Source of the DNA: Candidatus Zymogenaceae bacterium
GTDB lineage: Bacteria > Desulfobacterota > Zymogenia > Zymogenales > Zymogenaceae
NCBI GenBank assembly: GCA_016933535.1
Contig: JAFGAS010000072.1
Coordinates: 1,410 to 65,409, forward strand
Length of the DNA stretch: 64,000 nucleotides
Direction of reading: 5' to 3'
The notes beneath the pieces are model-generated. The model did not search any database. It was not told the origin of the DNA and saw nothing but the letters and a program-made list of their open reading frames with translations. The position numbers and the translations under genes were made by a program. Positions 1 to 64,000 of this stretch are shown one piece after another (position 1 is the first letter of the stretch; each line of letters begins with the position of its first letter).

Positions 1-239
1 TATTCCGCCAGCAGGACCGAGGGGGTCCCCCCGCTGATATCGGTGAGGACCAGGACACCGTCCCCGGAATCCACCTCCCCGATGGCCAGGCTCAAGCCCA
101 GTTTTATCTCCTCTTTCTCCACCCCGAGACCCGTCGAGAAGGTCACGACCTTAGGCGGCCGCTCGCCGATGATATGCTCGACGGTATCGAGGATGTTTTC
201 TGCCATATCCGTGTGGCTGGCGATGACGATTCCGATCAT
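1..239 (-). CDS. PTS sugar transporter subunit EIIA (mannose/fructose family), partial: the C-terminus lies beyond the window edge
   Basis: The minus-strand ATG is the complement of 237-239. Translation MIGIVIASHTDMAENILDTVEHIIGERPPKVVTFSTGLGVEKEEIKLGLSLAIGEVDSGDGVLVLTDISGGTPSVLLAE matches the EIIA-Man pattern (hydrophobic-IVIxxHG...AE...GE...DxxGG). It is absent from the ORF track because it runs off the window. Confidence 0.55.
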   Translation of the reverse strand, partial: MIGIVIASHTDMAENILDTVEHIIGERPPKVVTFSTGLGVEKEEIKLGLSLAIGEVDSGDGVLVLTDISGGTPSVLLAE

Positions 240-361
240 GAGGTTTTTATCCATCGATGACGTGTAGTAAACAGTCTTGCCTCTCTCCGGACTAATTATA
301 GTGAAAACAGCCCGTCATATCAATGAAAAACGGGCCGAGGTTTCATCACAAAACCGCGCCG

Positions 362-727
362 CTAACCGACCGTGAGGATACCCGGGAACAAGTGCCACAC
401 GAGCAACGCAACGCCCAAAAACAGCGCCGCCCCCAGCCACGGCACGACCGCTTTGGCCAGCGTCGTCCTGAGGACCCGCTTGATGACCGGTAAGGCGATC
501 ACGGCATAGAAGGCCAGCCATAGAGAGAGGTTGGCGCCGATAGAGCCCCGGGCGATCGAGACCGTGACCAGCAGTAAAAAGCCGCTCGTTAGCGAGGCTA
601 CAAGGGCGCGCCAGAAGGAACCGCCCTCGATCTGCGCGAGCCTTGCCCAGAGATAGATCACGAACGCGGCGCCCGCGATCCACAAAACGAAGAGGATAAA
701 ACCGATGAAGAAAGCTTTTTCCTGCAT
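362..727 (-). CDS. small hydrophobic membrane protein (hypothetical)
   Basis: 121-aa ORF with 3-4 predicted TM helices. The overlapping 315..683 ORF is in an alternative frame. Confidence 0.45.
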   Translation of the reverse strand: MQEKAFFIGFILFVLWIAGAAFVIYLWARLAQIEGGSFWRALVASLTSGFLLLVTVSIARGSIGANLSLWLAFYAVIALPVIKRVLRTTLAKAVVPWLGAALFLGVALLVWHLFPGILTVG

Positions 728-874
728 GCTACTGATCCACCCCGGTAACTAAGGGTTCGGACTGCACTCGTGATAAATCTAATGACTATAGCGATAGCGT
801 CTTTGCGCCGTAAGCGGAAAGGAGTATGAGCCTGCCCCTTGCATTAATCAGAAGAGCTCTTTCGGTATCTTTCC

Positions 875-1243
875 CTAATCCCAATGACCTTTGTCCTTAA
901 AGACAAGCGTCATGTTTCGGCACTTCGGGCACAGGTAATTGGTATCGGGCAGTTTAAAATACTCGTTCTTGCCGCTAATTCTCCAAACAAAAAGATAATC
1001 GGATACTTCGTTTTCCGGCGAGGGGTCGTGGAGGGAAGAGTCGTCATAGAAGGTCAGGCTGCTGCGGCATGCATGGCACCGCGCGGAACCTCTCTTCGCG
1101 TAGTTTCTAATCACCAATTCACTGCACTGTAGGCAGACTGCGGGTGCGTTGCAGGTGTCCATAAAGTTCGTGAAACCGCCGCCGATAAACATATCGCCCG
1201 TGTCATAACCACACCCGCAAAGACCCCGCAATATGATTCCCAT
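875..1243 (-). CDS. Cys-rich hypothetical protein (CxxC zinc-ribbon motifs)
   Basis: 122-aa ORF with multiple Cys pairs (CGCG, CLQC, CHAC, CPKC). No family recognised. Confidence 0.4.
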   Translation of the reverse strand: MGIILRGLCGCGYDTGDMFIGGGFTNFMDTCNAPAVCLQCSELVIRNYAKRGSARCHACRSSLTFYDDSSLHDPSPENEVSDYLFVWRISGKNEYFKLPDTNYLCPKCRNMTLVFKDKGHWD

Positions 1244-1601
1244 AATAACCGGCTCTATTTAAATAGTACGATTGAGCGTCCTGTCGTTCATCTAAGTTAC
1301 GGGATAAAAAGGGGGAGATATGTGCCCGTTTTAATCTTATTTACCAAAATCGTAAGACGTCGCACGGCTCCCTTTGCCCAGCCGGATTATAGTGTAAATC
1401 GTAACCCAAATCAATATATATATTCTCTATATATATTATAATGTATATGTCATTGTCCCCCGCCGTCTGGCCGGAACGGAAACAGCAGCCGATATGGTAA
1501 GACTATCCCAATCCACCGCCATCCCATGGTCAACACGTTATCCGTGCCGCACAACGCGTAACGCTGTAGGAAAGGACGGACACCATAAATAATGGGTGAC
1601 T

Positions 1602-1625
1602 CCCCGCGAAGCAGGCTTCGCGGGG
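1602..1625. repeat. REP-like perfect palindrome CCCCGCGAAGC-AG-GCTTCGCGGGG
   Basis: 11-bp perfect inverted repeat with a 2-nt loop in an intergenic region. The related CGAAGC-NN-GCTTCG cores recur near 7796 and 61382. Confidence 0.5.
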
Positions 1626-1913
1626 GTCGCGCTGCGCGGGAAGATCGGACTTTTCGGCGCGCCTGTGATACCGCTTGATATTGCATCACCGGTGTGCTAT
1701 CGTGTGCCCGAAAATACACCGCTCTCTGGACTCTCTCGATAACGACGTACCAGTTCGATTGCGCCCAAACAAGGGGTAAAACGATGGGACGGCCGCACAG
1801 TCTAAACAATCATAGAAAACGGCATTGCCCGCCGATCCTTACGTCCCTACCCGGGATACCGTATCCTATCGATATGGCCGCCCGGTCTTCAGCATATTTG
1901 AGGAGGCACGAAT

Positions 1914-2492
1914 ATGAAAAAGCAGCGCTTTTCGAGGAGGTTCTTTTCCCCGGTATTTCTGATATTCGTCATCATGTCTATCTCGTGGGGCGTCTATAAC
2001 CTGGCCTGGCGGCTTGGAAACGTCACGGTCCATCATCTCCTGGCCGACATATTCGGGACGCTTCTCTTCCTTTCGGTCACATTCGGGACCTGCGTCGTCT
2101 ATCCGATGGCCTTTCTGAGGGGAGCGTCCCTACCGGAGCGGGTTCTCGCCTCGCTGGTTAACCCGTTGATATGGGCGACAAAAGAGTGCATCAGGATGTT
2201 CGGCGCGTTCAGTCTTACGGAGTCCCTCTATTACTATTGTAACCCGCTCAACATCTGGCTCCTTTTGGGCATCATCGCACAGATGAGCATCATCGAGATG
2301 ATACTGCGGCACAGGCGCAAGAAAGCGGGCGAGAACATCCGGGTGTTCAGCATCCCGGTGGTCGCCGCGTTCGTGATCAGTATGGCCCTGGTGGTGGGGT
2401 TGTACGCCTGGGGCCGCGGCGAGAACATCTTCAGCTCCTATCTGGTTTTCTACAAGACGCTCTTCGGCCCCGGGGTGGGCCTTTCGTATTAG
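1914..2492 (+). CDS. integral membrane protein (hypothetical)
   Basis: 192-aa ORF with about 5 TM helices. It directly precedes the sulfatase gene with a 12-nt gap. Confidence 0.5.
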   Translation: MKKQRFSRRFFSPVFLIFVIMSISWGVYNLAWRLGNVTVHHLLADIFGTLLFLSVTFGTCVVYPMAFLRGASLPERVLASLVNPLIWATKECIRMFGAFSLTESLYYYCNPLNIWLLLGIIAQMSIIEMILRHRRKKAGENIRVFSIPVVAAFVISMALVVGLYAWGRGENIFSSYLVFYKTLFGPGVGLSY

Positions 2493-2504
2493 AGGAGGGG
2501 TACC

Positions 2505-3929
2505 GTGTCCGACAAGAAAAAAAACCAAATCATGTCCCATCCCGTGACCCGGAGGGACATGCTCAAGACAATGGCAACCGGCTCGGCTGCCGGTTTTTTT
2601 GGGATGGCGCTGCCCGGGGCGCTCGGGGGTGCGCCTTTTTCCGCCCTGCCTTTGGCGCCGAAACGCCCCAATATCGTATTTATCCTGAGCGACAACTGCC
2701 GGCCCGACTTCATGGGGTTTACCGTCCATCCGTTCATCAAGACGCCCGCCATAGACGGGCTTGCCGCCCAAGGCGTCTCGTTTGACAACGCGTTTTGCAC
2801 CACCTCGCTGTGCAGCCCCTCCCGGGCAAGCTTTTTGACGGGCGACTACGCGCATACCCACGGCGTTTTGAACAACCACATGCCCTGGACGGGGCAAAGG
2901 AAAATGTTCCTGGAGCGCCTGAAGCAGGCCGGGTACGACACCGGGTTCGTCGGCAAGTTCCACATGCCCGGCAACGGGCTCCCCGATCTACCGTTTCTGG
3001 ATACCTTCGTCTCGTTTGACATCAAGGAGAACCAGGGCCAGTACTTTGACTGTCCGCTGATCGTGGACGGAAAGCCTGAGGCCTCCAGGAAGGAATATCT
3101 TATAGAGGAGCTGACCGACCGGGCGATAGATTTCATCGGGCAGGACCACGAAAATCCGTTCTGCCTGTACCTCTCATACAAGACCGCCCATTTCCCGTTT
3201 TTGCCCCCGAAAGACCTCGCCGGCATCTACGCAAACGAGAAGGTGGACCTCCCTCCCGGGGCCGACTCCTGGCTCGGCAGGACAAACGGCAACGTCTTTG
3301 AGGGAACGATGGTCGGCTCGCTGGACGCGCTTTACCGGAGATACGGCGAGGCCATTACCGGTATGGACCGTGAGATCGGCCGTCTCATCAAGAAGATCGA
3401 CTCGTCCCCGCTTGCGGACAATACCGTCGTTATCTACGCGTCCGACAACGGCTATATGTGGGGCGAGCACCGCATTATCGGCATCAACTGGCACTACGAG
3501 GAATCTATCCGGATCCCCTTTGTCGTCCGGTGCCCGTGGCTCATACCCGACCCCGGCACACGCCGGTCCCAGATGATGCTCAACATCGACCTGGCCCCGA
3601 CGGTCCTGGAGATGGCGGGCGTCCCGGTGCCTGCCGACGTCGACGGTCAGAGCGCCGTGCCCATACTCCGCGACGGGGGTACGCCCGGGCGCAGCGCATG
3701 GTTCTACGAGTACTACAAGTATTTCCCGGAGAACGTCCCCACCATGCAGGGCGTGAGGACACGGACGCGCATGTACGTCGAGTTCGAAAAGGGGATGAGA
3801 CCGCAGCTGTTTGACCTGGTCCGTGATCCGGGCGAGCACGTCAACCTCTTCGGGACCGCCGAGGGGGACCGGCTTGTGCCCGGACTCAAAGCCATGATGA
3901 AAGACCTGAAGGCGGGAAAGCGTCTGTAA
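2505..3929 (+). CDS. arylsulfatase (Cys-type sulfatase, Tat-exported)
   Basis: Twin-arginine motif RRDMLK. The formylglycine site CSPSRASFLTG, the PNIVFILSD N-terminal metal-binding motif, the GKFH motif and 474 aa length are all typical of the sulfatase family. Confidence 0.9.
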   Translation: MSDKKKNQIMSHPVTRRDMLKTMATGSAAGFFGMALPGALGGAPFSALPLAPKRPNIVFILSDNCRPDFMGFTVHPFIKTPAIDGLAAQGVSFDNAFCTTSLCSPSRASFLTGDYAHTHGVLNNHMPWTGQRKMFLERLKQAGYDTGFVGKFHMPGNGLPDLPFLDTFVSFDIKENQGQYFDCPLIVDGKPEASRKEYLIEELTDRAIDFIGQDHENPFCLYLSYKTAHFPFLPPKDLAGIYANEKVDLPPGADSWLGRTNGNVFEGTMVGSLDALYRRYGEAITGMDREIGRLIKKIDSSPLADNTVVIYASDNGYMWGEHRIIGINWHYEESIRIPFVVRCPWLIPDPGTRRSQMMLNIDLAPTVLEMAGVPVPADVDGQSAVPILRDGGTPGRSAWFYEYYKYFPENVPTMQGVRTRTRMYVEFEKGMRPQLFDLVRDPGEHVNLFGTAEGDRLVPGLKAMMKDLKAGKRL

Positions 3930-4153
3930 CATAAACGGGATCGATGATGACGTCGCGGCCGCCCCCCAACGGCCCACGAAACGGCCCTTCCGGGGGCCGA
4001 ATGGGAGGTTCCGTCCTGAAGCTTTTTGACTTTTAACTGATACGACGATGTAGTATATTAGACCTATTTCACGCCGAGGCCGGCTGTGGACACGGCTCGT
4101 GCCCGCCGCGGTTTATACGAGAATATGCGCTAACGATTGCAGGCAAACAAAAA

Positions 4154-5287
4154 ATGAGAATACTTATCAATACCTCGCCTCTCGTTACGCCACTTACGGG
4201 AATCGGCCATTATGTCGCCAACCTTATACATTCCATGGTATCGTTAGAGCCGTCGCACGAATATTTCTTTTTCAACAGAAACTACGTTTCATCGGAACTC
4301 AAAAGTTCCCAAACAGGGACGGGTATACCGGCGAAACCACCTTTCTACAGCGGGATTCTGCCGCAGAAAATAACCTATGGATTAAGAAGACTATTTCTGA
4401 GCGCTCTTTTCCTGAAAAGTAAATACAATGTATATCATGAGACGAATTACTTTCCCCCCAGGGAGATCCCTTTCCCGACAATCAGCACTATTTACGATCT
4501 TTCGGTTCAGATCTATCCTCAGTATCATCCCATCGACCGGGTAAGAATGTTCGAAAAACATTTCTTGAAATATCTGTCTTCTTACCGATATATTATCGCC
4601 ATATCCAACAACACGAAAAACGACCTGGTCAGGGTGAGCGGATACCCCGAGGAGAGAATAGGCGTCGTATATCCCGGATATCATGGCAGATTTAGGGTCG
4701 TCAGCCAGGCGAGCGTAAAAAAGTATATTGAGGAGAAAAAGCTGCCGTCAAAATATATCCTTTTTTTGGGAACGCTGGATCCGCGGAAAAATATCCGGCT
4801 GCTCTTGGACGCTTATACGCTGCTGAATAGTTCTCTCAGAGAGAAATACCATATTGTCCTGGCCGGTTGGAAAGGATGGGATTATGAAGGAGTATTCAGA
4901 AGGATTGATGATCTGGGGATACGATCTTCGACCATCTACCTGGGATATGTCCGAGACGATGAAGTGCCGCTGCTCTATAATGGGGCTTCTCTTTTTGTCT
5001 ATCCATCCTTTTATGAGGGATTCGGTCTCCCCCTCCTGGAGGCGATGGCGTGTGGATGTCCCGTCATTACCACAAATGCATCTTCACTGCCGGAGGTGGT
5101 CGGCGATGGAGGCGTTATGGTCGACCCGTACGATGAATACGGCATGAGAGACAAGATGGAGATGATATTGACCGACGATAAGACAAGAACCGGTCTGAGA
5201 GAATACGGTCTTAAAAGAGTGGGTATGTTTTCGTGGGAAACCTGTGCGCAGCATACGCTGGACGTATATAAGAAAGCGGCCGACTGA
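4154..5287 (+). CDS. glycosyltransferase family 4 (GT-B, group 1)
   Basis: C-terminal EGFGLPLLEAMACGCPVITTNASSLPEVVGDGG motif of GT4 enzymes, 377 aa. The gene is visibly lower in GC than its neighbours. Confidence 0.9.
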   Translation: MRILINTSPLVTPLTGIGHYVANLIHSMVSLEPSHEYFFFNRNYVSSELKSSQTGTGIPAKPPFYSGILPQKITYGLRRLFLSALFLKSKYNVYHETNYFPPREIPFPTISTIYDLSVQIYPQYHPIDRVRMFEKHFLKYLSSYRYIIAISNNTKNDLVRVSGYPEERIGVVYPGYHGRFRVVSQASVKKYIEEKKLPSKYILFLGTLDPRKNIRLLLDAYTLLNSSLREKYHIVLAGWKGWDYEGVFRRIDDLGIRSSTIYLGYVRDDEVPLLYNGASLFVYPSFYEGFGLPLLEAMACGCPVITTNASSLPEVVGDGGVMVDPYDEYGMRDKMEMILTDDKTRTGLREYGLKRVGMFSWETCAQHTLDVYKKAAD

Positions 5288-5961
5288 ACATCCCGCATCC
5301 CGGCAGTCAGGGAAATCCTAAAGGCCGCCGGGTTTCCCTTCAGCCCTTATCCAACGGAATCGAAAATACCCCCCGATCTCTTTTTCATACGGACTATTAT
5401 AAGAACCGTAACGCCCGTCAGATAAGGCATTTACGCGCACCTCGAGGGCTTTGCCCCGCCCCCGCCTCCCCCCGTCATACGGACGACCGAAGGTACCCAC
5501 GCCACCCGACACGCGCCTTAATCCACAGCCCCCCCGCCTACGCGACCCCCGCACCCCCCCTTGCCGTCAGGAGGAACGGCACGTGCCGTGTCCGGCGGCC
5601 CACACCCCCCGGCCCTGCGGAAACATCCGCTTAGCCGTGCCGGCCCGCCCGCAATTTCGCCGTCTGTTCCCCCTCGTACCAACACCCCTTTCAGGGCTCC
5701 TTTTCGAAACCTTCTATATTTTCGACAAAGAACATAATAGCATAAGTATATATATGCAACATTTAGTATCTGCGTATTAACACAAGTAATTATATTGGCA
5801 ATCCTAATATAATGTTTGAATATTTCCTGTTATTGCGATATAATATTTTATATATAATATTGACAATAGGGCTGCCCGGGGGGGCGGGCGAGGCGTTCCG
5901 ATTTCCCCCCACACCCGCTTCCAGAGCGACAGACAATCCACATTCTACAAAGGAGTTCTAC

Positions 5962-6840
5962 ATGGCTTCACCGGAAAAGAGACTTCACTGGAACAAGGAA
6001 AAGGGTTCGTTACACCTCGTTCAGGACAACACGGAGCACCGGCTCTTTTTGATGAGAAAGGGCTTCATGGATTCGTTCTTCGACGAGATCGAGAACGTCG
6101 AGGGAAAAGACGCGCTGTCCATGACGATTCGAAAGATCCTCGAAAAGGCCGAAGCCCAATCCGTCGAAACCGCAAAACTCACCGTCGATACGCTCAACCG
6201 GCTCAAGGACGACCGCCTCCTGCCGCTTGCGATCGGCCCCGATGAGCTGCCGCCCATGTTTACCCAGACCGAGGGCACCCGGGAGTTAGTCGCGTTCGGC
6301 TCGGTGGTCTATCTTCTGGAAATGGCCGAGATCCTCAATGTCTTCAAGGAGGTCAGCGCCCAGATTCTGACCCCCCGGGGGGCGCGGGCAATCATGAGGA
6401 CGGTCGGCAGGCGCGCCGGCATGGCCGTGGGGGATGCGGCAAAGGCCAACTACAGCTGGGACAACCTCGACGCCGCCACGGCCTCCATGGACCAGCAGAC
6501 CAAGTTTATCTTTCCCCTCATGGGGTGGGGGAATCCCTCGGTGATCAGTGCCAAGGGCCCCGACGGAAACTATCTCATGCTCTACCGCTGTCACAACACC
6601 TATGAGGCCGACGGCGTCCGGTCTACCGAACCGGTCTGCGCCGTCTTCGCGTCGTTTCTGGCGGGGATAACCGAAAGCATCGTATCCACGCTCACCGGCC
6701 AGTCGGCCGAGTGCCGTGAGGTCAAGTGCGCCGCCGCGGGAGACGACTACTGCGCCTTTGCCGTGAAGATCAAGCCCAAGGGCTCCCCTGCTCTGGACTG
6801 GTCGGAGATCGCCGACGAATGGCGCGCCCTGGATACGTAG
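5962..6840 (+). CDS. V4R (4-vinyl reductase) domain protein
   Basis: The start was moved to the ATG at 5962, which is preceded by AAGGAG; the track ORF's N-terminal extension is AT-rich junk. The C-terminus CHNTYEADG...ECREVKCAAAGDDYCAFAVKIK fits the V4R Cys-rich signature. Confidence 0.6.
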   Translation: MASPEKRLHWNKEKGSLHLVQDNTEHRLFLMRKGFMDSFFDEIENVEGKDALSMTIRKILEKAEAQSVETAKLTVDTLNRLKDDRLLPLAIGPDELPPMFTQTEGTRELVAFGSVVYLLEMAEILNVFKEVSAQILTPRGARAIMRTVGRRAGMAVGDAAKANYSWDNLDAATASMDQQTKFIFPLMGWGNPSVISAKGPDGNYLMLYRCHNTYEADGVRSTEPVCAVFASFLAGITESIVSTLTGQSAECREVKCAAAGDDYCAFAVKIKPKGSPALDWSEIADEWRALDT

Positions 6841-7115
6841 GGGAACGCCGGTTGTCAATAATAGGTTATCGTGGGGCGGCACGCTGAGCCGCCCCACACC
6901 GTAGCACCCCGCCAAGCCTCTTTCATCGGGGCCCGGTGCGATAAGAGCTCCTCCGCAATAAAATATTCGTAGAATCTATCGGCCCATTCCCTGTTATTTT
7001 TACCCGGGTACTATTGACAAACCTATTTTACCCTGGTAAATTTATCCCATTGGTGCGCGTCTGTGGAAGACGCCGGAATTCAAACAGTACCCCAACGATA
7101 TATGAAGGACAACCG

Positions 7116-7748
7116 ATGGACACGAAACGGACATTCACGGCCTTTGCCGGCCATGAGTTGATCGCCTCGGGCGATATCGAGACGGCGATACGAACGGCAA
7201 AGGAGCAGATCGACGGCGGGCGGCAGGACCCCGTCATTTTCTTTGACGACCGGACCGGAAGGCAGATCGACTTTGACCTCCGCGGCACGCCCGAGGAGGC
7301 CCTGGCGCGGCTCGCGTCCCATCCCGAGTTTGCCGGGGCCGAGGCCGCGGCACAGCCGAAAAGCGGGCCGGGCCGCCCGAACCTGGGCGTGGTCTGCCGG
7401 GAGGTCTCCCTGCTGCCGCGCCACTGGGAGTGGCTGGCCGCACAATCCGGCACCGCCTCCGCAACGATACGAAGGCTCGTCGACGAGGACCGAAAACGAA
7501 ACGGCGGAAAAGAACGGGCGCGCATTGCCAGGGACGCCGCCGGAACGTTCATGTGGACGATGGGCGGAAACCTCCCCGGGTTCGAGGAGGCGTCGCGCGC
7601 GCTGTTCGCCGGGGACTACGGCCGTCTCGAGGGGCTGGTTGGCCGGTGGCCCCGCGACATCCGGGAGCACCTGGCGCGGCTGGCCGCAGAGGCCGCCCGG
7701 CTGCAAGACGAGGCCGGCGGCGGCAGCGCGGCGGCCCCGGCCCGATAA
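7116..7748 (+). CDS. DUF2239-like conserved hypothetical protein
   Basis: The start was placed at the ATG at 7116, which has an AAGGA RBS. Ala/Arg-rich 210-aa protein. The family assignment is from memory and is low-certainty. Confidence 0.45.
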   Translation: MDTKRTFTAFAGHELIASGDIETAIRTAKEQIDGGRQDPVIFFDDRTGRQIDFDLRGTPEEALARLASHPEFAGAEAAAQPKSGPGRPNLGVVCREVSLLPRHWEWLAAQSGTASATIRRLVDEDRKRNGGKERARIARDAAGTFMWTMGGNLPGFEEASRALFAGDYGRLEGLVGRWPRDIREHLARLAAEAARLQDEAGGGSAAAPAR

Positions 7749-7752
7749 GTCA

Positions 7753-7776
7753 CCCCAAAAGGCAGGCCTTTTGGGG
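7753..7776. terminator. gene-terminal hairpin CCCCAAAAGG-CAGG-CCTTTTGGGG (copy 1)
   Basis: 10-bp stem with a 4-nt loop, 5 nt after the DUF2239 stop. A 25-nt identical copy follows the next gene (8310-8334). Confidence 0.4.
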
Positions 7777-7910
7777 CCCCGTTGGATCACCCCACGAAGC
7801 AGGCTTCACTCACGGCCCCGATGGGAGAGAAGGAAGAGAAAGGACGGGCGGCGGGATTTGTTTTGTGTTATACTTTCGGCTGTGTTTAGCAAGAAATATG
7901 GAGGTATGTC

Positions 7911-8297
7911 ATGAACGATGCCCAGATCTTTCTGCTGATCGGCCTGGCCTACACGGCGATGGGCCTGGGGGCCCTGCTGAGCAAAGGCTTGTACAAACGG
8001 CTTCTCGATGACTTTGTCGATTCCCCCGCCCTCCTCTTCTTGACCGGCATCCTTACCCTTGTCCTCGGTTTCGTGCTGGTCGTCTCTCACAACGTATGGG
8101 TCATGGGCTGGACGGTCATCATCACGATCTTCGGCTGGCTGGCCCTGGTCAAAGGCTTTATGATCCTGGCCTTCCCCGGGTTCTACGGCTATATCGGCAG
8201 TAAGTTGAAAATGAGCGGAGCATTCATGCGCGTATACCCCGTGATCGTCCTCTTGATCGGCGTCTTTCTGCTCCTGCTGGGCTTCGGGGTGCTGTAG
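7911..8297 (+). CDS. small 4-TM membrane protein (hypothetical)
   Basis: 128 aa, entirely hydrophobic helices. Confidence 0.5.
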   Translation: MNDAQIFLLIGLAYTAMGLGALLSKGLYKRLLDDFVDSPALLFLTGILTLVLGFVLVVSHNVWVMGWTVIITIFGWLALVKGFMILAFPGFYGYIGSKLKMSGAFMRVYPVIVLLIGVFLLLLGFGVL

Positions 8298-8309
8298 CCC
8301 CCAATGACC

Positions 8310-8334
8310 CACCCCAAAAGGCAGGCCTTTTGGG
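8310..8334. terminator. gene-terminal hairpin (copy 2 of CACCCCAAAAGGCAGGCCTTTTGGG)
   Basis: Identical 25-nt element 13 nt after the stop at 8297. Confidence 0.4.
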
Positions 8335-8479
8335 AGCCCGACGGGGGGCAAGAAAAGAAATGCGGAAAAATAGTCTTCAGGATGTAGTCGTGGGATTACC
8401 CGGCTTCGTTCGTAATGGCGTGTTTTCGACGCCGGACGCGACTTATCGCGTCCGGCCTTCTTGTATCCCCGTACGTGTC

Positions 8480-8902
8480 TCAGCCCTTCTTTTCCGGTGA
8501 TTTGACCAGGCTTGCCGAGTTGACGTAACTGAAAATGAACAGCACGTAGAGAGCCGCCGCCAGTATCCACGACGGGACCATGTCGCTCACGGTGACGTAG
8601 CCGTAGACGAAGAGATAGATGGTCGTCAGGTCCAGCCCTAACTTCACCGGGAACATCGTCAAAATGATGATCCCCCGGCGCTCCACCGGCTTTCGATCCG
8701 CCCAGATCAAGAGGAACGTCCAGCCGGCCATGAGGGCCGCGCCGACGGCCAGCGTGTACCGAATCCCGCCGGTTACCTCGATTCCCTCGATGCCGTAGAT
8801 CGCCATTCCCAGCTGCGGCACCAGCATCGGGATGACCCACAAACCGTCTAAGACCGCCCCCGCCCAGTAACTGATCCTGAGCCACAGAATTCTCCTGTCC
8901 AT
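8480..8902 (-). CDS. membrane protein (hypothetical), downstream of marR
   Basis: 140 aa, 4 TM helices, co-directional and 50 nt downstream of the MarR gene. Confidence 0.5.
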   Translation of the reverse strand: MDRRILWLRISYWAGAVLDGLWVIPMLVPQLGMAIYGIEGIEVTGGIRYTLAVGAALMAGWTFLLIWADRKPVERRGIIILTMFPVKLGLDLTTIYLFVYGYVTVSDMVPSWILAAALYVLFIFSYVNSASLVKSPEKKG

Positions 8903-8952
8903 ACATGCCTCCTGGTTAGTTAGTCTAACTAATCTTTAGGTTAAAAAAAAGA

Positions 8953-9384
8953 TCAATCTCTCCCGTGAGAGACGACCTTGCCGAATATCTCGACCAGCTG
9001 TTTTACCTCGTCGTCCGTCAGCGCGTCCTTGACCCTGTCGGCAAAATCGGCAAAGGCCTTCACCTCCGCCTCGATGAGCTCCGTCCCCTCCGGGGAAAGA
9101 TGTATGTACTGCACCCGCGAGTCGTCGGCCGACTGCGTCTTGGCCACCAGGCCGTTCTTGATGAGCCGTTGGACGCCGATGCTGGCCGAGGCCTTGGATA
9201 TCTTGAGATGGTCGGCCAGCCCGCTGACCGTGGGGCCGCCCAGGTGGAATATCGCCTCCAGGTAGATGAGCTGGTTTACCGTTACGTTGGAATATTTGCC
9301 GCGCCCGACGATCTCTTGTTTATACCGGGTGATGGAGGTGTGGAAGATCTCGGTTATCTGTATCAGTAGTTGTATGATATCCAT
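8953..9384 (-). CDS. MarR family transcriptional regulator
   Basis: Winged-helix region VNQLIYLEAIFHLGGPTVSGLADHLKISKASASIGVQRLIKNGLV...D.R...L...G, 143 aa. Confidence 0.85.
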   Translation of the reverse strand: MDIIQLLIQITEIFHTSITRYKQEIVGRGKYSNVTVNQLIYLEAIFHLGGPTVSGLADHLKISKASASIGVQRLIKNGLVAKTQSADDSRVQYIHLSPEGTELIEAEVKAFADFADRVKDALTDDEVKQLVEIFGKVVSHGRD

Positions 9385-9478
9385 GAGCCGGCCGCATAAT
9401 GTTAGTCTGTCTAACTAAATACAACGGATGGTTTGGTTTGTCAAGGGAAAAATAGATGGGGGGGACATGATGACTAAC

Positions 9479-9661
9479 GTCATTGCGAGGAGGCCCAACA
9501 GGGCCGACGTGGAAAAGCATAATAATGTCGCCTCCGGCGACGATTACTATTGTCATTGCGAGGAGCCGAAGGCGACGAAGCAACCTTCTCACTGTCACCG
9601 CACATATACCGTCATTGCGAGGCCGTCGTAGACGGCCGTGGCAATCCCCTCACTGTCACCG
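9479..9661. repeat. cluster of GTCATTGCGAGG...CACTGTCACC repeat units upstream of the GIY-YIG gene
   Basis: GTCATTGCGAGG occurs at 9479, 9552 and 9611. The units at 9552-9600 and 9611-9661 end in CTCACTGTCACCG. Confidence 0.6.
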
Positions 9662-9757
9662 TATAACAACGGATTGTCTTTTATCCCCTCCCCTGCTATG
9701 ATAGGCGTCGTTTATCAGCGCGGAAAAACAGTGGAAAAGCAATATTACACATACATT

Positions 9758-10018
9758 ATGACGAATACGTATCATACCGTCCTTTATATCGGGGTAACCA
9801 ACGATCTAAAGCGAAGGGTCTACGAGCATAAGGAAAAGCTGGTAAAGGGGTTTACGAAAACCTATAACATAACGAAGCTTGTCTATTACGAGTCATTCGC
9901 CGATCCGGCCAACGCGATACAGAGAGAGAAGCAACTAAAGGGACGCCCAAGGGCAAAGAAGATCGAACTGATAGAGAACTTCAATAAAGCATGGGACGAT
10001 CTTTACGATTCGATTTAG
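9758..10018 (+). CDS. GIY-YIG nuclease family protein (small, about 87 aa)
   Basis: YTYIMTNTYHTVLYIGVTNDLKRRVYEHK...GFTKTYNITKLVYYE...AIQREKQLKGRPRAKKIELI is the classic GIY-YIG/UvrC-N-like small-protein signature. The start was placed at the ATG at 9758. Confidence 0.8.
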   Translation: MTNTYHTVLYIGVTNDLKRRVYEHKEKLVKGFTKTYNITKLVYYESFADPANAIQREKQLKGRPRAKKIELIENFNKAWDDLYDSI

Positions 10019-10029
10019 CTTTAGTTACC

Positions 10030-10196
10030 CACTGTCATTGCGAGGGAGTCCGGCACTTCGGCTGTCATCGCGAGGGGCCGATAGGCCCCGTGGCGATCCC
10101 CTCGCGATCATCGAAAACGGCACTTCGCCGCAAGCCCAGGGGCGGTTCCCGGTGACAGTCAGGAGATTGCCACGGTCGTTTCACTCCCTCGCAATG
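10030..10196. repeat. downstream repeat units of the same family, including an inverted copy (CCTCGCAATGACGG at about 10183-10196)
   Basis: CACTGTCATTGCGAGGG at 10030-10046 and CTGTCATCGCGAGGGG at 10062-10077. The reverse-complement unit GGTGACAGTCAGGAGATTGCCACGG...CCCTCGCAATGAC at 10151-10194 is an inverted repeat relative to 9611-9661. Confidence 0.6.
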
Positions 10197-10423
10197 ACGG
10201 TACATATATAGGTATAAGAAAGGACCACACGCCTCCCTTTAATTCCTGCCGATAAATTTATCGAAAAAGCTTGACACTCGTTTAACAAAGATTTATCCTT
10301 TGGGTAGCAATGGGGCGGTCGCAGATGCCACAACTCGAAACACTCCTCACTTCTCCCTAAGCCTCCGTCTTATCACTCTATCGGGATTATATAACCGATG
10401 GTTACTAGAATTATGGAGCTAAA

Positions 10424-12598
10424 ATGAGGTATCCCAGTCAAGTGAACCGCCTTATCATCTTATGTATCTACGTGGCGCTACTTTTCATGGCTTCGAAGCT
10501 TGCACTTGATTCATGGATTCCACCTACAGGCGAAAAAGGCCTCTGGTTTTATGCCGGCCTTGCAGCCCTTCTATTGGGAAACCTTCTCGTTTCTCCATTC
10601 TATACCAAGCCTGTTAATTCGCTCTCTTATGGCGTATCTGCTCTTATAGCACTTCTGGCGATTAATCTATGGCCTTCTAAAGAATATTCTGGTTTCGACA
10701 AGTTCCTCTGGAGTGCTACTACTGGTTACATTGCACTAGTACTGGTTGCAAGTATACTCTCTATTAGCCTTAAGGACTCATTGCGACCTCAGATACAGAA
10801 GATTGCTAGTTCCATGCGTATCTTTTGTGACATTATGGGTACACCCAAGGTGATATTTTCTTCAGTTGTCTTAGTATCACTTGTTGTCTTCCACCGGAAT
10901 TCAGCAAGAGAATATATTATAATTGGAATTGCCTGGGCGGTCATAATCGGCCTACAACCATTAGAGAACATCCTCGATCTTCTGCGGCGATTACGGAAGG
11001 TTTGGTGGAGAGATCAGCTTTCGGCACCTCTAGGAATTGTCGTTGGACATCAAATCCCTGATATCCTATTGGTGCGGCAAAATGAAGGCGGTCTCGCCGC
11101 TTTCGGTGACACTATAGTTGCTTGTAGTGAAACAGGATCACCTAGTATCTATATGGCGTTGGACCTTGTCGGTTTCTCAGAGGGACGGTGGCGTCGTGCT
11201 ATTCGCCTTAACACACCGGAACCCGTCACCGAACAACTCGGTTCCGTCTTCAGTCAAGTTGAATCAACGGCCATTGCGGTTAAAGCTGATATTGACGGCA
11301 TTGGGGTAAATATTGAGGAATGTAATCAAACATGGTGCTCAAGGGAACAGCTAATTGGCTTGGTTGCACCAAACACCGACCTTACGAAACTATATATTGA
11401 AATCGTTCGAAGTGATTTATCGTTGGAAGAAGGACGTCTGGTCGAAGTCAACATAGGCGCCAGATCAGTTATTTATCAACTTATAAATGGTTTGACACGG
11501 GAGGAAATCTTACAACAGAAAAATACTAGGGGTTTTGTAAGTGCTACTGCGAAAAAGATTGGCTATTGGAACCCTGCAAAAAGCAGTTTTGAAGTTGTCA
11601 AGTGGATACCGAATCCGAACGCTCCTGTCTTTCTCGTTTCTTCATCTGATACCGGAGTAAATAAGCAAGCAGTGGGTTTCTTTCCAAAAACGAACTACCC
11701 GGTATCTATTAACACTAATAGCTTGGTTACTCATAATACGGCGATCCTAGGAATCCTAGGTTCAGGTAAATCCTTTCTCGCAATAGAACTCGTTGAGCGT
11801 TTAATCCAGGCTGGGGTTAAAGTAATATGTCTGGACCTAACGAATCAATACGCACGCGAACTTGGACCATATCTAAACCGACTTGAAGATGAGAACGTTT
11901 TCTTGGACAGACTACGTACTGACTGCTCGGACGGTAGAAATAATGTAAATAGGAATGTCGAAGAGGGTGGGAGTATATCAAAATTTAGCAGGGAAATGAC
12001 AGTACATTTCTCTAGGTTTCTTTCTACGGACGATGAACGTAGATTACTTATCTATAACCCGGCTTCTTTCGAGGTCTGGCGGCAGGACAGCAAACCGTAC
12101 CAAGATAAAGCATCAATGGCAACACTAACACCGACGGAAATTACGAGGACTATTACTGAATCCGCGTTAGTTGCAGCACAAGCGCTTGGCATGACAGACA
12201 ATGCTAGATGTTGTTTGGTTTTCGAGGAAGCACACTCGCTCATACCCGAATGGAACGCTGTCGCGAGTGAAGGTGATAAGACCGCCACAAATGGGACCGC
12301 AAAGGCTATACTACAAGGCAGGAAATTCGGCCTCGGGTGTATCGTGGTAACTCAACGAACTGCAAATGTCACCAAGAGTATACTCAATCAATGTAATACA
12401 GTTTTTGCACTTCGAGTATTCGATGCAACCGGCATGGAATTCCTCAAGAACTACATTGGAGAAGATTACGCCAATGTACTTTCTGCACTCGAGGATCGTC
12501 ACGCTGTCGTATTCGGTCGTGCTTCTTCATGTAGGGACCCAGTACTAGTCAGATTGAACGATAGAGAAACATTCCTGTCAGCGTTCAGAGGGGCGTAA
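10424..12598 (+). CDS. membrane-anchored HerA-like (DUF87 / FtsK-HerA superfamily) ATPase
   Basis: The N-terminal roughly 200 aa carries 5-6 TM helices. The C-terminal half has the HerA-type Walker A motif HNTAILGILGSGKS, Walker B CLVFEEAH, and GRKFGLGCIVVTQRTANVTKSILNQCNTVFALRV (the HerA arginine-finger / QCNT region). GGAG RBS. The gene is low-GC. Confidence 0.75.
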   Translation: MRYPSQVNRLIILCIYVALLFMASKLALDSWIPPTGEKGLWFYAGLAALLLGNLLVSPFYTKPVNSLSYGVSALIALLAINLWPSKEYSGFDKFLWSATTGYIALVLVASILSISLKDSLRPQIQKIASSMRIFCDIMGTPKVIFSSVVLVSLVVFHRNSAREYIIIGIAWAVIIGLQPLENILDLLRRLRKVWWRDQLSAPLGIVVGHQIPDILLVRQNEGGLAAFGDTIVACSETGSPSIYMALDLVGFSEGRWRRAIRLNTPEPVTEQLGSVFSQVESTAIAVKADIDGIGVNIEECNQTWCSREQLIGLVAPNTDLTKLYIEIVRSDLSLEEGRLVEVNIGARSVIYQLINGLTREEILQQKNTRGFVSATAKKIGYWNPAKSSFEVVKWIPNPNAPVFLVSSSDTGVNKQAVGFFPKTNYPVSINTNSLVTHNTAILGILGSGKSFLAIELVERLIQAGVKVICLDLTNQYARELGPYLNRLEDENVFLDRLRTDCSDGRNNVNRNVEEGGSISKFSREMTVHFSRFLSTDDERRLLIYNPASFEVWRQDSKPYQDKASMATLTPTEITRTITESALVAAQALGMTDNARCCLVFEEAHSLIPEWNAVASEGDKTATNGTAKAILQGRKFGLGCIVVTQRTANVTKSILNQCNTVFALRVFDATGMEFLKNYIGEDYANVLSALEDRHAVVFGRASSCRDPVLVRLNDRETFLSAFRGA

Positions 12599-12693
12599 GT
12601 CAATCTTCGTGCTTTGAAGTGAAAACTAAAGGGTCGAGTTTGGCTCTAGGTGTTAGTTGAAGGTCCCACTAAACAAGGAGAGCTATATCCAAA

Positions 12694-13965
12694 ATGATCG
12701 AAACAAAACCAAAACTAGGTGTCGCCATACTTGAGCGGCCTTTGTTGAGAGTATTAGAAACTCTTTGGGAAGGTCCAGTAGCGCCTGACAACCTGGACGC
12801 AATCGAACTAGCCATTCGCGCATTTCTAGTTTCCCCCGTACTGATAGCGTCTAGAGTGCAAGATAGTCAGTGGGGAACGGCCTGGGAAGACGTCGTTGAG
12901 GATCCATCGAAAGAGTCAATTGAGAATGACGAGGCTTTTAGAGACTCTCTTCTAGATTACGAGTTTTCGGACCCTAAAGTCGCACATCCTTATACAACCA
13001 TCAGCAGTGATGAAAGCGATTTCTTGAAATCACTGGTTTTAAAAGAGATAGAGCCTCAGGCATTAGAGGCGCTCCCAAGGTGGATTAAGAGAAACGGAGA
13101 AGCCTACGCTTATCTAGATGCCTGGTATGATGGCTATGCGGAGAAAGAGTGTGAAAACCGTGCGCGTCTAATGTATGGTTACAGAGATGAACTACTATAC
13201 GAAGATGAACTAGAAAAATTGGATAGAGACCACCTATATGCTCACCCACTTTTTCATCTCGGCCCAGCCAACCATGCAAACTACCTTGTAGGTTGTCATC
13301 GTGCAGGGCTTACTGTCTATGGTATATCCCCTATAACGAAGATTTGCGCTACCCACATTTTTTCAAAGTGGCCGGACTACCTATTTAAGACTCTAGGAGA
13401 GGAATATAAGAGAGCATCAGAGGAATTACGAGGACCTGGTATGGGGGTAACACTTCCCCCTTTAACCGCTCTTCTTCTTTCCCGCGCACGAACTAGAGAT
13501 GATATTCCAGTAACCCTCCGTGACTTAAGAGAAGAGTATACCGAGGCGCGCGATGAGCTTTGGAGTATGCTTTCGGAAATGTGGTTTGCTCCTACCTGCG
13601 AGGATCAGCTAAAGATACTTCGGCAGTTGAGTAATGCCGCAAGTTCGCTTTTCGTGGCTGCATTTCCTGAAAGATTTGACGCACTAGGTTTAGCCATTAG
13701 CGCCACGGACTTGCTGACCCTAACCGTATCCTCAACTTTATCGACCATTAGGGAGCATTTTAATCCGGGGGCACGCGTGGGGGCTATTTCTTTCGCATCG
13801 AAACTCGCTAAGGACTTGCGCCTTCATTTGTTGGGTTCACATCACATTCTGAAGCGACACTTTACCGAAGACGAATTGAAGGAATTTGGAACCGGGCGTC
13901 TATGTTGGGCCTTCTTTTTCGTCCTATCCGGCTTGCCTAACAATGCCATCCAGCCGAGAGAATAA
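12694..13965 (+). CDS. hypothetical protein, HerA-like ATPase partner (no recognisable domain)
   Basis: 423-aa ORF 95 nt downstream with an AAGGAGAG RBS. It has the same low GC. It is acidic, alpha-helical by composition, and has no motif I can assign. Confidence 0.6.
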   Translation: MIETKPKLGVAILERPLLRVLETLWEGPVAPDNLDAIELAIRAFLVSPVLIASRVQDSQWGTAWEDVVEDPSKESIENDEAFRDSLLDYEFSDPKVAHPYTTISSDESDFLKSLVLKEIEPQALEALPRWIKRNGEAYAYLDAWYDGYAEKECENRARLMYGYRDELLYEDELEKLDRDHLYAHPLFHLGPANHANYLVGCHRAGLTVYGISPITKICATHIFSKWPDYLFKTLGEEYKRASEELRGPGMGVTLPPLTALLLSRARTRDDIPVTLRDLREEYTEARDELWSMLSEMWFAPTCEDQLKILRQLSNAASSLFVAAFPERFDALGLAISATDLLTLTVSSTLSTIREHFNPGARVGAISFASKLAKDLRLHLLGSHHILKRHFTEDELKEFGTGRLCWAFFFVLSGLPNNAIQPRE

Positions 13966-14380
13966 ATTTCGATTCTTCTCGACACTGATACAACCCCTCG
14001 CCAGGAAAATAAGGAAGCCGCTAGACGATCCTCTCTTCCGCACTCATGACAACAACCACAACAATCTCCCTTCCTCTAGTAGTTACTGATAGTTGCATTG
14101 TTGCAGGGTAGTTGTGCTTATTACAACGACTTGTTGTACTTGTTGTTGTTGTCGCACTATTACCGGATACTATTACCGGATACCATCACCAACATCATCG
14201 CCCTCGATTCCTTCTCTTTCGGGTTAGGTGTATTCCCTTATCTCCCCCCCTACGAAAAAACACCCCCCTTTCTCATTACGCTTGCATTTTTCACCCAAAG
14301 CGTCTATTATCGTCCTACCTCTCCGTTCAGTACGACATACAGGCCCCATTTTCTTCGGACACATTCAGAGAAGGGACATC

Positions 14381-15061
14381 ATGGCCCGTTTTGAAATCTC
14401 CCAATTCAACGACAGAAACCCCAAGAAAAAGAACCACCCCCCCGGCCGCACAAAGATCGCCGATTCGCTGCGGCTGCTCTTGCGCGAAAAGGACTTCAAC
14501 GCCATCACCACCGCCGAGATCGCCAAGAACGCCGGGGTCACCGAGGCGCTCATCTACAAGTATTTCAAAGACAAGCGCGACCTCCTCTACCAGGTCCTTG
14601 CCGAATACATGGAGCATTACATCATCCAGGCCCACCACGAGCTCAACGGCATCAAGGGGGCCTTCAATAAGCTCAGAAAGACCATCTGGACCCACATCAA
14701 CGTCTATGCCACCGACCGCGTCTTCGCAAAGATCCTGATGCTGGAGGTCAGGAGCTTCTCCGACTATTACATCAGCGAGCCCTACCGGCTCGTCAAGGAA
14801 TACAGCGTCCTGCTTTCCGACATCATCGAGGAGGGCATCAAGAACGGCGAGATCAGGGACGACATCCCTCCCCCGCTCATGTGCCAGGTGATCCTGGGGG
14901 GGATAGAGCACGTCTGCCTGACCAGGGTGATCTTCAACCGGGAGATCCAGCCCGACGCGATGACCGACGACCTTACCAGGATCATCTTCCGGGGCATCGA
15001 AAATCGCAAAGGCGACCGAGAAAAAAAAGGAGGCAATCCGGATAATTTTCTTGACAAATAA
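14381..15061 (+). CDS. TetR/AcrR family transcriptional regulator
   Basis: N-terminal HTH LREKDFNAITTAEIAKNAGVTEALIYKYFKDKRDLL. The start was moved to the ATG at 14381; the upstream part of the track ORF is a low-complexity extension. Confidence 0.85.
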   Translation: MARFEISQFNDRNPKKKNHPPGRTKIADSLRLLLREKDFNAITTAEIAKNAGVTEALIYKYFKDKRDLLYQVLAEYMEHYIIQAHHELNGIKGAFNKLRKTIWTHINVYATDRVFAKILMLEVRSFSDYYISEPYRLVKEYSVLLSDIIEEGIKNGEIRDDIPPPLMCQVILGGIEHVCLTRVIFNREIQPDAMTDDLTRIIFRGIENRKGDREKKGGNPDNFLDK

Positions 15062-15181
15062 TGGTAAGTTAGTATCATTTACCCGCCGGGTGTTTGGTTC
15101 GGCTATTGGATAATATCCAATAATAATGAACCTTTATATCATATTAGTTTTATTTACTAACACACGGTACGGAGTCATGAC

Positions 15182-16882
15182 ATGAAACGAGAACGCTTCT
15201 GGACCAAATCCTACGGTCAAGAGATCAAAGACGTCGATCCGAAGCTTTTTGAAACCAGCACCGTCGACCTCTACAGACAGACGATCGCCAAGAATGCCAA
15301 GATTCCAGCCTACATCTTCATGGGCGTTCCCTTCACCTTTGCCGAGTTTGACCGCCTTACCAACCAGTTTGCCAACATGCTGATCGCTAACGGGCTGAAA
15401 AAGGGCGACGTCGTGGGGATCAACCTGCCCAACGTCCCGGCCTATCCCATCGCCTGGCTGGGCACGCTCAAGGCCGGCTGCGTCGTCACCGGCATATCGC
15501 CGCTCTTGTCTACCGACGAGATGGAGCACCAGCTGCGCGATTCCGAGGCCAAGGCCCTGGTCACGCTGGACGTGCTCTTCGCGTTCCGCGTCGTCGGTAT
15601 TGCGCCCAAGCTCCCCAAGCTCAAGGTGGTCGTGGCCGGCAGCGTCGTCGATTTCCTGCCCAAGATCAAGCAGTTCCTGGCCAAGAAACTCAAGAAGGTC
15701 CCCACCGGGCCCGTCACCCCGCTTGCGGGAAAGACCGTCTACACGGTGATGGACGTCCTCAAAAAGGGGGCGTTCCCGGACACGGACCCTGCCGTCAAGA
15801 CCGGCCCGGACGACACCGCCATGCTCATGTATACCGGGGGAACCACCGGGGTCCCCAAGGGCGCAATCCTCACCCACCGCAACAACGTGGCCGAGATCCT
15901 CGTTACCACCCGCTATATGCAGTGGGACACCGTGCAGGACAGGGTGCTGTCGGCCTTCCCGATGTTTCACATCGCCGGCATGGCCTTTAACGAGATATCC
16001 CTCTACAACGGCTGGACTCAAATCCTCCTGCCGGATCCCCGCAACACCGATTACATCTGCGACATGCTCAAAAAGTACAAGCCCTTTCTCATCGCCAACG
16101 TCCCCTCGCTTTACCACATGCTCATGGCAAACCCGCGGTTCAAGACCCTGGACCACTCTAACCTCCAGCAGTGCATATCGGCGGCGGCCCCGTTCCCCGT
16201 GGAATCCCAGAAGGAGCTCGAATCCACCATCGGCAAAAACAAGCTCATCGAGCTCTACGGCATGACCGAGACCACCGCCGTCTGCGTCATGAATCCCCTC
16301 AAAGGACAGCACAAGCTGGGCACCATCGGGCTCCCCCTGCCCAACACCGATATCAAGCTCGTAGAGCCGGGCACCGGCAACGACGTTGACCTGGGCCAGC
16401 CCGGTGAGTTCTGCATCAAGTGCCCCAACCTGATGGGGGCCTACTATAAAAAACCCGAAGAAACCAGGCTCGCCTTTGACGGCGAGGGATATTTTCACAC
16501 CGGCGACGTGATGGTCCAGGACAAGGACGGCTACCTGACGATCGTCGACCGCACGAAGGATATGATCATCGTCTCGGGATTCAAGGTATTCTCCAAGAAG
16601 GTCGAGGACATCCTGGCCAAGCACCCCGCCGTCGAGATGATCGCCACCATCGGCCTGCCCGACCCCAAGAGGCCGGGCTCCGAGCTCGTCAAGGCCTACA
16701 TGACCGTGGTCTCCGGCTACGACTACGGCGGCGATGAAGATAGGCTCAAGGCCGAGGTCCTGGCCCTGGCCAAGGATAAGCTGGCCCCCTACGAGGTGCC
16801 CAAGGAGATCGAGATCAGAAAGGAGCTGCCGCTGACCAGCGTCGGAAAACTCGACAAAAAGCAGCTCAGGAAAAACCCGTAG
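15182..16882 (+). CDS. AMP-dependent acyl-CoA synthetase/ligase
   Basis: AMP-binding motif MYTGGTTGVPKGA, GEFCIKCPNLMGAYY and the C-terminal conserved K region, 566 aa. Confidence 0.9.
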   Translation: MKRERFWTKSYGQEIKDVDPKLFETSTVDLYRQTIAKNAKIPAYIFMGVPFTFAEFDRLTNQFANMLIANGLKKGDVVGINLPNVPAYPIAWLGTLKAGCVVTGISPLLSTDEMEHQLRDSEAKALVTLDVLFAFRVVGIAPKLPKLKVVVAGSVVDFLPKIKQFLAKKLKKVPTGPVTPLAGKTVYTVMDVLKKGAFPDTDPAVKTGPDDTAMLMYTGGTTGVPKGAILTHRNNVAEILVTTRYMQWDTVQDRVLSAFPMFHIAGMAFNEISLYNGWTQILLPDPRNTDYICDMLKKYKPFLIANVPSLYHMLMANPRFKTLDHSNLQQCISAAAPFPVESQKELESTIGKNKLIELYGMTETTAVCVMNPLKGQHKLGTIGLPLPNTDIKLVEPGTGNDVDLGQPGEFCIKCPNLMGAYYKKPEETRLAFDGEGYFHTGDVMVQDKDGYLTIVDRTKDMIIVSGFKVFSKKVEDILAKHPAVEMIATIGLPDPKRPGSELVKAYMTVVSGYDYGGDEDRLKAEVLALAKDKLAPYEVPKEIEIRKELPLTSVGKLDKKQLRKNP

Positions 16883-17052
16883 TCCCGACGAAACCGGCTT
16901 CCCGCGGGCATGTCGTATGTGCCCGGGCCGTGCCGGCCGAAAGTAGGTATAAGAGAACACCGGTGGGAGGACGATCTCCCGCGCCGGGCCGTGGCGGTTG
17001 CCTGCCGCTGGTATGCCCGGCATAGTGATTTATATTATTCATGGAGGTTCAT

Positions 17053-18024
17053 ATGAAAGCGGAAGAGTATATCTGGGATTACCGCAATCCCTACCTCTGG
17101 ATGGATCGGGTGGTGCGCAGCGCGTTTCCGCCGATGATGATCACGTGCGCCATTACCGGCGGCGTCCAGGGCAAGGAATCCAACGAGTTTCTCCCGGAGT
17201 CCGCCGAGGAGCAGGCCGACGCCGTGTACGAGGCCTACAAGGCCGGCGCCGTTTCCGTGCACCTGCACGCCCGGGATCCCAACAACCTGGCCCTGACCAC
17301 CAAGAATCCCGAGGATTATTCGAGGATCAACAAGCTCATCCGGGAGCGTTGTCCGGACATCATCATCAACAACACCACCGGCGGCGGCCCCTGGCTCTCC
17401 ACCGAGGAGCGCATGTGCTGCCTCTATGCCGATCCCAAGCCGGATATGGCCAGCCTCAACCTCGGCCCCTTCGTCCTCAAGGTCCCCCTCAAGGACCGTA
17501 AGGAGCCCCTGAAACACCCGCGGGCGGGCTTTATGTTCGACGCCTGTATCCCGGCCAGCTACGCGGACGTCAACCTCTATGCCAAGACAATGAAGGAAAA
17601 GGGCATCAAGCCCGAGGTGGAGCTCTACAACCCCGGCCAGTACCACGTGCTCCAGGACCTCATCCGGGAAGGGAACATCGACGGCCCCTACATGATCCAG
17701 TACGTCATGGGATTCCAGACCTCGTCGTATCCGACGCCGGCCAACGTGCTGGGTCTGATCAACGAGCTGCCGCCCAACTCCATGTTTGCCCTTATCGGCG
17801 TTGGACCGTTCCAGATCCCGATGAACGTCTTTTCGATCATCCTGGGCGGGCATGTCCGAGTCGGCATGGAAGACAACCTCTACTATCGGAAGGGCGAAAA
17901 ACTTAAAAAGAACGCCCAGCTCGTCGAACGGATCATCCGGATCGCAAAAGAGATGAACCGGGAGGTGGCCACCGTCGCCCAGGCCCGGGAGATGCTGGGG
18001 CTTCCCGCAAAACCCGCAAAATAG
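17053..18024 (+). CDS. BKACE family enzyme (3-keto-5-aminohexanoate cleavage enzyme-like, DUF849)
   Basis: PMMITCAITGG motif plus TIM-barrel BKACE-like conservation. The start is at the ATG at 17053 after GGAGG. Confidence 0.7.
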   Translation: MKAEEYIWDYRNPYLWMDRVVRSAFPPMMITCAITGGVQGKESNEFLPESAEEQADAVYEAYKAGAVSVHLHARDPNNLALTTKNPEDYSRINKLIRERCPDIIINNTTGGGPWLSTEERMCCLYADPKPDMASLNLGPFVLKVPLKDRKEPLKHPRAGFMFDACIPASYADVNLYAKTMKEKGIKPEVELYNPGQYHVLQDLIREGNIDGPYMIQYVMGFQTSSYPTPANVLGLINELPPNSMFALIGVGPFQIPMNVFSIILGGHVRVGMEDNLYYRKGEKLKKNAQLVERIIRIAKEMNREVATVAQAREMLGLPAKPAK

Positions 18025-18100
18025 CACATTCATCCGGCGGCGGAACGCACGGCGCGTCCCGCCCGGTTCCGCCGCCGTCCATTCCTTTCTGGAGGTTCAC

Positions 18101-18559
18101 ATGGGCGATTGGAAGAGCGAAGTAAAAAACATTGTCTACGAAGGGCAGATCAAGGTCCCCTACAAATGGAACGTGGGGGAAACCGGCAGCCGCTTTTTCA
18201 TCGGGCTGCGGGATAAGCAGGAGATCTGGGGAGTTCAGTGCCCCCAGTGCAAGAAGGTCTACGTCCCGCCGCTCAAGACCTGCGGCACCTGTTTTGTTAA
18301 CACCGATCAGTGGGTCAAGGTCGCCAACACCGGCACCGTGGAGTCTTTTACCGTGGTCAACTACTCCCACGGCATGCAGCCGGCAAAGCCGCCCCTGGTC
18401 TACGGGCTCATCAAGCTGGACGGAGCCGGCGGGTCTTTTGTCCACCTGATCGGCGGCATCGATCCCGCCAAGGTCGCTATGGGCATGAAGGTAAAGGCGG
18501 TCTTCGCCGACAAGCGGGAAGGCACCATCCTTGATATCAAGCATTTTGCTCCCGTTTGA
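18101..18559 (+). CDS. Zn-ribbon / OB-fold protein (DUF35), SCP-x thiolase partner
   Basis: CPQCKKVYVPPLKTCGTC rubredoxin-like zinc ribbon followed by an OB fold, 152 aa. It is adjacent to a thiolase-like gene. Confidence 0.8.
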   Translation: MGDWKSEVKNIVYEGQIKVPYKWNVGETGSRFFIGLRDKQEIWGVQCPQCKKVYVPPLKTCGTCFVNTDQWVKVANTGTVESFTVVNYSHGMQPAKPPLVYGLIKLDGAGGSFVHLIGGIDPAKVAMGMKVKAVFADKREGTILDIKHFAPV

Positions 18560-18606
18560 TTTTATCGTGCCTTCATTGGAACGATTATTCACTGAGGTAT
18601 ATTGTT

Positions 18607-19743
18607 ATGGAAAAAGTAGGAATCGTCGGGGTCGGTCAGACCACCTATGAACGATCCAAGGAAGCCCCCGTTGACGAGCTTGTCTTCGAGGCGGCAAGTA
18701 AGGCCCTGAAAGACGCCGGCGGTGATATGGGTCATATAGACAACATCATCACCGTCTCCAACGACTTCTGGGACGGCCGGACGATCTCGTCGATGGCCAT
18801 TCAGGATGCCGCCGGAAGCTGGGGCAAGGACATCTCCACCGTGGAAGGCGACGGCACGTTTGGAACCTTCTACGGCATGATGCGCATTCTCTCCGGGTCC
18901 TTCGACACGACGCTTGTCGTCAGTCACATGAAAGGCTCTGAAGGGATAATGAACCTTATCACCAACGCGATGTTTGACCCGATCTATCAGCGAAGTCTCG
19001 GTATTGACGCCACTTCTTCGGCCGCGTTGCAGGCACGCCTTTACATGAAAATGAGCGGAGCCACCGAGGAGGATTTCGCCCGGGTCTCCGTAAAGAATCA
19101 TAAAAACGCCAAGAACAATCCACTCGCACAGCTTGCGATGGACATTACCGTCGCCGACGTTCTAAAATCGAAGAAGATCGCCGAACCCCTGAAGCTCTTG
19201 GATTGCTCTCCCATCAGCGACGGGGCGGCCGCGGTTGTCCTGGCCAATGAAAAGGGCGCCAAGCGCTTCAAAAATTCCCCGGTATGGGTCAAGGGCGTGG
19301 CGCACTGCTCGGATGCCTACAGCCTCGGCTATCGGGACCTTTCCAGGGCCCCGGCCCTTGCGGAGGCTTCCGGCCGTGCCTTCAAGATGGCAGGCATCAA
19401 GAACCCCCTCAAGGATCTCGACGTGGCCGAGGTATACGACGCCTACTCGTACATGGAACCGATGTGGTACGAGGGCATGGGCCTTGCCAAGGAAGGCGGC
19501 GGCAAAGACCTCATCCGCTCCGGGGCCACCGAAATGGGAGGGGAGCTCCCGGTCAATCCATCGGGCGGTGTCCTTTCCGCACACCCGGTTCTCGTAGCCG
19601 GTATGGCCCGCCTCATCGAGGCGGTGCTTCAGGTAAGAGGTGAAGCTGAAAAGAGACAAGTCAAGGGGGCCAAGACGGCCCTCGCACACGGAATCAACGG
19701 CCCCTGCGGCCAGGCCCACTGCGTCTTCATCGTCGGGTCATAA
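18607..19743 (+). CDS. thiolase-like protein (SCP-x type / lipid-transfer protein family)
   Basis: MEKVGIVGVGQT N-terminus and thiolase fold. The start was moved to the ATG at 18607. Confidence 0.8.
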   Translation: MEKVGIVGVGQTTYERSKEAPVDELVFEAASKALKDAGGDMGHIDNIITVSNDFWDGRTISSMAIQDAAGSWGKDISTVEGDGTFGTFYGMMRILSGSFDTTLVVSHMKGSEGIMNLITNAMFDPIYQRSLGIDATSSAALQARLYMKMSGATEEDFARVSVKNHKNAKNNPLAQLAMDITVADVLKSKKIAEPLKLLDCSPISDGAAAVVLANEKGAKRFKNSPVWVKGVAHCSDAYSLGYRDLSRAPALAEASGRAFKMAGIKNPLKDLDVAEVYDAYSYMEPMWYEGMGLAKEGGGKDLIRSGATEMGGELPVNPSGGVLSAHPVLVAGMARLIEAVLQVRGEAEKRQVKGAKTALAHGINGPCGQAHCVFIVGS

Positions 19744-19758
19744 GGAAGGGAGGAAACC

Positions 19759-20952
19759 ATGGGAAAGAAAGTAGCGATAGTCGGCTTCGGCCAGACGTAT
19801 CAGCGGAGCTCCCGGAGAGATGTCAACGGCGTGGAGCTCATCAACGAGGCCGTCACGGCCGCCCTTGCGGACGCCGATATCACCATCAAGGATATCGACG
19901 CCGTGGTGATCGGCAACATGGATCACTTCGAGGGAATTAACTACGTGGACATGTGGAGTGTCGAGGGCGCGGGCGCCGTCATGAAGCCGATCATCAAGGT
20001 CACCACCGGCGGAACCACCGGCATGACCGTAGCCATGTCCGCCTATTATCACGTCGCTTCGGGGATGTTCGACCGGGTGCTGGCCATCGGGTGGGAGAAG
20101 AACTCTGAGTCGGACACGACCGGGGCCATCATCACCGCATTTCATCCGGTATGGGAGCGCCCGAACCTGGGCGGCGCCATCGCGGGCCTGGCGGTGGAAG
20201 CCAGCAAGTACATGGATAACTACGGGGTCACCGAGAGGGACGGGGCGCGGGTCGCCGTTCGCGAGCGGCTCCACGCCCTTAATAACCCCTACGCCCACCT
20301 CCACCAGGAGTGGATGAAGGGGATGGAAGTCGACAAGCTCGTCGAGCTGTTGGTGACGTCCGAACAGAACCAGATGCTGGCCTATCCTCTTCGCATGAGC
20401 GATATGTGCCCCCGCACCGACGGCGCGGCGGCGGTCGTGTTCGCTTCGGAAGGCGTGGCCGAGAAGACCGCCTCCAAACTTGCATGGGTGGCCGCTACGG
20501 CCAACCGCCACGATTTCGTGTTCCTGGGCGACATAGACTGGGACTTTAATCAGACCATGGGTGATGCGGCCAAGAAGGTCTTCGCCAAGGCGGGTATCAA
20601 GGACCCCCTCAAGGAAATCGACCTCTGCGAGCTCTATTTACCCTACTCCTACGGCGGGCTCAAGTGGATGGAGAACATGGGATTCTGCGGCCCCGGCGAG
20701 GGTCCGAGGCTCCTCTGGGACAAGATAACCGATATGGACGGCGAGCTTCCGGTCAATCCTTCCGGCGGCGTCATGAGCTCCAACCCGATCGGGGCCACGG
20801 CTCTTCTGCGTGTCGGTGAAGCAGCCTGGCAGATCATGCGTAAGTCGGGTCCCCGTCAGGTCCAGAAGAACGTGAATTATGCCCTGGCCACGGGATTCGG
20901 CGGCTGCAGCTGGGCGGACGTGATGCTCCTCTCCAGCAAGAAGCCGGCCTAA
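19759..20952 (+). CDS. thiolase-like protein (second SCP-x type paralogue)
   Basis: MGKKVAIVGFGQT..., 397 aa, strong GGAGG RBS. Confidence 0.8.
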   Translation: MGKKVAIVGFGQTYQRSSRRDVNGVELINEAVTAALADADITIKDIDAVVIGNMDHFEGINYVDMWSVEGAGAVMKPIIKVTTGGTTGMTVAMSAYYHVASGMFDRVLAIGWEKNSESDTTGAIITAFHPVWERPNLGGAIAGLAVEASKYMDNYGVTERDGARVAVRERLHALNNPYAHLHQEWMKGMEVDKLVELLVTSEQNQMLAYPLRMSDMCPRTDGAAAVVFASEGVAEKTASKLAWVAATANRHDFVFLGDIDWDFNQTMGDAAKKVFAKAGIKDPLKEIDLCELYLPYSYGGLKWMENMGFCGPGEGPRLLWDKITDMDGELPVNPSGGVMSSNPIGATALLRVGEAAWQIMRKSGPRQVQKNVNYALATGFGGCSWADVMLLSSKKPA

Positions 20953-21071
20953 GACCAGCCGAAGACCGGGTTTCGTGCCGTTTCTCCCCAGCGTTGGTTT
21001 AGGAACCGCGGGGTCGGCTCGAAACACCGAAGGCATAGAGTGTTCGTAACGAACAAATAAGGAAACCAGAC

Positions 21072-21545
21072 ATGACCGAACAAAAACAAGAAAAGGAGCT
21101 TCTGGCCATATCCTCCGGGGACGCCGCCCAGCCTTTTCGCTGGAGCGTCGGCAAGCACGGATCGAAGTTTCTGGCCGAGCTCAGGGATAACAAGAAGCTA
21201 TTTGGAGTAAAATGCCCGAAGTGCGGGCGGGTCTACGTCCCGCCCCGTATGGTCTGCGGCAGGTGCTGGGCGCAGATGGACGAGTTCGTCCCGGTGAAAG
21301 ACACGGGAGAGATCGTCGTGTGCACGATCGTCCAGTTTTCCTTCGTCGATCCCAATACCGGCATACAGCGCCCGGTGCCGTACGGCTACGCCTTTGTCAA
21401 ACTTGACGGCGCCGACACCGCCATCCCCCACTTCCTGGACAGCACCGACCCAGACAAGGTAAAGGTCGGGGCGAGGGTGAAGGCCGTCTTCGAGGAGAAA
21501 CGTACCGGCAGCCTCATGGACATCAAGCATTTCGCCGTACTGTAG
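21072..21545 (+). CDS. Zn-ribbon / OB-fold protein (DUF35), second copy
   Basis: CPKCGRVYVPPRMVCGRC zinc ribbon. It is a paralogue of 18101..18559. Confidence 0.8.
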   Translation: MTEQKQEKELLAISSGDAAQPFRWSVGKHGSKFLAELRDNKKLFGVKCPKCGRVYVPPRMVCGRCWAQMDEFVPVKDTGEIVVCTIVQFSFVDPNTGIQRPVPYGYAFVKLDGADTAIPHFLDSTDPDKVKVGARVKAVFEEKRTGSLMDIKHFAVL

Positions 21546-21753
21546 ACCAATTCGATATCGCGCCGATGGACAAAATCGGCGCGGAAAACCGTCCCGGGGG
21601 GCAACGAGGCCTCGTCACTCATTGAGATGCGTCCCCGTTGCCCCCACTATCCCCGGCCCAAGAACAGGCGGCTTTACACGGCCCACCGGCCGGTGATCAT
21701 CATTTTTTCGGTGCCGCAGTAATCATTATCCATATTTTAAGAGGGGTGGTCAC

Positions 21754-23430
21754 ATGGAAGAACGCGTATGGCATCGTTCCTACGTTTCCGGTATCCCAAA
21801 AGAGATCCGATTAGAAGATATCACCATCCCGGAAATTCTTTCCCGCACCGCACAGAAATTCCCGAATCGAATCGCCCTCATATTCCTGGGCAAGAAAATC
21901 ACCTATAAGGAGCTCGATCTGCTCGCAAACCGTTTCGCCCATGCGCTTTTGTCCCTGGGCCTTAAACGGGGAGATAGAATCGCGCTGCTGATGCCCAATA
22001 TTCCCCAGATCGTCATCTCATACTTTGGTGCGTGGCGGGCCGGTCTCGTCCCCGTCCCCATCAATCCACTGTACACCGATCACGAGATCGAACACCAGCT
22101 AGCCACGTCAGGGGCGACTGCCATGGTGACCCTTGACCTCCTGGTATCGAGGATGCTGGCCCTCAGAGAAAAGACGGGCACCAAGATCATCATTACCGCC
22201 CACATCAAGGACTACCTCCCGTTTCCAGCAAAGCAGCTTTTCCCCTTCGTAAAAAAAGGGATGACGGTTGACTATGAGCCTGCCCCGGACTACTACGACT
22301 TTTTAGCCTTGATGAAGCCGGGCCCCGACACCCCGGTCGGCGCGGCGCCCTCGCTCGACGATCTGGCCCTGATACCCTATTCCGGCGGAACAACGGGCCT
22401 GGCCAAGGGAGTGGCCATCACCCACCGAAACGTATCGGCCATTACCCAGATCGCCCGCGAGTGGTTCTTCGACATCAAGGAAACCTACGAGAGCGAACTG
22501 GCGATATTCCCTTTTTTCCACATGGCCGGCTTCACCGCCGTTATGAACCTGTGCGTCATCAGCGGCTGGACCGCGGTCCTCATCCCGAGGCCCGAACCCA
22601 AGACGATAATGGATATGCTCCTGAAATATAAATCCACCATCTTCCTGGCGGTCCCGACGATCTATGTGGGCGTCCTGGCCATGCCCGAATTCAAGAAGGC
22701 AGATCTTACCTTCATCAAGGGGTTCTTTTCCGGGGCCGCCCCGCTGCCCATCGATACCATCAACACCCTCAAGGAGGCCACCAACGGTGCCGTCATCGTG
22801 GAAGGTTACGGTATGACCGAATCGACGACGTTTATATCCGTAACCCCGTGGCGCGGCAAGCTCAAGCCGGGCAGCGTCGGCGTGCCGCTTCCCAATATCG
22901 ACGTGAAGATCATGGACGTCCAGACCGGAACCAAGGAGCTTCCGATCGGCCAGGAGGGGGAGATCATCTTCCGCGGTCCCAATATGTGCCGGGGGTACTA
23001 CAATATGCCCGAGGAGACCAAGCATTCCATCCGGGACGGCTGGTTTTATACCGGCGACATCGGCAGGTTCGACGAAGACGGATACCTGTATATCGTCGAC
23101 CGCACCAAAGACATGATCATCGCCGGAGGCTACAATATCTTTCCCCGGGAGATCGACGAGGCGCTTTTCGAACATCCGAAGGTCCTGGAGGCCTGTACGA
23201 TCGGTGTCCCTCACGAATACCGGGGTGAGACGGTGAAATCCTTCATCGTAACGAAACCCGGCCAGACCCTGACCGAGGAAGAGTTGGACGCCTACTGCCG
23301 CTCGCGGCTCTCCCCCTACAAGGTGCCGCGTATCTACGAATTTGTGGAAACGCTGCCCAAGTCGGCCGTCGGCAAGATCCTCAAACGGGAGCTGCGGGAT
23401 ATGGAGAAAAATAAAGGTCAACAGAAATAG
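21754..23430 (+). CDS. AMP-dependent acyl-CoA synthetase/ligase (second)
   Basis: YSGGTTGLAKGV AMP-binding motif, GEIIFRGPNMCRGYY, 558 aa. Confidence 0.9.
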   Translation: MEERVWHRSYVSGIPKEIRLEDITIPEILSRTAQKFPNRIALIFLGKKITYKELDLLANRFAHALLSLGLKRGDRIALLMPNIPQIVISYFGAWRAGLVPVPINPLYTDHEIEHQLATSGATAMVTLDLLVSRMLALREKTGTKIIITAHIKDYLPFPAKQLFPFVKKGMTVDYEPAPDYYDFLALMKPGPDTPVGAAPSLDDLALIPYSGGTTGLAKGVAITHRNVSAITQIAREWFFDIKETYESELAIFPFFHMAGFTAVMNLCVISGWTAVLIPRPEPKTIMDMLLKYKSTIFLAVPTIYVGVLAMPEFKKADLTFIKGFFSGAAPLPIDTINTLKEATNGAVIVEGYGMTESTTFISVTPWRGKLKPGSVGVPLPNIDVKIMDVQTGTKELPIGQEGEIIFRGPNMCRGYYNMPEETKHSIRDGWFYTGDIGRFDEDGYLYIVDRTKDMIIAGGYNIFPREIDEALFEHPKVLEACTIGVPHEYRGETVKSFIVTKPGQTLTEEELDAYCRSRLSPYKVPRIYEFVETLPKSAVGKILKRELRDMEKNKGQQK

Positions 23431-23460
23431 TTTTTATCTACTCTCAATAAGGAACAAGCC

Positions 23461-23913
23461 ATGGAAAAGGTTTTCTTCGAAGACTATCAGGTCGGTGAGC
23501 TCCTTGTCTCACCGGGACGAACCATCACCGAGACTGACATCATCCTCTTTGCCGGGCTCACCGGCGACTGGCACCCGATCCACACCAACGTAGAATACGC
23601 AAAAAAGACCATGTTTGGGGAGCGGATTGCCCACGGTATGCTGGGCCTCTCGGTGGGATCGGCCCTTATCTTCCGCCTGGGACCCTATGTCTTCACACCC
23701 AAGAAGTTTATCGCCTTCTACGGTATAGACAAGATTCGTTTTGTCGGACCCATCAAGATCGGAGATACCATCCGCTGCGAGGCCAAGGTCGCCGAGATGA
23801 AGGAACGCGACGAAAACATGGGCACCATCGCCTATGAGGCCGCCATCAAAAATCACCGCGACGAAGACTGCATTGTCTTTTCGCCCAAGATCCTCGTCGG
23901 ACGCAACAAGTAG
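23461..23913 (+). CDS. MaoC-like (R)-specific enoyl-CoA hydratase/dehydratase (hot-dog fold)
   Basis: FAGLTGDWHPIHTNVEYAKKTMFGERIAHGML motif, 150 aa. Confidence 0.85.
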   Translation: MEKVFFEDYQVGELLVSPGRTITETDIILFAGLTGDWHPIHTNVEYAKKTMFGERIAHGMLGLSVGSALIFRLGPYVFTPKKFIAFYGIDKIRFVGPIKIGDTIRCEAKVAEMKERDENMGTIAYEAAIKNHRDEDCIVFSPKILVGRNK

Positions 23914-23922
23914 GAGTGAGTC

Positions 23923-25080
23923 ATGGATTTTGAATTAACCTCAGAGCAGGCCATGTTAAAGGAGACCGTCTCCAAGTTCGTGGACAAGCAGGTTATCCCC
24001 AGAGCCGCCGAAGTAGATCAGGACGGCACGTTTCCCAACGAGAATTTTTCCGCGATGGCCGAGCTCGGCCTATTCGGGATATCCATCCCGCCCGAATACG
24101 GCGGCATTGGGGCCGACCTCATGTCCAGCGTGCTCGTAATGGAACAGCTGGGACGGGGATGTGCCTCAACCGCCAACACCTATGGTTCCCACGCAATCCT
24201 CTGTACCGAGAATATCTATCGCAACGGAAACGAGGCCCAGAGAAAGAAATACCTGCCCGATCTGATCGCCGGTAAAAAGATCGGCTTTATCGCCATAACC
24301 GAGCCGGAGGCCGGCTCCGATGCCGTCTCCATGCGTACCCGGGCCGTCAAAAAGGGCGATAAATATATTCTCAACGGCACGAAGATGTTCATCACCAACG
24401 GCCCGGTGGCCGACATCGGCGTCGTTTATGCCAAGACCAATCCCGACGCCGGACCCAAGGGGATATCGGCGTTTATCGTGGAGAAGGACTTCCCCGGTTT
24501 TTCCCGGGGCAAGAGCCTCAAAAAGATGGGGGTCCGCGGCTCACCAACCGGCGAGCTGATCTTCGAGGATATGGAAGTCCCCGCCGAAAACCTCCTCGGC
24601 GATGAGAACAACGGCATCCGGGTCCTGATGAACGGGCTGGACCGGGAGCGGATCGTCTATTCCATTACACCCATCGGAGTTGCCCAGGGGGCCTTTGACG
24701 TCGCCTTTAAGTATGCGTCGGAGCGCGTTCAGTTCGGGACTCCCATCATCAATTTCCAGATGATCCAGGAGATGATCGCCGAAATGGCCACGGACCTCAA
24801 CGCGGGCCGTATCGTCTCCTACTGGGCGGCCACCCTGGCCGATCAGGGAAAACGGGTCCGCCTGGAGGCCTCTTACGCCAAGCTCCTGGGTTCCCAGGTC
24901 GGCATGCGGGTGGTGGACAAGGCCGTTCAGATCCTCGGCGGCTACGGCTTCATCAGCGAGTTTCCGGTGGAGAGAATGTACCGGGATATGAAGGGGATCG
25001 AGTTCGGGGCGGGAACGACCCAGATACAGAAACTCATCATCGTTCGGGAGCTTATGAAGAGCATGGGTTCCGGGGCGTAG
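23923..25080 (+). CDS. acyl-CoA dehydrogenase
   Basis: ACAD N/M/C domains, YAKLLGSQVGMRVVDKAVQILGGYGF, 385 aa. Confidence 0.9.
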   Translation: MDFELTSEQAMLKETVSKFVDKQVIPRAAEVDQDGTFPNENFSAMAELGLFGISIPPEYGGIGADLMSSVLVMEQLGRGCASTANTYGSHAILCTENIYRNGNEAQRKKYLPDLIAGKKIGFIAITEPEAGSDAVSMRTRAVKKGDKYILNGTKMFITNGPVADIGVVYAKTNPDAGPKGISAFIVEKDFPGFSRGKSLKKMGVRGSPTGELIFEDMEVPAENLLGDENNGIRVLMNGLDRERIVYSITPIGVAQGAFDVAFKYASERVQFGTPIINFQMIQEMIAEMATDLNAGRIVSYWAATLADQGKRVRLEASYAKLLGSQVGMRVVDKAVQILGGYGFISEFPVERMYRDMKGIEFGAGTTQIQKLIIVRELMKSMGSGA

Positions 25081-25099
25081 TAACGGACACACCGTTTTC

Positions 25100-25130
25100 C
25101 CGGGGGGGACATACTCCCCCCCTTTTTCTT
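25100..25130 (+). terminator. rho-independent terminator GGGGGGG-N7-CCCCCCC-TTTTT
   Basis: 7-bp G/C stem followed by a T5 run, 20 nt after the ACAD stop. Confidence 0.6.
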
Positions 25131-25391
25131 TCTTCCTCTTCCCATTTTCTCTCCCCTTATCGTCCACCGGCCCTCCACACCCCGCATTACCCCTTGGTGC
25201 GTACCGTAACGCCGCAGCCGACGCCTGAAGATTTTGTTGTTTGACTTTTTGCAAATCCCTGTGATATAAAAAAGATCGTCGATTGGCCACCGGTTACACC
25301 GCCCGTCCTGGGCCGCTCCTGGATTCGGTCAAACGGGCAACCGGCGGTACGTCGCGATCATATACCCAGTCTCACCATAAGGAGCCGCAGT

Positions 25392-25919
25392 ATGGGGTAT
25401 CTCTATCTGGCGGGGGGTGTCATTCTCTTCCTTATTGGAGTGATCGACGCTCTCATGACCAAGATTTTCAGGCCGTCCTTCTATCTATATGTCTTTCTGG
25501 GCCTCTTCCTGGTTATCTGGGGGCTCGTGGCCCTCAAGAAAATCCGTCGTAACGAGATAAAGGATCAAACCATGGCCAGGGTCAATAGGCTGGCGGATGC
25601 CCGCGCCGTCCCTCTAAAGAAGTGTCCGGCGTGCGGGGGAGATATCGAGGCAATCCTGAAGGCCTGTCCGATCTGCACTCATCGGTTCCCGGTTGTCTAC
25701 ACCCTGACGGTCTTTACCCCCTTTGACGTAACCAAGCGGGAGCAACTGATAAAATACCTGATGACCCGGATGAACCGGCCCTACGAGGAAATATCAATTC
25801 GGCTGGAAAAGGGGATGGTCTTTAAATACTCCAACAAGGATGACGCTCAGAAAAGAGGTGCGAGCTTCGAGAGCCTCGGCTGTAAAGTCAGGACCGGGGA
25901 GATCGTCCAGGACCGGTAG
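25392..25919 (+). CDS. hypothetical membrane-anchored zinc-ribbon protein
   Basis: Two N-terminal TM helices and a CPACGG...CPIC ribbon, 175 aa, with an AAGGAG RBS 7 nt upstream. Confidence 0.5.
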   Translation: MGYLYLAGGVILFLIGVIDALMTKIFRPSFYLYVFLGLFLVIWGLVALKKIRRNEIKDQTMARVNRLADARAVPLKKCPACGGDIEAILKACPICTHRFPVVYTLTVFTPFDVTKREQLIKYLMTRMNRPYEEISIRLEKGMVFKYSNKDDAQKRGASFESLGCKVRTGEIVQDR

Positions 25920-26025
25920 GCTTGTCCGCGGCCTATCCTTGCCTGCGGCGTCATCACCTTTCTCTTTTTCTCCCGCCGGGATCTTCGGCAAAGACTCGTC
26001 GGCGGGACGTTTCTATCCGGTCATC

Positions 26026-26184
26026 GAGGTCAGCGCCGCAAAGGGCGGCCTCGGTGTAAAAAGCCCGCTGGGCCTCTTTGATTATCACGGACGAGACAAA
26101 GAAGAGATCCTCCGAAGGCGGGACGGGCTCCACCTTAAGATGTGCGACTTCATAGAGGATCTCAACGGATTAAAGCCGGCATAG
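26026..26184 (+). pseudogene. remnant of a 3-hydroxyacyl-CoA dehydrogenase C-terminus
   Basis: The translation GGLGVKSPLGLFDYHGRDKEEILRRRDGLHLKMCDFIEDLNGLKPA aligns with the C-terminus of the intact downstream hbd (GAKTGKGFFDYGGRTESEIVKERDALYVKMADFLEGLNKFRPV). No N-terminal Rossmann part is present. Confidence 0.55.
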
Positions 26185-26369
26185 GCGATACCATCGTGCG
26201 TCGTTTTGCGCCGATGGGCCGCCGATAAGACCTTCCCGACACGGTGGGCTGTAAAGATGTGCTCAGGCCCTCATCGGATATTTTCCCCTGCCGCCGACGC
26301 CCGCGTCGGCCCGCCGACAAAACTGCTCTACGCTTGTAACATATATCCTACTCAAGGAAGGAGAAAGCC

Positions 26370-27311
26370 ATGGATTCCAAGGACGTGAAAAAAGTGCTCG
26401 TGGTCGGAGCCGGTGTGATGGGCCATTCCATCGCCCAGGTCTTTGCCACCGCGGGCATCGAGGTCGCGCTCGTCGACCTCAACAAAAAGGCTCTCGACCA
26501 CGCGATGAAAATGATCGGGCATAACCTCGAGAACCTTTCCGAGTTCGGCCGGTTGGACGCGCCGACTATCCCGGCGATTATTGCCCGCATCCGCCCGACC
26601 ACGGATATCCGAGAGGCGGCATCGGGCGTCGATTTTGCCCTCGAGGCGGTCGTCGAGGTGCCTGATGTCAAAAAGAAGGTCTTTGCGGACCTGGAGCAGT
26701 TCGCTCCGCCCAAAGCGGTTCTTGCCAGCAACACCTCCGGGCTCGACATTTTTACCATCCTCGAACCGAAGGATCCATCCCGTTTCGTCATCACTCACTG
26801 GTTTTCCCCGCCCCACATCATCCCGCTGGTCGAGGTGGCACCCGGTCCAAAGACCGATTCTTCGGTCATGGCCTTTACCATCGCACTCTTGGAGCGGCTT
26901 GGCAAGCGCCCGGTGGTCATGCGCCAGTTTACACCGGCGTTCATCGTCAACCGCATCCAGAGCTATATCTTCCTGGCCGTTATGGAGATTCTCAACAACA
27001 ACTGGGCAACGCCCGAGGAGATCGACTACGCCGTCAAGATAAGCCTCGGAATACGGCTCCCGATCGTGGGGGCGGTCCAGACCTACGACTTCAGCGGGCT
27101 TGATCTCGTCCAGGATATGCTCAAGAGCCGCGGTATGAGCTACCCGCTTATCGACGACAAGATAGCCAATAACCAGCTCGGGGCGAAGACGGGCAAGGGT
27201 TTCTTCGATTACGGTGGCAGGACCGAAAGCGAGATCGTCAAGGAGCGGGACGCACTGTACGTTAAGATGGCCGACTTCCTGGAGGGCCTCAATAAGTTTA
27301 GGCCGGTATAG
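26370..27311 (+). CDS. hbd: 3-hydroxyacyl-CoA (3-hydroxybutyryl-CoA) dehydrogenase
   Basis: N-terminal VLVVGAGVMGHSIAQVFATAG Rossmann motif and the C-terminal HBD domain, 313 aa. Confidence 0.9.
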   Translation: MDSKDVKKVLVVGAGVMGHSIAQVFATAGIEVALVDLNKKALDHAMKMIGHNLENLSEFGRLDAPTIPAIIARIRPTTDIREAASGVDFALEAVVEVPDVKKKVFADLEQFAPPKAVLASNTSGLDIFTILEPKDPSRFVITHWFSPPHIIPLVEVAPGPKTDSSVMAFTIALLERLGKRPVVMRQFTPAFIVNRIQSYIFLAVMEILNNNWATPEEIDYAVKISLGIRLPIVGAVQTYDFSGLDLVQDMLKSRGMSYPLIDDKIANNQLGAKTGKGFFDYGGRTESEIVKERDALYVKMADFLEGLNKFRPV

Positions 27312-27509
27312 TCCCTCGGGGAAAGACCCTTTTCCGGTGGCCCAGGCCGAAGGACAGCTTGACGCAAAATACGGGCGGCCGAAGAGACGCGGTCTTCGGC
27401 CGTCTTTACACACCTTCTCCCGCAAGGATAACGGACGATATGTGTCCGTACCGGCGCCGTCCGGCGCTTGCCTTTCCAGTCGGTTTTCGTCGGGTTGCAG
27501 GATACGTGT

Positions 27510-28418
27510 TTAGTTGAGGATGTAATTGGACGGATCCACGGGGATCCGGTTGATCCTGACCTCGTAGTGGAGGTGGGAGCCGATGGAGCGGCCCGTGCTG
27601 CCCATCAGGCCGATCTTCTGGCCCCGCGATACCCGGTCGCCTTCATGGACAAGGATTGCCGACAGGTGCGCGTAGTTGGTAGAAATACCGTACCCGTGAT
27701 CGACGCTTATCAGGTTGCCGTAGCCTGACTCTATACCGGCAAAGATCACAATGCCGTCGGCCGAAGCATGAATCGGCGTACCGATCTTGTTGGCAATATC
27801 GTATCCTTCGTGCATCTTGATGGTACGGTTGATGGGGTCCCTCCTGAAACCAAAGCACGAACACAGGAAACCCTTGGCGGGCCAGATCGAAGGGGTTGAA
27901 TCGAGCAGATTACCCTGATCTTCTAAAAATATGAGAAGCTCCTGGAGGCTTTGTTCCTGACGCTTGGATTTTTCACCCAGCTGCATCATATCGGCAAGTA
28001 TCTTGGCGGCGGAAACCTCGTCGTCGTGGTCCTTTTTTTCCAGATCCCTGTCGCCGTTTGATGTTCCCCCGATTCCAAAGAGCTCAGACTCCCCCCCGGT
28101 CGATCCAATGTTGAGCATTGCACAGATCATGGTATTGGTCTCGCTCATCTGTTCGACCTTTGCGGTAAGATCCTTGAACTGCTTTTCAAATATCTCGATC
28201 TGATCGTGCTGCATTCGGTTTTCTTCCTTGTAGTACGAAAGCTCAAGCATCTCCAGACGGATCGTAAGATAGCTGTAAAGCATGTAGGAGAAAGCTATCA
28301 GAATAAGCAGTGCGGAAAAACCGGTAATCGCAAGCGTGATGTTGGATACTTTATACTTGGATAGCCTGTCGGCCTTGTCGTATATAATAAGGATGGAATA
28401 GTATGTTTTTTTAATCAT
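27510..28418 (-). CDS. M23 family (LytM-type) metallopeptidase with an N-terminal TM segment and coiled coil
   Basis: HEGYDIA...GTPIHASADG...HLHYEV motifs of peptidase M23, 302 aa. Confidence 0.85.
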   Translation of the reverse strand: MIKKTYYSILIIYDKADRLSKYKVSNITLAITGFSALLILIAFSYMLYSYLTIRLEMLELSYYKEENRMQHDQIEIFEKQFKDLTAKVEQMSETNTMICAMLNIGSTGGESELFGIGGTSNGDRDLEKKDHDDEVSAAKILADMMQLGEKSKRQEQSLQELLIFLEDQGNLLDSTPSIWPAKGFLCSCFGFRRDPINRTIKMHEGYDIANKIGTPIHASADGIVIFAGIESGYGNLISVDHGYGISTNYAHLSAILVHEGDRVSRGQKIGLMGSTGRSIGSHLHYEVRINRIPVDPSNYILN

Positions 28419-28787
28419 AAGTGAATGCGAGTATTATGCGGTGGATAATATTTTAAATAGCCCCGTTCTCGCATCAATGACGTCCTCCCACCTTCCCTTT
28501 TCCATCCCTTCCCCCCACCGGACCCATTTTAAAGCGACCCACACCGATTTTGACATATATCACAAATAACGGAATAAAGTCAAATACTTTTACATTTCGG
28601 CCCGTTTTTTGATGAAAAAATGCCAATAAAGGGACCGAGCGACGTCTTTGGACGCCATTCTTCCCCAAGGGAGCATCGCCCGAGCCGTGAAATCACCATT
28701 TCCGTCCTATACGCTCAGAGCGGAGAATATCTTCGTTGCGATTCTGCTTCTTTTAGCTGATACCCGACCCTTCCCCAAGGCGGGCGG

Positions 28788-30227
28788 CTATCCCTTAATG
28801 ACCCCCAGGGGCCGGGTCCTGGCTACCTTTCTGGAGAGCCCCGCCCCGTGGACTACTTCCACCACCCGGTCCACGTCTTTATATGCATCAGGCATCTCCT
28901 CGGCCAGCGAGTCCCTGCCCCCCGTCATAACGAAGATCCCCCGTCCTAAAAGCTCGTTTCGTATCGACCTTCCCCTGGCCGCTTTGACGGCCGCCGTCCG
29001 CGAGAGGACCCGTCCCGCCCCGTGGCACGTACTGCCGAAGGTCTCCTTCAGGGCGCCCTCGGTCCCCACCAGGACGTAGGAACCGGTCCCCATGTCCCCG
29101 GGGATCAGGATTGGCTGACCTATCGAACGGTATACCTCCCCCACAAGGGGATGGCCCGCCGGCAGCGAACGCGTCGCCCCCTTACGGTGAACGCAGATAT
29201 CTCTGGTCTTCCCGTCCACCTCGTGGCGCTCGATCTTGGCGATATTATGGCAGACGTCGTAGACGAGGCTCATCTTCAGCGCGGCGGGAGACGCCTCAAA
29301 CACCCGCAGGAAGACCTCCCGCGTCCAGTGCATCATAATCTGCCGGTTGGCCCATGCGTAGTTGGCGGCACACGCCATACCCGCCAGGTAGTCCCGCCCT
29401 TCCCGTGACTTGAGGGGAGCGCAGGCCAGTTGACGGTCGGGGATTTCAATCCCTTCCCGTGCCGCCACCTTGCCGAGGACCTTGAGAAAATCGTCACATA
29501 TCTGATAGCCGAGGCCCCGCGAACCGGAGTGGATAAAAACGACCACTCCCCCGGTAAAAAGTCCGAACGCCCGGGCGGCCGTTTCGTCGTAGATTTCCTC
29601 GGTAACCGCCACCTCGATGAAGTGGTTGCCGCTGCCCAGCGTCCCCAGCTGGTCCCTGCCCCGGACGAGCGCCCGATCCGAGACAACTCCCGGATCGGCA
29701 CCCTCCATCCGGCCGTAGTCCTCCGTACGCATCAGGTCGTCCTCGGTACCCATTGACCGCTCGACGGCCCATCGGGCGCCCTTGACAAGCACCGCCTTTT
29801 GTTCTTTTTGATTGAGCCTAATACTTCCGCTGGAGCCAACCCCGGAGGGTATGGAGCCAAACAGCGCGGTAACGAGTTTTTCTATGTTCGGTTGTACCCG
29901 GTCCGCCGTCAATTCCGTGCGCATCAGACGGCAGCCGCAGTTTATGTCGTACCCCACGCCCCCCGGCGAGACAACCCCCTCGTCCAGGTCAAACGCCGCA
30001 ACCCCGCCGATCGGAAAACCGTAGCCCCAATGCATGTCGGGCATCGCCATGGAGTGTTTAATGATTCCCGGCAGTGTCGCCACGTTTGCCACCTGCGTCG
30101 GCCCCTGATCTTGCTGGATGTCCTCAAGCATTTCCCTGTCGGTGAAGATCAGTCCGGGCACCCGCATCTTACCCGTCCTGGGTATCTCCCACCGATAGGC
30201 GTCTATCTGTTTTAACGGGATTGTCAT
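28788..30227 (-). CDS. rtcB: RNA-splicing ligase RtcB
   Basis: MPDMHWGYGFPIGG and GYDINCGCR RtcB metal-binding motifs, 479 aa. Confidence 0.9.
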   Translation of the reverse strand: MTIPLKQIDAYRWEIPRTGKMRVPGLIFTDREMLEDIQQDQGPTQVANVATLPGIIKHSMAMPDMHWGYGFPIGGVAAFDLDEGVVSPGGVGYDINCGCRLMRTELTADRVQPNIEKLVTALFGSIPSGVGSSGSIRLNQKEQKAVLVKGARWAVERSMGTEDDLMRTEDYGRMEGADPGVVSDRALVRGRDQLGTLGSGNHFIEVAVTEEIYDETAARAFGLFTGGVVVFIHSGSRGLGYQICDDFLKVLGKVAAREGIEIPDRQLACAPLKSREGRDYLAGMACAANYAWANRQIMMHWTREVFLRVFEASPAALKMSLVYDVCHNIAKIERHEVDGKTRDICVHRKGATRSLPAGHPLVGEVYRSIGQPILIPGDMGTGSYVLVGTEGALKETFGSTCHGAGRVLSRTAAVKAARGRSIRNELLGRGIFVMTGGRDSLAEEMPDAYKDVDRVVEVVHGAGLSRKVARTRPLGVIKG

Positions 30228-30236
30228 GTTCGTTTC

Positions 30237-30653
30237 CTATATATCAAAGACCACCGACGCGCGGAACTTTTCCCCGCATCGCGTTATCTCAAGGCCGTGA
30301 TAGGTGACCGCCTTGATCTCGCATTTCACCTCATGGCGCCGCCCGATAAAGGGCTCGCCGCCGCACCGGGCGAGTATTTCCGTCTCGGAAAGCACCATGA
30401 TCTCGAATCGGGAAAACAGCATCCCCTCTCCCGTAAAACAATAGAGAAGCTCCCTGAGCCAGTCGACAAATAGTTCCCCGGCGTCGTCTCCCGAGGCCCG
30501 TACCTCCCTGAATTCCCTTATCCTGACCGACTCTATACCCGCGGTGATGTCAAAGAGGGCCGCTGCCCCCTCGACAAAGAGACCCGCCAGGGTATCCGCC
30601 TCTACCTCAATCCGCAGGTCCGCGGTGTGATCCAAAAACCGGTAAGGCGTCAT
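30237..30653 (-). CDS. archease (RtcB activator)
   Basis: FLDHTADLRIEV N-terminal archease signature, 138 aa. It overlaps the rodA stop by 1 nt. Confidence 0.85.
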   Translation of the reverse strand: MTPYRFLDHTADLRIEVEADTLAGLFVEGAAALFDITAGIESVRIREFREVRASGDDAGELFVDWLRELLYCFTGEGMLFSRFEIMVLSETEILARCGGEPFIGRRHEVKCEIKAVTYHGLEITRCGEKFRASVVFDI

Positions 30654-31759
30654 TAGAATATCTTTCGCTTCATGTAAATATTAAGCAGAAGGCCGACCGC
30701 GCAGAGGCTGGCCACCAGCGATGACCCCCCATACGAGAGAAACGGAAGCGGAATGCCGACCACCGGAAAGATACCCGTGGCCATGCCGATATTGATAAAA
30801 AACTGCCAGAGGAATAACGCGGCGATACCCATCGCAACCGCCCCGCCGAAAAAGTCCTTGGCCTCCCGGGCAACGCCAAGCCCCCTGACAATCAGCACCA
30901 GAAACAGCCCCACAACAATCGCCGCACCGATAAATCCCCATTCTTCGGCCAGGACGGAAAAAATGAAGTCCGTATGCTGTTCCGGCAGGAACTTCAACAG
31001 CCCCTGGGTCCCGTTCATGAAACCCTTGCCGGTAAGCCCCCCGCTGCCGACGGCGATCTTGGATTGGATGATATGATAGCCCGATCCGAGAGGATCGAGG
31101 TTTGGGTCAAGGAAGGTGAGTATCCGCTGCCGCTGGTATGGTTTGAGGAACTTCCATCCGAAATATACGATCGGCGGCGCCGATACGGCGCCCAGGAAAA
31201 CCAGGGTAAGGAGGGTTTTCAGCCTCATCTTAACCGCGAAGACCAGCGTCAGAAAGAGGAGAACCAGCAGGCCCGCCGAGCCCAGGTCCGGTTCTTTGAG
31301 AATAAGCAGGGCCGGAACGGCAATCATGAACGTCGGAATAAGAAGGTCCGTCAGCCGCAATCCGTCTTCAGTCATCGCGCCGGAGAAATATTTCGAAAGT
31401 GCGAAGATCAGGGACAATTTCATATATTCGGAGGGCTGGAAGGAGACCGACCCGATACTGTACCAGCGGACGGCTCCCGAGGACCGGTCGCCGAGGATGA
31501 ACAGTCCGACGAGCAGCAGGATATTGGCGGCATAAATCCAGTATCCCCAGCGCTCAAAGAAATGATAATCCACAATCGCCGCACACACCATGACGATAGT
31601 ACCGAGTCCGAGCCAGTATAGCTGTTTAAGATAGACCGGCAGCGGCGATGCGGCCTCCAGGCGCGTTGCGGAATAGAGGTTGATGATCCCCACTCCCACG
31701 AGCACCGCGGTCAAAAAAAGGATAGAAAAATCGAGCTTCTTGATAAACGAATAGGTCAT
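30653..31759 (-). CDS. rodA: rod-shape determining protein RodA (SEDS family peptidoglycan glycosyltransferase)
   Basis: FtsW/RodA/SpoVE fold with 10 TM helices. The C-terminal GIFPVVGIPLPFLSYGGSSL motif is present. Confidence 0.9.
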   Translation of the reverse strand: MTYSFIKKLDFSILFLTAVLVGVGIINLYSATRLEAASPLPVYLKQLYWLGLGTIVMVCAAIVDYHFFERWGYWIYAANILLLVGLFILGDRSSGAVRWYSIGSVSFQPSEYMKLSLIFALSKYFSGAMTEDGLRLTDLLIPTFMIAVPALLILKEPDLGSAGLLVLLFLTLVFAVKMRLKTLLTLVFLGAVSAPPIVYFGWKFLKPYQRQRILTFLDPNLDPLGSGYHIIQSKIAVGSGGLTGKGFMNGTQGLLKFLPEQHTDFIFSVLAEEWGFIGAAIVVGLFLVLIVRGLGVAREAKDFFGGAVAMGIAALFLWQFFINIGMATGIFPVVGIPLPFLSYGGSSLVASLCAVGLLLNIYMKRKIF

Positions 31760-33585
31760 CGTCGGGACCGTCCTTTGAGCGTGAAATACTTTTTCAGGAT
31801 CGAGCCCGCCAGCGGGGAGGCCGTGGAGCCGCCGAAACCACCGTGCTCCACCAGCACCACGACCGCGACTTCGGGGTCGTTCAAGGGGGCAAAACAGACG
31901 AACCAGGCATGATCGCGCAGCTCATAGGGGAGATACTTGCTCACGAAGCTTCCCGATATGACCTGCGCCGTGCCGGTCTTCCCGCAGACGTCTTTCCCCT
32001 CCATGCGTGCCTGCCAGCCCGTTCCTCCCGGTTCGTTGACCGCACCAAAAAGACCTTTCTTGATGATCTCGATAGTCTCGGGCGAAACGGGCAGTGTTCC
32101 CGTCTTTTTGCTTTCATAGACCTCAAGGGAGGTCCCGTCGGGCGAGAGGAGCTCCCTTGCAACACGGGGCTCATAGAGTGTGCCGTTATTGGCCAGGGCG
32201 CAGAATGCGCACAGTAATTGAAGCGGCGTGACGAGGTTATATCCCTGGCCGATGGCGCACGATATCGTCTCACCCGGAAACCAGGGAATGCCGAAGTAAT
32301 CCCTCTTCCAGGCCGTGGAAGGGCATATTCCCGGCTTTTCCCCGGCGATGGATATGCCGGTCGCCCTCCCGAATCCGTAGCCGCTCCCATAAACGGCAAG
32401 CCTGTCGATCCCGAGCTTATCCCCGAGTCTGTAAAAAAAGACGTCACATGATTCTACGATCGCCCGGTGAATCGAGAGCCGGCCGTGCCCCCCCGTTTTA
32501 TAGCAGGAGAAAACCGCCCCGCCGTAGGAAAACGAACCGGGGCAGTAGAGCTCCGTCTCTTCATCGATTACCCCCTCCTCCAGGCCGGCGCTGGCCGTAA
32601 TCAGCTTATACGTGGAGCCGGGGGCATACTGCCCCGATATGCACTTGTCTTCAAGGGGGTGCCTCTTATCGGCGGTCAATTCCTCCCATTGTTCCGGCGT
32701 AATCCCCCGGGCGAAAAGGGCCGGATCGAATCCCGGCGCCGACACCATCGCGAGGACCTCGAAATTTTTTGGATTCATGACGATGATTGCGCCGGCGTAT
32801 TTTCTGTCTTCCATCAATCGCCGGGCAAACTCCTGAAGCTCCCAGTCGATCGTCAGGACCAGATTATTTCCGGCAATCGGCTTGAGTTCTCCGAGAACCT
32901 TCGATTCCTTCCCGGTTGAATCCACCTCCACCTGCACCCCGCCGTCGGCACCACGGAGATCTTCGTCCCAGGTCTCTTCAACGCCGCCCCTGCCGATAAT
33001 ATCGCCCATTTTATAAGCGGAGAATTCCTTTTTCTCGAGTTCCTTGCCGCCGATCTCGCTCATATGACCGAAGAGGTGCGGCGCCAGGGGGCCGTGGACG
33101 TAGTCCCGGATCGGCCGCACTACCATCGCCACTCCGGACATCCGAAACAGGTGAGTAATGAGGGGAGCCGCCTGATCCAGGGGGATGTCGCTGATAACCG
33201 TAAGGGGGTGAAATTTTTGATACTTGCTCCGCTCCCTGTTGAGGTTATACGTGATGACCGCCTCCGGAACTCCGGTGAGACTGGATATGGTTTTGATCGT
33301 CTCATCCATATCCGTGATAAAATCCTCCGAAACCGTGACATCAAAAGAAGGCCGGTTGTCGACGACGACTCGTTTGTAGCGATCCAGGATCATCCCCCGC
33401 GGCGCGGGTATCTCGACGAGTCTTACCCGGTTTTCCTCACTCATGAGGTGAAACTCGTCATTCATATAGATTTGGAGGTATGCCAGACGCGCCACCAATA
33501 CGAGAGAGGCGGCTATTGCCAGGGCAAGCGGCAGGACGGTTCGCAGCGTCCGTGACGGGTCGGTTCTCTGAAGGGTAAAACGCAT
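31756..33585 (-). CDS. mrdA: penicillin-binding protein 2 (MrdA)
   Basis: Transpeptidase motifs STYK, SGQ and KTGTA. It has an N-terminal TM segment and its stop overlaps the rodA start by 4 nt. Confidence 0.9.
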   Translation of the reverse strand: MRFTLQRTDPSRTLRTVLPLALAIAASLVLVARLAYLQIYMNDEFHLMSEENRVRLVEIPAPRGMILDRYKRVVVDNRPSFDVTVSEDFITDMDETIKTISSLTGVPEAVITYNLNRERSKYQKFHPLTVISDIPLDQAAPLITHLFRMSGVAMVVRPIRDYVHGPLAPHLFGHMSEIGGKELEKKEFSAYKMGDIIGRGGVEETWDEDLRGADGGVQVEVDSTGKESKVLGELKPIAGNNLVLTIDWELQEFARRLMEDRKYAGAIIVMNPKNFEVLAMVSAPGFDPALFARGITPEQWEELTADKRHPLEDKCISGQYAPGSTYKLITASAGLEEGVIDEETELYCPGSFSYGGAVFSCYKTGGHGRLSIHRAIVESCDVFFYRLGDKLGIDRLAVYGSGYGFGRATGISIAGEKPGICPSTAWKRDYFGIPWFPGETISCAIGQGYNLVTPLQLLCAFCALANNGTLYEPRVARELLSPDGTSLEVYESKKTGTLPVSPETIEIIKKGLFGAVNEPGGTGWQARMEGKDVCGKTGTAQVISGSFVSKYLPYELRDHAWFVCFAPLNDPEVAVVVLVEHGGFGGSTASPLAGSILKKYFTLKGRSRR

Positions 33586-33609
33586 TCTTGATCCTGTTTG
33601 GGACCGGCC

Positions 33610-34182
33610 CTATACGAGGGGCTCGCCCCATTCCTCCCGCATGAAACGGGTCAGATAGTAGCCTCCCCGCTCCGGGTCGACATACTTCAACAGAGGTAAA
33701 AGGATAAGGCCCGCCAGCGCCGTCAGGAGGGATGAAAGACAGGACGTGACGATAAATGAGCCGAACGTCCCAACCGTTTTGCCCCACAGCAGCGTGATTA
33801 CCGCCAATACGCAAAACAGAGAGAACACCGTCACCAGCGTTGCGAAAAAGAGCATAGCGGGTCGATCGACGTAGACCATGCGTGAGACAAGTCGAGAGTA
33901 ACCCATCACGAAGAACGTACAGAAAAGCCCCTCACCGAAAACGGCCCCGGAATAGAGGTCCAGCAGGAGACCCAGGATGAGTGTAATGAGGACGCCGGTT
34001 CCCGGCGATTTATAAATCCCAACGTAGATAATGACGAGCAAGAACCATTCAATCCTGATGTCTCGTATGTCGGGCATGATCCCCTGAAAGATCAGGATTA
34101 GGCTCCCAATAAGGACGAAAAGGAGAAACCCGAGGTATTTCCGTGTCCTGCTTTCCCTGATGACGTTCTTGTTACCATTCAT
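33610..34182 (-). CDS. mreD: rod shape-determining protein MreD
   Basis: 190-aa polytopic membrane protein between mreC and mrdA. Confidence 0.7.
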   Translation of the reverse strand: MNGNKNVIRESRTRKYLGFLLFVLIGSLILIFQGIMPDIRDIRIEWFLLVIIYVGIYKSPGTGVLITLILGLLLDLYSGAVFGEGLFCTFFVMGYSRLVSRMVYVDRPAMLFFATLVTVFSLFCVLAVITLLWGKTVGTFGSFIVTSCLSSLLTALAGLILLPLLKYVDPERGGYYLTRFMREEWGEPLV

Positions 34183-34341
34183 TTCATGCCTGATTCAAGC
34201 CGAGCAACGCAAACCGAAGACCTTTAGCCGGCACCCCCCCCCATCCGCTCGATACCGTAGGCGGCTGGACCGTCTTGTTCCCATACTAAACGGTCTGTTC
34301 AAGCGGGGTCCTCTCGATTTGAACAATCAGGGGGGTCGGAA

Positions 34342-35166
34342 CTACCTGACGATCAGGAGAACCTCCTCGAGGTTTCCAAGGTCGGTCTTCGGGTTTACCA
34401 CGATAACCTGAAACAACTCCGATACCGGCCTGGTAACCTCGACCACCTCCCCCACCGGCAGCCCTTTGGGAAAGTTGTCGCCCACTCCGGCGGTAACCAC
34501 CAGGTTCCCCGTCCTGACCGGAACCTTACTGTCTATGTAGGAGAGTCGAACGCTTCCATCGGTGGATCCTTCGAGAATTCCTATCTCTCGATTCTCCTGA
34601 ATAAGGACATCTATACGGCTGTTCTTGTCGTTGATAAGCATGACCCGCGACGAGTTTCGCGAAACCGCCAGCACCAGCCCCACGATTCCGTTGGGAGAAA
34701 TAACCGGCATGTTGGCCGCCACGCCGTCCGCGGACCCCTTGTCAATGACGATTGTGCTGGAGAGTATCGAGGGATCGCGGCCGATAACCCGGGCGGGCAT
34801 GAGCGTATACGGCGCCCTCTCGGAGAAACCGAGAATCTCTTCCAGACGTTTATTCTTCTTCTCAGTCTCTATGTAGAGGGTCTTGAGGTTGTCGTATTTC
34901 GTCGATATCTCTCCGACCAGTCTTCTCAGGTCCTCGTTCTCCTCTTTCATGTCCCTGAGGAAGATATATTGATCCCATACGTCTCGGATCTTATCAGCCG
35001 CCGAAGATACGATCCCCTGGATGGGAGAAAAGAGGCCCAACATCGCCTGCCTGCCCCACTTGGCAACGGCTCCGTCCATCGTGGGGTAGCCGATCAATAG
35101 AATCGACGAGACGAAGATGACCGCACCGGCCAGGGCTCCCTTATTGCGGCGTAAAAAAGACAACAT
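34342..35166 (-). CDS. mreC: rod shape-determining protein MreC
   Basis: N-terminal TM segment, a coiled coil and a beta-rich C-terminal domain, 274 aa. It lies downstream of mreB. Confidence 0.85.
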   Translation of the reverse strand: MLSFLRRNKGALAGAVIFVSSILLIGYPTMDGAVAKWGRQAMLGLFSPIQGIVSSAADKIRDVWDQYIFLRDMKEENEDLRRLVGEISTKYDNLKTLYIETEKKNKRLEEILGFSERAPYTLMPARVIGRDPSILSSTIVIDKGSADGVAANMPVISPNGIVGLVLAVSRNSSRVMLINDKNSRIDVLIQENREIGILEGSTDGSVRLSYIDSKVPVRTGNLVVTAGVGDNFPKGLPVGEVVEVTRPVSELFQVIVVNPKTDLGNLEEVLLIVR

Positions 35167-35332
35167 ATGATGAGTTTAGCTCGAAAATAGATTCTTGCCA
35201 TCGTTACCGCCCGGCGCCCTCCCTTCCGAGGGCACGGGGCGCCCGATTCCCTCTATAGGCGCCGCCGGCATCCCGTAAGACGAGACACATCCCGACGGTC
35301 CCTTCCCGGCCGTTTTCGGAACGAAGGTGCTT

Positions 35333-36373
35333 TTACCTGCCCGGAGTCGCCACCTGCGCGAGGAGATCAGGATCATCCAGGGCCCGTCCACAGCCGAGCA
35401 CTACCACCGAGAGAGGATTTTCGGCTACAATAATTGGAAGTCCGGTTTCTTTATGGAGGAGTTTGTCGAAGTTAGTCAGGAGCGATCCCCCGCCCGAAAT
35501 CACGATTCCCTTTTCAACAAAATCCGCCGCAAGCTCGGGCGGCGTCTTTTCCAGCGCATTTCTTACCGTGTCGATGATGGCCTTTATCGGCACCGAGAGG
35601 GCCTCATTGATCTCCGCGGAGGTAACCGTCAGGTTCTTCGGGAGACCCGAAACCAGGTCCCTTCCCTTGACCTCGACATGTTTATTCTCGCCTTCAAGAA
35701 GCGCGCTGCCCATTGTTATTTTTACGTTTTCGGCGGAGCTCTCTCCCAGAAGGAAATTATATTTTCTCTTCAGGTATTGGATAATGGCGTCGTCCATCTT
35801 GTCGCCGCCGACGCGCAGGGACTCCGAGTATACGATTCCGTACATGGAAATCACGGCGACCTCGGTGGTTCCACCGCCCACATCGATGATCATATTGCCG
35901 CTCGGCTCCCCCACGGGAAGTCCGACGCCTATCGCCGCGGCGATAGGCTCCTCGATGAGGTAGACCTCCCGGGCGCCGGCAGTATGGGCCGATTCGATGA
36001 CGGCCCGTTTTTCCACCGGTGTTATCCCGGAGGGAATCGAGATAATGATGCGGGGACGGATGAGGGAACGCTTGTTGAGGGCCTTGGTTATGAAATATTT
36101 CAGCATATGCTCGGCGATTTCAAAATCCGCTATAACCCCGTCCTTCAGTGGACGAATGGCCGTAATGGAACCAGGGGTGCGCCCGAGCATATGTTTTGCC
36201 TCCGAACCCACCGCGATGATTTTGCGCTCGCCGCGCTCGTTTTCCTTGACGGCAACCACCGACGGCTCATCGGAGACGATGCCCTTGCCCTTCAGGTAGA
36301 CAAGGGTATTGGCGGTTCCCAAATCTATAGATAGATCGTTCGAGATAAAACCCACGAGGGAATTAAAAACCAT
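35333..36373 (-). CDS. mreB: rod shape-determining protein MreB (actin homologue)
   Basis: DLGTANTLVY and IDVGGGTTEVAVIS actin-fold phosphate motifs, 346 aa. Confidence 0.95.
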   Translation of the reverse strand: MVFNSLVGFISNDLSIDLGTANTLVYLKGKGIVSDEPSVVAVKENERGERKIIAVGSEAKHMLGRTPGSITAIRPLKDGVIADFEIAEHMLKYFITKALNKRSLIRPRIIISIPSGITPVEKRAVIESAHTAGAREVYLIEEPIAAAIGVGLPVGEPSGNMIIDVGGGTTEVAVISMYGIVYSESLRVGGDKMDDAIIQYLKRKYNFLLGESSAENVKITMGSALLEGENKHVEVKGRDLVSGLPKNLTVTSAEINEALSVPIKAIIDTVRNALEKTPPELAADFVEKGIVISGGGSLLTNFDKLLHKETGLPIIVAENPLSVVVLGCGRALDDPDLLAQVATPGR

Positions 36374-36718
36374 TATCTACTCCTCATAACCCGAAACCGT
36401 AAAACTTTGCCCAATTTGGGATATTATATCTATGTCACGGAGATTTCAAGGAAATTCGTACTCTCACCCGATCTAATGGGTGCCGACGACGCCCAACGGG
36501 GTCAGGCGCAACAAAAGAGAAACCGTGCCGGCACACCGGCGCGGCACGATCGGCCGAAGGCCGGGTGCGAAAAGCCCCGGGGATCGCCCGTGAGGCGCAT
36601 TGCGGGCGTTCGTTAAAACGTCGCCGGCCGAAAGCGGGGTACACCTGGAGCGGTTTTCAGGCTAAAAAGTATTGCTTTTTTTCTCCCGGTCTGCTAATAC
36701 TGAGTAAGTTTTATCGAA

Positions 36719-37459
36719 ATGGAGGAACGTGTGCTTGATATAATGCGAAAACACGCCGGTTCGTGGTGGATAAAGGCGATCCTGATCGCCGTCGCTCTGA
36801 GTTTCGTCATCGGGTTCGGTATCCTCAATAGAGTGCAAAACGAGAACCCGGATCGATACGTCATATTGGTGGGGGATTCCATGGTTACCCCCGATGAATT
36901 CAGTGAGCTCATGACGCAAGGACAAAGAGACTATTTTGAGAAATATGGGACGGAGATGTCCGACGACGATATCATCAACGCCCAGGACACGATCATCAGC
37001 GAAAGGATCGACCAGATTCTTGAGACGAAGGAGGCAAACCGTCTCGGGCTTGTCATTACCGACGGTGAGGTCGCCGATTATATCGCCGGGGATTCCATGT
37101 TTCAGAAAGACGGTGAATTTGACTACGAAACCTATAAGTACTTCCTTGACAACTACCTGGGGTATTCCGAAACGACTTATGAAGGCATGGTCAGACAGGG
37201 CCTCCTGACACAGAAGATGAGGGACATCGTCACGGATTCCGTGAAGGTCACCGACGACAATGTCATTGAAATAGTGAAATCCCAGGGAAAGGAGATCACC
37301 GCCATCGATGAGTTAAGCCCGGATGACAGGGAATACTACTCCAGGCTGGCCCTGGCCGTTAAGAAGTTTTCAACCTACCGCGAATTCCTCAATTCCCTCA
37401 AGTCCGCCGAGACAATTAAAATCAACCAGGACTACCTGTATACGAAAAAGGGCGATTGA
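36719..37459 (+). CDS. SurA N-terminal domain protein (PpiD-like, truncated form)
   Basis: MRKHAGSWWIKAILIAVALSFVIGFG membrane-anchor pattern of the PpiD/SurA-N family, 246 aa. Confidence 0.6.
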   Translation: MEERVLDIMRKHAGSWWIKAILIAVALSFVIGFGILNRVQNENPDRYVILVGDSMVTPDEFSELMTQGQRDYFEKYGTEMSDDDIINAQDTIISERIDQILETKEANRLGLVITDGEVADYIAGDSMFQKDGEFDYETYKYFLDNYLGYSETTYEGMVRQGLLTQKMRDIVTDSVKVTDDNVIEIVKSQGKEITAIDELSPDDREYYSRLALAVKKFSTYREFLNSLKSAETIKINQDYLYTKKGD

Positions 37460-37480
37460 GAAAAAGGCGCTGTAGCGCGT

Positions 37481-37508
37481 TCGGGGGGGAGTGATGCCCC
37501 CCTTTTTA
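37481..37508 (+). terminator. rho-independent terminator GGGGGGG-N7-CCCCCC-TTTTT
   Basis: Hairpin plus T-run about 25 nt after the stop at 37459. It is the same design as the terminator at 25100. Confidence 0.55.
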
Positions 37509-37546
37509 TGGCCCGCCGAGAAAGAACAATCATTGCGGAGAAACCT

Positions 37547-38080
37547 ATGTCCGTTTACGCGTTTGAAGACAGAATTCCCGCCATATCCGACGGGGCGTAT
37601 ATATCTCCGGAAGCCACCGTTGTGGGAGACGTGACTATCGGGCCGGGGTGTTTCATTGGACCCGGGGCCCGCATCAAGGGAGACTACGGAACCATCGTCA
37701 TCGGAAAAGAGACCTCGGTCCAGGAAAACTGCGTCGTTCACGCCCGTCCGGACGAGCGCTGCGAGATCGGCGGACGGGTAAACGTCGGGCACGGGGCGAT
37801 CATTCATGGAGGATTCATCGGAGACGGGGCCGTTATCGGCATGGGCGCAATCGTCAGCGACTTTGCCGAAATAGGAGCCGGGGCGATCGTGGCTGAGGGC
37901 TGCGTCGTTGTATCCAGACAGAAGATACCCGAAAGATCGATCGCGGTGGGTGTTCCCGCCAAGATCGTCGGAGAAGTCACCGATGACGTCCGCCTGGCCT
38001 ACGAACGGTTCAAGGATATCTATGTCGATCTCTCCAGGAGATACAAAAAAGGACTGAGGCCCGTAGGTAAAGAAACGTAG
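37547..38080 (+). CDS. gamma-carbonic anhydrase / hexapeptide-repeat (PaaY/CaiE-like) family protein
   Basis: Left-handed beta-helix hexapeptide repeats with His ligands (HARPDE...VGHGAIIHGG). The start was moved to the ATG at 37547 after GGAG. Confidence 0.8.
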   Translation: MSVYAFEDRIPAISDGAYISPEATVVGDVTIGPGCFIGPGARIKGDYGTIVIGKETSVQENCVVHARPDERCEIGGRVNVGHGAIIHGGFIGDGAVIGMGAIVSDFAEIGAGAIVAEGCVVVSRQKIPERSIAVGVPAKIVGEVTDDVRLAYERFKDIYVDLSRRYKKGLRPVGKET

Positions 38081-38086
38081 CAAGCC

Positions 38087-38440
38087 ATGGTTACCAAACG
38101 GAAATCCCCCCTGAGGCAAGCAGTGGGAACGGCCGCCGGAATCGCGCTGCTCTTTGCCTCCCTTATCGAAATAGTGAGCGTATTAGCCGAGTACGGCGCG
38201 GGAGTCGACGGAAGGATACATCTCTCTTTTGCCGTCGTATCCATTGCCGGGGCGCTCCTGATCTTCTTCAATATCGGCTATTCGGCGTATGTGGTGCTTC
38301 CGTTGGCCCTCGGTATCTTCTTTTATGAGATATACCAAACGGCTTCGGCAGCGCTTTCCTTCTATACGATCGTATCCGGCGTATCCTTTTTCGTTACGGC
38401 GCTTCTGTGCTTTATGCTGATTCGAGCCCACAAAATCTGA
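38087..38440 (+). CDS. small membrane protein (hypothetical)
   Basis: 117 aa with 4 TM helices, 7 nt after the previous stop. Confidence 0.5.
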   Translation: MVTKRKSPLRQAVGTAAGIALLFASLIEIVSVLAEYGAGVDGRIHLSFAVVSIAGALLIFFNIGYSAYVVLPLALGIFFYEIYQTASAALSFYTIVSGVSFFVTALLCFMLIRAHKI

Positions 38441-38447
38441 TTGGATA

Positions 38448-38476
38448 TTGACATTCCCGCGTTATTCTGATAATTT
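38448..38476 (+). promoter_or_regulatory. sigma70-type promoter (TTGACA - 17 bp - TGaTAATTT)
   Basis: A perfect -35 hexamer, a 17-bp spacer and an extended -10-like element, located 25-50 nt upstream of the small ORF at 38500. Confidence 0.4.
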
Positions 38477-38499
38477 TACTCCTACATAATGCATTTAGA

Positions 38500-38715
38500 T
38501 TGACTAAAATGAAACTCCTCGGTGATCCCCAGGGAATTGAAGAGCTGAAGTTCTTCAAAGACAACGAAGACAAAAAAGAATACCTCAAGTTGATTCTCAA
38601 TGAGGCAAAGACCAATACCGACTTCAAGACGCGCTTTAAGGATAGAGGAAACCAAGCCCGTTACATCCTTACCTACGACCCGGCCACGGGAGATTTTCAC
38701 GTCGAAAAGGGATGA
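38500..38715 (+). CDS. small low-GC hypothetical protein (71 aa)
   Basis: Lys/Asp-rich ORF in a short AT-rich patch. It is flanked by the promoter above and a weak hairpin plus T6 at about 38787-38809. Confidence 0.3.
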   Translation: MTKMKLLGDPQGIEELKFFKDNEDKKEYLKLILNEAKTNTDFKTRFKDRGNQARYILTYDPATGDFHVEKG

Positions 38716-38830
38716 ATCCAAGCACCCGAGACGGGATTATCCGCTCCGGCGACCATCGGAGGTTATATAAGGAGCGATACGTTCAGGAGCCGGGATATGG
38801 CTCTTTTTTATTGGAGCGAGCCTATAACCC

Positions 38831-39541
38831 ATGCCCTGTCCACCCGATGTCCATAATGACGACACCCGGATAACGGCCGCCGGCGATCGAAACGAATCCC
38901 GCCGCCTCATGGAGATTTACGACCGCCTCCTGGGGTGTTTCGGCCCCCAGCACTGGTGGCCGGCCGATACCCCCTTCGAGGTGGCGGTGGGGGCCATCCT
39001 CACCCAGAACACCAACTGGAAAAACGTCGAGCGGGCCGTTACCAACCTCAAGCGAGCGGACGCGCTTACGGTCGAGGGAATTGACGGTCTTGCCGAAACG
39101 GAGCTTGCCGAATTGATCCGGCCTTCCGGCTATTTTACCGTCAAGGCGCGCCGCCTGAAAAACTTTATCGGATATATCACCGAAAAATACCGGGGAGACT
39201 TCCTCGCTTCGCTTGACGGCGACGGCACCCACAAGCGCGCGGAGCTGCTCTCGGTATCCGGCATCGGTCCCGAGACCGCCGACAGTATCCTGCTGTATGC
39301 CGGCGGCCACCCGACGTTCGTTGTTGACGCTTATACGAGGCGGGTCATGGCCCGGCACGGCTTGGTATCGGAAGGTGCCGGCTACGACGAACTGCGCTCC
39401 CTTTTTCTGGATAATCTGCCCGCGGACGCGGCCCTCTTCAACGAATATCATACGCTGTTTGTCGCCGTAGGAAAGGATTATTGCAGGCCGAAAAACCCGC
39501 GGTGTGAGGAGTGTCCTCTTACAAAAGACCCTGCGATCTGA
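38831..39541 (+). CDS. endonuclease III-related HhH-GPD DNA glycosylase
   Basis: HhH-GPD motif LLSVSGIGPETADSILLYAGGHPTFVVDAYTRRV. The C-terminus has only a 3-Cys CX6CX2C cluster. Confidence 0.8.
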   Translation: MPCPPDVHNDDTRITAAGDRNESRRLMEIYDRLLGCFGPQHWWPADTPFEVAVGAILTQNTNWKNVERAVTNLKRADALTVEGIDGLAETELAELIRPSGYFTVKARRLKNFIGYITEKYRGDFLASLDGDGTHKRAELLSVSGIGPETADSILLYAGGHPTFVVDAYTRRVMARHGLVSEGAGYDELRSLFLDNLPADAALFNEYHTLFVAVGKDYCRPKNPRCEECPLTKDPAI

Positions 39542-39547
39542 TTCGAT

Positions 39548-40438
39548 ATGAAACAAGAGACCTCATCGACCGTCCAAAAAGACCGAAGTGTATCCCAAGA
39601 CCGATATATTTCTCCCGACGATAGAGCCGCATTTCGCAAAGTCGTCATCACTCACTACCGTAAGCACGGCCGGGACCTCCCGTGGCGGCAGACGGACGAC
39701 CCCTACAAGATACTCGTCTCCGAGCTCATGCTCCAGCAAACGCAGGTGGGCCGGGTTATCGAAAAATTCACACCCTTCATCGAGCGGTTTGCCGATTTTG
39801 CCGCTCTTGCCGCCGCCCCCTTGATCGAGGTGCTCTCTCATTGGAAAGGACTGGGCTACAACCGGCGGGCGCTCTATTTGAAGGAGACCGCCCGCGTCGT
39901 TGTCGAGCGGCACGGGGGCCGATTGCCCCAATCGACCGATGAGCTTGTTAAACTGCCCGGTATTGGGAAAAACACGGCCGGTGCGATCGTCGCCTTTGCC
40001 TTTAACGGACCGGCCGTCTTTATCGAGACCAACATCCGTTCGGTCTTCATCCACCACTTCTTCCCCGACAGGGTCGAAATCCCCGATATCGAGATCCTCC
40101 CGCTGGTCGAGGCGACGCTCGATCGAAAAAACCCGCGCCGGTGGTACGGGGCCTTGATGGACTACGGCTCAACGTTGAAGGAAAGGATTGAAAACCCGGG
40201 CCGCAGGAGTACCCGCTATGCGAAGCAGTCCCCGTTTATCGGTTCCGACCGCCAGATACGGGGGGCAATTCTCGGCCTCCTGGTCTCCCCGAGCCGTCGG
40301 CGGGCCTTCGATGGGATGACCGTACCCGAGATTACTGCCTTCCTTCCTATGGAACCGGAGCGGGTCGAAGACAACCTCTCCCGATTGATCGAGGAAGGAT
40401 TCATCATCAGGCAGCGCGGCCGCTGCCGGATCGCCTGA
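39548..40438 (+). CDS. MutY-like A/G-specific adenine glycosylase family protein (HhH-GPD), apparently lacking the 4Fe-4S Cys cluster
   Basis: DLPWRQTDDPYKILVSELMLQQTQVGRVIEKF...LPGIGKNTAGAIVAFAFNGP is strongly MutY/Nth-like. No CX6CX2CX5C motif is present. Confidence 0.7.
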   Translation: MKQETSSTVQKDRSVSQDRYISPDDRAAFRKVVITHYRKHGRDLPWRQTDDPYKILVSELMLQQTQVGRVIEKFTPFIERFADFAALAAAPLIEVLSHWKGLGYNRRALYLKETARVVVERHGGRLPQSTDELVKLPGIGKNTAGAIVAFAFNGPAVFIETNIRSVFIHHFFPDRVEIPDIEILPLVEATLDRKNPRRWYGALMDYGSTLKERIENPGRRSTRYAKQSPFIGSDRQIRGAILGLLVSPSRRRAFDGMTVPEITAFLPMEPERVEDNLSRLIEEGFIIRQRGRCRIA

Positions 40439-40565
40439 ACGCAGATAATCGTGATCGGAAATTGATCCGATCGCATTTCCGCCCACCGGCACAGAAACTT
40501 CCGGTTGAAAAACGGCGGGTTTCATGCTACCATCGGGCAATTCTGTTCAATAGGTAGGGAGAACT

Positions 40566-41723
40566 ATGTCAAAGAGAATCATCATGACGACTTTGAAGAT
40601 TATCGTTATCCTGCTTATCATCGCAATCCTCATTCCGGCGCTTTTTGTCGCCGTCTCGGTTATCAGGCCGAACCGGTCGATGATCGCAGACGAGCTCGGC
40701 CTGGAGGTATGGCCCGCCGTTGCCGACGGCAGACACAACTCCAACACCGACCTTGTTTTCTTCAAGGACACCTTCTGGCTCATCCACGCATCGGCCCCGT
40801 GGCATTTCGCCTCGGAGACGACCCGGCTTATCCTCTGCAGATCAACGGACGCCAGGACTTGGGAGAAGGTTGCCGAGTTCCAGAACCCCGGTGAGGATAT
40901 TCGCGATCCGAAGTTCGCGATCATCGGGGGCCGCCTCATCCTCTACGCCCTCAAGAACACCTCTTTTGCGGCAGAACCCTACCTGACGGTGGCCGCCACG
41001 AGTGACGACGGCGTTGTGTGGACGGAGTTCGTCGACATGAAACCGGACGGCTGGCTATTCTGGCGTCCGCGGTCGTCAGACGGCGGCAAGACCTGGTACG
41101 TACCCGCCTACTGGCACGAGCACGGCAAGTCGGCCCTACTCAAATCCACGGACGGGCTTAACTGGGAGATCAACTCTATCATCTACTCCGGGGATTCAAT
41201 CGACGAGACCGCAGCCCTATTCCTGCCCGATGGAAGGATGCTCATAACGGGCCGGTTGGAGGTAGCGGGTTACTACTTCGGCGACAACCGGGGCAACACA
41301 CTGATCGCAACGTCGGAGCCCCCCTTTATGACCTGGAGCTACCAACACAGCAATGTCACAAGGCTGGACGGCCCCACCCTCTTTTCCTATAACGGCCGCG
41401 TCTACGCCGTGGGGCGGTTCGAGCCCGGCAAAAAGCCGTTCCTCTTCGAAACGGGAAGCATCCTGGCAAAAAAACGCACGTCGCTTTTCCTGGTTGAGGA
41501 AGACCGGCTCGTCTGGCTCTCGGACCTGCCGAGCGCCGGCGATACGTCGTACTCGGGCGTGGTGATCCGGGGCGATGAGGCGTACATCTCCTACTACACG
41601 AGCAGCATAAAGCGGGACTACCCCTGGATCATCGGGATGCTCTCGAAATCAGACATCATGATGGCCAAGGTGGACCTGGTGAAGATCGAGGCCCTGGCGA
41701 TCGCCAGGACGGCCTGTCAGTAA
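40566..41723 (+). CDS. BNR/Asp-box repeat (sialidase-like beta-propeller) protein with an N-terminal membrane anchor
   Basis: Asp-box repeats STDARTWE, SSDGGKTWY and STDGLNWE. N-terminal TM helix. Confidence 0.65.
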   Translation: MSKRIIMTTLKIIVILLIIAILIPALFVAVSVIRPNRSMIADELGLEVWPAVADGRHNSNTDLVFFKDTFWLIHASAPWHFASETTRLILCRSTDARTWEKVAEFQNPGEDIRDPKFAIIGGRLILYALKNTSFAAEPYLTVAATSDDGVVWTEFVDMKPDGWLFWRPRSSDGGKTWYVPAYWHEHGKSALLKSTDGLNWEINSIIYSGDSIDETAALFLPDGRMLITGRLEVAGYYFGDNRGNTLIATSEPPFMTWSYQHSNVTRLDGPTLFSYNGRVYAVGRFEPGKKPFLFETGSILAKKRTSLFLVEEDRLVWLSDLPSAGDTSYSGVVIRGDEAYISYYTSSIKRDYPWIIGMLSKSDIMMAKVDLVKIEALAIARTACQ

Positions 41724-41736
41724 TATCCATAAAACA

Positions 41737-41762
41737 GGGGGGCACCCGTAAGGGTGTCCCCC
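41737..41762. terminator. bidirectional hairpin terminator between convergent genes
   Basis: GGGGGGCACCC-GTAA-GGGTGTCCCCC stem-loop between the plus-strand gene ending at 41723 and the minus-strand gene ending at 41824. Confidence 0.5.
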
Positions 41763-41823
41763 GTTAGTCTCCTGTCCTGTGCCGGTTCGTCCGGCAGTTT
41801 TTTCCTTTATGCCGCCCGCCCGT

Positions 41824-43248
41824 TCATTTCAGCAGCTCCCCGAGAATGCCGTCAAGGTGTTCGATCGTCTCCCGTACGTCCTCACGGGTCGTATCCGGGT
41901 TGATCGTGCACATCCTGAGAACCGTCCTGCCCAAAAGCACCGTTGAGCTGAGAAAGGCAAACCCGTCGTTGATCAGCCGTTCCACCACGGCCCGGTGCAG
42001 CTCATCGATCTCGTCGGGCGGCAGTCCTTCCACGTCGGCCCGAAACGTCACAATGCCCAGCTGGGCCGGCGTCACCACCGTCCATTTTGAGGACCCGGCT
42101 ATGATCCGTTCGGCGGTCTCGGCGTTTTCGATGCCCGCCGAAACCGCCTCCCGAATGGCGTTCAGTCCGAAAATCTTGAGGGTCATCCATAGTTTCAGGG
42201 CGCGAAACCCCCGGGTCAGCTGGATGCCGTAGTCGCAAAAATTATATGCCTCCTTGACCCGTTCGGTGTCCTTGAGGTATTCCGGCATGATATGGAAGGT
42301 CTCTTTGAGGAGGCTGCCTTCCCGCACGATGACGCAGCCGATCTCAAACGGGCAGAAGAGCCACTTATGGGGATCAATGGCCAGAGAATCGCAGGTCGAG
42401 AGTCCCTCAAGGAGCGCTTTACCCTTCTTGGAAAGGACGGCCGCCGCCCCGTAGGCCCCGTCCACGTGTAACCACATCCCCTCCTCTCGGGTGATCGCCG
42501 AAAGCTCCCGCAAAGGGTCCACCGCGCCGGTGTTGGTGGTCCCCGCGTTGGCAACGACGCAAAACGGCCTTTTTCCGTTCTTCCTGTCGCGCTCGATCTC
42601 CTCCGACAAACGCCCCGTGATGATCCGGAAGCGTCCGTCGGTGGGGATCTTCCTCATCTGGGCCGACACAAATCCCAGGACACGAAGCGCCCGTTCCACC
42701 GACGAATGGGTCTGGTCGGACAAATAGACGACCCCGTCATGGAAGTCGTCTCCGAGCAGCTCGTGTCGCGCCACCGTCAGTGCCGTCAGGTTGGCGGCCG
42801 ATCCGCCGCTGACGAAAAGCCCCGCCGCACCCTCGGGCATCCCGCAGATTTCCCGAAGCCAGTCTATGGTAATAAGCTCGATCTCGGCGGCGGCCGGACC
42901 CTCCAGCCAGGTGCTGGCAAAGACGTTGAATCCTGAGGCCAGGGCGTCGGCCATCGCCCCGACGAAACCGCCGGGGCCGGGGACAAAGGCAAAAAAGCGG
43001 GGGTGGTCCAGGTGCATGATCTCGGTAAGTACCCGTTGTTCGACGAAGTCCAGCACCTCGTTCGGGTTCATCCCCGTTTCGGGCAGCGGTTCCCGGACGA
43101 TCCGATCGAGCTCGGCCCGCGTCCCCTTTCCGGAAACGGCCTTCTGCCTCAGGCTTGTCAGGTGGTCGACGATGATATCCACGGTCCGATAGCCAAGGCT
43201 TTTCATCTGTTCGGGCGAGAGCGAAAGGGGTGATTTGTCCCGGATCAT
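41824..43248 (-). CDS. PLP-dependent amino-acid decarboxylase (group II, aromatic-L-amino-acid/glutamate decarboxylase-like)
   Basis: PLP-lysine region DPHKWLFCPFEIGCVIV and SDQTHSSVERAL. The start was moved to the ATG at 43248 (MIRDKSPLSL); the 5' extension of the track ORF is Arg/Pro-rich junk. Confidence 0.8.
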   Translation of the reverse strand: MIRDKSPLSLSPEQMKSLGYRTVDIIVDHLTSLRQKAVSGKGTRAELDRIVREPLPETGMNPNEVLDFVEQRVLTEIMHLDHPRFFAFVPGPGGFVGAMADALASGFNVFASTWLEGPAAAEIELITIDWLREICGMPEGAAGLFVSGGSAANLTALTVARHELLGDDFHDGVVYLSDQTHSSVERALRVLGFVSAQMRKIPTDGRFRIITGRLSEEIERDRKNGKRPFCVVANAGTTNTGAVDPLRELSAITREEGMWLHVDGAYGAAAVLSKKGKALLEGLSTCDSLAIDPHKWLFCPFEIGCVIVREGSLLKETFHIMPEYLKDTERVKEAYNFCDYGIQLTRGFRALKLWMTLKIFGLNAIREAVSAGIENAETAERIIAGSSKWTVVTPAQLGIVTFRADVEGLPPDEIDELHRAVVERLINDGFAFLSSTVLLGRTVLRMCTINPDTTREDVRETIEHLDGILGELLK

Positions 43249-43540
43249 GGCGGGCCTCCCGGCAGGAAGTGAGACCAAAAAGAAAAACTGGGCCGACCGA
43301 GAAAAACTCGACCGGGGCAATAGGGCCCGGCCCGCGGAAGGCGCAAATACCCCCCGCCAAAAGAAGGACCGGCGCTCGCCTCGATCTCTCACCTTAAGGC
43401 GGGGTGGGCCATTGGCTTGTCCCGGGGTCCCGGAGTGCGTCTGTTTTCGGCACGACAACCGACCATCCTTGTTTAAGGATACAGTTACCCGTGGAAAATC
43501 GGAAAGCGACGCGTCATATTTACTCCTTTATCAACAAATG

Positions 43541-43576
43541 TGAGGCGCTGTCAAGAACATTCTTGACAGCGCCTCA
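43541..43576. promoter_or_regulatory. perfect 17-bp inverted repeat TGAGGCGCTGTCAAGAA-CA-TTCTTGACAGCGCCTCA
   Basis: Read directly from the sequence. It lies between the hydrolase stop (43654) and the decarboxylase start (43248) and contains TTGACA on both strands. Confidence 0.5.
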
Positions 43577-43653
43577 ATCATTATTCTCCCACGGCGATAA
43601 TAATTCGTGCCGCTCCGACCCGTATAACCGCCGTTTATACTCGTATCGAACGG

Positions 43654-44847
43654 TCACTCGGAAGAAGAAGACGATCGCTCCCTTTTACCGTTTCTGATCT
43701 CATCCATCCAGGAAACGATGCATGACAGCGCCAGCTCGATGTTTCCGACCTGACAGTGACTCTGGGCGGACTCGGCCTCGGTAAAGAGCCGGCACGTCAA
43801 CGACCGCACGTTCGTGAGGGCCCGCGCCTGTTTGAAGAACATTTCGAGGGGTATGAAATGGTCGCGGGTTCCCGCCATCAGGAGAAAATCCTGCGTAACG
43901 CGCCGCGAAAAAGCGCGGGTATTGTATCTCATGACCTCCCGGAAGTATCGGTAAGGCGTTCGGACGCCATAGACGTGCATCCCCTGATTGACCCCCCACG
44001 AGACAAACGGGTCACGCCTCATTCGCGCGCGCACGACCGCGTTGATGAGGGGGGCGGCACGCAGAGCCACCAGTATCCTGATAACTGCCTCAAACGCCGG
44101 TCCCCGCACTGAGGCGATACACCCGAAAAAGTCGTAGATCACGTCATAGGCGACCACCCGTTTTATCCGCTTGTCGAAAGCGGCCGCCCGCGGCGCTAGG
44201 TAGCCGCCGAGGGAAATACCCATGAGTGTTACGTCGCTCAGACCATAATGATCCAGAACGGCCCCGACCGGTCTTTCCCACTCGGGGGTCATGACCAGCC
44301 CGTAGTTCCTCAAACACGCTCCCTGGCCCGGCCCTTCAAATGCAATCACCTCATAGCCGTGTTCACGAAAGTAGTTCATCAGCGGGTAGAGCTCTTCAAT
44401 AAATGAGTCGAATCCGCCATGGGCGACGAGAACTCCCTTCTTTTTTCCGTTAATCACCGGAAGCCTCATCACCGGGAGATACCCGCTTTCATACCGCACT
44501 TTATCCCGGATAATCTCGCCCCGGGAATATTCCGATGCGAGATTTTTGTGAAAGAGATCAACGAACTTCTCATAGACCTTCTGTTTGTCGGTATCCCCGA
44601 CGGACATGAAGAACTCCGCGAGCCGAAGGTAGACCGCCGCGTCGCCCCTTCTTCCGTCACGCTCGGCCGTCTCGGCAAGCGAGAGAAATTCACGTTTCCA
44701 ATCGGAGAGGCCCCTGATCCGATTGGCGGCCGATCTGATCTCATCGATTTTCCCTCCTCCGAAGGAAAGAGGCCTGTTGAGCTGAAAGTTCATGTTGACT
44801 TCATCGTGAAAATGATGGTATCCGACAGCGGGTGTAAACTGTGCCAT
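43654..44847 (-). CDS. alpha/beta hydrolase fold protein
   Basis: Nucleophile elbow GISLGG and the VLVAHGGFDSFIEE pattern of an alpha/beta hydrolase, 397 aa. Confidence 0.7.
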   Translation of the reverse strand: MAQFTPAVGYHHFHDEVNMNFQLNRPLSFGGGKIDEIRSAANRIRGLSDWKREFLSLAETAERDGRRGDAAVYLRLAEFFMSVGDTDKQKVYEKFVDLFHKNLASEYSRGEIIRDKVRYESGYLPVMRLPVINGKKKGVLVAHGGFDSFIEELYPLMNYFREHGYEVIAFEGPGQGACLRNYGLVMTPEWERPVGAVLDHYGLSDVTLMGISLGGYLAPRAAAFDKRIKRVVAYDVIYDFFGCIASVRGPAFEAVIRILVALRAAPLINAVVRARMRRDPFVSWGVNQGMHVYGVRTPYRYFREVMRYNTRAFSRRVTQDFLLMAGTRDHFIPLEMFFKQARALTNVRSLTCRLFTEAESAQSHCQVGNIELALSCIVSWMDEIRNGKRERSSSSSE

Positions 44848-45091
44848 AATCTCCTCCTATTTACGTACGAGTCTGGCTTGTTGCGTCTTTATCCGTATAT
44901 CGATACGCCGTATGTACCGATTTAAGGACGCGCATACATGAACAGTGTTCATATATACTTTTATATCCGAATTCGTTTTATGTCAAGGAAATTATGAACG
45001 GCGTTCGCATTCTTTCTTGTAATTCCCTGCGAATTACCCTACAATATGTATCCGTATAACTATTGCGTGACCACTGGAGGATTGTACCCGG

Positions 45092-45736
45092 ATGGGCTCG
45101 AACGGCGATCTCTCAATAAAAAACAAAACCGCTATCAGGACACCGGTGCAGACAAGAGCGCAGGAAAAGCGCCAACGGATACTCCGCGCCGCTTATACGC
45201 TCTTCTCCGAACAAGGGTTCGAGGCAGTCGGGATGCGGAATATCGCGGCGGCAGCCGGCGTCTCAATCGGGACCGTGTACGCTTACTTTACCGACAAGAA
45301 AACGACCTTTATCGAGGTATTCGCCCTCTATTCCGAAGAGCTCAAAAACGGCATCTTCAAACATATTGATGAGGGTCTAACCGAGCATCGGGATATCGAA
45401 GAATTCGCCTACGATCTTATCCGGCGGCTTTTCGACATATTTCGTAACCGGCTGAAGCTCCATCGGGATGTCATACTCTTGTCCCTCGTGGACGATCAGG
45501 CTCGATCGGTCTATATCGCTCTGGAGCGGCAGGGCGAGGCGGCCGTCGTGGGCGTGTTCTTCGATCGATTTCGGGATAGGATTGACGTCGCGGATGCCCA
45601 GGCGGCGCAATTTATAGTCCACAAGGCGATCGATGAGATCATCCAGTACCTCTTGTTTTATGAGGTTCCGGTCGATCGCGATCGCGTCTTTCGGGAAACG
45701 GCGCGTATGATTGCACGCTATCTGGAGAAACGGTGA
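45092..45736 (+). CDS. TetR/AcrR family transcriptional regulator
   Basis: HTH RILRAAYTLFSEQGFEAVGMRNIAAAAGVSIGTVYAYFTDKKTTF. Confidence 0.85.
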   Translation: MGSNGDLSIKNKTAIRTPVQTRAQEKRQRILRAAYTLFSEQGFEAVGMRNIAAAAGVSIGTVYAYFTDKKTTFIEVFALYSEELKNGIFKHIDEGLTEHRDIEEFAYDLIRRLFDIFRNRLKLHRDVILLSLVDDQARSVYIALERQGEAAVVGVFFDRFRDRIDVADAQAAQFIVHKAIDEIIQYLLFYEVPVDRDRVFRETARMIARYLEKR

Positions 45737-45867
45737 GCCGCCGGTCAGAGGATTAGGCGGGCTGAGCAAAAACCATATCCGCTGCCTGACGTTTCCGGGA
45801 GTGTTATATGGGCTTGGCGCGTCCTCCATCAAACAAGCCTGCTGACCAGCAGGACCGCCGAACCCGG

Positions 45868-46273
45868 TCAGAGGACCGAAAACTCGCTCGTGAGAGTGAT
45901 CGCCCGGGGGGCCAGATCCCGGTGGACCCTCTCGAACCCAAGCCCCTCGAAAAAGGGGGCGGCGGTCGTGGTCAACAGGTAGAGGTCCTTTACGCCCGAT
46001 TTTCGGGCATGGTGCATAAGCCCCCGTGCAACGGCCCGGCCGTATCCCCTGTCTTGCTCCTCCGGCATTATCGCCAGCGACCTCAAAAGCCCGTATTCCC
46101 CCAGGATTTCAACCCCCCCCTATCCCGATGACCGTTCCATCGGACCGGGCCAGGAAAAGCGAACCCCTCTTGTCGGGAATATCGGAAAAGGGAAGTCCGT
46201 TTTCCTTGAGCAGCTCCACGATAAACGGGATATCTTTATCTTTTGCCGCGGTAAGGACAATTTCTCGTTTCAT
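45868..46273 (-). pseudogene. GNAT family N-acetyltransferase interrupted by a +1 frameshift in a C8 (G8 on the coding strand) homopolymer
   Basis: The minus-strand ATG at 46271-46273 gives MKREIVLTAAKDKDIPFIVELLKENGLPFSDIPDKRGSLFLARSDGTVIGIGGG then a stop. Removing one G restores ...GVEILGEYGLLRSLAIMPEEQDRGYGRAVARGLMHHARKSGVKDLYLLTTTAAPFFEGLGFERV..., which joins the track ORF 45868..46086 and includes the GNAT motif A (RGYGRA). Confidence 0.65.
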
Positions 46274-46505
46274 AGTCTTCTCCGTTTCATTACCGGTTGC
46301 CGCTCTCCGTCGGGCGTTTGGTAACCCGTACAGTATATCACAGGTCCGTATAACACTTACGTCAAAAAGAAAAACACCTCATCGCCCGTGCATCTATCTT
46401 GTTGACAATTTCTCGGCGCTGGGCTATAGTTCAAAAACTTTCGCGTACGGCTGTGAAAGGGTTTGGCCGCGCCGGGAGCTAATTCATCTTAGGTTATAGG
46501 CTGTC

Positions 46506-47159
46506 ATGGAAAAGAAAAACGAAAAAAAAGAAGTAGACCTCTTCCTTTTTGACCTTGATGGGACTCTATCGGACTCCAAGAAGGATCTGGTGACGGCAAT
46601 CAACCAAACCCTTGTCTCCTTCGGCTTTCCGGAGCTTCCCGAAGATGACATCGTGACCCTCATCGGAAAAGGAGTATCCAAGCTCCTGTCCAATTTTACC
46701 GGCGACGGCTCCGCAAAGTTCGAGACTTTTCGAGTCTACCTGGAGCACCTCGACAAGCATCTTCTTGACACCACCAAGCCGTTTCCCGGTGTTGTGGAGA
46801 CTCTTTCGTCCATTACCAAGAAGAAGGCTATAGTGACCAACAAGCTCAAGTCCATGGCCGAGCGCGTCGTTATCGGGCTGGGCATTGCCGATAAGATTGA
46901 CTTGATCGTGGGGGCCGATACCGCCAAGAGCATGAAGCCGAATCCCGAACCGATCATCTTTGCCCTCGATCGGTTTGGTGTTGACCCTTCCCGGACCGTT
47001 ATGGTGGGTGATACTACCGACGACATTATGGCGGCAAAGGCGGCCGGTGTTATTGCCTGCGGCGTTACGTATGGATTCGGAACCAGGCAGGACCTGGTGG
47101 ACGCCGGAGCCGAGATTATCATCGAGAATATCGCCGACCTCCCCGCCTATTTTCAATAA
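46506..47159 (+). CDS. HAD-superfamily hydrolase (phosphoglycolate phosphatase-like)
   Basis: Motif I FLFDLDGTLSDS, motif II VTNK and motif III GDTTDD, 217 aa. Confidence 0.85.
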   Translation: MEKKNEKKEVDLFLFDLDGTLSDSKKDLVTAINQTLVSFGFPELPEDDIVTLIGKGVSKLLSNFTGDGSAKFETFRVYLEHLDKHLLDTTKPFPGVVETLSSITKKKAIVTNKLKSMAERVVIGLGIADKIDLIVGADTAKSMKPNPEPIIFALDRFGVDPSRTVMVGDTTDDIMAAKAAGVIACGVTYGFGTRQDLVDAGAEIIIENIADLPAYFQ

Positions 47160-47173
47160 CTCTTGATTTGTTT

Positions 47174-48508
47174 ATGTACCCGCGTTATACTTCTCCCATG
47201 AGGATTACTAACCAACGTTTCGCCGTGATCTGCGCCGCCGCGGCGGCGGCGGCCCTGTTGTTTCCCGGCTGCCCGCCGAAGACGGCCGTCCCCCCCGCGT
47301 CCCGCGACTTTGTCTCCACCAGGGACCTCGCCCCCCCGAAGGACGAAATCCCGAAGATCGACAACGTCATACCGAAACCGGCCCTCGGCCGCACGCGCAT
47401 CATGGGAATTCAGGTTCTCCTCTTCACGTCGAAAACTCAAGCGGGGCTCGACGATGAGATGAAACGGATTGCCGCAACCGGCGCCGATACCGTCATCGTC
47501 CGTGTCTTCAACAACAAGATTGACAACAAGGCAGATCGGTTTTACCCCTTCATCACTCCCCGGACGGACGCGGGAGTCTATTTCAATACCGATCATGCCC
47601 CCGTCGTTTCGGACGCCCTTTCCCCCATGATCGATGCCGCCCGAAAAAACGGCCTGAAATTCTGGGCATGGATGACCACCAGATATGCGGTTTGGGGAGA
47701 CGATCCCCGGCAACTACGCGCCTATGATTTCACAAGAAAGATGATTGTTCCCGCCTTCGGCAGGGATCTCTTCGACGACCGGAAGGTCGCGGACCTCGTC
47801 GGCCTCTATCAGGACCTTGCCGCCTACGATATCGACGGCATCCTCTTCCAGGACGATCTGATCCTCAAACATAATGAGGGCATGGGGGAAACCGCCGAGC
47901 GCCTCTTCGGCTCACCCATCCGCCCCGAGACCTTCTATAACAATCCCCATCTTTCCCCGGACGGATCCAAGTACTATGCCGAGAGCTATACCGACCGATT
48001 CCGGGAATGGTCCCGCTTCAAGGCTGCCCGGCTCTCGGCGGTGGCCGGAGAGATCATCAAGGGGTCACGCGCGGTACGCCCCGATCTGAAATTCGCCGTA
48101 AACCTCTACTACGAGGCGCTGTCCAGGCCCGAGAACGGCCTCGCGTGGTTCTCCCAGGATGTCGACGAGATTTTGAAGAGCGGCGTTGACTACGTATTCA
48201 TCATGGCCTACCATCGCCAGATGATGAAGGAGAAGGGGTTTACGGACCTCGGCGCCGCCGGAAAACTGCTGACCGAGATAACCTCCCGGGCAATCCCGGC
48301 TATAGGGGATCCCGCGCGGGTCGGTATAAAGCTTCAGGTAATGGACTGGGATACCGGCAGGCCCGTCGGCCCCGAAGAGCTGAGAGTGACCGCCTCGTAT
48401 CTGAAACAGATCGATTCGGTCAGCCTTGTCTTTGTTCCATACGTCGCCGACGCCCCCTTTACCGAGATGCGGGGTATCTTTAGGACGGCAATGGGAAAAG
48501 AGAATTAG
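47174..48508 (+). CDS. putative lipoprotein with a glycoside-hydrolase-like TIM-barrel domain (PgaB C-terminal / GHL-type)
   Basis: Signal peptide with an LLFPGC lipobox. DGILFQDDL and WAWMTTRY segments resemble GH-like lipoprotein families. The family assignment is tentative. Confidence 0.45.
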   Translation: MYPRYTSPMRITNQRFAVICAAAAAAALLFPGCPPKTAVPPASRDFVSTRDLAPPKDEIPKIDNVIPKPALGRTRIMGIQVLLFTSKTQAGLDDEMKRIAATGADTVIVRVFNNKIDNKADRFYPFITPRTDAGVYFNTDHAPVVSDALSPMIDAARKNGLKFWAWMTTRYAVWGDDPRQLRAYDFTRKMIVPAFGRDLFDDRKVADLVGLYQDLAAYDIDGILFQDDLILKHNEGMGETAERLFGSPIRPETFYNNPHLSPDGSKYYAESYTDRFREWSRFKAARLSAVAGEIIKGSRAVRPDLKFAVNLYYEALSRPENGLAWFSQDVDEILKSGVDYVFIMAYHRQMMKEKGFTDLGAAGKLLTEITSRAIPAIGDPARVGIKLQVMDWDTGRPVGPEELRVTASYLKQIDSVSLVFVPYVADAPFTEMRGIFRTAMGKEN

Positions 48509-48518
48509 GTGGTGTGCG

Positions 48519-48734
48519 ATGCGTACCCTGATAATGACCAGGATTGTCCCGATCATTTTTTTGGGCCTCGGCACGACAATTGCCGTGCTCTTTTTCTTCT
48601 ATCTCTACTACTACATCCAGCTCCTGAAAAAAAAAGACGTCGCCAAGAAATATCGACTCGTCATCAATCTGATTATCGGACTGTCTCTTATTTGGTTTAT
48701 TGTGTTGGTGATCGGCATTCTGATAAATATTTAG
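48519..48734 (+). CDS. small membrane protein (hypothetical)
   Basis: 71 aa with two TM helices. The start is the ATG at 48519. Confidence 0.35.
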   Translation: MRTLIMTRIVPIIFLGLGTTIAVLFFFYLYYYIQLLKKKDVAKKYRLVINLIIGLSLIWFIVLVIGILINI

Positions 48735-48751
48735 GGGGAGAATGAATCATC

Positions 48752-49708
48752 ATGAGGAAACTCGCGATACTGGGGCTCTTTATAATACTTCTGGCCGCGC
48801 CCCTGGCAACACTGGCCGCCACCGTCACCATCGTCCATTCCTGCGACAATTACGGCGAAGTTATCCCCTGCGGGTGAGAAAACAAACGGCTGGGTGGTTT
48901 CGCCCGGCGTGCAACCGTGATCGCAGAGATTAGGAAGAGTTACCCCAATGTCCTCGTGGCCGACGCGGGAGACTTCCTGTTTCGCTCCATCCACCTCTCC
49001 TCGATAGGCGAAGAGGCCGATAAAGTCGCCGCCCGGTATGTCGTTAAGGGTATGAGCCTGGTAAAATACGACGTCGCCAACATCGGCCCCAACGATCTGG
49101 CCGCCGGCCTGGACTTCCTCCTCGATATCAAAAAGGAGGCGGCATTTACGATCATCAGCTCCAACATCGTCTCGACGAAGACGAGCACCCCGATCTTCGA
49201 AACCTCGGCGATCAAGATAGTCGGAGGGATAAAGGTCGGCTTCTTTGGAATCGCGGGCTCGGGCGCCTCCGGAGCCCACGACAGAGATACCTTCAGCTTT
49301 GCCGATCCCCAGGAGACCGGGGAAAAGATGGTCATGGAGCTCTCGAAGAAGGCGGCCGTTATCGTGGCCCTGCTGGCAATGGATCGAAAGGACGCGTACG
49401 ATTTTGCCGCGGCGGTGCCGGGAATCGACCTCATCATCACGACGAGCCAGCCCCAGCCGATTCCGGTCCCCAAACCTGTCGGCACGTCCTACATGGCCTC
49501 CGGCGATGAAAAGGGGAAACGCCTCGGCAGGACATCTATCGTCGTCGGTTCATCCCGTCCCTATATGATAACCGGGCAGGTCGTGCCGATCGGCTCCCTG
49601 ATCAATCGGGACCCCTCCCTCAATAAGCTCGAAAACGACTATTATAGATGGCTCAAGGAGTATTCCCCGGAATCCGCAGGCGACCCGCCCGATACGATGG
49701 ATGAGTAG
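48752..49708 (+). CDS. secreted calcineurin-like metallophosphoesterase / 5'-nucleotidase N-domain-like protein with an in-frame TGA at 48875-48877
   Basis: The ATG at 48752 follows GGGGGAG. The reading runs MRKLAILGLFIILLAAPLATLAATVTIVHSCDNYGEVIPCG-TGA-ENKRLGGFARRATVIAEIRKSYPNVLVADAGDF. Both sides align to the 5'-nucleotidase N-terminus (signal peptide, HTNDxHG-like segment, GGFARLA..., GD motif). The frame stays open through 49708. Confidence 0.5.
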
Positions 49709-49711
49709 CCG

Positions 49712-50314
49712 ATGACGCACCCAAAAACCGGTATTATTCTCGCGGGTGGGTCTTCCCATCGGATGGGGACCGACAAGTCGTTTCTCGATCTTGGGGGGGT
49801 ACCGATCATTGGACACGTAATCAGGGTTATGACCTCGGCATTTCCGCGCGTGCTCATCATCACCAACGATCCCGACAAGTACGCCCGGTTCGGCCTTCCG
49901 ATGAAGGCCGATATCATATCCGGCATCGGGACGCTGGGCGGTATCCACTCGGGACTAACCTATCTTAAGGACAGCGCCGCCCTTTTCGTGGCCTCGGATA
50001 TGCCCTTTATCAGGCCCGCCCTTATCGACTATCTTGTCTCAGCCTTCCACGATACCGACGCCGTCGTCCCTTATTTGAACGGAGAATACGAGCCGCTCCT
50101 GGCTATTTACGCGAGGGGGTGTCTTCCGGCGGTTGAAAAGACGATAGCCTCCCGAAAACGCCGGGTCGTCGACTTCCTGTCGGGCATTCGTCTCAGGACG
50201 ATTCGAAATGACGAGTTCTCTTTAGTGGACCCCGACTACCTGTCAATTTTTAACATCAACACGCCCGAGGACTATGAGCGGGCCAAACGAATCGTGGAGG
50301 TACGCGACCGATGA
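49712..50314 (+). CDS. mobA: molybdenum cofactor guanylyltransferase MobA
   Basis: GIILAGGSSHRMGTDKSFLDLGG N-terminal motif, 200 aa. Confidence 0.85.
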   Translation: MTHPKTGIILAGGSSHRMGTDKSFLDLGGVPIIGHVIRVMTSAFPRVLIITNDPDKYARFGLPMKADIISGIGTLGGIHSGLTYLKDSAALFVASDMPFIRPALIDYLVSAFHDTDAVVPYLNGEYEPLLAIYARGCLPAVEKTIASRKRRVVDFLSGIRLRTIRNDEFSLVDPDYLSIFNINTPEDYERAKRIVEVRDR

Positions 50315-50805
50315 TCCCCATCGTCAGCTTCGTCGGGTGGTCGGACAGCGGCAAGACCACGTATCTCGAGCGGCTTATCCCCGAGCTGACCGGGCGGGGC
50401 TATCGAGTATGCGCCGTCAAGCACGATGTCCACGGTTTTGAGATCGACACCCCGGGCAAAGACAGCTGGCGCCTCAAACGGGCCGGCGCCGCCGTAAGCG
50501 TCGTGTCGTCCCCCGCCAAGATCGCCGTAATCGCCGAGACCGATCACGATCTGACGCTTTCCGAAATCCGGGCCCGGTTCATCTCGGATGTCGATCTTAT
50601 CGTCTCGGAAGGTTTCAAGAAGGACGTCCAACCGAAGATCGAGGTCTTTCGCAAGGGGATTCGGGACGCGCTGCTGTGCACGGCGGCAGATATGCTCATC
50701 GCAGTGGCCGCCGATTGCCCTGTCCAGACCGACGTCCGTGTCATCGATCTGGACGACGTCGCGTCTATGGCGGATTTTATAGAGAAGGCAATACTAAAAG
50801 GATAG
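50311..50805 (+). CDS. mobB: molybdopterin-guanine dinucleotide biosynthesis protein MobB
   Basis: P-loop VGWSDSGKTT and the CAVKHD motif. The start overlaps the mobA stop (ATGA). Confidence 0.85.
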   Translation: MIPIVSFVGWSDSGKTTYLERLIPELTGRGYRVCAVKHDVHGFEIDTPGKDSWRLKRAGAAVSVVSSPAKIAVIAETDHDLTLSEIRARFISDVDLIVSEGFKKDVQPKIEVFRKGIRDALLCTAADMLIAVAADCPVQTDVRVIDLDDVASMADFIEKAILKG

Positions 50806-50865
50806 CATGTCCCTATCCATTATCACGCAGGCAGGATTGTTCCATACCCTAAACAGGAGGAATCA

Positions 50866-51681
50866 ATGATCATCGACACCCACTCCCAGCTCTGGACGAA
50901 AGAGGCCATCGAGAGCTTCCCCAAGGCAATGGCCGAGGGTTACAAGGCCATGTTCAAGGACATGCGCTTTCCCTCTATTGAGGATACACTCAAGGACATG
51001 GACGCTGCCGGCGTCGACAAGGCCGTCATCGTGGCGGTGGATGCCGAGACGACCCACAAGTATCGGGTCTCAAACGACCTCGTGGCCGAGACGGTGGCAA
51101 AACACCCCGACCGGCTCATCGGTTTTGCGAGCGTCGATCCCCACAAGGGGAAACAAGGGGTTAAGGAATTCGAACGGGCGATCACGGACCTGAAACTGAA
51201 GGGGCTCAAGATTCTCCCCCACCTCGTCCAGCTCGATATAAACGACACGATGATCTACCCGCTCTACGAAGCGGCCCAGGAATTGGCTGTTCCCGTCCTC
51301 TTTCACACCGGCACCCAGTTTCACGCAGGCACGAAGATCAAGTATTGCCGCCCACTGTTTGTGGACGACGTGGCCGTTGACTTCCCCCGCCTCAAGCTCA
51401 TCATCGCCCATTTCGGCTACCCCTGGTGGGAAGAGGCCCTGGCGGTGGTGAGAAGAAATCCCTTTGTCTATTTCAACATCGCCGGCTGGGCGCCGAAATA
51501 TATCCCGGAGGGGGTCATCCGCCTTGCCGACACGGCGTTAACGGGAAAGGTCCTGTTCGGCAGCGATTATCCGCTTCTCTCCCGGGTCCGCATCATGAAG
51601 GAAATCAAGGAGCTTCCCATCAAGGAGACGACGTTTGCGGCGATGACCGATCACAATCCCAGGGCGCTCCTCGGAATCTGA
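50866..51681 (+). CDS. amidohydrolase-2 family metal-dependent hydrolase (TIM barrel)
   Basis: MIIDTHSQLW N-terminal metal-binding His, VLFHTG and IAHFGYPW motifs, 271 aa. Confidence 0.8.
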   Translation: MIIDTHSQLWTKEAIESFPKAMAEGYKAMFKDMRFPSIEDTLKDMDAAGVDKAVIVAVDAETTHKYRVSNDLVAETVAKHPDRLIGFASVDPHKGKQGVKEFERAITDLKLKGLKILPHLVQLDINDTMIYPLYEAAQELAVPVLFHTGTQFHAGTKIKYCRPLFVDDVAVDFPRLKLIIAHFGYPWWEEALAVVRRNPFVYFNIAGWAPKYIPEGVIRLADTALTGKVLFGSDYPLLSRVRIMKEIKELPIKETTFAAMTDHNPRALLGI

Positions 51682-52193
51682 TCTCGGCAAAGGCTGCCTT
51701 TTTCGGTATCGGTATAAAGTGTTCTATGGATTGAATGAATCTGAACGGAAATCTCGATCGATGCGGCTTTCCGCATATCGCCGGCTCCCGGAGAGGCAGG
51801 TTCCGTAAGTGCGTCGTTCATCGTCGCAAAAGGAATAAAATACCGGGGTGTCTATTTTCCCCTGTGGACGGAACGGCCGATAAGCGCTCGATCGGGAGAT
51901 TTGTTGAGGCATGGTCGAAGTAAACGGGGGTTGCCCACAAAAAAGGTCCCTTAAAGAGGGGCCGGACTAATGCAGATTCGGGATTGATCCTGTTGGGATA
52001 AATTAAACAGTCATCCCCAACATGCGGGCGGTCGCGGGGTGGGGCGGAAACGACAACGAATACCGGCGTGGCGGTCCCGGCCTGCCCCGTCCGGGAGTAA
52101 ACTATCGAGACGTTTCTTATTAAACCTGTATGGAGGCATAAGGCCTCAAACAGGGATGTACGTCTCGCCGGGGCCGGCCGCATCCCTTTGGGC

Positions 52194-52724
52194 CTATTTC
52201 TTGTCTTTGAGCGCGGCATCGAGCCGCTTCTTCAGGTCGGCTATCTCGGCTTCCTTCTTTCCGAGCAATTCCTCCAGTTCTTCCCGGGTTTGCCTGAGCT
52301 CATCTCGGTTACGTTTGCGTTCGATGGAATGTCGGATCGAGCGGACAAGGACCGCCGGGTTTACGATCCCCTTGAAGAGGTAGTCCTGGGCGCCCTCCCT
52401 GACCGCGAGGATGGCCGTCTCGTCATCCTCGAGGGCCGACAGCACCACGACGGGGATATCCGTACAGACTTCCCGGATCTTGAAAAAGGTGAAGATTCCT
52501 TCACTGTCCGGAAGCAGGAGATCAAGCAGCACCACGTCAATCCGGCCTTTCTTCACGCGGTCGATTCCCTTTTCGAGGTTCTCCACTCGCTCGAAGGTAA
52601 ACGGCCCGCCGTCTATCTCGGCAATCATCTCCTGAACCATCCGGGCAAAACCGGTGTCATCCTCTATGAGTAAGACCTTTATCGGTCCGTTCCCGCCGAT
52701 CTTCCCAACTTCCCAGTGTGGCAT
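52194..52724 (-). CDS. response regulator receiver protein (CheY-like REC domain plus a C-terminal coiled coil)
   Basis: VLLIEDD...DVVLLDLLLPD...LSALEDD...K motifs of a REC domain, 176 aa. Confidence 0.85.
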   Translation of the reverse strand: MPHWEVGKIGGNGPIKVLLIEDDTGFARMVQEMIAEIDGGPFTFERVENLEKGIDRVKKGRIDVVLLDLLLPDSEGIFTFFKIREVCTDIPVVVLSALEDDETAILAVREGAQDYLFKGIVNPAVLVRSIRHSIERKRNRDELRQTREELEELLGKKEAEIADLKKRLDAALKDKK

Positions 52725-53192
52725 CTCCAGGGCTCCTTAATAATTAATCAGCCGATATATACGAACGCCTTCTTTATGACAGCCGCCGATCTCGCACAGC
52801 GTGCATATCTGCCGTCCTCTATCCGGCGGTCCCGACACAAAAAAAAATATATGGTTACATACCATAATTTCTCAATGATGTCAACCATATTCACAGTTAT
52901 TTCAATCTATACGCCCGCTGGCGGCGTTATCGTAATTCATCACCGCAATTCGTGGGGACGTGTATCGACAGATGATACATAGGAACTATGTTCGGAATGA
53001 CGGCCGCAACTCTTGTCCCGCATGGGAGGGTTCGGCCGGCACCATTGTGGATATATTAGATGCAAAACAGACGTTTTTTTTAAAAAACTGAAATTCTTTA
53101 TGGATATTATGAGAGAAATATTCTATAATTCCGTCGGAGTTATACCATCTCTAGATATCATCAGTCTTTTCTACTTCACCGAGAGGCATATC

Positions 53193-53780
53193 ATGGGCGA
53201 GGAGCAAAAAATGGCGACGAGTATGGCGATACGAGCGGCAATCGACGGTATTCACGAAATAGTTGGAGATAACGGGGCAAAGATCCTTTTTAGAAATATC
53301 GGCTTTTCTCACATCTACGAGAATCCTCCCGGCTACACATGGGAGCCCTGTTTGACCGTGCCCGAACAGGCCAAGATATATGGAGAGGTCATCAACCTGG
53401 TGGGTCTTAACGGGGGCATTGGCATCTGGCGCCGAATCGGCTATACCAATATAAAGTACGCCGTGGAGATCGGACATATCCTGGACGCATTCATGGACCT
53501 CCCGCCGACTGAGAAGTACCTGAGGGGAATGGAAATCTTCTGTGCCGCCTCCGGCAAGGGCAAGCCGGTCCCCCGTGAAGACGGCCTGGCCGATTTCGAT
53601 TGTCCCGATTGCCTGCTGTGCGCCGGCTACAAGACCGACCGGGCCATGTGCGGGGTTTACGAAGGCACCACCCAGTTCATGATCGACTTCGCCTTCGGCA
53701 AGGGAAAATATCAGGTACGGGAGACCAAGTGCATGGCAAAGGGTGACGATACCTGCTATTTTTCCCTCTTCCAGAAATAG
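53193..53780 (+). CDS. V4R domain protein (second paralogue)
   Basis: The C-terminus CPDCLLCAGYKTDRAMCGVYEGTTQFMIDFAFG...ETKCMAKGDDTCYFSLFQK matches the V4R Cys signature shared with 5962..6840. The start was moved to the ATG at 53193. Confidence 0.6.
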   Translation: MGEEQKMATSMAIRAAIDGIHEIVGDNGAKILFRNIGFSHIYENPPGYTWEPCLTVPEQAKIYGEVINLVGLNGGIGIWRRIGYTNIKYAVEIGHILDAFMDLPPTEKYLRGMEIFCAASGKGKPVPREDGLADFDCPDCLLCAGYKTDRAMCGVYEGTTQFMIDFAFGKGKYQVRETKCMAKGDDTCYFSLFQK

Positions 53781-54252
53781 ACCGTGACTCCGATGGACTC
53801 CGGGGGAACGCCGAACGGCATATCGCGTACTATCAAGGTGATTGACTTCATTCCCTACCCTCTCCTATCCCGGGATCGCAATCCCCCTCACAATAAATCA
53901 GTCGTCTAATGCCCGTTGCTTCTCGTGGGACGTCCCACCGGCCCTCACGGCGAATCTGGACGCGCCGGCCGCCCGTGAGCAATTCTGCCGACCGGCCCGC
54001 GAAAAGCGATGCTCCATAAAAACGCTACATTAATCCCGTAAAAGATGGTAAGGTTATTGTATCGTGATGATAAGGATATGAATAGTAAATGCCCGCGCAT
54101 CGTGGCGCACACCCTATCCTTCATCGATCTGGTGTGGATGAGGGGCGGATGATCCGGCAGTGCGCCGCGGTTTAACGGATGTCGGTGGGAATACGTCCTC
54201 CCGCCGCCGCCCCGGGCGGCATCCGCCCATATTTCCTACAAAGGATCCGACA

Positions 54253-55155
54253 ATGTCGCCGATTTTCCCCGAATTCAAATCTTTAGAGCTTTCCGATCGC
54301 CAGGTCATTACCGAGTTTCTCGATCGCTATCGCCCCCGGATCTCAGAACTGACATTTACCAACCTCTTCATCTGGAGGTCATACTTCCGATGGGAATGGT
54401 CGGTCCTCGACGACCGCCTGGTCATTATTTCTCCCGGCAGGAAAGGGGACTCGTTTGCCCTCGCTCCCATCGGCGATCCCCCGCGGGCCCAAGTCACCCG
54501 GTCCGTTCTCGCCTACCTCGGCGGTGAACGGGGGGCAACACTACCCACTGTCCAACGGGCCGATCGCCGGCTTGTTGACGAGCTGTCGTCGGCCGGCGAC
54601 TTTTCCGTCCAAGAGACACGGGAGCACTTTGATTATGTCTACGCGACAAAGGACCTCATCGATCTTGCCGGGCGCAAATACCACGCCAAGCGTAATTACA
54701 TCAACCGTTTCCGGGCGGAATACGAATTTTCTTACGAGTCCCTCAACGAAACACATATCGCCGCCTGCCTCGCTCTTGCCGGCGAGTGGTGCCGGGTTCG
54801 TAAATGCTGCGATGACCTTGGCCTCCTGGGAGAATACAAGGCGGTCAGGGAGGCCCTCACGCACTATTCGGACCTGAGCCTTTTAGGCGGGGTGATCACG
54901 ATCGACGGAAAGATCCGGGCCTTCACGCTGGCCGAGGCCCTTAATGCCGAGACAGCCGTCGTCCACGTAGAGAAGGCCGATCCCGATATCCGCGGCCTCT
55001 ACGCGATGATCAACCGAGAGTTCTGCGCCCACGCCCTTTCGGGATTCGACTGGGTCAACCGGGAGCAGGACCTGGCCGACGAGGGGTTGAGGAAGGCCAA
55101 GGAATCGTACTATCCCGAGCGGCTGGAAGAGAAGTACCGGGTGGGGCTGAAATGA
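54253..55155 (+). CDS. DUF2156-like protein (MprF C-terminal lysyl-transferase-like fold)
   Basis: 300-aa conserved hypothetical protein. The start is the ATG at 54253 after AAGGA. The family assignment is from memory. Confidence 0.45.
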   Translation: MSPIFPEFKSLELSDRQVITEFLDRYRPRISELTFTNLFIWRSYFRWEWSVLDDRLVIISPGRKGDSFALAPIGDPPRAQVTRSVLAYLGGERGATLPTVQRADRRLVDELSSAGDFSVQETREHFDYVYATKDLIDLAGRKYHAKRNYINRFRAEYEFSYESLNETHIAACLALAGEWCRVRKCCDDLGLLGEYKAVREALTHYSDLSLLGGVITIDGKIRAFTLAEALNAETAVVHVEKADPDIRGLYAMINREFCAHALSGFDWVNREQDLADEGLRKAKESYYPERLEEKYRVGLK

Positions 55156-55403
55156 GCTATTAACGAAAGGGCCGGATGTTGCAGTTATAATCCTCGGTTC
55201 TGCGGGGAGCCGTGAGGAAACAGGAATTTAAGCCAAATACAATAAACTCTTTCTTTCTTATACCGCCGGGACGGCCGTCAAACATAGTGATATCGATCTT
55301 CTATCGGTTTTAGAGGACAACAGGGACTTGATACGTTCGAAGACGATTGGAAAAGACAGCCTCTCCGATGGGCCCCCAAGAACGTCCGCTTTTCGGGGTG
55401 TCA

Positions 55404-55430
55404 TAAAAAAAGGGCCGGTTTCCCGGCCCT
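55404..55430 (-). terminator. rho-independent terminator downstream of the bactofilin gene (minus strand)
   Basis: GGGCCGG-TTTC-CCGGCCC hairpin. On the minus strand it is followed by T7. Confidence 0.55.
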
Positions 55431-55457
55431 TCCTGACGTGCGGTATGGTTTGGACGA

Positions 55458-55940
55458 CTATTCCGTTACCGGCTCCGGCTCAGTTATGACCGGCTCCTCG
55501 ACCTTTTCGCGCTTGGTGTGTTTTTCTTTTTTCATCGTGATGTTGCCCTCAAACAGGACGCCGTCGGCGATCATAAGACGGTTGGCGTTGATATCTCCGA
55601 AGATCTGGCCCGTGGGCTGCGCTTCGAGGATATTGCGCGCCTCTATGTTGCCGTTGATTTTACCGGCAACGATGATGTCGTCGGCCTTGATGTTGCCCTT
55701 TATTTCGCCCGTTTCGCCTATGATCACCTTGGACGAGATATTCATCTCGCCCTTGACGAGCCCGTCGATTCCGACGCTCGCTCCGCCGGTGATTTTGCCT
55801 TCCACCGTCGTTCCATGGGCGATGTAACACTCACAGTCCCGCCGGGGACGGGTTACCAGGTCCATATCGGAGCCGCCGCTTCTCTTGGGCTCCTCGTTCT
55901 GCTGATCCTCTGTCTTTTTATCGAAAAATCCCATATACAT
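55458..55940 (-). CDS. bactofilin (DUF583) cytoskeletal polymer protein
   Basis: Repetitive beta-helical bactofilin core (VEGKITGGASVGIDGLVKGEMNISSKVIIGETGEIKGNIKADDIIVAGKINGNIEA), 160 aa. Confidence 0.85.
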   Translation of the reverse strand: MYMGFFDKKTEDQQNEEPKRSGGSDMDLVTRPRRDCECYIAHGTTVEGKITGGASVGIDGLVKGEMNISSKVIIGETGEIKGNIKADDIIVAGKINGNIEARNILEAQPTGQIFGDINANRLMIADGVLFEGNITMKKEKHTKREKVEEPVITEPEPVTE

Positions 55941-56196
55941 ATGCCTCCTTTCCTTAGCTTATAACGATATACCAGCCGCTCCCGGTTGTCAAGAAATTAT
56001 TGGCAACCCCGGGCCGGCCGCGCAGGGCAATCAGCCCGATCGCCGGCGATCGATTCCATGGCTCGACAAACACGTAAAAAAGTGTGACGGGGCAAACAGA
56101 AACTTGTCGAAGGGCGTGAGAGAATTATAAAAATACAGTGTCCGGTAAAACGGTAATCAATTTAAGGCCTTTTTCACTCACAGATGGAGAGCCGCT

Positions 56197-56763
56197 ATGT
56201 TGAAGCAAAACAAAGAGGCAAAAACGGCCCCGGTAAAACAGCCCGGAGCCTTTGATCGGGTCATCGGGTCTTTCGCTTCGTTTTTCGGGAACCGATCGGT
56301 ATGGATCCCGACGGTCGTGACCGTCGTTATCCTCCTTATGCTGGCAGCCACCGTCATTGTTGCCTTCGAGGTCATGTGCCTGCGCGACCGGGTCGCCTCG
56401 GCGGAGGAAAAGCTCGCGACCCTCACCGAGGACACCCAAAACCTCCGGCCCGGCTGGGTTGACAGCTCCTTTACCGACGTCCAGCCCCTCGATCTGGGCT
56501 TTTCCCTCGTCGATTTCAAGGCCGAGTCGGTCGACGCCGGCGTGCGGGTGAGCGGCGCCGTCATCAACGGGAGCAGTCTCGACCACTATGACGCGGTCTT
56601 CACGATCTCTTTGGGCGAGAATCGCCGGACAAAGGTCACGATCCCGAAGCTGGCCGCCGGCCACAGCGCCCCGTTTGAGGCGATCGTCGGTCCGGCGACG
56701 GACAACAGCATCCCGGGCAAGATACGCGTTCTCTTTTCGGGGTCCACCGTATCTTATTACTGA
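56197..56763 (+). CDS. membrane-anchored hypothetical protein
   Basis: 188 aa with a single TM helix and a predicted periplasmic beta-rich domain. Confidence 0.45.
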   Translation: MLKQNKEAKTAPVKQPGAFDRVIGSFASFFGNRSVWIPTVVTVVILLMLAATVIVAFEVMCLRDRVASAEEKLATLTEDTQNLRPGWVDSSFTDVQPLDLGFSLVDFKAESVDAGVRVSGAVINGSSLDHYDAVFTISLGENRRTKVTIPKLAAGHSAPFEAIVGPATDNSIPGKIRVLFSGSTVSYY

Positions 56764-56856
56764 ACAGGACGGGTTTTCGCCACATGCAGGGGTCCGGAGG
56801 TTGGCGCAGGCGCCGTGCCGCCAGCCCGATAACCGGCGGCGCGGCATAGTCTTTGG

Positions 56857-57681
56857 TCAGGGCGTTTGTTTTATCGCGGATTTATTCGGATTCGTCCGTG
56901 CGCAGGGGACGGCCGTCTGGCACTTGCCGCACCCGCCGGCGTAGATGTTGCCGTATTTCTGCGGGTATTCGGTAAGTATCTTTTCGGCGATGAAGTTCAT
57001 GCAGGTGATGTGGTCTTTTTTTTCAGGGGTGACGGCCCCGGCGGGGCAGCGGCCGATACAGTCCCCGCACGTCCCGTCGGCATCATAGATGCAGTTTTCC
57101 ATGAGCGAACGTGCCGTCCGGGGCGACGGCGGCAGGGCCAGGCCGGTGATCACCGAGCCGAAACGCCCGGCGCACCCCTTTTCGGTGATAAACGAATAGG
57201 TAAGGCAGAATGTCCCCAGGCCGGCAATAAACGCGGTGTGTCGCTCCGACCAGTTGCTCGTTGTCGGCAGCATGACGAATCGGTCGGTACGCATGGGGGC
57301 AATAGCACTGTAGCCCGCCGCCGTAAGGGCCCCGGCCAGATGGTCGCGCAGGGCGTTATTGAACTCCTCTCCCCAGAAGCGGGAGAGATACCACTCCTTT
57401 GACGGCATCCGCTCGACGCGGTTGCTGGCGACGATTTCTTTTGAAAAGGGCAGAAAGTACGAGACGACGCTTACCGCCCCCGGCAGCCACTGGCCGGGCG
57501 ACAGGTGGTGAGGCCCGACGATCCCCTCTTTCTTGAGCTCGTCGTACAGGGGGTCCGCGGCCGCGGCCGCGGCCACGAGCGGCTCCTCGTAGATCACGAG
57601 GCCCGGGATCTCCGGGATGGCGTTGCGCGGGTCGGTCGCAACGAAGTCTCCGATGAGGCGCGTTATCTCTCGTTGGTCCAC
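56857..57681 (-). CDS. epoxyqueuosine reductase (QueG)-like / reductive-dehalogenase-like iron-sulfur protein
   Basis: Two C-terminal 4Fe-4S ferredoxin motifs (CIYDADGTCGDCIGRCP; CGKCQTAVPC), 274 aa. Confidence 0.5.
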   Translation of the reverse strand: MDQREITRLIGDFVATDPRNAIPEIPGLVIYEEPLVAAAAAADPLYDELKKEGIVGPHHLSPGQWLPGAVSVVSYFLPFSKEIVASNRVERMPSKEWYLSRFWGEEFNNALRDHLAGALTAAGYSAIAPMRTDRFVMLPTTSNWSERHTAFIAGLGTFCLTYSFITEKGCAGRFGSVITGLALPPSPRTARSLMENCIYDADGTCGDCIGRCPAGAVTPEKKDHITCMNFIAEKILTEYPQKYGNIYAGGCGKCQTAVPCARTNPNKSAIKQTP

Positions 57682-57721
57682 AGTCGTTGTCCTTTGTCTG
57701 GCCTGATCGACGCCCGTCGTT

Positions 57722-57805
57722 CTATTTCTTCTGTCCCTTTATAATGATCAGGTTTTCCAATCCCATCTCCTTGAGGATCACCGTGAATATCCCGAAGCCC
57801 GGACG
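57722..57805 (-). pseudogene. C-terminal fragment (27 aa) of an SCP2-like gene, duplicate of the 3' end of 60841..61296
   Basis: About 72 nt (57733-57805) are about 90% identical to 60853-60927. The translation RPGFGIFTVILKEMGLENLIIIKGQKK compares with RPAFGMFTVILKEMGLENLIIIKGEKGKG. Confidence 0.6.
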
Positions 57806-57924
57806 AATTGCAGAAAAGGGCTTAAAGGGATTTACAGTGCCCGAATCAGATTCCCGGTTCGTATCAATGAAATCCTGACCGCCTTTTTTAAAGTCTATAC
57901 GAGAGGGCCTCATCTGTCAATAGA

Positions 57925-58920
57925 TCATACGGGTAGCCGTATCTCGCCAAGGGCCGCCCGTGCGAGATCGCCCAAGAAGATCAGTGGTAGCGAGTGTTCG
58001 GACGCCACGTCCGTAAGCATATCCTTGCAGATCGGACAGAGATAGACAATAGCCTCCGCACCGGCTTCTTTTGCATCCAGCACGTTCTTTTCTCGATCGA
58101 CCCTGTCGTTGCCTTTCCCGTAGAGCAGACGAACGCTGGTACAGCAGAGCGCCTTTTCCCGGTCGTACGCCCTCTTAACCCTATTGGCTCCCGTAAGGTC
58201 GAACAACTCGTCAATATATCGCTCCGCCTCCGGGGTATAGCGCGAAGTGCAGGGTCGCTGGTAGGCAATCGATAGACCGAGCGACTTCACGCCATCGCCG
58301 TACTGTCGAAGATATTCGACCAGGTATTCGGCCAGGTGTACCGGACGAAAAGGAATGTCGATTCCGGCATCGGGCGCGATTCTGGCAAGAGCAGAATAAC
58401 AGTCTACATGGAAGCATACTACCTCCTTTGCCCCGGTCATCCCCAGACGATCAACCATTGATTGCAGGTGCTTTCTTTGGACACTGGGCGCCCCTAAATG
58501 CGGGAAAATGGACCAACAGAGATAGGGTTTCCCGCCGACGCGCGGTAAATCGTAGAGCTGGCCCTGGATAAGCTCGGGCTTTGATTTCTCATAGGAACAG
58601 GTCGTCATGATACGGTCCGCTTGGAGGACCCCTTTCACCTCACCCGCGAATAGGTTATCCTCCTCCATTGCCTCGACAACATGCTGCGGAACGAGAGAGC
58701 GATATTTTTCGTGGAGGGCGAGGTTCTGATCGCAGGGATTTGCGCCGTTTGGACACGTTTCGTTGCAGGCAAAACAGGTGATGCAGTTGTCAAGAACGGG
58801 GGTGTACTTTCCTTCCGTCATCTCTGTTCGCCAGTTTTTCGCCTGCGCAGGAGTAGCCTTCATCCATTGGCACTCCGTAAGGCATTTACCGCAGAGTTTG
58901 CATAGTTCCGGTCTGAACAT
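57925..58920 (-). CDS. (Fe-S)-binding protein with CCG domains (HdrD / GlcF family)
   Basis: N-terminal 2x[4Fe-4S] motifs (CKLCGKCLTEC; CITCFACNETCP) and a C-terminal CCG repeat (CCTSVRL...LCPICKDM). Confidence 0.75.
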   Translation of the reverse strand: MFRPELCKLCGKCLTECQWMKATPAQAKNWRTEMTEGKYTPVLDNCITCFACNETCPNGANPCDQNLALHEKYRSLVPQHVVEAMEEDNLFAGEVKGVLQADRIMTTCSYEKSKPELIQGQLYDLPRVGGKPYLCWSIFPHLGAPSVQRKHLQSMVDRLGMTGAKEVVCFHVDCYSALARIAPDAGIDIPFRPVHLAEYLVEYLRQYGDGVKSLGLSIAYQRPCTSRYTPEAERYIDELFDLTGANRVKRAYDREKALCCTSVRLLYGKGNDRVDREKNVLDAKEAGAEAIVYLCPICKDMLTDVASEHSLPLIFLGDLARAALGEIRLPV

Positions 58921-58940
58921 ATTAGCCTCCTTTACGACTC

Positions 58941-59378
58941 CTAATAGATATTACTGCCTATTACAGCGGTGGCCCTGATTTCGACAAGAAGCCCCGGCAT
59001 AACAAGTTCCCTTACCCCGACGGCCGTCCACGCAGGGAAGTTCTCACGGATAAACTCGGCCTTTACCTTTGAGAATGCCTTCATATCGGTCATGGACGTA
59101 TGGTATGTCACAAGCTCGACGATATCGTCCAGGGAACCGCCAGCCTCCCGAATAACGCGTGAAAGGTTCTCGAAGGCGCGCCTCGCCTGTTCCTCAATTC
59201 CTTCGCCGATCTTGAAGTCCTTGTCAATCCCTACCTGCCCCGAAATCCAAACGGTGTTACCGGCCCTGACCGCCTGCGAAAAACCCATAGCATTATAAAT
59301 TGCCTCCGAGCCTTGTGGATTGACGAGAACCTTACGATTGTTGGCATTATTGTAATTCGTTTTTTTTGGGGGATTCAT
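58941..59378 (-). CDS. ridA: RidA/YjgF family reactive-intermediate deaminase
   Basis: GNTVWISGQVG...R.FENL...AGGSLDDIV...YHTSMTD...AVGV.EL motifs, 145 aa. Confidence 0.85.
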   Translation of the reverse strand: MNPPKKTNYNNANNRKVLVNPQGSEAIYNAMGFSQAVRAGNTVWISGQVGIDKDFKIGEGIEEQARRAFENLSRVIREAGGSLDDIVELVTYHTSMTDMKAFSKVKAEFIRENFPAWTAVGVRELVMPGLLVEIRATAVIGSNIY

Positions 59379-59547
59379 AGGTTTCTCCTTTGCTTACATA
59401 CATTATGTTTACGGCAAAGCCATCCATTGACACCGAATTCCAAACCCTACATATTTTCCGTTGGAGAGCATGATAAGACTTGACGACCTCTCATTCAAGT
59501 GGTATTATTGACAATATTATGGCTGATAATGACTTCCGGGCAGACAT

Positions 59548-60537
59548 ATGAAGAAGATAGTTCTATACGCAAATGATACGACATCCCTCGCGAGTATCGC
59601 GGGAGCACAGGAGATATTTAGCTGCGCAAATATACTTTGGGAAATCCAGAATCCCGGCGCCGATCCGCTCTTTGAATGCTCGGTTGTCTCCCCGCAGAAG
59701 GATTACGGAGAGGTCTGTAAAGGATTGGGCATCACGTTCGGCTGTGAGATGAATCGGCATGAACGGGCCGACGCCGTTATTTCCACGGGGTTTCTCTATC
59801 GGGATGTCAATCATCTGATCGAGAAAATCGGAAACGCAAAATCGGCCCTGACATGGTTGCGCAGACACTATGACGAAGGAACGATTATCGGCGCAAGCTG
59901 CAGTGGAACGGTGCTTCTTGCCGAGACGGGACTGTTGGACGGAAAGAAATCCACGACGAGTTGGTGGTTGAACGGCTTCTTTCGATCGCGGTATCCAAAC
60001 ATAGAACTGCATATCGATCGAATCCTCGTTGAAAATGAGCGTCTCATCACGGCGGGCGCCATGACGTCGTATATATACCTGGTACTTGGACTCATCGAAC
60101 GATTCGTCGATAGGAAGATGGCCTTATCCTGTGCAAAGGTAATGTTGGTCGATATGAATAAAAACCATCAAGCTCCCTACTCCGTGCTCCAGGCCATTCT
60201 CGACCACCAGGATGACGTTGTACTCAAGGCTCAATACTGGTTGAACGAACGCCTTAACAAGACAATCGACATCCATGAGCTCGCCGACTACCTTGCCATG
60301 AGTTATCGCACTCTTTTGAGAAGGTTCAAGGTGGCAACCGGCGATACGCCAATTAGCTATGTTCAGAAGATCAGGATCGAGACGGCCAAACATCTTCTTG
60401 AGACAACAGCCCTGAACTTGGAAGGGATCATGGAGAGGGTGGGCTATACGGACCCGAGCTCATTCAGCCTCCTTTTCAAGCGACTGACGCACCTCACACC
60501 GAGGGAGTATCGGGACAGGTTTTCAGTAGGCGATTGA
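59548..60537 (+). CDS. GlxA-family transcriptional regulator (DJ-1/PfpI domain plus AraC-type HTH)
   Basis: N-terminal GATase1-like domain with IIGASCSGTVLLAETGLLDGKK, and a C-terminal AraC HTH (ETAKHLLETTALNLEGIMERVGYTDPSSFSLLFKRLTHLTPREYR). Confidence 0.85.
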   Translation: MKKIVLYANDTTSLASIAGAQEIFSCANILWEIQNPGADPLFECSVVSPQKDYGEVCKGLGITFGCEMNRHERADAVISTGFLYRDVNHLIEKIGNAKSALTWLRRHYDEGTIIGASCSGTVLLAETGLLDGKKSTTSWWLNGFFRSRYPNIELHIDRILVENERLITAGAMTSYIYLVLGLIERFVDRKMALSCAKVMLVDMNKNHQAPYSVLQAILDHQDDVVLKAQYWLNERLNKTIDIHELADYLAMSYRTLLRRFKVATGDTPISYVQKIRIETAKHLLETTALNLEGIMERVGYTDPSSFSLLFKRLTHLTPREYRDRFSVGD

Positions 60538-60840
60538 GCCTCATTATCATATCCCAGTTCATTCGAAATATTTGAGGCATAATTTTTCAGGAAGGCAATA
60601 ACGGACGGACCGCAACATCGTGATAAAATTGTTCTCAAATTGCATTTCAAATTTCGACAACGGTCCTTCTCCGAGGCAACAGGTTACTTATTACGGGGGG
60701 GGACGATACGGATTAATTAGGTAACATCCCCGTGTCAGTATCACGGCAGGAGAAGAGAAAAGGGAGGAGAAATCCTCTCCCCCCATGCTTCTTTATTCAA
60801 TGTCCGGGGAAAACGGACGGAATTCGATCAAGACTTCTGC

Positions 60841-61296
60841 CTATCCTTTACCCTTCTCTCCCTTTATGATAATCAGGTTTTCCAATCCCATCTCCTTGAG
60901 GATCACCGTGAACATCCCGAAGGCGGGACGCACCACGGGAAGCAGCTTCATCATCGCCGTGATCTTGCCGCCCTGCTTTACCCTCCCCCGCGTAACGGCG
61001 GCCACCGGGTTTTCAAAGCCGTGCCAGAAGCTGTGAGAGAAGTCCGCGGTTTGCTTGGACCAGACGTCTTCCTTGAGCTCGCACGGCCCCAGGTAGTAGT
61101 TACCGGATAGGCCTTCCTTCTTCGGCGGGTTTTTCAGGTCGATCGTGATCTCGGAGTCGGGATCGGTGTAGATGAACCTGATGATGATGCCGGCCTTGCT
61201 CATCTTGGGCCCGATCTTCGGGTCGGAAAGAATCCGCTCCATGAAGTAACCGTAGATCTTGTAGAGCTCATCGGCGTCTTTATAATACTTTCCCAT
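60841..61296 (-). CDS. SCP2 sterol-carrier-like domain protein
   Basis: 151 aa with an SCP2-like C-terminal helix, adjacent to acyl-CoA dehydrogenase. Confidence 0.55.
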   Translation of the reverse strand: MGKYYKDADELYKIYGYFMERILSDPKIGPKMSKAGIIIRFIYTDPDSEITIDLKNPPKKEGLSGNYYLGPCELKEDVWSKQTADFSHSFWHGFENPVAAVTRGRVKQGGKITAMMKLLPVVRPAFGMFTVILKEMGLENLIIIKGEKGKG

Positions 61297-61416
61297 ATAA
61301 GGCCTCCTTATTACTGCAGTTTGGGTCTATCGATCAGGCGTCATTGCCGGCCTCCCGGCTTTTCCTGTCGGGGCCGTGAGCGAAGCCTGCTTCGCCGGGT
61401 GAGTTACCGGTGAGTT

Positions 61417-62583
61417 CTACTTTCCCTTTCTCTGGTCAAATCGTCTCCCGAAGAGCATGCTTGCCATGGTGATCCGAAGCATCTGTACGGTGCCGCCGGC
61501 CACCCGCCAGGCCAGGGCATCGCGGGCCATTCGTTCCACGGGAAATTCCGCCGAATAGCCGTACCCGCCGAATATCTGCATCGCCGACGTGGCCACCTCT
61601 ACGGCCATCTCGTTGGCAAAGCACTTGCCCATGGCCGCCTCATAGACGGAGGGAAAGCCCCTGCCCGCCCCGCACGCCGCCCGGTAGACCAACAGCCGCG
61701 CCGCGTCCAGTTTCATGGCCATATCGACGATCTTGAACTGGATATCCTGAAACTCGCAGATGGGCCGCCCAAAGGCGTGCCGCTCCTGGGCATAAGACTT
61801 GGCGGCTTCCAGAGCACCCGCCGCGGTGCCCAGGCACATGGCGGAGTTTCCGCACCGCTCAACGTCAAAGGTAGACATGAGGTTGACAAACTCGCCCTGT
61901 TTGATGACCAGGTTTTCTTTGGGAACCTTCACGTCCTCAAAGATCAGGTCGCAAGACGGCATGGCCCTCAGCCCCATGAAGAGCTCCTGCTTGCCGAAGG
62001 AAAAGCCGGGCGTACCGTTTTCGACCAAAAGCCCGCCGATGCCCTTGTAGCCCGGGGTATCGCCGAGGCGGCAGTAGACCATATAGTGGCTGGCGTGCCC
62101 GCCGCCGGTAATAAAGGTCTTCGTGCCGTTGAGAAGATAATGGCCGCCCGCGTCCACGGCCTTGGTGGTAAGCGCCGTCAGGTCCGAACCCGCCTCCGGC
62201 TCCGTCATGCAGACCGAGACGGAAGACTCGCCCTTGCAGACCTTCGGTATGATCTCGCTCTTCTGTTTTTGGGACCCGAACCGGTCGATGACCCTAACCG
62301 GACCGACGTTGCTCTCGAAGACGGGCGCCGCGATCATCGGCGAGAACTTGGCCAGCTCCTCGACGGCCAGCACCGCGTTGAGGATCGGCTGTCCACCGCC
62401 GCCGTTTTCTTCGGAAAGCGTCATGCCCAACAGCCCCAGCTCGGCGTACTTTTCCATGAGGTGATACGGAAACTCGCCCGTGGCGTCGACCTTCTTTGCC
62501 AGATCCCTGAAATTCTCCCGTTCTCCCATCGTCCTCAGGGTCTCGATGAGCATCTTTTGTTCGTCGGTGAGGTTGAAATCCAT
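61417..62583 (-). CDS. acyl-CoA dehydrogenase
   Basis: ACAD fold (FANEMAVEVATSAMQIFGGYGY), 388 aa. Confidence 0.9.
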   Translation of the reverse strand: MDFNLTDEQKMLIETLRTMGERENFRDLAKKVDATGEFPYHLMEKYAELGLLGMTLSEENGGGGQPILNAVLAVEELAKFSPMIAAPVFESNVGPVRVIDRFGSQKQKSEIIPKVCKGESSVSVCMTEPEAGSDLTALTTKAVDAGGHYLLNGTKTFITGGGHASHYMVYCRLGDTPGYKGIGGLLVENGTPGFSFGKQELFMGLRAMPSCDLIFEDVKVPKENLVIKQGEFVNLMSTFDVERCGNSAMCLGTAAGALEAAKSYAQERHAFGRPICEFQDIQFKIVDMAMKLDAARLLVYRAACGAGRGFPSVYEAAMGKCFANEMAVEVATSAMQIFGGYGYSAEFPVERMARDALAWRVAGGTVQMLRITMASMLFGRRFDQRKGK

Positions 62584-62600
62584 TTTCCGTCCTTTGTGGG

Positions 62601-63968
62601 TTAGATGATTTTAGTGATCTCGCCAATATCCGTAACCGTCTCGAGGTTCAAGATCCCGTCTATGACGGCGTTAAGTTTCTTTTCGTCCCGATTTGCCGCG
62701 AATGCCCGCACCTTTTTGGCCACATCTTCGGCTGTCAGGGGGTCGCGCGGGTCGCCCGCGGGGATATCGACCTGTTTGGTGAGCACCTCGCCGCCTTTGA
62801 GGGTGATCTCGACACGGCTGGCGGTTTTATCCGGATAGAGCTTGTTAAGCTCGTCGTCGTAATTAACCGTCACCTTCTTGGTGAACTCGATTAACTCCGG
62901 ATCGGAAAGGCGTTTTTCGGTAAGCTGGGCCGGCCCGAGCATGCCGTCGGCGACGGCAGCCGATACGACGTACGGGATGGAGAACTGGGCGTTGACGAAG
63001 CTGTCGTTGAGTTTTACCTCTTTGCCGACGGCGATAACGGCAATCCCGTAGGTGAAGACTTCGACCTTTTGGACGTCTTTCGGGCCGAATTTATTTTCCG
63101 TCACCAGCCCGATCGCCGCCTGGGCCGACCCGTGGGTGTGCCTGCAGGCGGTATAGGGCTTGAAATAAATATCGAGGATCGACAGGCGCTCGCCGAGTGC
63201 GTCGGTGATGCGCTCCAGCGCCGCCGGCTGGTCGGTCGTAATCTTGCAGAAACCGCCGTTGAGCTTGGAACCCTCGAAAACGTTGGGCATCCCCGTAACC
63301 CCGGAGGCGGCAAGCACGGCGGCCAAAATCCCGCCCTGGGCGGCCTTGCCCCCCTGCACGACCTTTACGGTGAACCCCCCCATGAGCTGCTCGGCCATGG
63401 ACAGCGGCAGCACATAGCCGGCACAGCCGAGGGCCGAAAGCGTGGCCGTTTTTTCCAGCCCCATGAGCTTTGCCGCCGCGATCGCCGCGCCAAACGTGCC
63501 CGTGGTGCCGGTGGGCAGAAATCCCGAAAGGGTGTGCCGGGGGTGGACGGAGGCCGCCGCCCGGTCGGCCGCTTCGTAGCCCGCGACGACGGCGGCAATA
63601 ATATCTTTGCCCCCCTTGCCGTTTTTCTCGGCCAGTCCCAGCGCCGCCGGGATCACGGCAGTGCCCGGATGATTGCCGCCGAAACGCAGACCGTCCTGGG
63701 CCTCTATGGCCTCGGCCGTCACGCCGTTGAGGAACACGGCCTCGAGGATCGGGGCAGAAAACCCGAACCCGAGGCAGGTGACGGGACCCGGGCCTGCCAG
63801 CGACTTGACCGCCGACGCGATGCGGGAGACGGCGTCAAGCTGAAGCGATCCGTAAACATTGGCGACGTAGTCCAGGATGCAGATCTTTGCCTTTTCGACC
63901 ACGTCGGCCGGCAGCTTGTCGTAGGTAAGATCATGACAGAAATCCGAGAGGATCTTCGAGTATTCCAT
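62601..63968 (-). CDS. MmgE/PrpD family protein (2-methylcitrate dehydratase-like)
   Basis: The N-terminal MEYSKILSDFCHDLTYDKLPADVVEKAKICILDYVAN pattern and 455-aa length are typical of MmgE/PrpD. Confidence 0.8.
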   Translation of the reverse strand: MEYSKILSDFCHDLTYDKLPADVVEKAKICILDYVANVYGSLQLDAVSRIASAVKSLAGPGPVTCLGFGFSAPILEAVFLNGVTAEAIEAQDGLRFGGNHPGTAVIPAALGLAEKNGKGGKDIIAAVVAGYEAADRAAASVHPRHTLSGFLPTGTTGTFGAAIAAAKLMGLEKTATLSALGCAGYVLPLSMAEQLMGGFTVKVVQGGKAAQGGILAAVLAASGVTGMPNVFEGSKLNGGFCKITTDQPAALERITDALGERLSILDIYFKPYTACRHTHGSAQAAIGLVTENKFGPKDVQKVEVFTYGIAVIAVGKEVKLNDSFVNAQFSIPYVVSAAVADGMLGPAQLTEKRLSDPELIEFTKKVTVNYDDELNKLYPDKTASRVEITLKGGEVLTKQVDIPAGDPRDPLTAEDVAKKVRAFAANRDEKKLNAVIDGILNLETVTDIGEITKII

Positions 63969-64000
63969 GTATGCCTCTCCTCTATAAATAGCGTATATTT

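What the first reader, a model, noticed from the sequence alone, without database searches (positions are those of the whole stretch)
9420..10200. Small GIY-YIG nuclease gene bracketed by direct and inverted GTCATTGCGAGG...CACTGTCACC repeat units (possible miniature mobile element at the island edge)
The 87-aa GIY-YIG ORF (9758..10018) is preceded by three copies of GTCATTGCGAGG (9479, 9552, 9611). Two full units of about 50 nt end in CTCACTGTCACCG. It is followed by two more direct units (10030-10077) and one unit in inverted orientation (about 10151-10196, ...CCCTCGCAATGACGG). The copy at 9611-9661 and the copy at 10151-10196 form imperfect terminal inverted repeats around the nuclease gene. 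GIY-YIG enzymes are classic homing endonucleases, and the arrangement resembles a tiny homing or insertion element. It lies exactly at the left boundary of the low-GC HerA island. It could mark the insertion site or be a vehicle for island mobility.
Basis: seen in the sequence. Interest (0 to 1): 0.6.

Follow-up and report, generated by a model that had tools for sequence, protein, structure and literature searches.

The report
Ssn-type ssDNA nuclease with hairpin repeats
A small GIY-YIG nuclease gene sits inside a cluster of its own hairpin-forming repeats, which matches the recently described Ssn family of sequence-specific single-stranded-DNA nucleases rather than a homing endonuclease, so it is a recognisable member of a known system that uses a repeat variant the published search pattern misses.

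Summary
GTCATTGCGAGG (at most 1 mismatch) occurs six times in the 64-kb window. All six lie within 9479-10198 around one GIY-YIG ORF, against 0.39 expected by chance.

The ORF start needs correcting. The family is 95-96 aa, so the likely start is GTG 9731, not ATG 9758.

The locus fits the Ssn/SRM system of Chenal et al. 2025 (PMC11893778): single-domain GIY-YIG nucleases of about 94 aa that bind a hairpin repeat in ssDNA and cut just 5' of it.
- The complete units here read GTC + ATTGC...GCAAT + C. That is the same grammar as the Neisseria NTS (GTC + palindrome + C).
- Among 80 homologue loci, 77 carry such units within 500 bp of the gene. The usual arrangement is unit-> gene <-unit.
- Proteins flanked by exact NTS copies are 36-48% identical to the window protein over their full length.
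- The published degenerate SRM pattern matches none of these units.
- The GTCATTGCGAGG...GCAATC type is spread over many phyla, mostly away from ssn genes.

No homing-endonuclease features are present, and nothing links the units to mobility of the HerA island.

Verdict: a new member of a known kind, with a variant repeat. Interest is modest.

The parts
9479..9551 (+). Unit U1. It has the head GTCATTGCGAGG and an inner hairpin GGCCC-AACA-GGGCC, but lacks the canonical GCAATC 3' arm. A second small hairpin follows at 9526-9542. Together with U2 it forms a composite module of about 124 nt.
   Evidence: locate the head. The ssDNA fold is -15.6 kcal/mol, z -3.2. The stretch 9479-9600 is 80.6% identical over 124 nt to a module in the related locus L203; shorter stretches (9525-9600, 9536-9600) match two further places there.
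9552..9600 (+). Unit U2: GTCATTGCGAGG-AGCCGAAGGCGAC-GAA-GCAACC plus the tail TTCTCACTGTCACCG. It is nearly complete, with one broken outer-stem pair (GCAACC instead of GCAATC).
   Evidence: Its ssDNA fold is no better than shuffled sequence.
9611..9661 (+). Unit U3, complete. The core 9611-9646 reads GTC-ATTGC-GA-[GGCCGTC GTA GACGGCC]-GTG-GCAAT-C. A lineage-specific tail CCCTCACTGTCACCG runs to 9661.
   Evidence: The ssDNA fold gives the two-helix hairpin at -11.2 kcal/mol, z -2.3.
9674..9702 (+). Promoter-like site (TTGTCT, 17-nt spacer, TG-TATGAT) upstream of the nuclease gene.
   Evidence: This is a consensus match only, not evidence of function.
9731..10018 (+). ssn-like gene of 95 aa with a GTG start, encoding a single GIY-YIG domain. 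NCBI's own call (P0001, 106 aa) would start at ATG 9698.
   Evidence: Pfam PF01541, E 9e-16, covering profile positions 1-76 of 78. Homologue alignment A1 shows a 95-96 aa family. More than 7,900 homologues were found. The protein is 48% identical (E 2e-32) to a protein flanked by exact NTS repeats.
10034..10063 (+). Unit U4: the head GTCATTGCGAGG without a 3' arm. It begins 15 nt after the stop codon.
   Evidence: There is no significant fold.
10064..10113 (+). Unit U5, complete. The core 10064-10098 reads GTC-ATCGC...GCGAT-C, a change on both sides of the outer stem relative to ATTGC/GCAAT. The tail CCCTCGCGATCATCG can alternatively pair with the head.
   Evidence: The ssDNA fold is -15.1 kcal/mol, z -2.2.
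10150..10198 (-). Unit U6, complete and in inverted orientation. The core is 10165-10198 and the tail CTCCTGACTGTCACCG covers 10150-10164. It faces U3, giving the unit-> gene <-unit layout.
   Evidence: (I1-I5).

Best explanation
The segment 9479-10198 is an Ssn-type cassette. It consists of a 95-aa single-domain GIY-YIG nuclease gene (9731-10018) embedded in a cluster of its cognate Ssn-related hairpin repeats.

Shown here:
- The protein is a complete GIY-YIG domain with all family-invariant residues.
- It is a full-length homologue of proteins whose genes are bracketed by exact Neisseria NTS repeats.
- The complete units have the NTS grammar: GTC immediately 5' of a palindromic stem and C immediately 3' of it.
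- That grammar is conserved around homologues, while the stem sequence itself varies with matching changes on both arms.

Inferred from the characterised Ssn enzymes (PMC11893778):
- The protein binds one strand of the unit when the DNA is single-stranded and the unit folds into its two-helix hairpin.
- It then hydrolyses the strand a few nucleotides 5' of the GTC.
- It ignores duplex DNA, RNA and the complementary strand.
- In the cell it would therefore act wherever unit-bearing DNA becomes single-stranded: incoming transforming or conjugating DNA, replication and repair intermediates.

The clustering of units around the gene, and their dispersal elsewhere, resembles the REP/RAYT situation and may reflect past or present spread of the units. 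Whether it does is not shown.
For: Repeats:
- Six heads are confined to the locus, against 0.39 expected.

Protein:
- Pfam GIY-YIG, E 9e-16, with the full domain covered in the 95-aa version.
- Y8, Y19 and E66 have the same spacing as the residues Y6, Y17 and E64 whose mutation abolished cleavage by Neisseria SsnA (with alignment A1).

Bridge to characterised repeats:
- The exact NTS pattern retrieved 120 loci, and 6 of them encode a homologue.
- L288 and L263 show NTS-> gene <-NTS. Their proteins are 48% identical (E 2e-32, no gaps over 95 aa) and 36% identical (E 2e-21) to the window protein.

Grammar:
- Around 80 homologues the motif is GTC + 5-nt stem ... complementary stem + C.
- The stem types are ATTGC (42 loci), ATTCT (19), ATCCT (13), ATTCC (7, NTS-like), ATGCT (5) and others.
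- The base 3' of the stem is C in 139/142, 47/47, 23/26 and 15/15 cases.
- 77 of 80 loci have at least one unit within 500 bp of the gene. Density is 4.22 per kb near the gene against 0.63 per kb further away. The GTC...C grammar gives 299 near-gene hits against 26-110 for control heads and tails.
- The paper maps binding to the C after the palindrome and cleavage to the 3 nt before it.

Layout:
- The nearest units are + upstream and - downstream in 32 loci, against 3 for the reverse arrangement.
- Median gaps are 28 nt before the start and 13 nt after the end of the gene.

Inner helix:
- At least 4 end-anchored Watson-Crick pairs occur in 25% of 277 distinct units, against 0.6% of shuffles.
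- There are 44 different 5' arms among the 70 units with at least 4 such pairs.

No Rfam family matches the region.
Against: - The published degenerate SRM search sequence matches none of the units here (0 hits in the window). It matches near only 1 of the 80 homologue loci.
- Direct comparison with the characterised SsnA (CAX49033.1) and a CDD cd10448 assignment could not be run.
- No other copy of the unit exists in the 64-kb window, whereas Neisseria has hundreds genome-wide. The rest of this genome was not visible.
- Nearest-neighbour ssDNA energies are significant only for U1, U3 and U5. The cross-phylum consensus units fold no better than shuffles.
- The nearest downstream units here are in direct, not inverted, orientation. 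That arrangement is seen in only 7 of 49 homologue loci.
- No biochemistry exists for this clade.
Confidence: 0.78

Rival explanations
1. The cassette (unit-> ssn <-unit) is itself an autonomous, IS-like mobile element, and the solitary units are its MITE-like derivatives. The nuclease would nick at the outer GTC ends and host replication or repair would complete the movement. This is compatible with the Ssn assignment, but it makes mobility the primary function.
For: - Homologue genes are typically bracketed by inverted units (32 against 3).
- Close homologues (86-88% identical) sit in unrelated contexts: next to AbiTii in L202, and as two tandem HTH+ssn modules beside primase/DnaB-like genes in L201.
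- Units differ in presence between genomes about 82% identical. L203 has 4 units in an intergenic region that is unit-free in window 8298-8479.
- More distant MarR loci lack both the units and ssn.
- The authors of PMC11893778 raise the same analogy.
Against: - GIY-YIG enzymes are hydrolytic nucleases and no strand-transfer or ligation activity is known for them (general knowledge of the fold).
- There is no direct target-site duplication. The 10 nt outside the two facing units (cacatatacc and tatatgtacc, each read 5' of its own unit) are inverted copies and belong to the repeat.
- Only 3 of 120 genome blocks selected by the unit also carry the gene, so most copies are not part of cassettes.
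- No filled-versus-empty pair with clean junctions was recovered.
Confidence: 0.15
2. The ORF is a free-standing GIY-YIG homing endonuclease or a miniature insertion element that marks or drives insertion of the low-GC HerA island.
For: - The protein has the GIY-YIG fold.
- The cassette lies at the left edge of the low-GC segment, 10.2-14.2 kb.
- The units are arranged like terminal inverted repeats.
Against: - The protein is 95 aa, and the Pfam GIY-YIG domain covers residues 4-77, which leaves no room for a DNA-binding domain.
- There are no units, and no shared repeat of 11 nt or more, at the right edge of the island. The window has no tRNA gene.
- The orthologous MarR locus in a relative also carries units, so their presence is not tied to a unique insertion event here.
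- The characterised relatives do not cut dsDNA.
Confidence: 0.03
3. The units are ordinary REP-like regulatory hairpins or a structured RNA (mRNA stabilisers, terminators) that have no functional tie to the nuclease.
For: - The units are intergenic hairpins.
- One terminator-like stem with a T-rich tail lies at 9526-9542.
- Many copies lie far from any ssn gene.
Against: - Unit density is 12-fold higher within 500 bp of ssn homologues for the GTCATTGCGAGG type (2.18 against 0.18 per kb). For the general grammar it is about 7-fold higher.
- The strictly conserved, non-palindromic GTC and C flanks match the determinants mapped for SsnA on ssDNA.
- No Rfam family matches at E up to 10 apart from three chance-level hits.
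- The canonical units are not followed by T-runs.
Confidence: 0.04

Closest known systems
Ssn nucleases (SsnA of Neisseria meningitidis, cd10448) with NTS/SRM repeats; Chenal et al. 2025, Nat Commun, PMC11893778
   Same: - The protein is a single GIY-YIG domain of 94-95 aa with the catalytic Tyr, Tyr and Glu at the same spacing.
- The gene is bracketed by oriented hairpin repeats.
- The repeat grammar is GTC + palindromic stem + C.
- Proteins flanked by exact NTS copies are 36-48% identical to this one over their full length.
- The units also occur dispersed, away from the gene.
   Different: - The outer stem is ATTGC/GCAAT (ATCGC/GCGAT in U5) instead of ATTCCCGCG/CGCGGGAAT.
- The hairpin has two helices separated by a conserved internal loop (GA on the 5' side, GAA/GTG/GCG on the 3' side), with a variable inner stem usually closed by a GNA loop.
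- This lineage adds a tail of about 15 nt, CCCTSACTGTCACCG.
- The published degenerate SRM pattern does not match.
- No enzymology exists for this clade, and the host is an uncultured deltaproteobacterium whose competence for transformation is unknown.
REP/BIME repeats with RAYT (IS200/IS605-like Y1 HUH) transposases
   Same: - A small nuclease gene is flanked by its own hairpin repeats.
- The repeats are also scattered, often as inverted pairs or composite clusters, through intergenic DNA.
- Recognition of hairpins in single-stranded DNA is the proposed mode of action.
   Different: - The catalytic fold is different: GIY-YIG hydrolase rather than HUH tyrosine transposase.
- No covalent intermediate is expected.
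- The units flank the gene on opposite strands, not as same-strand left and right ends.
GIY-YIG homing endonucleases (I-TevI, I-BmoI)
   Same: They share the GIY-YIG catalytic domain.
   Different: Homing enzymes carry a linker and C-terminal DNA-binding domains, cut duplex DNA at long targets, and reside in introns or phage genomes. None of these features is present here.
UPF0213 / YhbQ-type small GIY-YIG proteins (PDB 1ZG2, 1YWL)
   Same: [quoted passage not shown]
   Different: The match to the family profile is only weak (E 8e-6 and 0.012). No repeat association is known to me for that family.

Membership tests
Ssn nuclease / SRM repeat system | Single-domain GIY-YIG protein of about 94 aa with no accessory domain | tested here: met
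   The protein is 95 aa from GTG 9731. The Pfam GIY-YIG match covers residues 4-77 and profile positions 1-76 of 78. The family length is 95-96 aa.
Ssn nuclease / SRM repeat system | Catalytic Tyr (GIY), Tyr (YIG) and metal-binding Glu present; these are Y6, Y17 and E64 in Nm SsnA | tested here: met
   Y8, Y19 and E66 have identical spacing. Y19 and E66 are invariant in alignment A1. The mutational data come from PMC11893778.
Ssn nuclease / SRM repeat system | BLASTP E below 1e-10 with at least 75% coverage against Nm SsnA CAX49033.1 | not testable with these tools
   That sequence could not be retrieved. As a proxy, proteins whose genes are bracketed by exact NTS copies (L288, L263) match at E 2e-32 (48% identity, 95 of 95 residues aligned) and E 2e-21 (36% identity).
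Ssn nuclease / SRM repeat system | Best CDD assignment is cd10448 (GIY-YIG_unchar_3) | not testable with these tools
   No CDD library is available here. The profile matches the UPF0213 structures only weakly, and NCBIfam gave no hit.
Ssn nuclease / SRM repeat system | Hairpin repeats within 500 bp on both sides of the gene | tested here: met
   There are three heads upstream and three downstream. The complete units are 9611-9646 (+), 10064-10098 (+) and 10165-10198 (-).
Ssn nuclease / SRM repeat system | Repeats match the published degenerate SRM search sequence HGTCWYN(0-2)YYVSBRHN(0-5)WNVSBRGN(0-2)RNCYNB | tested here: not met
   There are 0 matches in the window. The cross-phylum consensus units do not match. 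The NTS control does match.
Ssn nuclease / SRM repeat system | Functional determinants mapped on the NTS: three conserved nucleotides (GTC) directly 5' of the palindrome and a C directly 3' of it, which give the unit an orientation | tested here: met
   U3, U5 and U6 read GTC-stem...stem-C. The same flanks are kept across 7 or more stem types around homologues, with the 3' base C in 94-100% of cases. The determinants are described in the paper.
Ssn nuclease / SRM repeat system | Strand-specific cleavage of ssDNA only, a few nucleotides 5' of the repeat | not testable with these tools
   This needs purified protein and oligonucleotide substrates.
Ssn nuclease / SRM repeat system | Repeats also dispersed through the genome | tested here: inconclusive
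   There are none elsewhere in this 64-kb window. However, the related locus L203 has units in a second intergenic region. The motif also occurs in at least 120 genome blocks of many phyla, 117 of them without a nearby ssn gene.
GIY-YIG homing endonuclease | C-terminal DNA-binding domain(s) tethered to the nuclease domain | tested here: not met
   Only about 18 residues lie beyond the Pfam domain, and there is no second domain.
GIY-YIG homing endonuclease | Located in an intron or intein, or free-standing between phage genes | tested here: not met
   The gene lies between a MarR regulator gene and a HerA-like gene. No Rfam intron match was found.
IS200/IS605 and REP-RAYT | HUH/Y1 transposase | tested here: not met
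   The only significant domain is GIY-YIG; a T5orf172 match is below its cut-off.
Insertion sequence or MITE with terminal inverted repeats | Direct target-site duplication outside the terminal inverted repeats | tested here: not met
   The 10 nt outside the facing units U3 and U6 are inverted copies of each other and part of the conserved unit flank. They are not direct repeats. This was inspected by eye only.

The most novel reading that the evidence does not exclude
The GTC-ATTGC...GCAAT-C units define a separate, very widespread specificity class of Ssn nucleases that the published SRM search cannot see. In addition, the tight unit-> ssn <-unit cassette would be a self-spreading element that moves through single-stranded intermediates using a GIY-YIG hydrolase, which would be a new kind of prokaryotic mobile element. 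The solitary units found across more than ten phyla would be its non-autonomous offspring.
Probability: 0.15. Interest if true: 0.7.

Novelty: new member of a known kind. Interest (0 to 1): 0.3.

Why it matters
- **Annotation.** The result turns an anonymous 'GIY-YIG nuclease family protein' and an odd repeat cluster into a specific, testable prediction: a strand-specific ssDNA nuclease whose recognition site can be read off its own flanks.
- **Coverage of the family.** The published degenerate SRM pattern misses the commonest repeat type around this clade. ATTGC/GCAAT is the stem in 42 of 80 homologue loci, and the type is present from Bradyrhizobium to Patescibacteria. The reported 71% association between Ssn genes and repeats is therefore probably an underestimate.
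- **Tool development.** A further enzyme and site pair is available for ssDNA tools.
- **Gene calling.** Gene callers often truncate these genes by 9 codons (86 aa against 95 aa) because the start codon can be GTG, as in this window and in L127.

Tried and rejected
- **Rfam.** A scan of 9300-10450 at E up to 10 gave only three chance-level hits: mir-4523, chrB-a and sR3.
- **NCBIfam.** No hit.
- **PDB by sequence.** No single-sequence hit. A profile search found only weak matches to UPF0213 structures.
- **Exact-protein look-ups.** The 86-aa and 106-aa products are not on record, so the rest of the source contig could not be read.
- **Literature searches for the repeat sequence.** These found only coincidental primers. 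The supplementary files of the Ssn paper are not held.
- **Thermodynamics alone.** The cross-phylum consensus units and U2, U4 and U6 fold no better than shuffles with DNA parameters. The structure argument therefore rests on paired changes in the two stem arms.
- **Different left-end and right-end unit types.** This idea, suggested, did not hold up. Base 12 is G:C = 19:10 upstream against 15:17 downstream, and the length distributions overlap.
- **Co-diversification of protein and stem type.** Only a weak signal: 62.3% identity within a stem type against 57.9% between types.
- **Units bracketing the HerA island.** Rejected.
- **A clean empty site.** The window 8298-8479 against L203 comparison shows presence/absence, but the flanks are too diverged to place the junctions.
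Full report
**1. Observation**

Reading 9000-10600, a repeat search and a pattern search confirm the description. GTCATTGCGAGG, allowing one mismatch, occurs at 9479, 9552, 9611, 10034 and 10064 on the + strand and at 10187-10198 on the - strand. It occurs nowhere else in the 64 kb. The chance expectation is 0.39, and no shuffle out of 100 reached 6. Relaxing to two mismatches adds nothing.

The longer 3' module GGCAATCCCCTSACTGTCACCG is present at 9640-9661 (+) and 10150-10171 (-), against 0.01 expected. The arms 9604-9661 and 10150-10205 are 90-95% complementary. The enclosed ORF is a GIY-YIG domain. The cassette lies between a MarR regulator gene (8953-9384, - strand) and a HerA-like ATPase gene (10424-12598). 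GC content drops there from about 0.57 to 0.41-0.47 until about 14.2 kb.

**2. Corrections to the anatomy**

Homologues are 95-96 aa and begin MxxQYYVYIMTN. The 86-aa versions simply start at the internal Met. In the window the corresponding start is GTG 9731. With that start, the Pfam match covers the whole GIY-YIG profile (positions 1-76 of 78, E 9e-16) instead of 9-76. A promoter-like site at 9674-9702 precedes this start and overlaps the alternative ATG at 9698 that NCBI used for its 106-aa call.

Of the six repeat heads:
- Three belong to complete units: 9611-9646 (+), 10064-10098 (+) and 10165-10198 (-).
- Unit 9552-9587 has one broken pair (GCAACC).
- The copies at 9479 and 10034 lack the canonical 3' arm.

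**3. What the literature offers**

A full-text search led to Chenal et al. 2025 (PMC11893778).
- The paper describes Ssn, a family of single-domain GIY-YIG proteins (CDD cd10448; SsnA of N. meningitidis is 94 aa).
- These proteins bind a hairpin repeat only in single-stranded DNA and cut a few nucleotides upstream of it. They do not act on dsDNA, on RNA, or on the complementary strand.
- The Neisseria repeat, NTS, is CGTCATTCCCGCGMAVGCGGGAATCYRG. A variant, NTSvar, is CGTCATACTCGGGNNNNNCCCGAGTATC.
- Mutagenesis showed that binding depends most on the C directly after the palindrome, and that cleavage depends on the three nucleotides directly before it.
- With a degenerate pattern, 71% of homologue genes have such 'Ssn-related motifs' (SRM) nearby and 42% have them on both sides.
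- The authors note the IS-like NTS-ssnA-NTS layout and the analogy to REP/RAYT.
- In Neisseria the system lowers transformation by NTS-bearing DNA.

**4. Test of the repeat side**

The complete units in the window read GTC-ATTGC...GCAAT-C (GTC-ATCGC...GCGAT-C in U5). This is the NTS grammar with a different stem.

I fetched 80 metagenomic loci encoding homologues (49-71% identity).
- GTCATTGCGAGG-type heads lie within 500 bp of the gene in 43 of 80 loci. Density is 2.18 per kb near the gene against 0.18 per kb further away.
- I then asked only for GTC + any 5-mer ... its reverse complement. The recurrent stems were ATTGC/GCAAT (42 loci), ATTCT/AGAAT (19), ATCCT/AGGAT (13), ATTCC/GGAAT (7, the NTS type), ATGCT/AGCAT (5), ACCCT/AGGGT (4) and ATCCC/GGGAT (3). 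The next base was C in 139/142, 47/47, 23/26, 15/15, 12/12, 7/7 and 5/6 cases respectively.
- 77 of 80 loci have at least one such unit within 500 bp. The GTC...C grammar gives 299 near-gene hits, against 26-110 for control heads or tails.

So the invariant flanks are the very positions that matter for SsnA, while the stem changes on both arms together from locus to locus.

Inside the ATTGC type, a second helix starts right after GTCATTGCGA and ends right before G(N)(R)GCAATC.
- At least 4 end-anchored Watson-Crick pairs occur in 25% of 277 distinct units, against 0.6% of shuffles.
- There are 44 different 5' arms among the 70 such units.
- The 3' internal-loop triplet is GAA, GTG or GCG in 266 of 277 units.
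- The inner loop is most often GAA, GCA or GTA.

The unit is therefore a two-helix hairpin with a conserved internal loop.

Predicted ssDNA energies support this only for U1, U3 and U5 (z -2.2 to -3.2). The short consensus units are not better than shuffles. From memory, and not tested here, GCGAAGC-type mini-hairpins and tandem G.A pairs are more stable in DNA than nearest-neighbour models predict.

The published degenerate SRM pattern matches none of these units. It has 0 hits in the window and a near-gene hit in only 1 of 80 homologue loci, while the NTS control matches.

**5. Test of the protein side**

The characterised SsnA sequence (CAX49033.1) and CDD were not available, so I used a bridge. 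The exact NTS pattern was searched in viral contigs. Six of the 120 loci retrieved encode a homologue of the window protein.
- In L288 and L263 the gene is bracketed by exact NTS copies in the NTS-> gene <-NTS layout.
- Their products are 48% identical (E 2e-32, 95 residues, no gap) and 36% identical (E 2e-21) to the window protein.
- Y8, Y19 and E66 of the window protein have the same spacing as Y6, Y17 and E64 of SsnA.

Solved structures give only weak matches to UPF0213 proteins, so this is not that family.

**6. Layout and dynamics**

Around homologues, the nearest unit is on the + strand upstream and on the - strand downstream in 32 loci. The reverse arrangement occurs in 3 loci, and both units are on the same strand in 14 loci. 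Median gaps are 28 nt before the start and 13 nt after the end of the gene. The window has + units on both sides next to the gene, and its inverted unit lies about 130 nt further out, so it is one of the less common arrangements.

The genomes include Bradyrhizobium, sphingomonads, Pedobacter, Chloroflexi, Planctomycetes, Patescibacteria, Oscillospiraceae and Helicobacter rodentium. Only 3 of these blocks carry an ssn-like gene, so most copies are dispersed.

The two closest protein homologues (86-88% identical) sit in other contexts:
- beside AbiTii (L202);
- as two tandem HTH+ssn modules beside primase/DnaB-like genes (L201).

Both have the same lineage-specific unit, including the tail CCCCTGACTGTCACCG.

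The orthologous MarR locus of a relative (L203/L204) is 82.5% identical up to window position 9463. It also has units upstream of MarR, plus four more in an intergenic region that is unit-free in the window (8298-8479). More distant MarR loci have neither units nor ssn. The units therefore turn over on a short evolutionary scale. A clean empty site could not be defined.

**7. Interpretation**

The best-supported reading is an Ssn-family nuclease gene with its cognate hairpin repeats.
- Shown here: homology to NTS-flanked proteins, an intact catalytic domain, the conserved GTC...C grammar with paired stem changes, and the conserved association and layout.
- Inferred by homology: recognition of the folded unit in ssDNA, and hydrolysis a few nucleotides 5' of GTC on that strand only.
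- Unknown: the cellular role in this uncultured deltaproteobacterium (source name). By analogy, the system would restrict or trim unit-bearing ssDNA.

The IS-like reading (rival 1) is not excluded and is compatible with the Ssn assignment. The homing-endonuclease and island-vehicle readings are not supported: the protein has no DNA-binding domain, there are no units or shared repeats at the right island edge, and the window has no tRNA gene. A purely RNA or regulatory reading is disfavoured by the gene association and by the absence of any Rfam match.

**8. Novelty and score**

The kind of system has been known since 2025, so this locus is a new member of it. Beyond the paper, as far as its held text shows, the following are new:
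- the ATTGC/GCAAT two-helix unit type and its prevalence;
- the failure of the published search pattern to detect it;
- the generalised grammar GTC-stem...stem-C;
- frequent 5' truncation of these genes by gene callers.

Interest is modest (0.3).

**Caveats**
- The E-values refer to small databases or to single comparisons.
- The generic 5-mer grammar is loose (0.6 per kb background) and selects for complementarity, so the control comparisons rather than the raw counts carry the argument.
- The genome blocks are fixed 8-kb tiles, so the 3 of 120 figure somewhat underestimates proximity to ssn genes.

Noticed in passing
window 10424-13965: A low-GC segment (0.41-0.47) holds two genes. The first encodes a 724-aa protein with a hydrophobic N-terminal half and a HerA/DUF87 ATPase domain (PADLOC HerA models, E 6e-24). 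The second encodes a 423-aa protein with no Pfam or PADLOC match. This may be a HerA-based defence pair with an uncharacterised partner.
   Followed up: partly
L201 644-3420: In the locus of the 86%-identical homologue, a block of about 1,610 bp is duplicated in tandem. The block holds an inverted unit, a 78-aa HTH gene, two + units, ssn, and three more units. It lies next to primase-like and AAA_25/DnaB-like genes. The duplication suggests recombination between units.
   Followed up: partly
window 9479-9600; L203 47-123, 1410-1475, 1599-1720: U1 plus U2 form a composite module of about 124 nt. Counterparts recur at three places in a related genome: 80.6% identity over the full 124 nt at one, and 66-77-nt partial matches (79-86%) at the other two. 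This points to higher-order (BIME-like) repeat units.
   Followed up: partly
window 9397-9416: A palindrome TTAGTCTGTCTAACTAA lies just upstream of the MarR gene and is conserved in L203/L204 (TTAGTCTATCTAACTAA). It is a likely MarR operator. Nucleotide homology with the relative ends at 9463, just before the first unit.
   Followed up: no
window 14060-14200: The right edge of the low-GC segment has ACAAC/GTTGT-rich inverted runs and a tandem direct repeat (CTATTACCGGATA twice), upstream of a TetR-family gene (14228-15061). It shares no sequence with the cassette.
   Followed up: no
P0002, P0010-P0012 and other 86-aa entries: About half of the listed homologues are recorded as 86 aa and begin at the internal Met. 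The full-length family is 95-96 aa and the true start can be GTG, as in this window and L127, so gene callers appear to truncate these genes systematically.
   Followed up: partly
L148 1282-1460: One homologue (63% identical) is followed by units of the type GTCATTCCGAGG...CCGAGGAATC. Their 5' arm combines the ATTCC start of the Neisseria NTS stem with the GAGG of the window's head (GTCATTGCGAGG).
   Followed up: no

Follow-up and report, generated by a model that had tools for sequence, protein, structure and literature searches.

A membrane-embedded HerA-clade ATPase as a stand-alone candidate defence gene on a small horizontally acquired island

A stretch of 64,000 nucleotides from Candidatus Zymogenaceae bacterium, referred to here as the window, contains a small piece of foreign DNA that was acquired horizontally and carries two genes, A and B (Table 1). 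Gene A encodes a HerA-clade ATPase, one member of a large family of membrane-embedded HerA ATPases that is highly conserved but as yet uncharacterised, and gene B is an orphan gene unrelated to gene A. We favour, as the probable reading, an island on which the two genes are unpaired and in which gene A is a stand-alone candidate defence gene whose product would link a HerA ring to the membrane. A preliminary description of this DNA had joined both genes into one two-gene system, a proposal that the loci of their relatives do not bear out.

Table 1. Features of the island and its borders (positions counted from the first nucleotide of the window)
Feature	Position	Strand	Remark
Low-GC, horizontally acquired island	10201..14380	.	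GC and GC3
Left-junction repeat cluster around GIY-YIG ORF	9479..10198	.	one-sided, no right-hand counterpart
Gene A, 724 aa, predicted 6TM - beta (HAS-barrel) - HerA ATPase	10424..12598	+	Pfam DUF87, PADLOC, Foldseek
Gene A membrane domain (aa 1-195)	10424..11008	+	six hydrophobic segments
Gene A beta-rich region (aa 196-430), read as retained HAS-barrel and further beta domain	11009..11713	+	AF2
Gene A HerA/FtsK-type ATPase domain (aa 431-724)	11714..12598	+	invariant motifs
A-B spacer, 95 nt, with gene B ribosome-binding site	12599..12693	+	
Gene B, 423-aa acidic orphan protein	12694..13965	+	
Right junction, non-coding, pyrimidine-rich on + strand	13966..14380	.	GC 0.44-0.48

The GC content of the island (0.453) is the minimum among all 4180-nt windows of the 64 kb, and against the non-overlapping windows of the same 64 kb (mean 0.561, sd 0.017, minimum 0.524) it lies at z = -6.4, in agreement with the GC drop first noticed by eye at 10.2-14.4 kb. 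GC3 is 0.40 in gene A and 0.43 in gene B versus 0.79-0.85 in six flanking host genes, and the contrast in both measures supports the horizontal acquisition that had been suggested for this segment. The neighbours of the island are a MarR gene on the left (8953..9384, minus strand) and a block of TetR, acyl-CoA synthetase and BKACE genes on the right, where the ATG of the TetR gene is at 14381. The right junction has a GC skew of -0.29 and contains a short inverted repeat (14048-14061 / 14140-14153). The island had also been described as repeat-flanked, which proved wrong: GTCATTGCGAGG occurs in six copies against 0.39 expected, but all six lie to the left within the repeat cluster, and none was found to the right of the island. 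A small ORF amid these copies (9638..10018) matches Pfam GIY-YIG (2e-15).

The two co-directional genes reported at the outset were recovered at exactly the same coordinates, each behind a GGAG-type ribosome-binding site; for gene A the family alignment favours the ATG at 10424, the NCBI product being 703 aa long. Over residues 417-485 gene A scores 44.5 bits on Pfam DUF87/HerA, whose cut-off is 23.2, and it matches the PADLOC HerA models with E-values down to 6e-24. Walker A (G443-S450, nt 11750-11773), Walker B (E601 E602, nt 12215-12235) and the residues Q644 R645 T646 do not vary among 24 relatives and reach at least 90% conservation across 74 sequences, with the family motifs GILGxGKS, EEAH and TQRT invariant, so that the HerA/DUF87 motifs pointed out earlier are both present and conserved. 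The matches among PDB sequences are antiphage HerA chains (8wiv, 9c1m, 8xau, 8yho, 8ziq) and the archaeal 4d2i, and in a Foldseek search of the PDB with the gene A model the best 50 matches are HerA without exception.

The N-terminal helices had been taken to replace the usual HAS-barrel. The helical part of this claim stands, with six hydrophobic segments within residues 1-190 (eight helices in the AF2 model of the membrane domain), and membrane anchoring is supported; the replacement does not, since a beta region at 200-430 is retained according to both AF2 and Foldseek. The model places strands at 200-261 and 310-429, and the alignments with HerA structures extend over 480-600 columns, the targets (458-670 aa including the barrel) being aligned almost end to end with gene A. 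Structure prediction thus puts a HAS-type beta-barrel N-terminal to the ATPase.

Among known systems, the best sequence and structure matches of gene A are Sir2-HerA and DUF4297-HerA (Nezha / Gao_Her; 8wiv, 8wod, 8xau, 8zit, 9c1m, 8j4u), in which a beta-barrel likewise precedes the motor of a HerA-clade ATPase and which, like the gene A family, are found in defence islands. In Sir2-HerA the effector docks on the beta-barrel face of the ring, above the DNA channel (PMC11472057), whereas gene A has a 195-aa six-helix membrane domain fused at that place; Sir2 and DUF4297 genes are missing, and gene A, a single gene, is not tied to any constant partner. On the NCBIfam HerA_antiphage models, whose cut-offs are 800 and 850, it reaches 50.5 and 48.6 bits and therefore falls outside those families; because gene B in turn matches no PADLOC model, we rejected the assignment of the two genes to these systems. 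The HerA-NurA DNA-end resection machine of archaea and bacteria shares fold and motifs with gene A and includes the best Foldseek matches (9x1m, 4d2i), but it is a conserved repair operon, whereas gene A is membrane-anchored, mobile and patchily distributed. NurA is missing from the window and from the Pfam and cluster assignments of neighbours at 80 gene A loci, and with no adjacent NurA and no Pfam match for gene B, membership in this repair machine was likewise rejected.

Gene B has 66 D+E against 46 K+R, is mostly helical and finds zero matches in Pfam, NCBIfam, PADLOC and PHROGs, in keeping with its first characterisation as an acidic, helical protein with no recognised domain. A scan of the spacer between the genes returned neither a terminator-like nor a promoter-like site; without a predicted terminator in these 95 nt, A and B could be co-expressed at this locus, and co-transcription here is possible. 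The relatives of the two genes are found apart. Searches with tblastn detected no gene B in 86 gene A loci, and none lies 3' of gene A in its closest relatives or on two plasmids, as judged from called genes and Pfam families. Conversely, no DUF87/HerA gene stands beside the gene B relatives in about eight independent loci, mostly short contigs (L001, the P0008 contig, L004-7/L098, L094, L095, L097, L100 and L102). Thus, in every inspectable locus gene B homologues occur away from HerA-like genes, the very pattern that the preliminary description had named as telling against its proposal. Gene B is not a conserved partner of gene A, so the two-gene system is unsupported; A and B are probably independently moving genes and no dedicated pair. 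The relatives of gene B lie in variable regions rich in toxin-antitoxin or defence genes.

A looser association, in which a TM-HerA is combined with a variable downstream effector and the pairing itself is unconserved, gene B being one such effector and perhaps a diverged PIN-like nuclease, seems to us unlikely. A co-directional gene does follow gene A within 100 nt in 32 of 75 loci, and many of these genes encode nucleases or other nucleic-acid enzymes (RmuC, small PD-(D/E)xK, RNase_T-BRCT and HNH_2, with Mrr, a deaminase, Schlafen AlbA_2 and PDDEXK_1 as further examples); in the window, A and B are alike in GC3 and lie close together with no intervening terminator, and in gene B an acidic residue (E/D13) closes strand 1 while E38 is invariant. 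However, the genes upstream of gene A (type IIG enzymes, Mrr-REC, YgjP, integrase) are no less diverse and defence-like, which makes the variable-effector version of the pairing unnecessary for these data, and defence-like neighbours are the chance expectation within a defence island. In 22 of the 75 loci the downstream gene is convergent and in others R-M subunits occupy the position, the relatives of gene B occur singly, next to FeoB, EtfA, part of a glycosidase gene or TA modules, and the putative third and fourth acidic residues that a PIN-type reading calls for are not conserved in the wider superfamily.

The gene A family comprises more than 1000 protein clusters, with 271 matches in 185,579 species genomes. 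Relatives with 37-61% identity come from more than 12 phyla, among them Nitrospirota, Acidobacteriota, Planctomycetota, Chloroflexota, Bacteroidota, Firmicutes, Cyanobacteria, Proteobacteria, Saccharibacteria and Campylobacterota, as well as from Leptospira. Among 2.9 M viral contigs no member of the family was found. It has no description in the curated defence models or the literature searched, and curated libraries name it only "DUF87 domain-containing protein".

The family also has no constant neighbour gene. Recurring R-M, Hma or IetAS genes lie within five genes of gene A in at least 25 of 80 loci (a raw count, to be read as a lower bound), roughly two thirds of the loci are without such a recurring cluster over the same distance, and some nearest neighbours are housekeeping genes (enolase, adenylosuccinate synthetase, DNA pol III alpha). 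Other neighbours include IetAS, DarT, AbiGi, Mrr, HNH, RmuC and SieB. On an annotated Arcobacter plasmid gene A lies between hsdS/M and hsdR with SLATT and RhuM alongside, and on an Aminobacter plasmid it has AbiEi/Eii on one side and two reverse transcriptases on the other. Relaxase, VirB and Tra genes are not among the recurring neighbours at the 80 loci, which, together with the R-M and Hma neighbours, agrees with the defence rather than conjugative setting claimed at first. It is these neighbourhoods that make the family a candidate for defence.

Several relatives of gene A are nested within such systems. The order HmaA-A-HmaB with overlapping stop and start codons is found in L012, L014, L016, L018, L105/L106 and L107, and in L012, L105/L106 and L107 the called genes overlap by 4 bp; in six loci the coding region of gene A overlaps hsdM/S (in a seventh they are 13 bp apart, and hsdR can follow on the other side), and in L025, L034 and L065 gene A is followed by a type III Mod methylase. 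Genes embedded in Hma systems are usually defence genes, with 7 of 9 candidates validated by experiment, and the nine published ones are ABC ATPases, GmrSD-like proteins and RNases, none of HerA type (bioRxiv 10.1101/2024.01.29.577857). Relatives of gene A thus nest in the same manner as the genes embedded in Hma/DUF499-centred BREX-related and type I R-M systems (HEC, PrrC-type 'guilt by embedding'), whereas the copy in the window is not embedded in any Hma or R-M system: no R-M-like, methyltransferase, Hma or Iet genes occur anywhere in the 64 kb. The PADLOC v2 HEC and PDC models do not match gene A.

One could therefore see in gene A an accessory subunit, a membrane DNA 'capture' translocase that feeds Hma/BREX-related, type I and type III nucleases, with the window copy as an orphaned remnant, but we regard this as quite improbable. 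The place between HmaA and HmaB is fixed in several independent lineages, whose carriers include the closest relatives of gene A (60-61% identity), and the overlaps with hsdM/S and the position 5' of Mod methylases fit the same explanation, as does the recurrence of HerA/FtsK ATPases in systems linked to methylation, with DndH and BRC 'capture' systems as users (PMC10853773, PMC12839542). PADLOC mad8 (MADS) also matches gene A (1.3e-14), although in the ATPase domain only, and we rejected an assignment to MADS (mad1-mad8) on this ground and for want of R-M-like genes in the window. Yet at 55 or more of the 80 loci no R-M or Hma gene of the recurring kinds lies inside five genes, and the supposed remnant encodes a full-length protein in which every catalytic residue is intact. 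The Hma core moreover consists of three genes that do not include gene A (PMC12839542), and other genes of unrelated kinds are nested in these operons as well.

A role for gene A in conjugation, as a coupling protein, or in DNA transfer by a mobile element, as an FtsK/TraB-like ATPase, is very hard to credit. Gene A does share N-terminal TM helices and a motor of the FtsK-HerA superfamily with the hexameric DNA pumps FtsK/SpoIIIE and VirD4/TrwB, it gives weak matches to TraG P-loop, TrwB, VirB4 and TraC models, and some loci carry recombinases (one of them ArdC, SSB and RepB primase), but every T4CP or VirB4 score is below its curated cut-off (P-loop_TraG 17.5 against 25.8, TrwB_AAD_bind 16.4 against 20.5) while DUF87 is above, the HerA-type beta-barrel and the 50 HerA structures point the other way, no relaxase or T4SS genes recur at the 80 loci, no cell-division context is seen, no FtsK_SpoIIIE motor or gamma domain is found in Pfam at E <= 1, and only two full-length copies, both on plasmids typed as non-mobilizable, appear among 72,556 plasmid records. 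The choice of HerA proper over T4CP or FtsK made in the preliminary description is thereby supported.

In the reading that we prefer, the product of gene A would, as other HerA proteins do, assemble into a hexameric ring and bind or translocate DNA. With the membrane domain joined to its barrel face, the ring would hang beneath the inner membrane under a collar of about 36 helices, and this collar would occupy the place at which other HerA rings receive Sir2, DUF4297 or NurA. Engagement of invading DNA and ATP by the ring may then be signalled to the collar, whose output could be membrane permeabilisation (abortive infection) or a block or capture of DNA at the site of entry, the membrane domain acting as the putative effector. 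Membrane-acting defences of one gene or with TM effectors include the transmembrane NTPase Tmn, SieB, SLATT and the CBASS TM effectors, in which an NTPase or sensor is likewise joined to transmembrane helices, and this analogy makes it plausible that gene A, too, follows a logic of abortive infection or exclusion directed at the membrane. Its sequence is unrelated to theirs, the PADLOC Tmn model does not match it, and its motor would be a ring translocase of the FtsK-HerA superfamily, whereas Tmn is a KAP NTPase.

More tentatively, 6TM-HerA may represent a new and widespread form of anti-phage or anti-plasmid immunity at DNA entry, in which a single polypeptide would weld a DNA-engaging HerA ring to a membrane collar and which Hma and type I/III systems would have co-opted as a plug-in module; gene B would then be a second, independent new defence gene or a new effector, its fold being one without a counterpart in the PDB. 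HerA rings switch on soluble effectors (Sir2, DUF4297, NurA), and to our knowledge the sensing of DNA by a ring translocase tied directly to the membrane is undescribed for HerA-based immunity; a membrane-fused HerA, if real, would couple the two directly. As a large family without a name that spans more than a dozen phyla and keeps a fixed Hma position, it could offer a route into a sizeable part of defence "dark matter", and the island itself illustrates that adjacent foreign genes can be neighbours without forming a system. Within the family, identity is 53-57% in the membrane domain versus 46-50% in the beta region, and across 74 sequences the conservation of R9, W41, G52, P58, P63, G139, H157 and E163 of the membrane domain is 90% or higher, so that the charged residues H157 and E163 are kept there.

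The island (positions 10201-14380) differs sharply in composition from its surroundings. Its GC content of 0.453 is the minimum among all 4180-nt windows of the 64 kb (z = -6.4 relative to windows not overlapping it; mean 0.561, sd 0.017, minimum 0.524), and third-position GC is 0.40 in gene A and 0.43 in gene B, compared with 0.79-0.85 in six flanking host genes. Two co-directional open reading frames, each with a GGAG-type ribosome-binding site, lie exactly where the preliminary description had placed them, and therefore both its composition claim and its gene content are confirmed; the island boundaries that it gave are also accurate. The two genes are 95 nt apart, no terminator was predicted between them, and their co-expression at this locus is possible.

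Features of the island and of its immediate flanks
Feature	Position	Remarks
MarR gene	left of island	ordinary host gene
Repeat cluster	9479-10198	six copies of GTCATTGCGAGG, five direct and one inverted; 0.39 expected by chance
Inverted arms	9552-9600 / 10150-10198	longer, imperfect; enclose the GIY-YIG ORF
GIY-YIG ORF	9638..10018	126 aa, GC 0.44; amid the GTCATTGCGAGG copies
Gene A	10424..12598 (+)	724 aa
Gene B	12694..13965 (+)	423 aa
Right junction	13966-14380	415 nt, non-coding; GC skew -0.29, strong C-over-G
TetR regulator, acyl-CoA synthetase, BKACE enzyme	right of island	ordinary host genes

The island had also been described as repeat-flanked, but all six GTCATTGCGAGG copies lie to its left and none to its right. 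The repeat cluster looks like a small GIY-YIG-associated element in a separate low-GC patch immediately left of the island. A search of the two island ends revealed neither direct repeats nor a tRNA, and tRNA genes and Rfam matches are lacking from the entire 64-kb window. Short inverted repeats of the ACAACAAC / GTTGTTGT type occur in the right junction, at 14048-14061 and 14140-14153. Elsewhere in the window, a second low-GC patch at 4154-5287 (0.45) encodes a family 4 glycosyltransferase, which also matches, more weakly, Pfam GT4-conflict ('glycosyltransferase in conflict systems'), and is probably another foreign insertion. Further patches (0.45-0.48) lie at 875-1243, where there is a 122-aa Cys-rich ORF without Pfam match, at about 1000-1500 and at 28001-28500.

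The assignment of gene A to HerA was right. The protein scores 44.5 bits against Pfam DUF87/HerA, above the cut-off of 23.2, stays under the cut-offs for the TraG P-loop and TrwB families, and matches PADLOC HerA models to 6e-24 and the MADS mad8 ATPase model to 1e-14. In the PDB, the family profile matches Sulfolobus HerA and antiphage HerA chains, and the best 50 Foldseek matches there are all HerA (HerA-NurA, SIR2-HerA, DUF4297-HerA). Against the NCBIfam HerA equivalogs it reaches about 50 bits where the cut-offs are 800-970, which makes gene A a distant relative, not a member, of these families. On these scores we rejected membership in Sir2-HerA or DUF4297-HerA; HerA-NurA, MADS and Tmn were each considered and rejected.

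The membrane region had been thought to replace the HAS-barrel. In the AF2 model (pLDDT 78), however, helices at residues 6-195 are followed by a beta-rich region (200-430) and then by a RecA-type domain, and the Foldseek alignments span 480-600 columns, nearly the entire length of the matched HerA chains. The barrel is thus predicted to be retained, with the membrane domain added ahead of it. A hydropathy scan shows six transmembrane-like segments in residues 1-190. Walker A, Walker B and the QRT region are invariant in the family alignment, and identity within the family is 53-57% in the transmembrane domain, 46-50% in the beta region and 71-73% in the ATPase. Residues R9, W41, G52, P58, P63, G139, H157 and E163 each reach at least 90% conservation in 74 sequences of 37-60% overall identity, which exceeds the needs of a passive anchor. 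The public annotation begins at M22 (10487), yielding 703 aa and truncating transmembrane helix 1; we prefer the 724-aa reading from the ATG at 10424, because conservation in the family alignment starts at about residue 5 and this ATG has a GGAG 5 nt upstream.

The two genes had been proposed to form an undescribed two-gene anti-phage or DNA-translocation system, and the distribution of their relatives does not support this. Tblastn with gene B gave no match in any of the 86 loci carrying a gene A relative; among called genes and Pfam families, no gene B relative lies downstream of gene A in its three closest relatives or in two plasmids; and no HerA gene lies beside the gene B relatives at L001, P0008, L004-7, L098, L094, L095, L097 and L102, loci that are mostly short contigs. 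At none of the loci inspected does a gene B homolog adjoin a HerA-like gene, an outcome that the preliminary description had itself named as refuting its proposal. The two families do not co-occur, and they contrast in size, that of gene A being large whereas gene B has few close relatives. Gene B is an orphan gene unrelated to gene A.

The gene A family comprises more than 1000 full-length clusters (55-61% identity), with 271 matches in 185,579 species genomes and in more than a dozen phyla; it is near-absent from plasmids and has no member in 2.9 million viral contigs. Clustering of the neighbours around gene A relatives revealed no constant partner, and the 111 nearest neighbours outside recurring clusters match 143 different Pfam families. 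The themes that do recur are restriction-type and other defence systems, and recurring R-M, Hma or Iet genes are found within five genes in at least 25 of 80 loci. The order HmaA (SNF2 helicase), gene A relative, HmaB (DUF1156 methylase), HmaC (DUF499) is present at L012, L014, L016, L018, L105/L106 and L107, with 4-bp stop/start overlaps in the called genes at L012, L105/L106 and L107, and a partial Hma arrangement at L008, L024 and L048. Within the same distance of five genes, hsdM/S/R genes of type I R-M systems occur at 12 loci (with coding overlap with the gene A relative in six and a 13-bp distance in a seventh) and a type III Mod methylase at four, while IetAS is near the gene A relative at three. 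Singleton neighbours, on either side, include RmuC, PD-(D/E)xK proteins, RNase_T-BRCT, HNH, Mrr and a deaminase, as well as Schlafen/AlbA_2, DarT, AbiGi, SieB and type IIG enzymes.

Two annotated plasmids provide independent support for the defence context of the family. On Arcobacter p121 the order is hsdS-hsdM-RhuM-hsdS-hyp-SLATT-[DUF87]-RNA-binding protein-hsdR-SprT, and on Aminobacter pANY103b the gene A relative is flanked by AbiEi/AbiEii and two reverse transcriptases.

Operons with a gene A relative also house other nested genes, both in an Hma locus (L107, 10948-12775) and in a type I R-M locus on an Arcobacter plasmid (L109, 2418-10445). These encode an SMC_N/AAA_15-type ATPase with a 199-aa partner, RhuM, a SLATT protein and an RNA-binding (Schlafen-like) protein; hence several unrelated cargo genes are able to share one operon. 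At another locus (L010, 6336-9764), a response-regulator/HTH_17 gene, whose product has an N-terminal HTH weakly matching the MADS mad1 model, lies upstream of the gene A relative with a 4-bp overlap, and a SieB-family (superinfection exclusion) membrane protein is encoded 19 nt downstream.

Genes nested in Hma usually serve in defence, and 7 of 9 tested candidates were protective (Payne et al., bioRxiv 10.1101/2024.01.29.577857). None of the nine HECs of that study is a HerA, and its supplement holds only generic P-loop matches to DUF87. A 2026 BREX-related survey presents DUF499 systems as a three-gene core, treats HerA/FtsK solely within a different "capture" system, and makes no mention of DUF87 or of a transmembrane component (PMC12839542). 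The DndFGH paper describes no such component either, and literature searches, full text included, found nothing on transmembrane HerA (TM-HerA) in defence. Membrane-fused HerA proteins form a widespread and well-delimited family that has gone unstudied and whose genomic setting is clearly of the defence type, and are a candidate for a directly testable variant of HerA-based immunity.

Gene A encodes a motor of the HerA clade whose catalytic residues are intact and whose barrel is retained, with a conserved six-helix domain fused to the barrel end. It is a stand-alone, mobile gene with a strong tendency to sit in or beside restriction and abortive-infection genes, and its family is probably defence-related. 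The effector ring of SIR2-HerA sits above the DNA channel, docked on the beta-barrel face of HerA (PMC11472057). Our tentative proposal for gene A is a specific membrane-effector mechanism. The protein would assemble as a hexamer beneath the inner membrane, and its approximately 36 helices would fill the face where other HerA rings bear the effector; engagement of DNA and ATP would be relayed to this membrane collar, and the result may be either that the membrane is permeabilised (abortive infection) or that DNA is intercepted at its entry site.

We consider it unlikely that gene A works as a pair with changing effectors, gene B being one. We give slightly less credence to gene A as an accessory "capture" translocase for the Hma and R-M systems that adjoin its relatives, with the window copy orphaned; R-M, Hma and Iet genes are absent from the window. 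It is highly improbable that gene A has a conjugative or FtsK-like role, and gene A as a T4CP/FtsK was rejected, since HMM scores, structural matches and genomic context all contradict it.

Gene B has 15 close relatives, and a profile search extended this to a wider family, about 350-420 aa in length, of which 328 representative clusters were retrieved. No Pfam domain was found in 45 distant members of this superfamily, the gene is absent from the viral contigs searched and from plasmids (0), and a metagenome scan yielded six loci, all short. Conserved are E/D13 (where strand 1 ends), E38, R42, R268, R279, E281, R286 and E394, together with the motifs DYEF and CHRAG; there is a weak lead towards a diverged PIN-like nuclease. 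In the window copy, gene B continues for about 23 C-terminal residues (TGRLCWAFFFVLSGLPNNAIQPRE; 13897-13965) beyond the ...EFG end of all 12 aligned relatives; loss of a stop codon or a local extension may account for them. The genes upstream of two gene B relatives matched no PADLOC model; by eye, one (L095, 30-707) contains HEASH (HExxH, metallopeptidase-like) and the other (L097, 893-1687) RHNVIH (Rx4H, HEPN-like). Other gene B relatives adjoin a glycosidase fragment (L004-7, L098), EtfA (L094), FeoB and a HepT/MNT module (L001), Abi_C and a DpnII-type enzyme (the P0008 contig), or small ORFs with a DUF433/PIN module (L102).

What the first reader, a model, noticed from the sequence alone, without database searches (positions are those of the whole stretch)
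48752..49708. Metallophosphoesterase / 5'-nucleotidase-like gene with an in-frame TGA: selenocysteine candidate or fresh nonsense mutation
An ORF starts at 48752 with a Shine-Dalgarno sequence and a signal peptide. It reads straight into a TGA at 48875-48877 and continues in the same frame for another 277 codons to 49708. Sequence on both sides of the TGA aligns to the N-terminus of secreted 5'-nucleotidases (signal peptide, TVTIVHSCDNYG versus the ITVLHTNDxHG motif, then GGFARRATVIAEIRK...LVADAGDF). The context is ...IPCG-TGA-ENK.... Selenoproteins are frequent in anaerobic deltaproteobacteria, and a Cys two residues upstream could form a C-x-U redox pair. The alternative is a very recent nonsense mutation, giving a pseudogene with a downstream GTG restart at 48917. 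The first metal-binding motif is also degenerate (CDNYG instead of DxHG), which hints at a non-catalytic or redox role.
Basis: partly seen in the sequence, partly recalled or inferred. Interest (0 to 1): 0.6.

Follow-up and report, generated by a model that had tools for sequence, protein, structure and literature searches.

The report
Mis-called UshA-like selenoprotein gene (PCGU)
The in-frame TGA is almost certainly a genuine selenocysteine codon in a secreted member of the already-described "UshA-like CxU" selenoprotein family, so it is a real but mostly ordinary gene that gene callers routinely split or truncate.

Summary
In detail: ATG 48752, in-frame TGA 48875-48877, same frame open to TAG 49706-49708. 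The selenocysteine reading is strongly supported and the pseudogene or sequencing-error reading is rejected.

- All 12 independent orthologue DNAs (68-95% identity, different samples and technologies) keep TGA at codon 42.
- The 41 codons upstream are under purifying selection as strong as the rest of the gene.
- Distant relatives have Cys at that column (PCGC), and two other clades have PCG-TGA.
- An 8-bp hairpin (48889-48908, loop GUUU, 19 nt between UGA and loop, -13.3 kcal/mol) meets every published bacterial SECIS criterion, and its synonymous sites are frozen.
- TGA is an ordinary stop elsewhere in the window.

The best NCBIfam hit is NF041198 "UshA_like_PCGU (seleno)protein", and the CxU family has been in the literature since 2008. 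This protein scores below the model's cutoff because it lacks the C-terminal multihaem cytochrome domain. It has also lost 7 of 9 UshA catalytic residues, so it is probably a periplasmic Cys-x-Sec redox protein rather than a nucleotidase.

sel genes and tRNA-Sec are not in the window and could not be checked. Verdict: new member of a known kind, modest interest.

The parts
48752..49708 (+). Complete selenoprotein CDS: 318 aa with Sec at residue 42, plus the TAG stop. It is a secreted single-domain UshA-like PCGU protein.
   Evidence: frame; NF041198, E=1.3e-56; orthologues co-linear over the full length; dN/dS well below 1 on both sides of the TGA; confident AF2 model of the 68%-identical orthologue P0003, 5'-nucleotidase N-domain fold.
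48734..48740 (+). Shine-Dalgarno sequence GGGGGAG, 11 nt before ATG 48752. It overlaps the TAG stop of the upstream 71-aa ORF.
   Evidence: Orthologues have GGAGG-type sites at the same place. No such site precedes GTG 48917.
48752..48817 (+). Predicted Sec-type signal peptide, residues 1-22, with likely cleavage TLA|AT. This is inferred; no predictor was run.
   Evidence: Sequence features. AF2 gives an N-terminal helix 2-14 with lower pLDDT. This segment has a higher dN/dS than codons 22-41.
48836..48856 (+). Remnant of metallophosphoesterase motif I: HSCDNYG instead of HTNDxHG. The Asp is kept, His is replaced by Tyr, and Asn by Cys31.
   Evidence: Alignment A1 and UshA ligand mapping. The motif is conserved in all orthologues apart from N33T/Y34I in L001.
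48869..48877 (+). Cys40-Gly41-Sec42 (TGC GGG TGA), the C-x-U motif. TGA 48875-48877 is the selenocysteine codon.
   Evidence: TGA is present in 12 of 12 orthologue DNAs. The column is Cys in 51 CxC-family proteins. The codon is TGC in L019 and L020 and TGA in the other clades L017 and L018.
48889..48908 (+). Bacterial SECIS-type hairpin GCUGGGUG-GUUU-CGCCCGGC: 8 bp, 4-nt loop starting GU. The stem starts 11 nt after the UGA and 19 nt separate the UGA from the apical loop. dG is -13.3 kcal/mol. It lies within codons R46-R53.
   Evidence: fold, criteria, and 0.7% of TGA sites in the window do as well; synonymous sites vary in 2/7 hairpin codons versus 121/141 elsewhere, p=0.0016. The only stem change is U/C opposite G.
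48893..48910 (+). GGFARR signature (G48 G49 R52 R53 are invariant across the CxC/CxU family). It is encoded between the TGA and the first possible restart codon.
   Evidence: invariance; no ATG/GTG/TTG between 48878 and 48916.
48917..48919 (+). GTG (Val56), the false start used by gene callers to give the 263-aa truncated product.
   Evidence: 18 of the 19 closest database orthologues are called truncated, and 11 of them at exactly 263 aa. There is no SD upstream.
48519..48734 (+). Conserved 71-aa two-TM ORF immediately upstream (context, possibly the same operon).
   Evidence: a 71-72-aa ORF is called at this position in every contig; sequences conserved in L001, L002, L005. No family hit.
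47168..48508 (+). PgaB C-terminal-like (GHL13) gene (context, conserved synteny).
   Evidence: (TIGR03938, E=3.6e-22, below cutoff) and PF14883 in the orthologous loci.
49712..50805 (+). mobA (49712-50314) and mobB (50311-50805). mobA starts 4 nt after the Sec gene stop and the two overlap by ATGA (context, conserved synteny). mobA ends in TGA used as a true stop.

Best explanation
48752-49708 is one intact gene for a secreted selenoprotein. During translation, UGA-42 is read as selenocysteine: the mRNA hairpin at 48889-48908, 11 nt downstream, acts as a bacterial SECIS element that recruits SelB with Sec-tRNA(Sec). That step is inferred from the anatomy and was not observed. The 318-aa precursor is exported through the Sec pathway and its signal peptide is removed (inferred). 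What remains is a roughly 296-aa periplasmic protein with the fold of the N-terminal metallophosphatase domain of 5'-nucleotidases (shown by model and fold search). This scaffold has lost 7 of the 9 residues that bind the two metals and catalyse hydrolysis in UshA, so it is very unlikely to be a nucleotidase (shown by alignment). The conserved functional element is instead the Cys40-Gly-Sec42 motif, which sits on a small beta-hairpin inserted in the motif-I loop at the old active-site face. It most likely works as a selenenylsulfide/selenol redox or chalcogen-transfer centre (inferred). In relatives the same domain, with CxC or CxU, is fused to multihaem cytochrome c554-like and DsbA-like domains, which argues for periplasmic electron or thiol-disulfide chemistry. 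The window's clade is a cytochrome-less, stand-alone version with an extra Cys (C31) in the former metal motif. It belongs to the published 'UshA-like CxU' selenoprotein family. Gene callers split it into a 41-aa ORF and a 263-aa ORF.
For: (1) TGA at codon 42 in 12 of 12 independent orthologue DNAs from JGI, ENA, NCBI and Logan assemblies.
(2) dN/dS of the window versus 7 orthologues is 0.09-0.36 for codons 1-41, 0-0.19 for codons 22-41, and 0.15-0.23 for codons 43-310, with dS 0.4-2.5.
(3) The family-invariant G48, G49, R52, R53 lie between the TGA and the first possible restart codon.
(4) The TGA column is Cys in 51 CxC-family relatives. The codon is TGC in L019 and L020. It is PCG-TGA again in two other clades, L017 and L018.
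(5) Best NCBIfam hit is NF041198 UshA_like_PCGU '(seleno)protein', E=1.3e-56. The CxU family is listed in PMC2398784, PMC9312934 and PMC13188914.
(6) The hairpin meets all four published bSECIS constraints (PMC13188914 Fig. 2 legend): loop 4 nt starting GU, stem 8 bp, spacing 19 nt, dG -13.3. Only 13 of 1895 TGA triplets in the window do as well.
(7) It appears in the MFE fold of 9 of the 10 clade sequences folded (L005 gives a shifted fold of the same segment). L017 and L018 have a different G-first-loop hairpin at 25-26 nt. The two Cys forms have none.
(8) Synonymous variation is suppressed in hairpin codons: 2/7 versus 121/141, p=0.0016, and versus the same amino acids 54/57, p=0.00014.
(9) TGA terminates 15 of 41 long ORFs, including mobA next door, whose length matches its profile.
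(10) AF2 model of P0003 has pLDDT 92 and pTM 0.90, with CGU on strand 40-42 of a hairpin. Fold matches UshA, CD73 and c4898 N-domains.
(11) Ligand loss and no Pfam Metallophos hit.
(12) Cytochrome_C554 and DsbA fusions in CxC members.
Against: No selA, selB, selD or tRNA-Sec is present in the 64-kb window or the fetched flanks, so the decoding machinery is unverified for this genome. No second selenoprotein gene was found nearby. The hairpin overlaps the strongly conserved GGFARR codons, so no double-sided compensatory change is available and part of its conservation is protein-level. The Cys-form control is only n=2. The redox function is inferred from motif conservation and domain fusions only. 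The 2008 paper explicitly lists UshA-like among the families without a recognised Cys-based redox motif, and no family member has been characterised.
Confidence: 0.9

Rival explanations
1. Recent nonsense mutation. The gene is a pseudogene, possibly rescued by re-initiation at GTG 48917 to give a cytoplasmic 263-aa fragment.
For: Gene callers everywhere produce exactly this 41-aa plus 263-aa split. No sel genes are in the window.
Against: TGA is conserved in 12 of 12 orthologues that have diverged to dS 0.4-2.5, and dN/dS is well below 1 upstream of it. The invariant GG-ARR residues lie before any restart codon. GTG 48917 has no SD. Strand beta1 (residues 23-30), which is part of the core sheet in the confident model, would be missing.
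Confidence: 0.01
2. Sequencing or assembly error at 48875 (a real TGC or TGG read as TGA).
For: Some sister MAGs are nanopore-derived and carry frameshift-split genes.
Against: The same TGA is present in Illumina JGI metagenomes, ENA and NCBI MAGs and a Logan assembly from different samples. A substitution error would not recur 12 times at one base.
Confidence: 0.005
3. UGA is read through, but not as selenocysteine. Either the lineage reassigns UGA (code 4/25), or near-cognate or programmed read-through inserts Trp, Cys or Arg.
For: JGI translated the orthologue P0003 with W at this codon. The Sec machinery was not demonstrated.
Against: TGA ends 15 of 41 long ORFs in the window, including mobA, whose length fits its HMM, so there is no reassignment. 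A conserved SECIS-type hairpin at the canonical distance with frozen synonymous sites, a strict Cys/TGA alternation at this column and a curated selenoprotein family all point to Sec. Published reviews report that Thermodesulfobacteriota (the former Deltaproteobacteria) are among the groups richest in selenoproteins (PMC13188914).
Confidence: 0.05
4. It is a selenoprotein, but the Cys/Sec residues are ligands of a new metal centre (for example C31, D32, E36, C40 and U42 binding Fe, Ni, Mo/W or Cu) rather than a selenenylsulfide redox pair. The enzyme could still be a hydrolase or a metal or chalcogen carrier.
For: D32, D74 and N138 survive from the old site. The CxC family conserves G35 (86%) and commonly has a Glu after it, as in 'GE..PCGC'. 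This clade added Cys31 exactly at a former motif-I position. The gene sits directly upstream of mobA and mobB. SoxB, the second-best model hit, is a sulfur-compound hydrolase of this fold.
Against: No direct evidence exists. D32 and D74 are not conserved across the CxC family (23/51 and 20/51). MobA and MobB act in the cytoplasm while this protein has a signal peptide. The synteny may be inherited within one lineage only.
Confidence: 0.25

Closest known systems
UshA-like CxU selenoprotein family (COG0737 'UshA-like' of Zhang & Gladyshev 2008; NCBIfam NF041198 UshA_like_PCGU)
   Same: Same N-terminal domain (E=1.3e-56 over profile positions 15-267). Same P-C-G-U motif at the same column. Sec/Cys alternation among members. 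Secreted.
   Different: It scores 192 bits against a cutoff of 275. It lacks the C-terminal multihaem cytochrome c554-like half of the model (profile positions about 346-518; no CXXCH in the protein). It carries an extra Cys31 in the former motif I. The clade is small: two 50%-identity clusters in 1.84 billion representatives.
UshA-like selenoprotein family 2 (NCBIfam NF049981, CxxU)
   Same: A short (262-position) UshA-like domain that contains a Sec.
   Different: It scores only 43.6 bits against a cutoff of 140, and the match covers only profile positions 1-92. The motif here is CxU, not CxxU.
E. coli UshA / human CD73 / T. thermophilus 5'-nucleotidase (dimetal 5'-nucleotidases)
   Same: Same fold for the N-terminal domain (Foldseek E about 1e-22, TMq 0.72-0.79). 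Shared GGxARR, DAGD and S-x-N elements. Periplasmic or secreted.
   Different: 7 of 9 metal-binding or catalytic residues are replaced (H43Y, N116P, H117N, D120A, H217A, H252S, Q254P). There is no C-terminal substrate-binding domain (PF02872) and no Pfam Metallophos hit. A CGU beta-hairpin is inserted after motif I.
SoxB thiosulfohydrolase (TIGR04486)
   Same: Second-best model hit (E=2e-19). A periplasmic member of the same fold that acts on sulfur compounds rather than nucleotides.
   Different: 69 bits against a cutoff of 550. SoxB keeps a dimanganese site and has no CxU.

Membership tests
Bacterial selenoprotein gene (Sec-UGA recoding) | In-frame UGA conserved among orthologues, with coding constraint on both sides | tested here: met
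   12 of 12 orthologue DNAs have TGA. dN/dS is 0.09-0.36 upstream and 0.15-0.23 downstream.
Bacterial selenoprotein gene (Sec-UGA recoding) | Homologues with Cys aligned to the UGA | tested here: met
   Cys in 51 CxC-family proteins. The codon is TGC in L019 and L020.
Bacterial selenoprotein gene (Sec-UGA recoding) | [quoted passage not shown] | tested here: met
   Loop GUUU, 8 bp, spacing 19 nt, -13.3 kcal/mol. Conserved with frozen synonymous sites.
Bacterial selenoprotein gene (Sec-UGA recoding) | selA, selB, selC (tRNA-Sec) and selD present in the genome | not testable with these tools
   None in the 64-kb window or the flanks of sister MAGs. The rest of the genome could not be fetched.
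Bacterial selenoprotein gene (Sec-UGA recoding) | Selenium actually incorporated in the protein | not testable with these tools
   Needs 75Se labelling or mass spectrometry.
NCBIfam NF041198 UshA_like_PCGU (equivalog) | P-C-G-[U/C] motif followed by GGxARR in a UshA-like N-domain | tested here: met
   IPCG-TGA-ENKRLGGFARR. The hit covers profile positions 15-267, E=1.3e-56.
NCBIfam NF041198 UshA_like_PCGU (equivalog) | Whole-protein score at or above the curated cutoff (275 bits) | tested here: not met
   192.3 bits. The orthologue P0003 scores 195.8.
NCBIfam NF041198 UshA_like_PCGU (equivalog) | C-terminal multihaem cytochrome c554-like domain (profile positions about 346-518) | tested here: not met
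   The protein ends at residue 318 and has no CXXCH. P0020, which has that domain, passes the cutoff.
Literature 'UshA-like' selenoprotein family (COG0737 homologue with CxU) | COG0737/UshA homology plus a CxU motif | tested here: met
   UshA and 5'-nucleotidase hits. C40-G-U42. Family definition in PMC2398784 and PMC13188914.
NCBIfam NF049981 UshA-like selenoprotein family 2 | Score >= 140 bits and a CxxU motif | tested here: not met
   43.6 bits. The motif is CxU.
Catalytic dimetal 5'-nucleotidase / calcineurin-like phosphoesterase (UshA type) | Metal ligands D41, H43, D84, N116, H217, H252, Q254 and catalytic H117/D120 (E. coli numbering; ligand roles recalled from the UshA structure literature, residue identities checked) | tested here: not met
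   Only D32 (=D41) and D74 (=D84) are retained. No Pfam Metallophos hit.
Catalytic dimetal 5'-nucleotidase / calcineurin-like phosphoesterase (UshA type) | C-terminal nucleotide-binding domain PF02872 | tested here: not met
   Absent. The protein is 318 aa and has no Pfam hit.
Catalytic dimetal 5'-nucleotidase / calcineurin-like phosphoesterase (UshA type) | N-domain alpha/beta sandwich fold | tested here: met
   AF2 pLDDT 92. Foldseek TMq 0.72-0.79 to 1ush, 3ivd and 6xue.
SoxB thiosulfohydrolase (TIGR04486) | Score >= 550 bits | tested here: not met
   69.1 bits.

The most novel reading that the evidence does not exclude
The whole CxC/CxU branch of the 5'-nucleotidase superfamily, including this stand-alone clade, may be a 'pseudo-phosphoesterase'. 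On this reading it has discarded the dimetal centre and rebuilt the active-site face around a Cys-x-Cys/Sec hairpin to do periplasmic redox or chalcogen (S/Se) chemistry. In this clade a third Cys (C31) would complete a new three-chalcogen site, and the protein would work with the co-transcribed PgaB-like, 71-aa membrane and MobA/MobB genes in an undescribed envelope pathway.
Probability: 0.15. Interest if true: 0.5.

Novelty: new member of a known kind. Interest (0 to 1): 0.3.

Why it matters
Practically, this gene and at least 18 of its 19 closest database orthologues are mis-called, as a 41-aa ORF plus a truncated ORF or with Trp at the Sec codon. The curated HMM that would rescue them misses this clade, because the model includes a cytochrome domain these proteins lack. 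About 10 of the 150 best representatives in other clades look similarly truncated.

Biologically, it adds a cytochrome-less architecture to a selenoprotein family whose function is still unknown. It also documents that the CxC/CxU branch has lost the phosphoesterase metal ligands while being repeatedly fused to haem c and DsbA-like domains. That turns 'UshA-like' from a misleading nucleotidase label into a testable redox hypothesis. It does not change any general principle of Sec decoding.

Tried and rejected
- Pfam scan of the protein gave no hit.
- Rfam at gathering threshold and ARAGORN on the whole window found nothing, so there is no tRNA-Sec.
- tblastn with E. coli SelA, SelB and SelD against the window and sister-MAG flanks gave no hits. 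This is uninformative for the genome as a whole.
- A scan for other TGA-bridged ORFs with a nearby Cys, in the window and in L001/L002/L005, found nothing convincing, so there is no independent selenoprotein to prove Sec decoding in this lineage.
The 68%-identical orthologue P0003 (W at the Sec position) was therefore used for the deep search and for AF2.
- The window's own 263-aa ORF is not on record, so the source genome could not be identified.
- P0017 and P0012 contigs were returned without DNA.
- The afdb50 fold library was unavailable.
- A covariation test of the hairpin was not attempted, because the stem lies in invariant codons. A synonymous-site test was used instead.
- Pseudogene, sequencing error, UGA reassignment and two-gene readings were considered and rejected (see rival explanations).
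- Membership in NF041198 as an equivalog, in NF049981, in SoxB, and as a catalytic UshA was considered and rejected on tested features.
Full report
**Observation.** The sequence is as described. An ATG at 48752 is preceded by GGGGGAG at 48734-48740 and opens a frame that encodes MRKLAILGLFIILLAAPLATLA|ATVTIVHSCDNYGEVIPCG. The frame then reaches TGA at 48875-48877 (codon 42) and continues for 276 sense codons to TAG at 49706-49708. The ORF listing reports two pieces, a 41-aa ORF and a 263-aa ORF starting at GTG 48917.

**What family it is.** With the TGA replaced by Cys, Pfam finds nothing. NCBIfam's best hit is NF041198 'UshA_like_PCGU, UshA-like (seleno)protein' (E=1.3e-56, 192 bits). It is followed by SoxB, UshA, CpdB and NF049981 'UshA-like (seleno)protein family 2'. 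The model's name describes the window's motif, P-C-G-TGA.

The family is in the literature as 'COG0737, UshA-like', motif CxU. It had 76 Sec forms and 92 Cys homologues in the GOS data (PMC2398784) and appears in the 2022 and 2026 reviews (PMC9312934, PMC13188914). No function is assigned.

**Is the TGA read through?** Nearly all close database orthologues are truncated calls, most at exactly the same 263 aa. One, P0003, is full length with W at the TGA position. Its DNA has TGA, so the caller used an alternative code.

I fetched DNA for orthologues from ENA and NCBI MAGs, JGI metagenomes and a Logan assembly. All 12 independent sequences that reach the position have TGA at codon 42, and the codons around it differ synonymously.

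The table gives Nei-Gojobori dN/dS between the window and seven full-length orthologues, at dS 0.4-2.5.

| Region | dN/dS |
|---|---|
| Codons 1-41 | 0.09-0.36 |
| Codons 22-41 (mature part) | 0-0.19 |
| Codons 43-310 | 0.15-0.23 |

The segment before the TGA is therefore translated and constrained like the rest of the gene.

The residues that are invariant across the whole family (G48, G49, R52, R53) lie between the TGA and GTG 48917. No ATG, GTG or TTG lies between them, so they can only be made by reading through the TGA. GTG 48917 has no Shine-Dalgarno sequence. A fresh nonsense mutation, a sequencing error and a two-gene arrangement are thereby excluded.

TGA terminates 15 of 41 long ORFs in the window. 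One is the adjacent mobA, whose length matches its HMM. UGA is therefore not reassigned genome-wide.

**Sec/Cys pair.** In alignment A1 the TGA column is Cys in the relatives HCGCH, PCGCR, PCGCH, SCGCQ and SCGCS. Among 221 collected relatives, 56 matches to the GGxARR anchor have CxC a few residues upstream, mostly CGC. In a 51-member alignment this Cys is 100% conserved.

At the DNA level two Cys forms use TGC (L019, L020). Two other clades that callers had truncated (P0025, P0046) read ...DPCG-TGA-GVPKGG(L/V)ARRAT (L017, L018). About 10 of the 150 best representatives start just after this column and are probably further uncalled Sec forms.

**SECIS.** The table compares it with the published bacterial SECIS constraints (PMC13188914, Fig. 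2 legend).

| Constraint | Published range | Window hairpin |
|---|---|---|
| Upper stem | 4-16 bp | 8 bp |
| UGA-to-loop spacing | 16-37 nt | 19 nt |
| MFE | <= -7.5 kcal/mol | -13.3 kcal/mol |

Of 1,895 TGA triplets in the window (both strands), 4.9% pass a simple bulge-free version of these criteria. Only 13 (0.7%) have an equally stable qualifying hairpin.

The hairpin is the MFE structure in 9 of the 10 clade sequences folded, and L005 gives a shifted fold of the same segment. L017 and L018 have a different 6-7 bp GC hairpin with a G-first loop 25-26 nt from the UGA. The two Cys forms do not fold into one there.

The stem lies in the invariant RLGGFAR codons, so double compensatory changes cannot be expected. 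I compared synonymous variation instead:
- Among 8 orthologues, 2 of 7 hairpin codons vary, against 121 of 141 other invariant-residue codons (Fisher p=0.0016).
- Against the same amino acids elsewhere the figure is 54 of 57 (p=0.00014).
- The two variable sites are a U/C opposite a G (U.G to C-G) and the second loop base.

This is RNA-level constraint on top of the protein-level constraint.

**What could not be shown.** No tRNA, Rfam family, selA, selB or selD is present in the window or in 20-kb flanks of three sister MAGs. No second selenoprotein gene was found nearby. The carriers are 'uncultured delta proteobacterium' MAGs. Reviews describe this group (now Thermodesulfobacteriota) as among the richest in selenoproteins (PMC13188914), but that is background, not a test.

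**What the protein is.** An AlphaFold model of P0003 (68% identical to the window protein, 72-sequence alignment) is confident, with pLDDT 92 and pTM 0.90. It matches the N-terminal domains of CD73, E. coli c4898 and UshA at TMq 0.72-0.79. No solved structure belongs to the CxC clade.

Three features set it apart from nucleotidases.
- **It is a single domain.** It has no PF02872 C-terminal domain and no CXXCH.
- **The catalytic site is gone.** Of UshA's D41, H43, D84, N116, H117, D120, H217, H252 and Q254, only the two Asp survive (D32, D74). The others are Y34, P113, N114, A117, A209, S232 and P234.
- **This loss is a property of the whole CxC/CxU branch.** H43 is kept in 7 of 51 members and N116 and H117 in none. 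C40, G41, C/U42, G48, G49, R52, R53, D71, G73 and N138 are conserved.

By topology the CGU lies on the first strand of a beta-hairpin (40-42 and 45-47). That hairpin is inserted between strand beta1 and helix alpha1, which is the motif-I loop at the old active-site face.

**Relation to the curated model.** NF041198 has 519 positions. Positions 1 to about 275 are the UshA-like domain and positions about 346-518 are a multihaem cytochrome c554-like domain. P0020, which has both, passes the 275-bit cutoff, while the window protein and its orthologue match only positions 7-268. It therefore fits the literature family (COG0737 homologue with CxU) but fails two tested features of the NF041198 equivalog. 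It also fails NF049981 (43.6 bits against 140, and CxU rather than CxxU).

The clade is small: two 50%-identity clusters among 1.84 billion representatives. It carries an extra Cys31 where canonical enzymes have the Asn of NDxH.

**Likely mechanism.** Shown here: conserved Sec-UGA, a SECIS-type hairpin, the fold, the loss of the dimetal site, and conservation of CxC/CxU. Inferred: SelB-dependent Sec insertion, Sec-pathway export with cleavage near A22, and a selenenylsulfide/selenol redox or chalcogen-transfer role for C40-G-U42.

The redox inference rests on domain fusions. Seven of the eight CxC members scanned carry Cytochrome_C554 and three carry DsbA/thioredoxin-like domains. None hits Metallophos, whereas the two non-CxC relatives in the same scan hit Metallophos plus 5_nucleotid_C. 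A metal-ligand role for Cys/Sec remains a live alternative.

**Context.** The order HAD phosphatase (46506-47159), PgaB-C-terminal-like GHL13 (47168-48508), 71-aa two-TM ORF (48519-48734), Sec gene, mobA (49712-50314), mobB (50311-50805) is conserved in all contigs of the clade, down to a 51%-identical orthologue. Gaps between genes are tiny or overlapping. A strong promoter-like site lies at 46402-46430. Whether this reflects function or shared ancestry is open.

**Verdict.** The finding is real and the selenocysteine interpretation is right. It is a new, architecturally reduced member of a known but uncharacterised selenoprotein family, and it is systematically mis-annotated. Interest is modest (0.3). 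Confidence that the TGA encodes Sec is about 0.9. Confidence in the redox (non-nucleotidase) function is about 0.5-0.6.

Noticed in passing
window 48519-48734 (+): Conserved 71-aa ORF with two predicted transmembrane helices (MRTLIMTRIVPIIFLG...) and no family hit. It sits between the PgaB-like gene and the selenoprotein gene in every orthologous contig. Its TAG stop overlaps the selenoprotein's Shine-Dalgarno sequence.
   Followed up: partly
window 46402-50805 (+): Apparent operon: HAD phosphatase, PgaB-C-terminal-like (GHL13), 71-aa ORF, selenoprotein, mobA, mobB. A strong promoter-like site lies at 46402-46430, there is a 4-nt gap before mobA, and mobA and mobB overlap by ATGA. The synteny is kept down to a 51%-identical orthologue. 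The link between a periplasmic selenoprotein and molybdenum-cofactor genes is unexplained.
   Followed up: partly
L017 431-433 and L018 1356-1358: Two other UshA-like clades, called as truncated proteins P0025 and P0046, also have PCG-TGA followed by a GC hairpin. About 10 of the 150 best representatives start just after this column, which suggests many uncalled Sec forms in public databases.
   Followed up: partly
L004 88-1047 (protein P0003): JGI's gene call translates the TGA as Trp, an alternative-code call on a 1.2-kb contig. It gives the only 'full-length' database entry for this clade, but with the wrong residue at the Sec position.
   Followed up: yes
L001 2937-4362, 6203-6848, 8498-9592: In the nanopore-derived MAG contig, several genes are split or shortened relative to L002 (pyridoxal decarboxylase 167+294 versus 474 aa; TetR 101+86 versus 214 aa; GHL13 364 versus 435 aa). 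These are probably assembly frameshifts and are unrelated to the conserved TGA.
   Followed up: no
proteins P0074, P0075, P0160 (relatives, not in the window): Very long (about 1000-1200 aa) family members combine one or two CxC UshA-like domains with DsbA-like thioredoxin and cytochrome c554-like domains. These architectures hint at periplasmic thiol/haem redox chemistry for the CxC/CxU domain.
   Followed up: partly
window 47168-48508 (+): The start of the GHL13/PgaB-like gene is uncertain. The longest ORF starts at a TTG and gives 446 aa, whereas orthologues are called at 364-435 aa.
   Followed up: no
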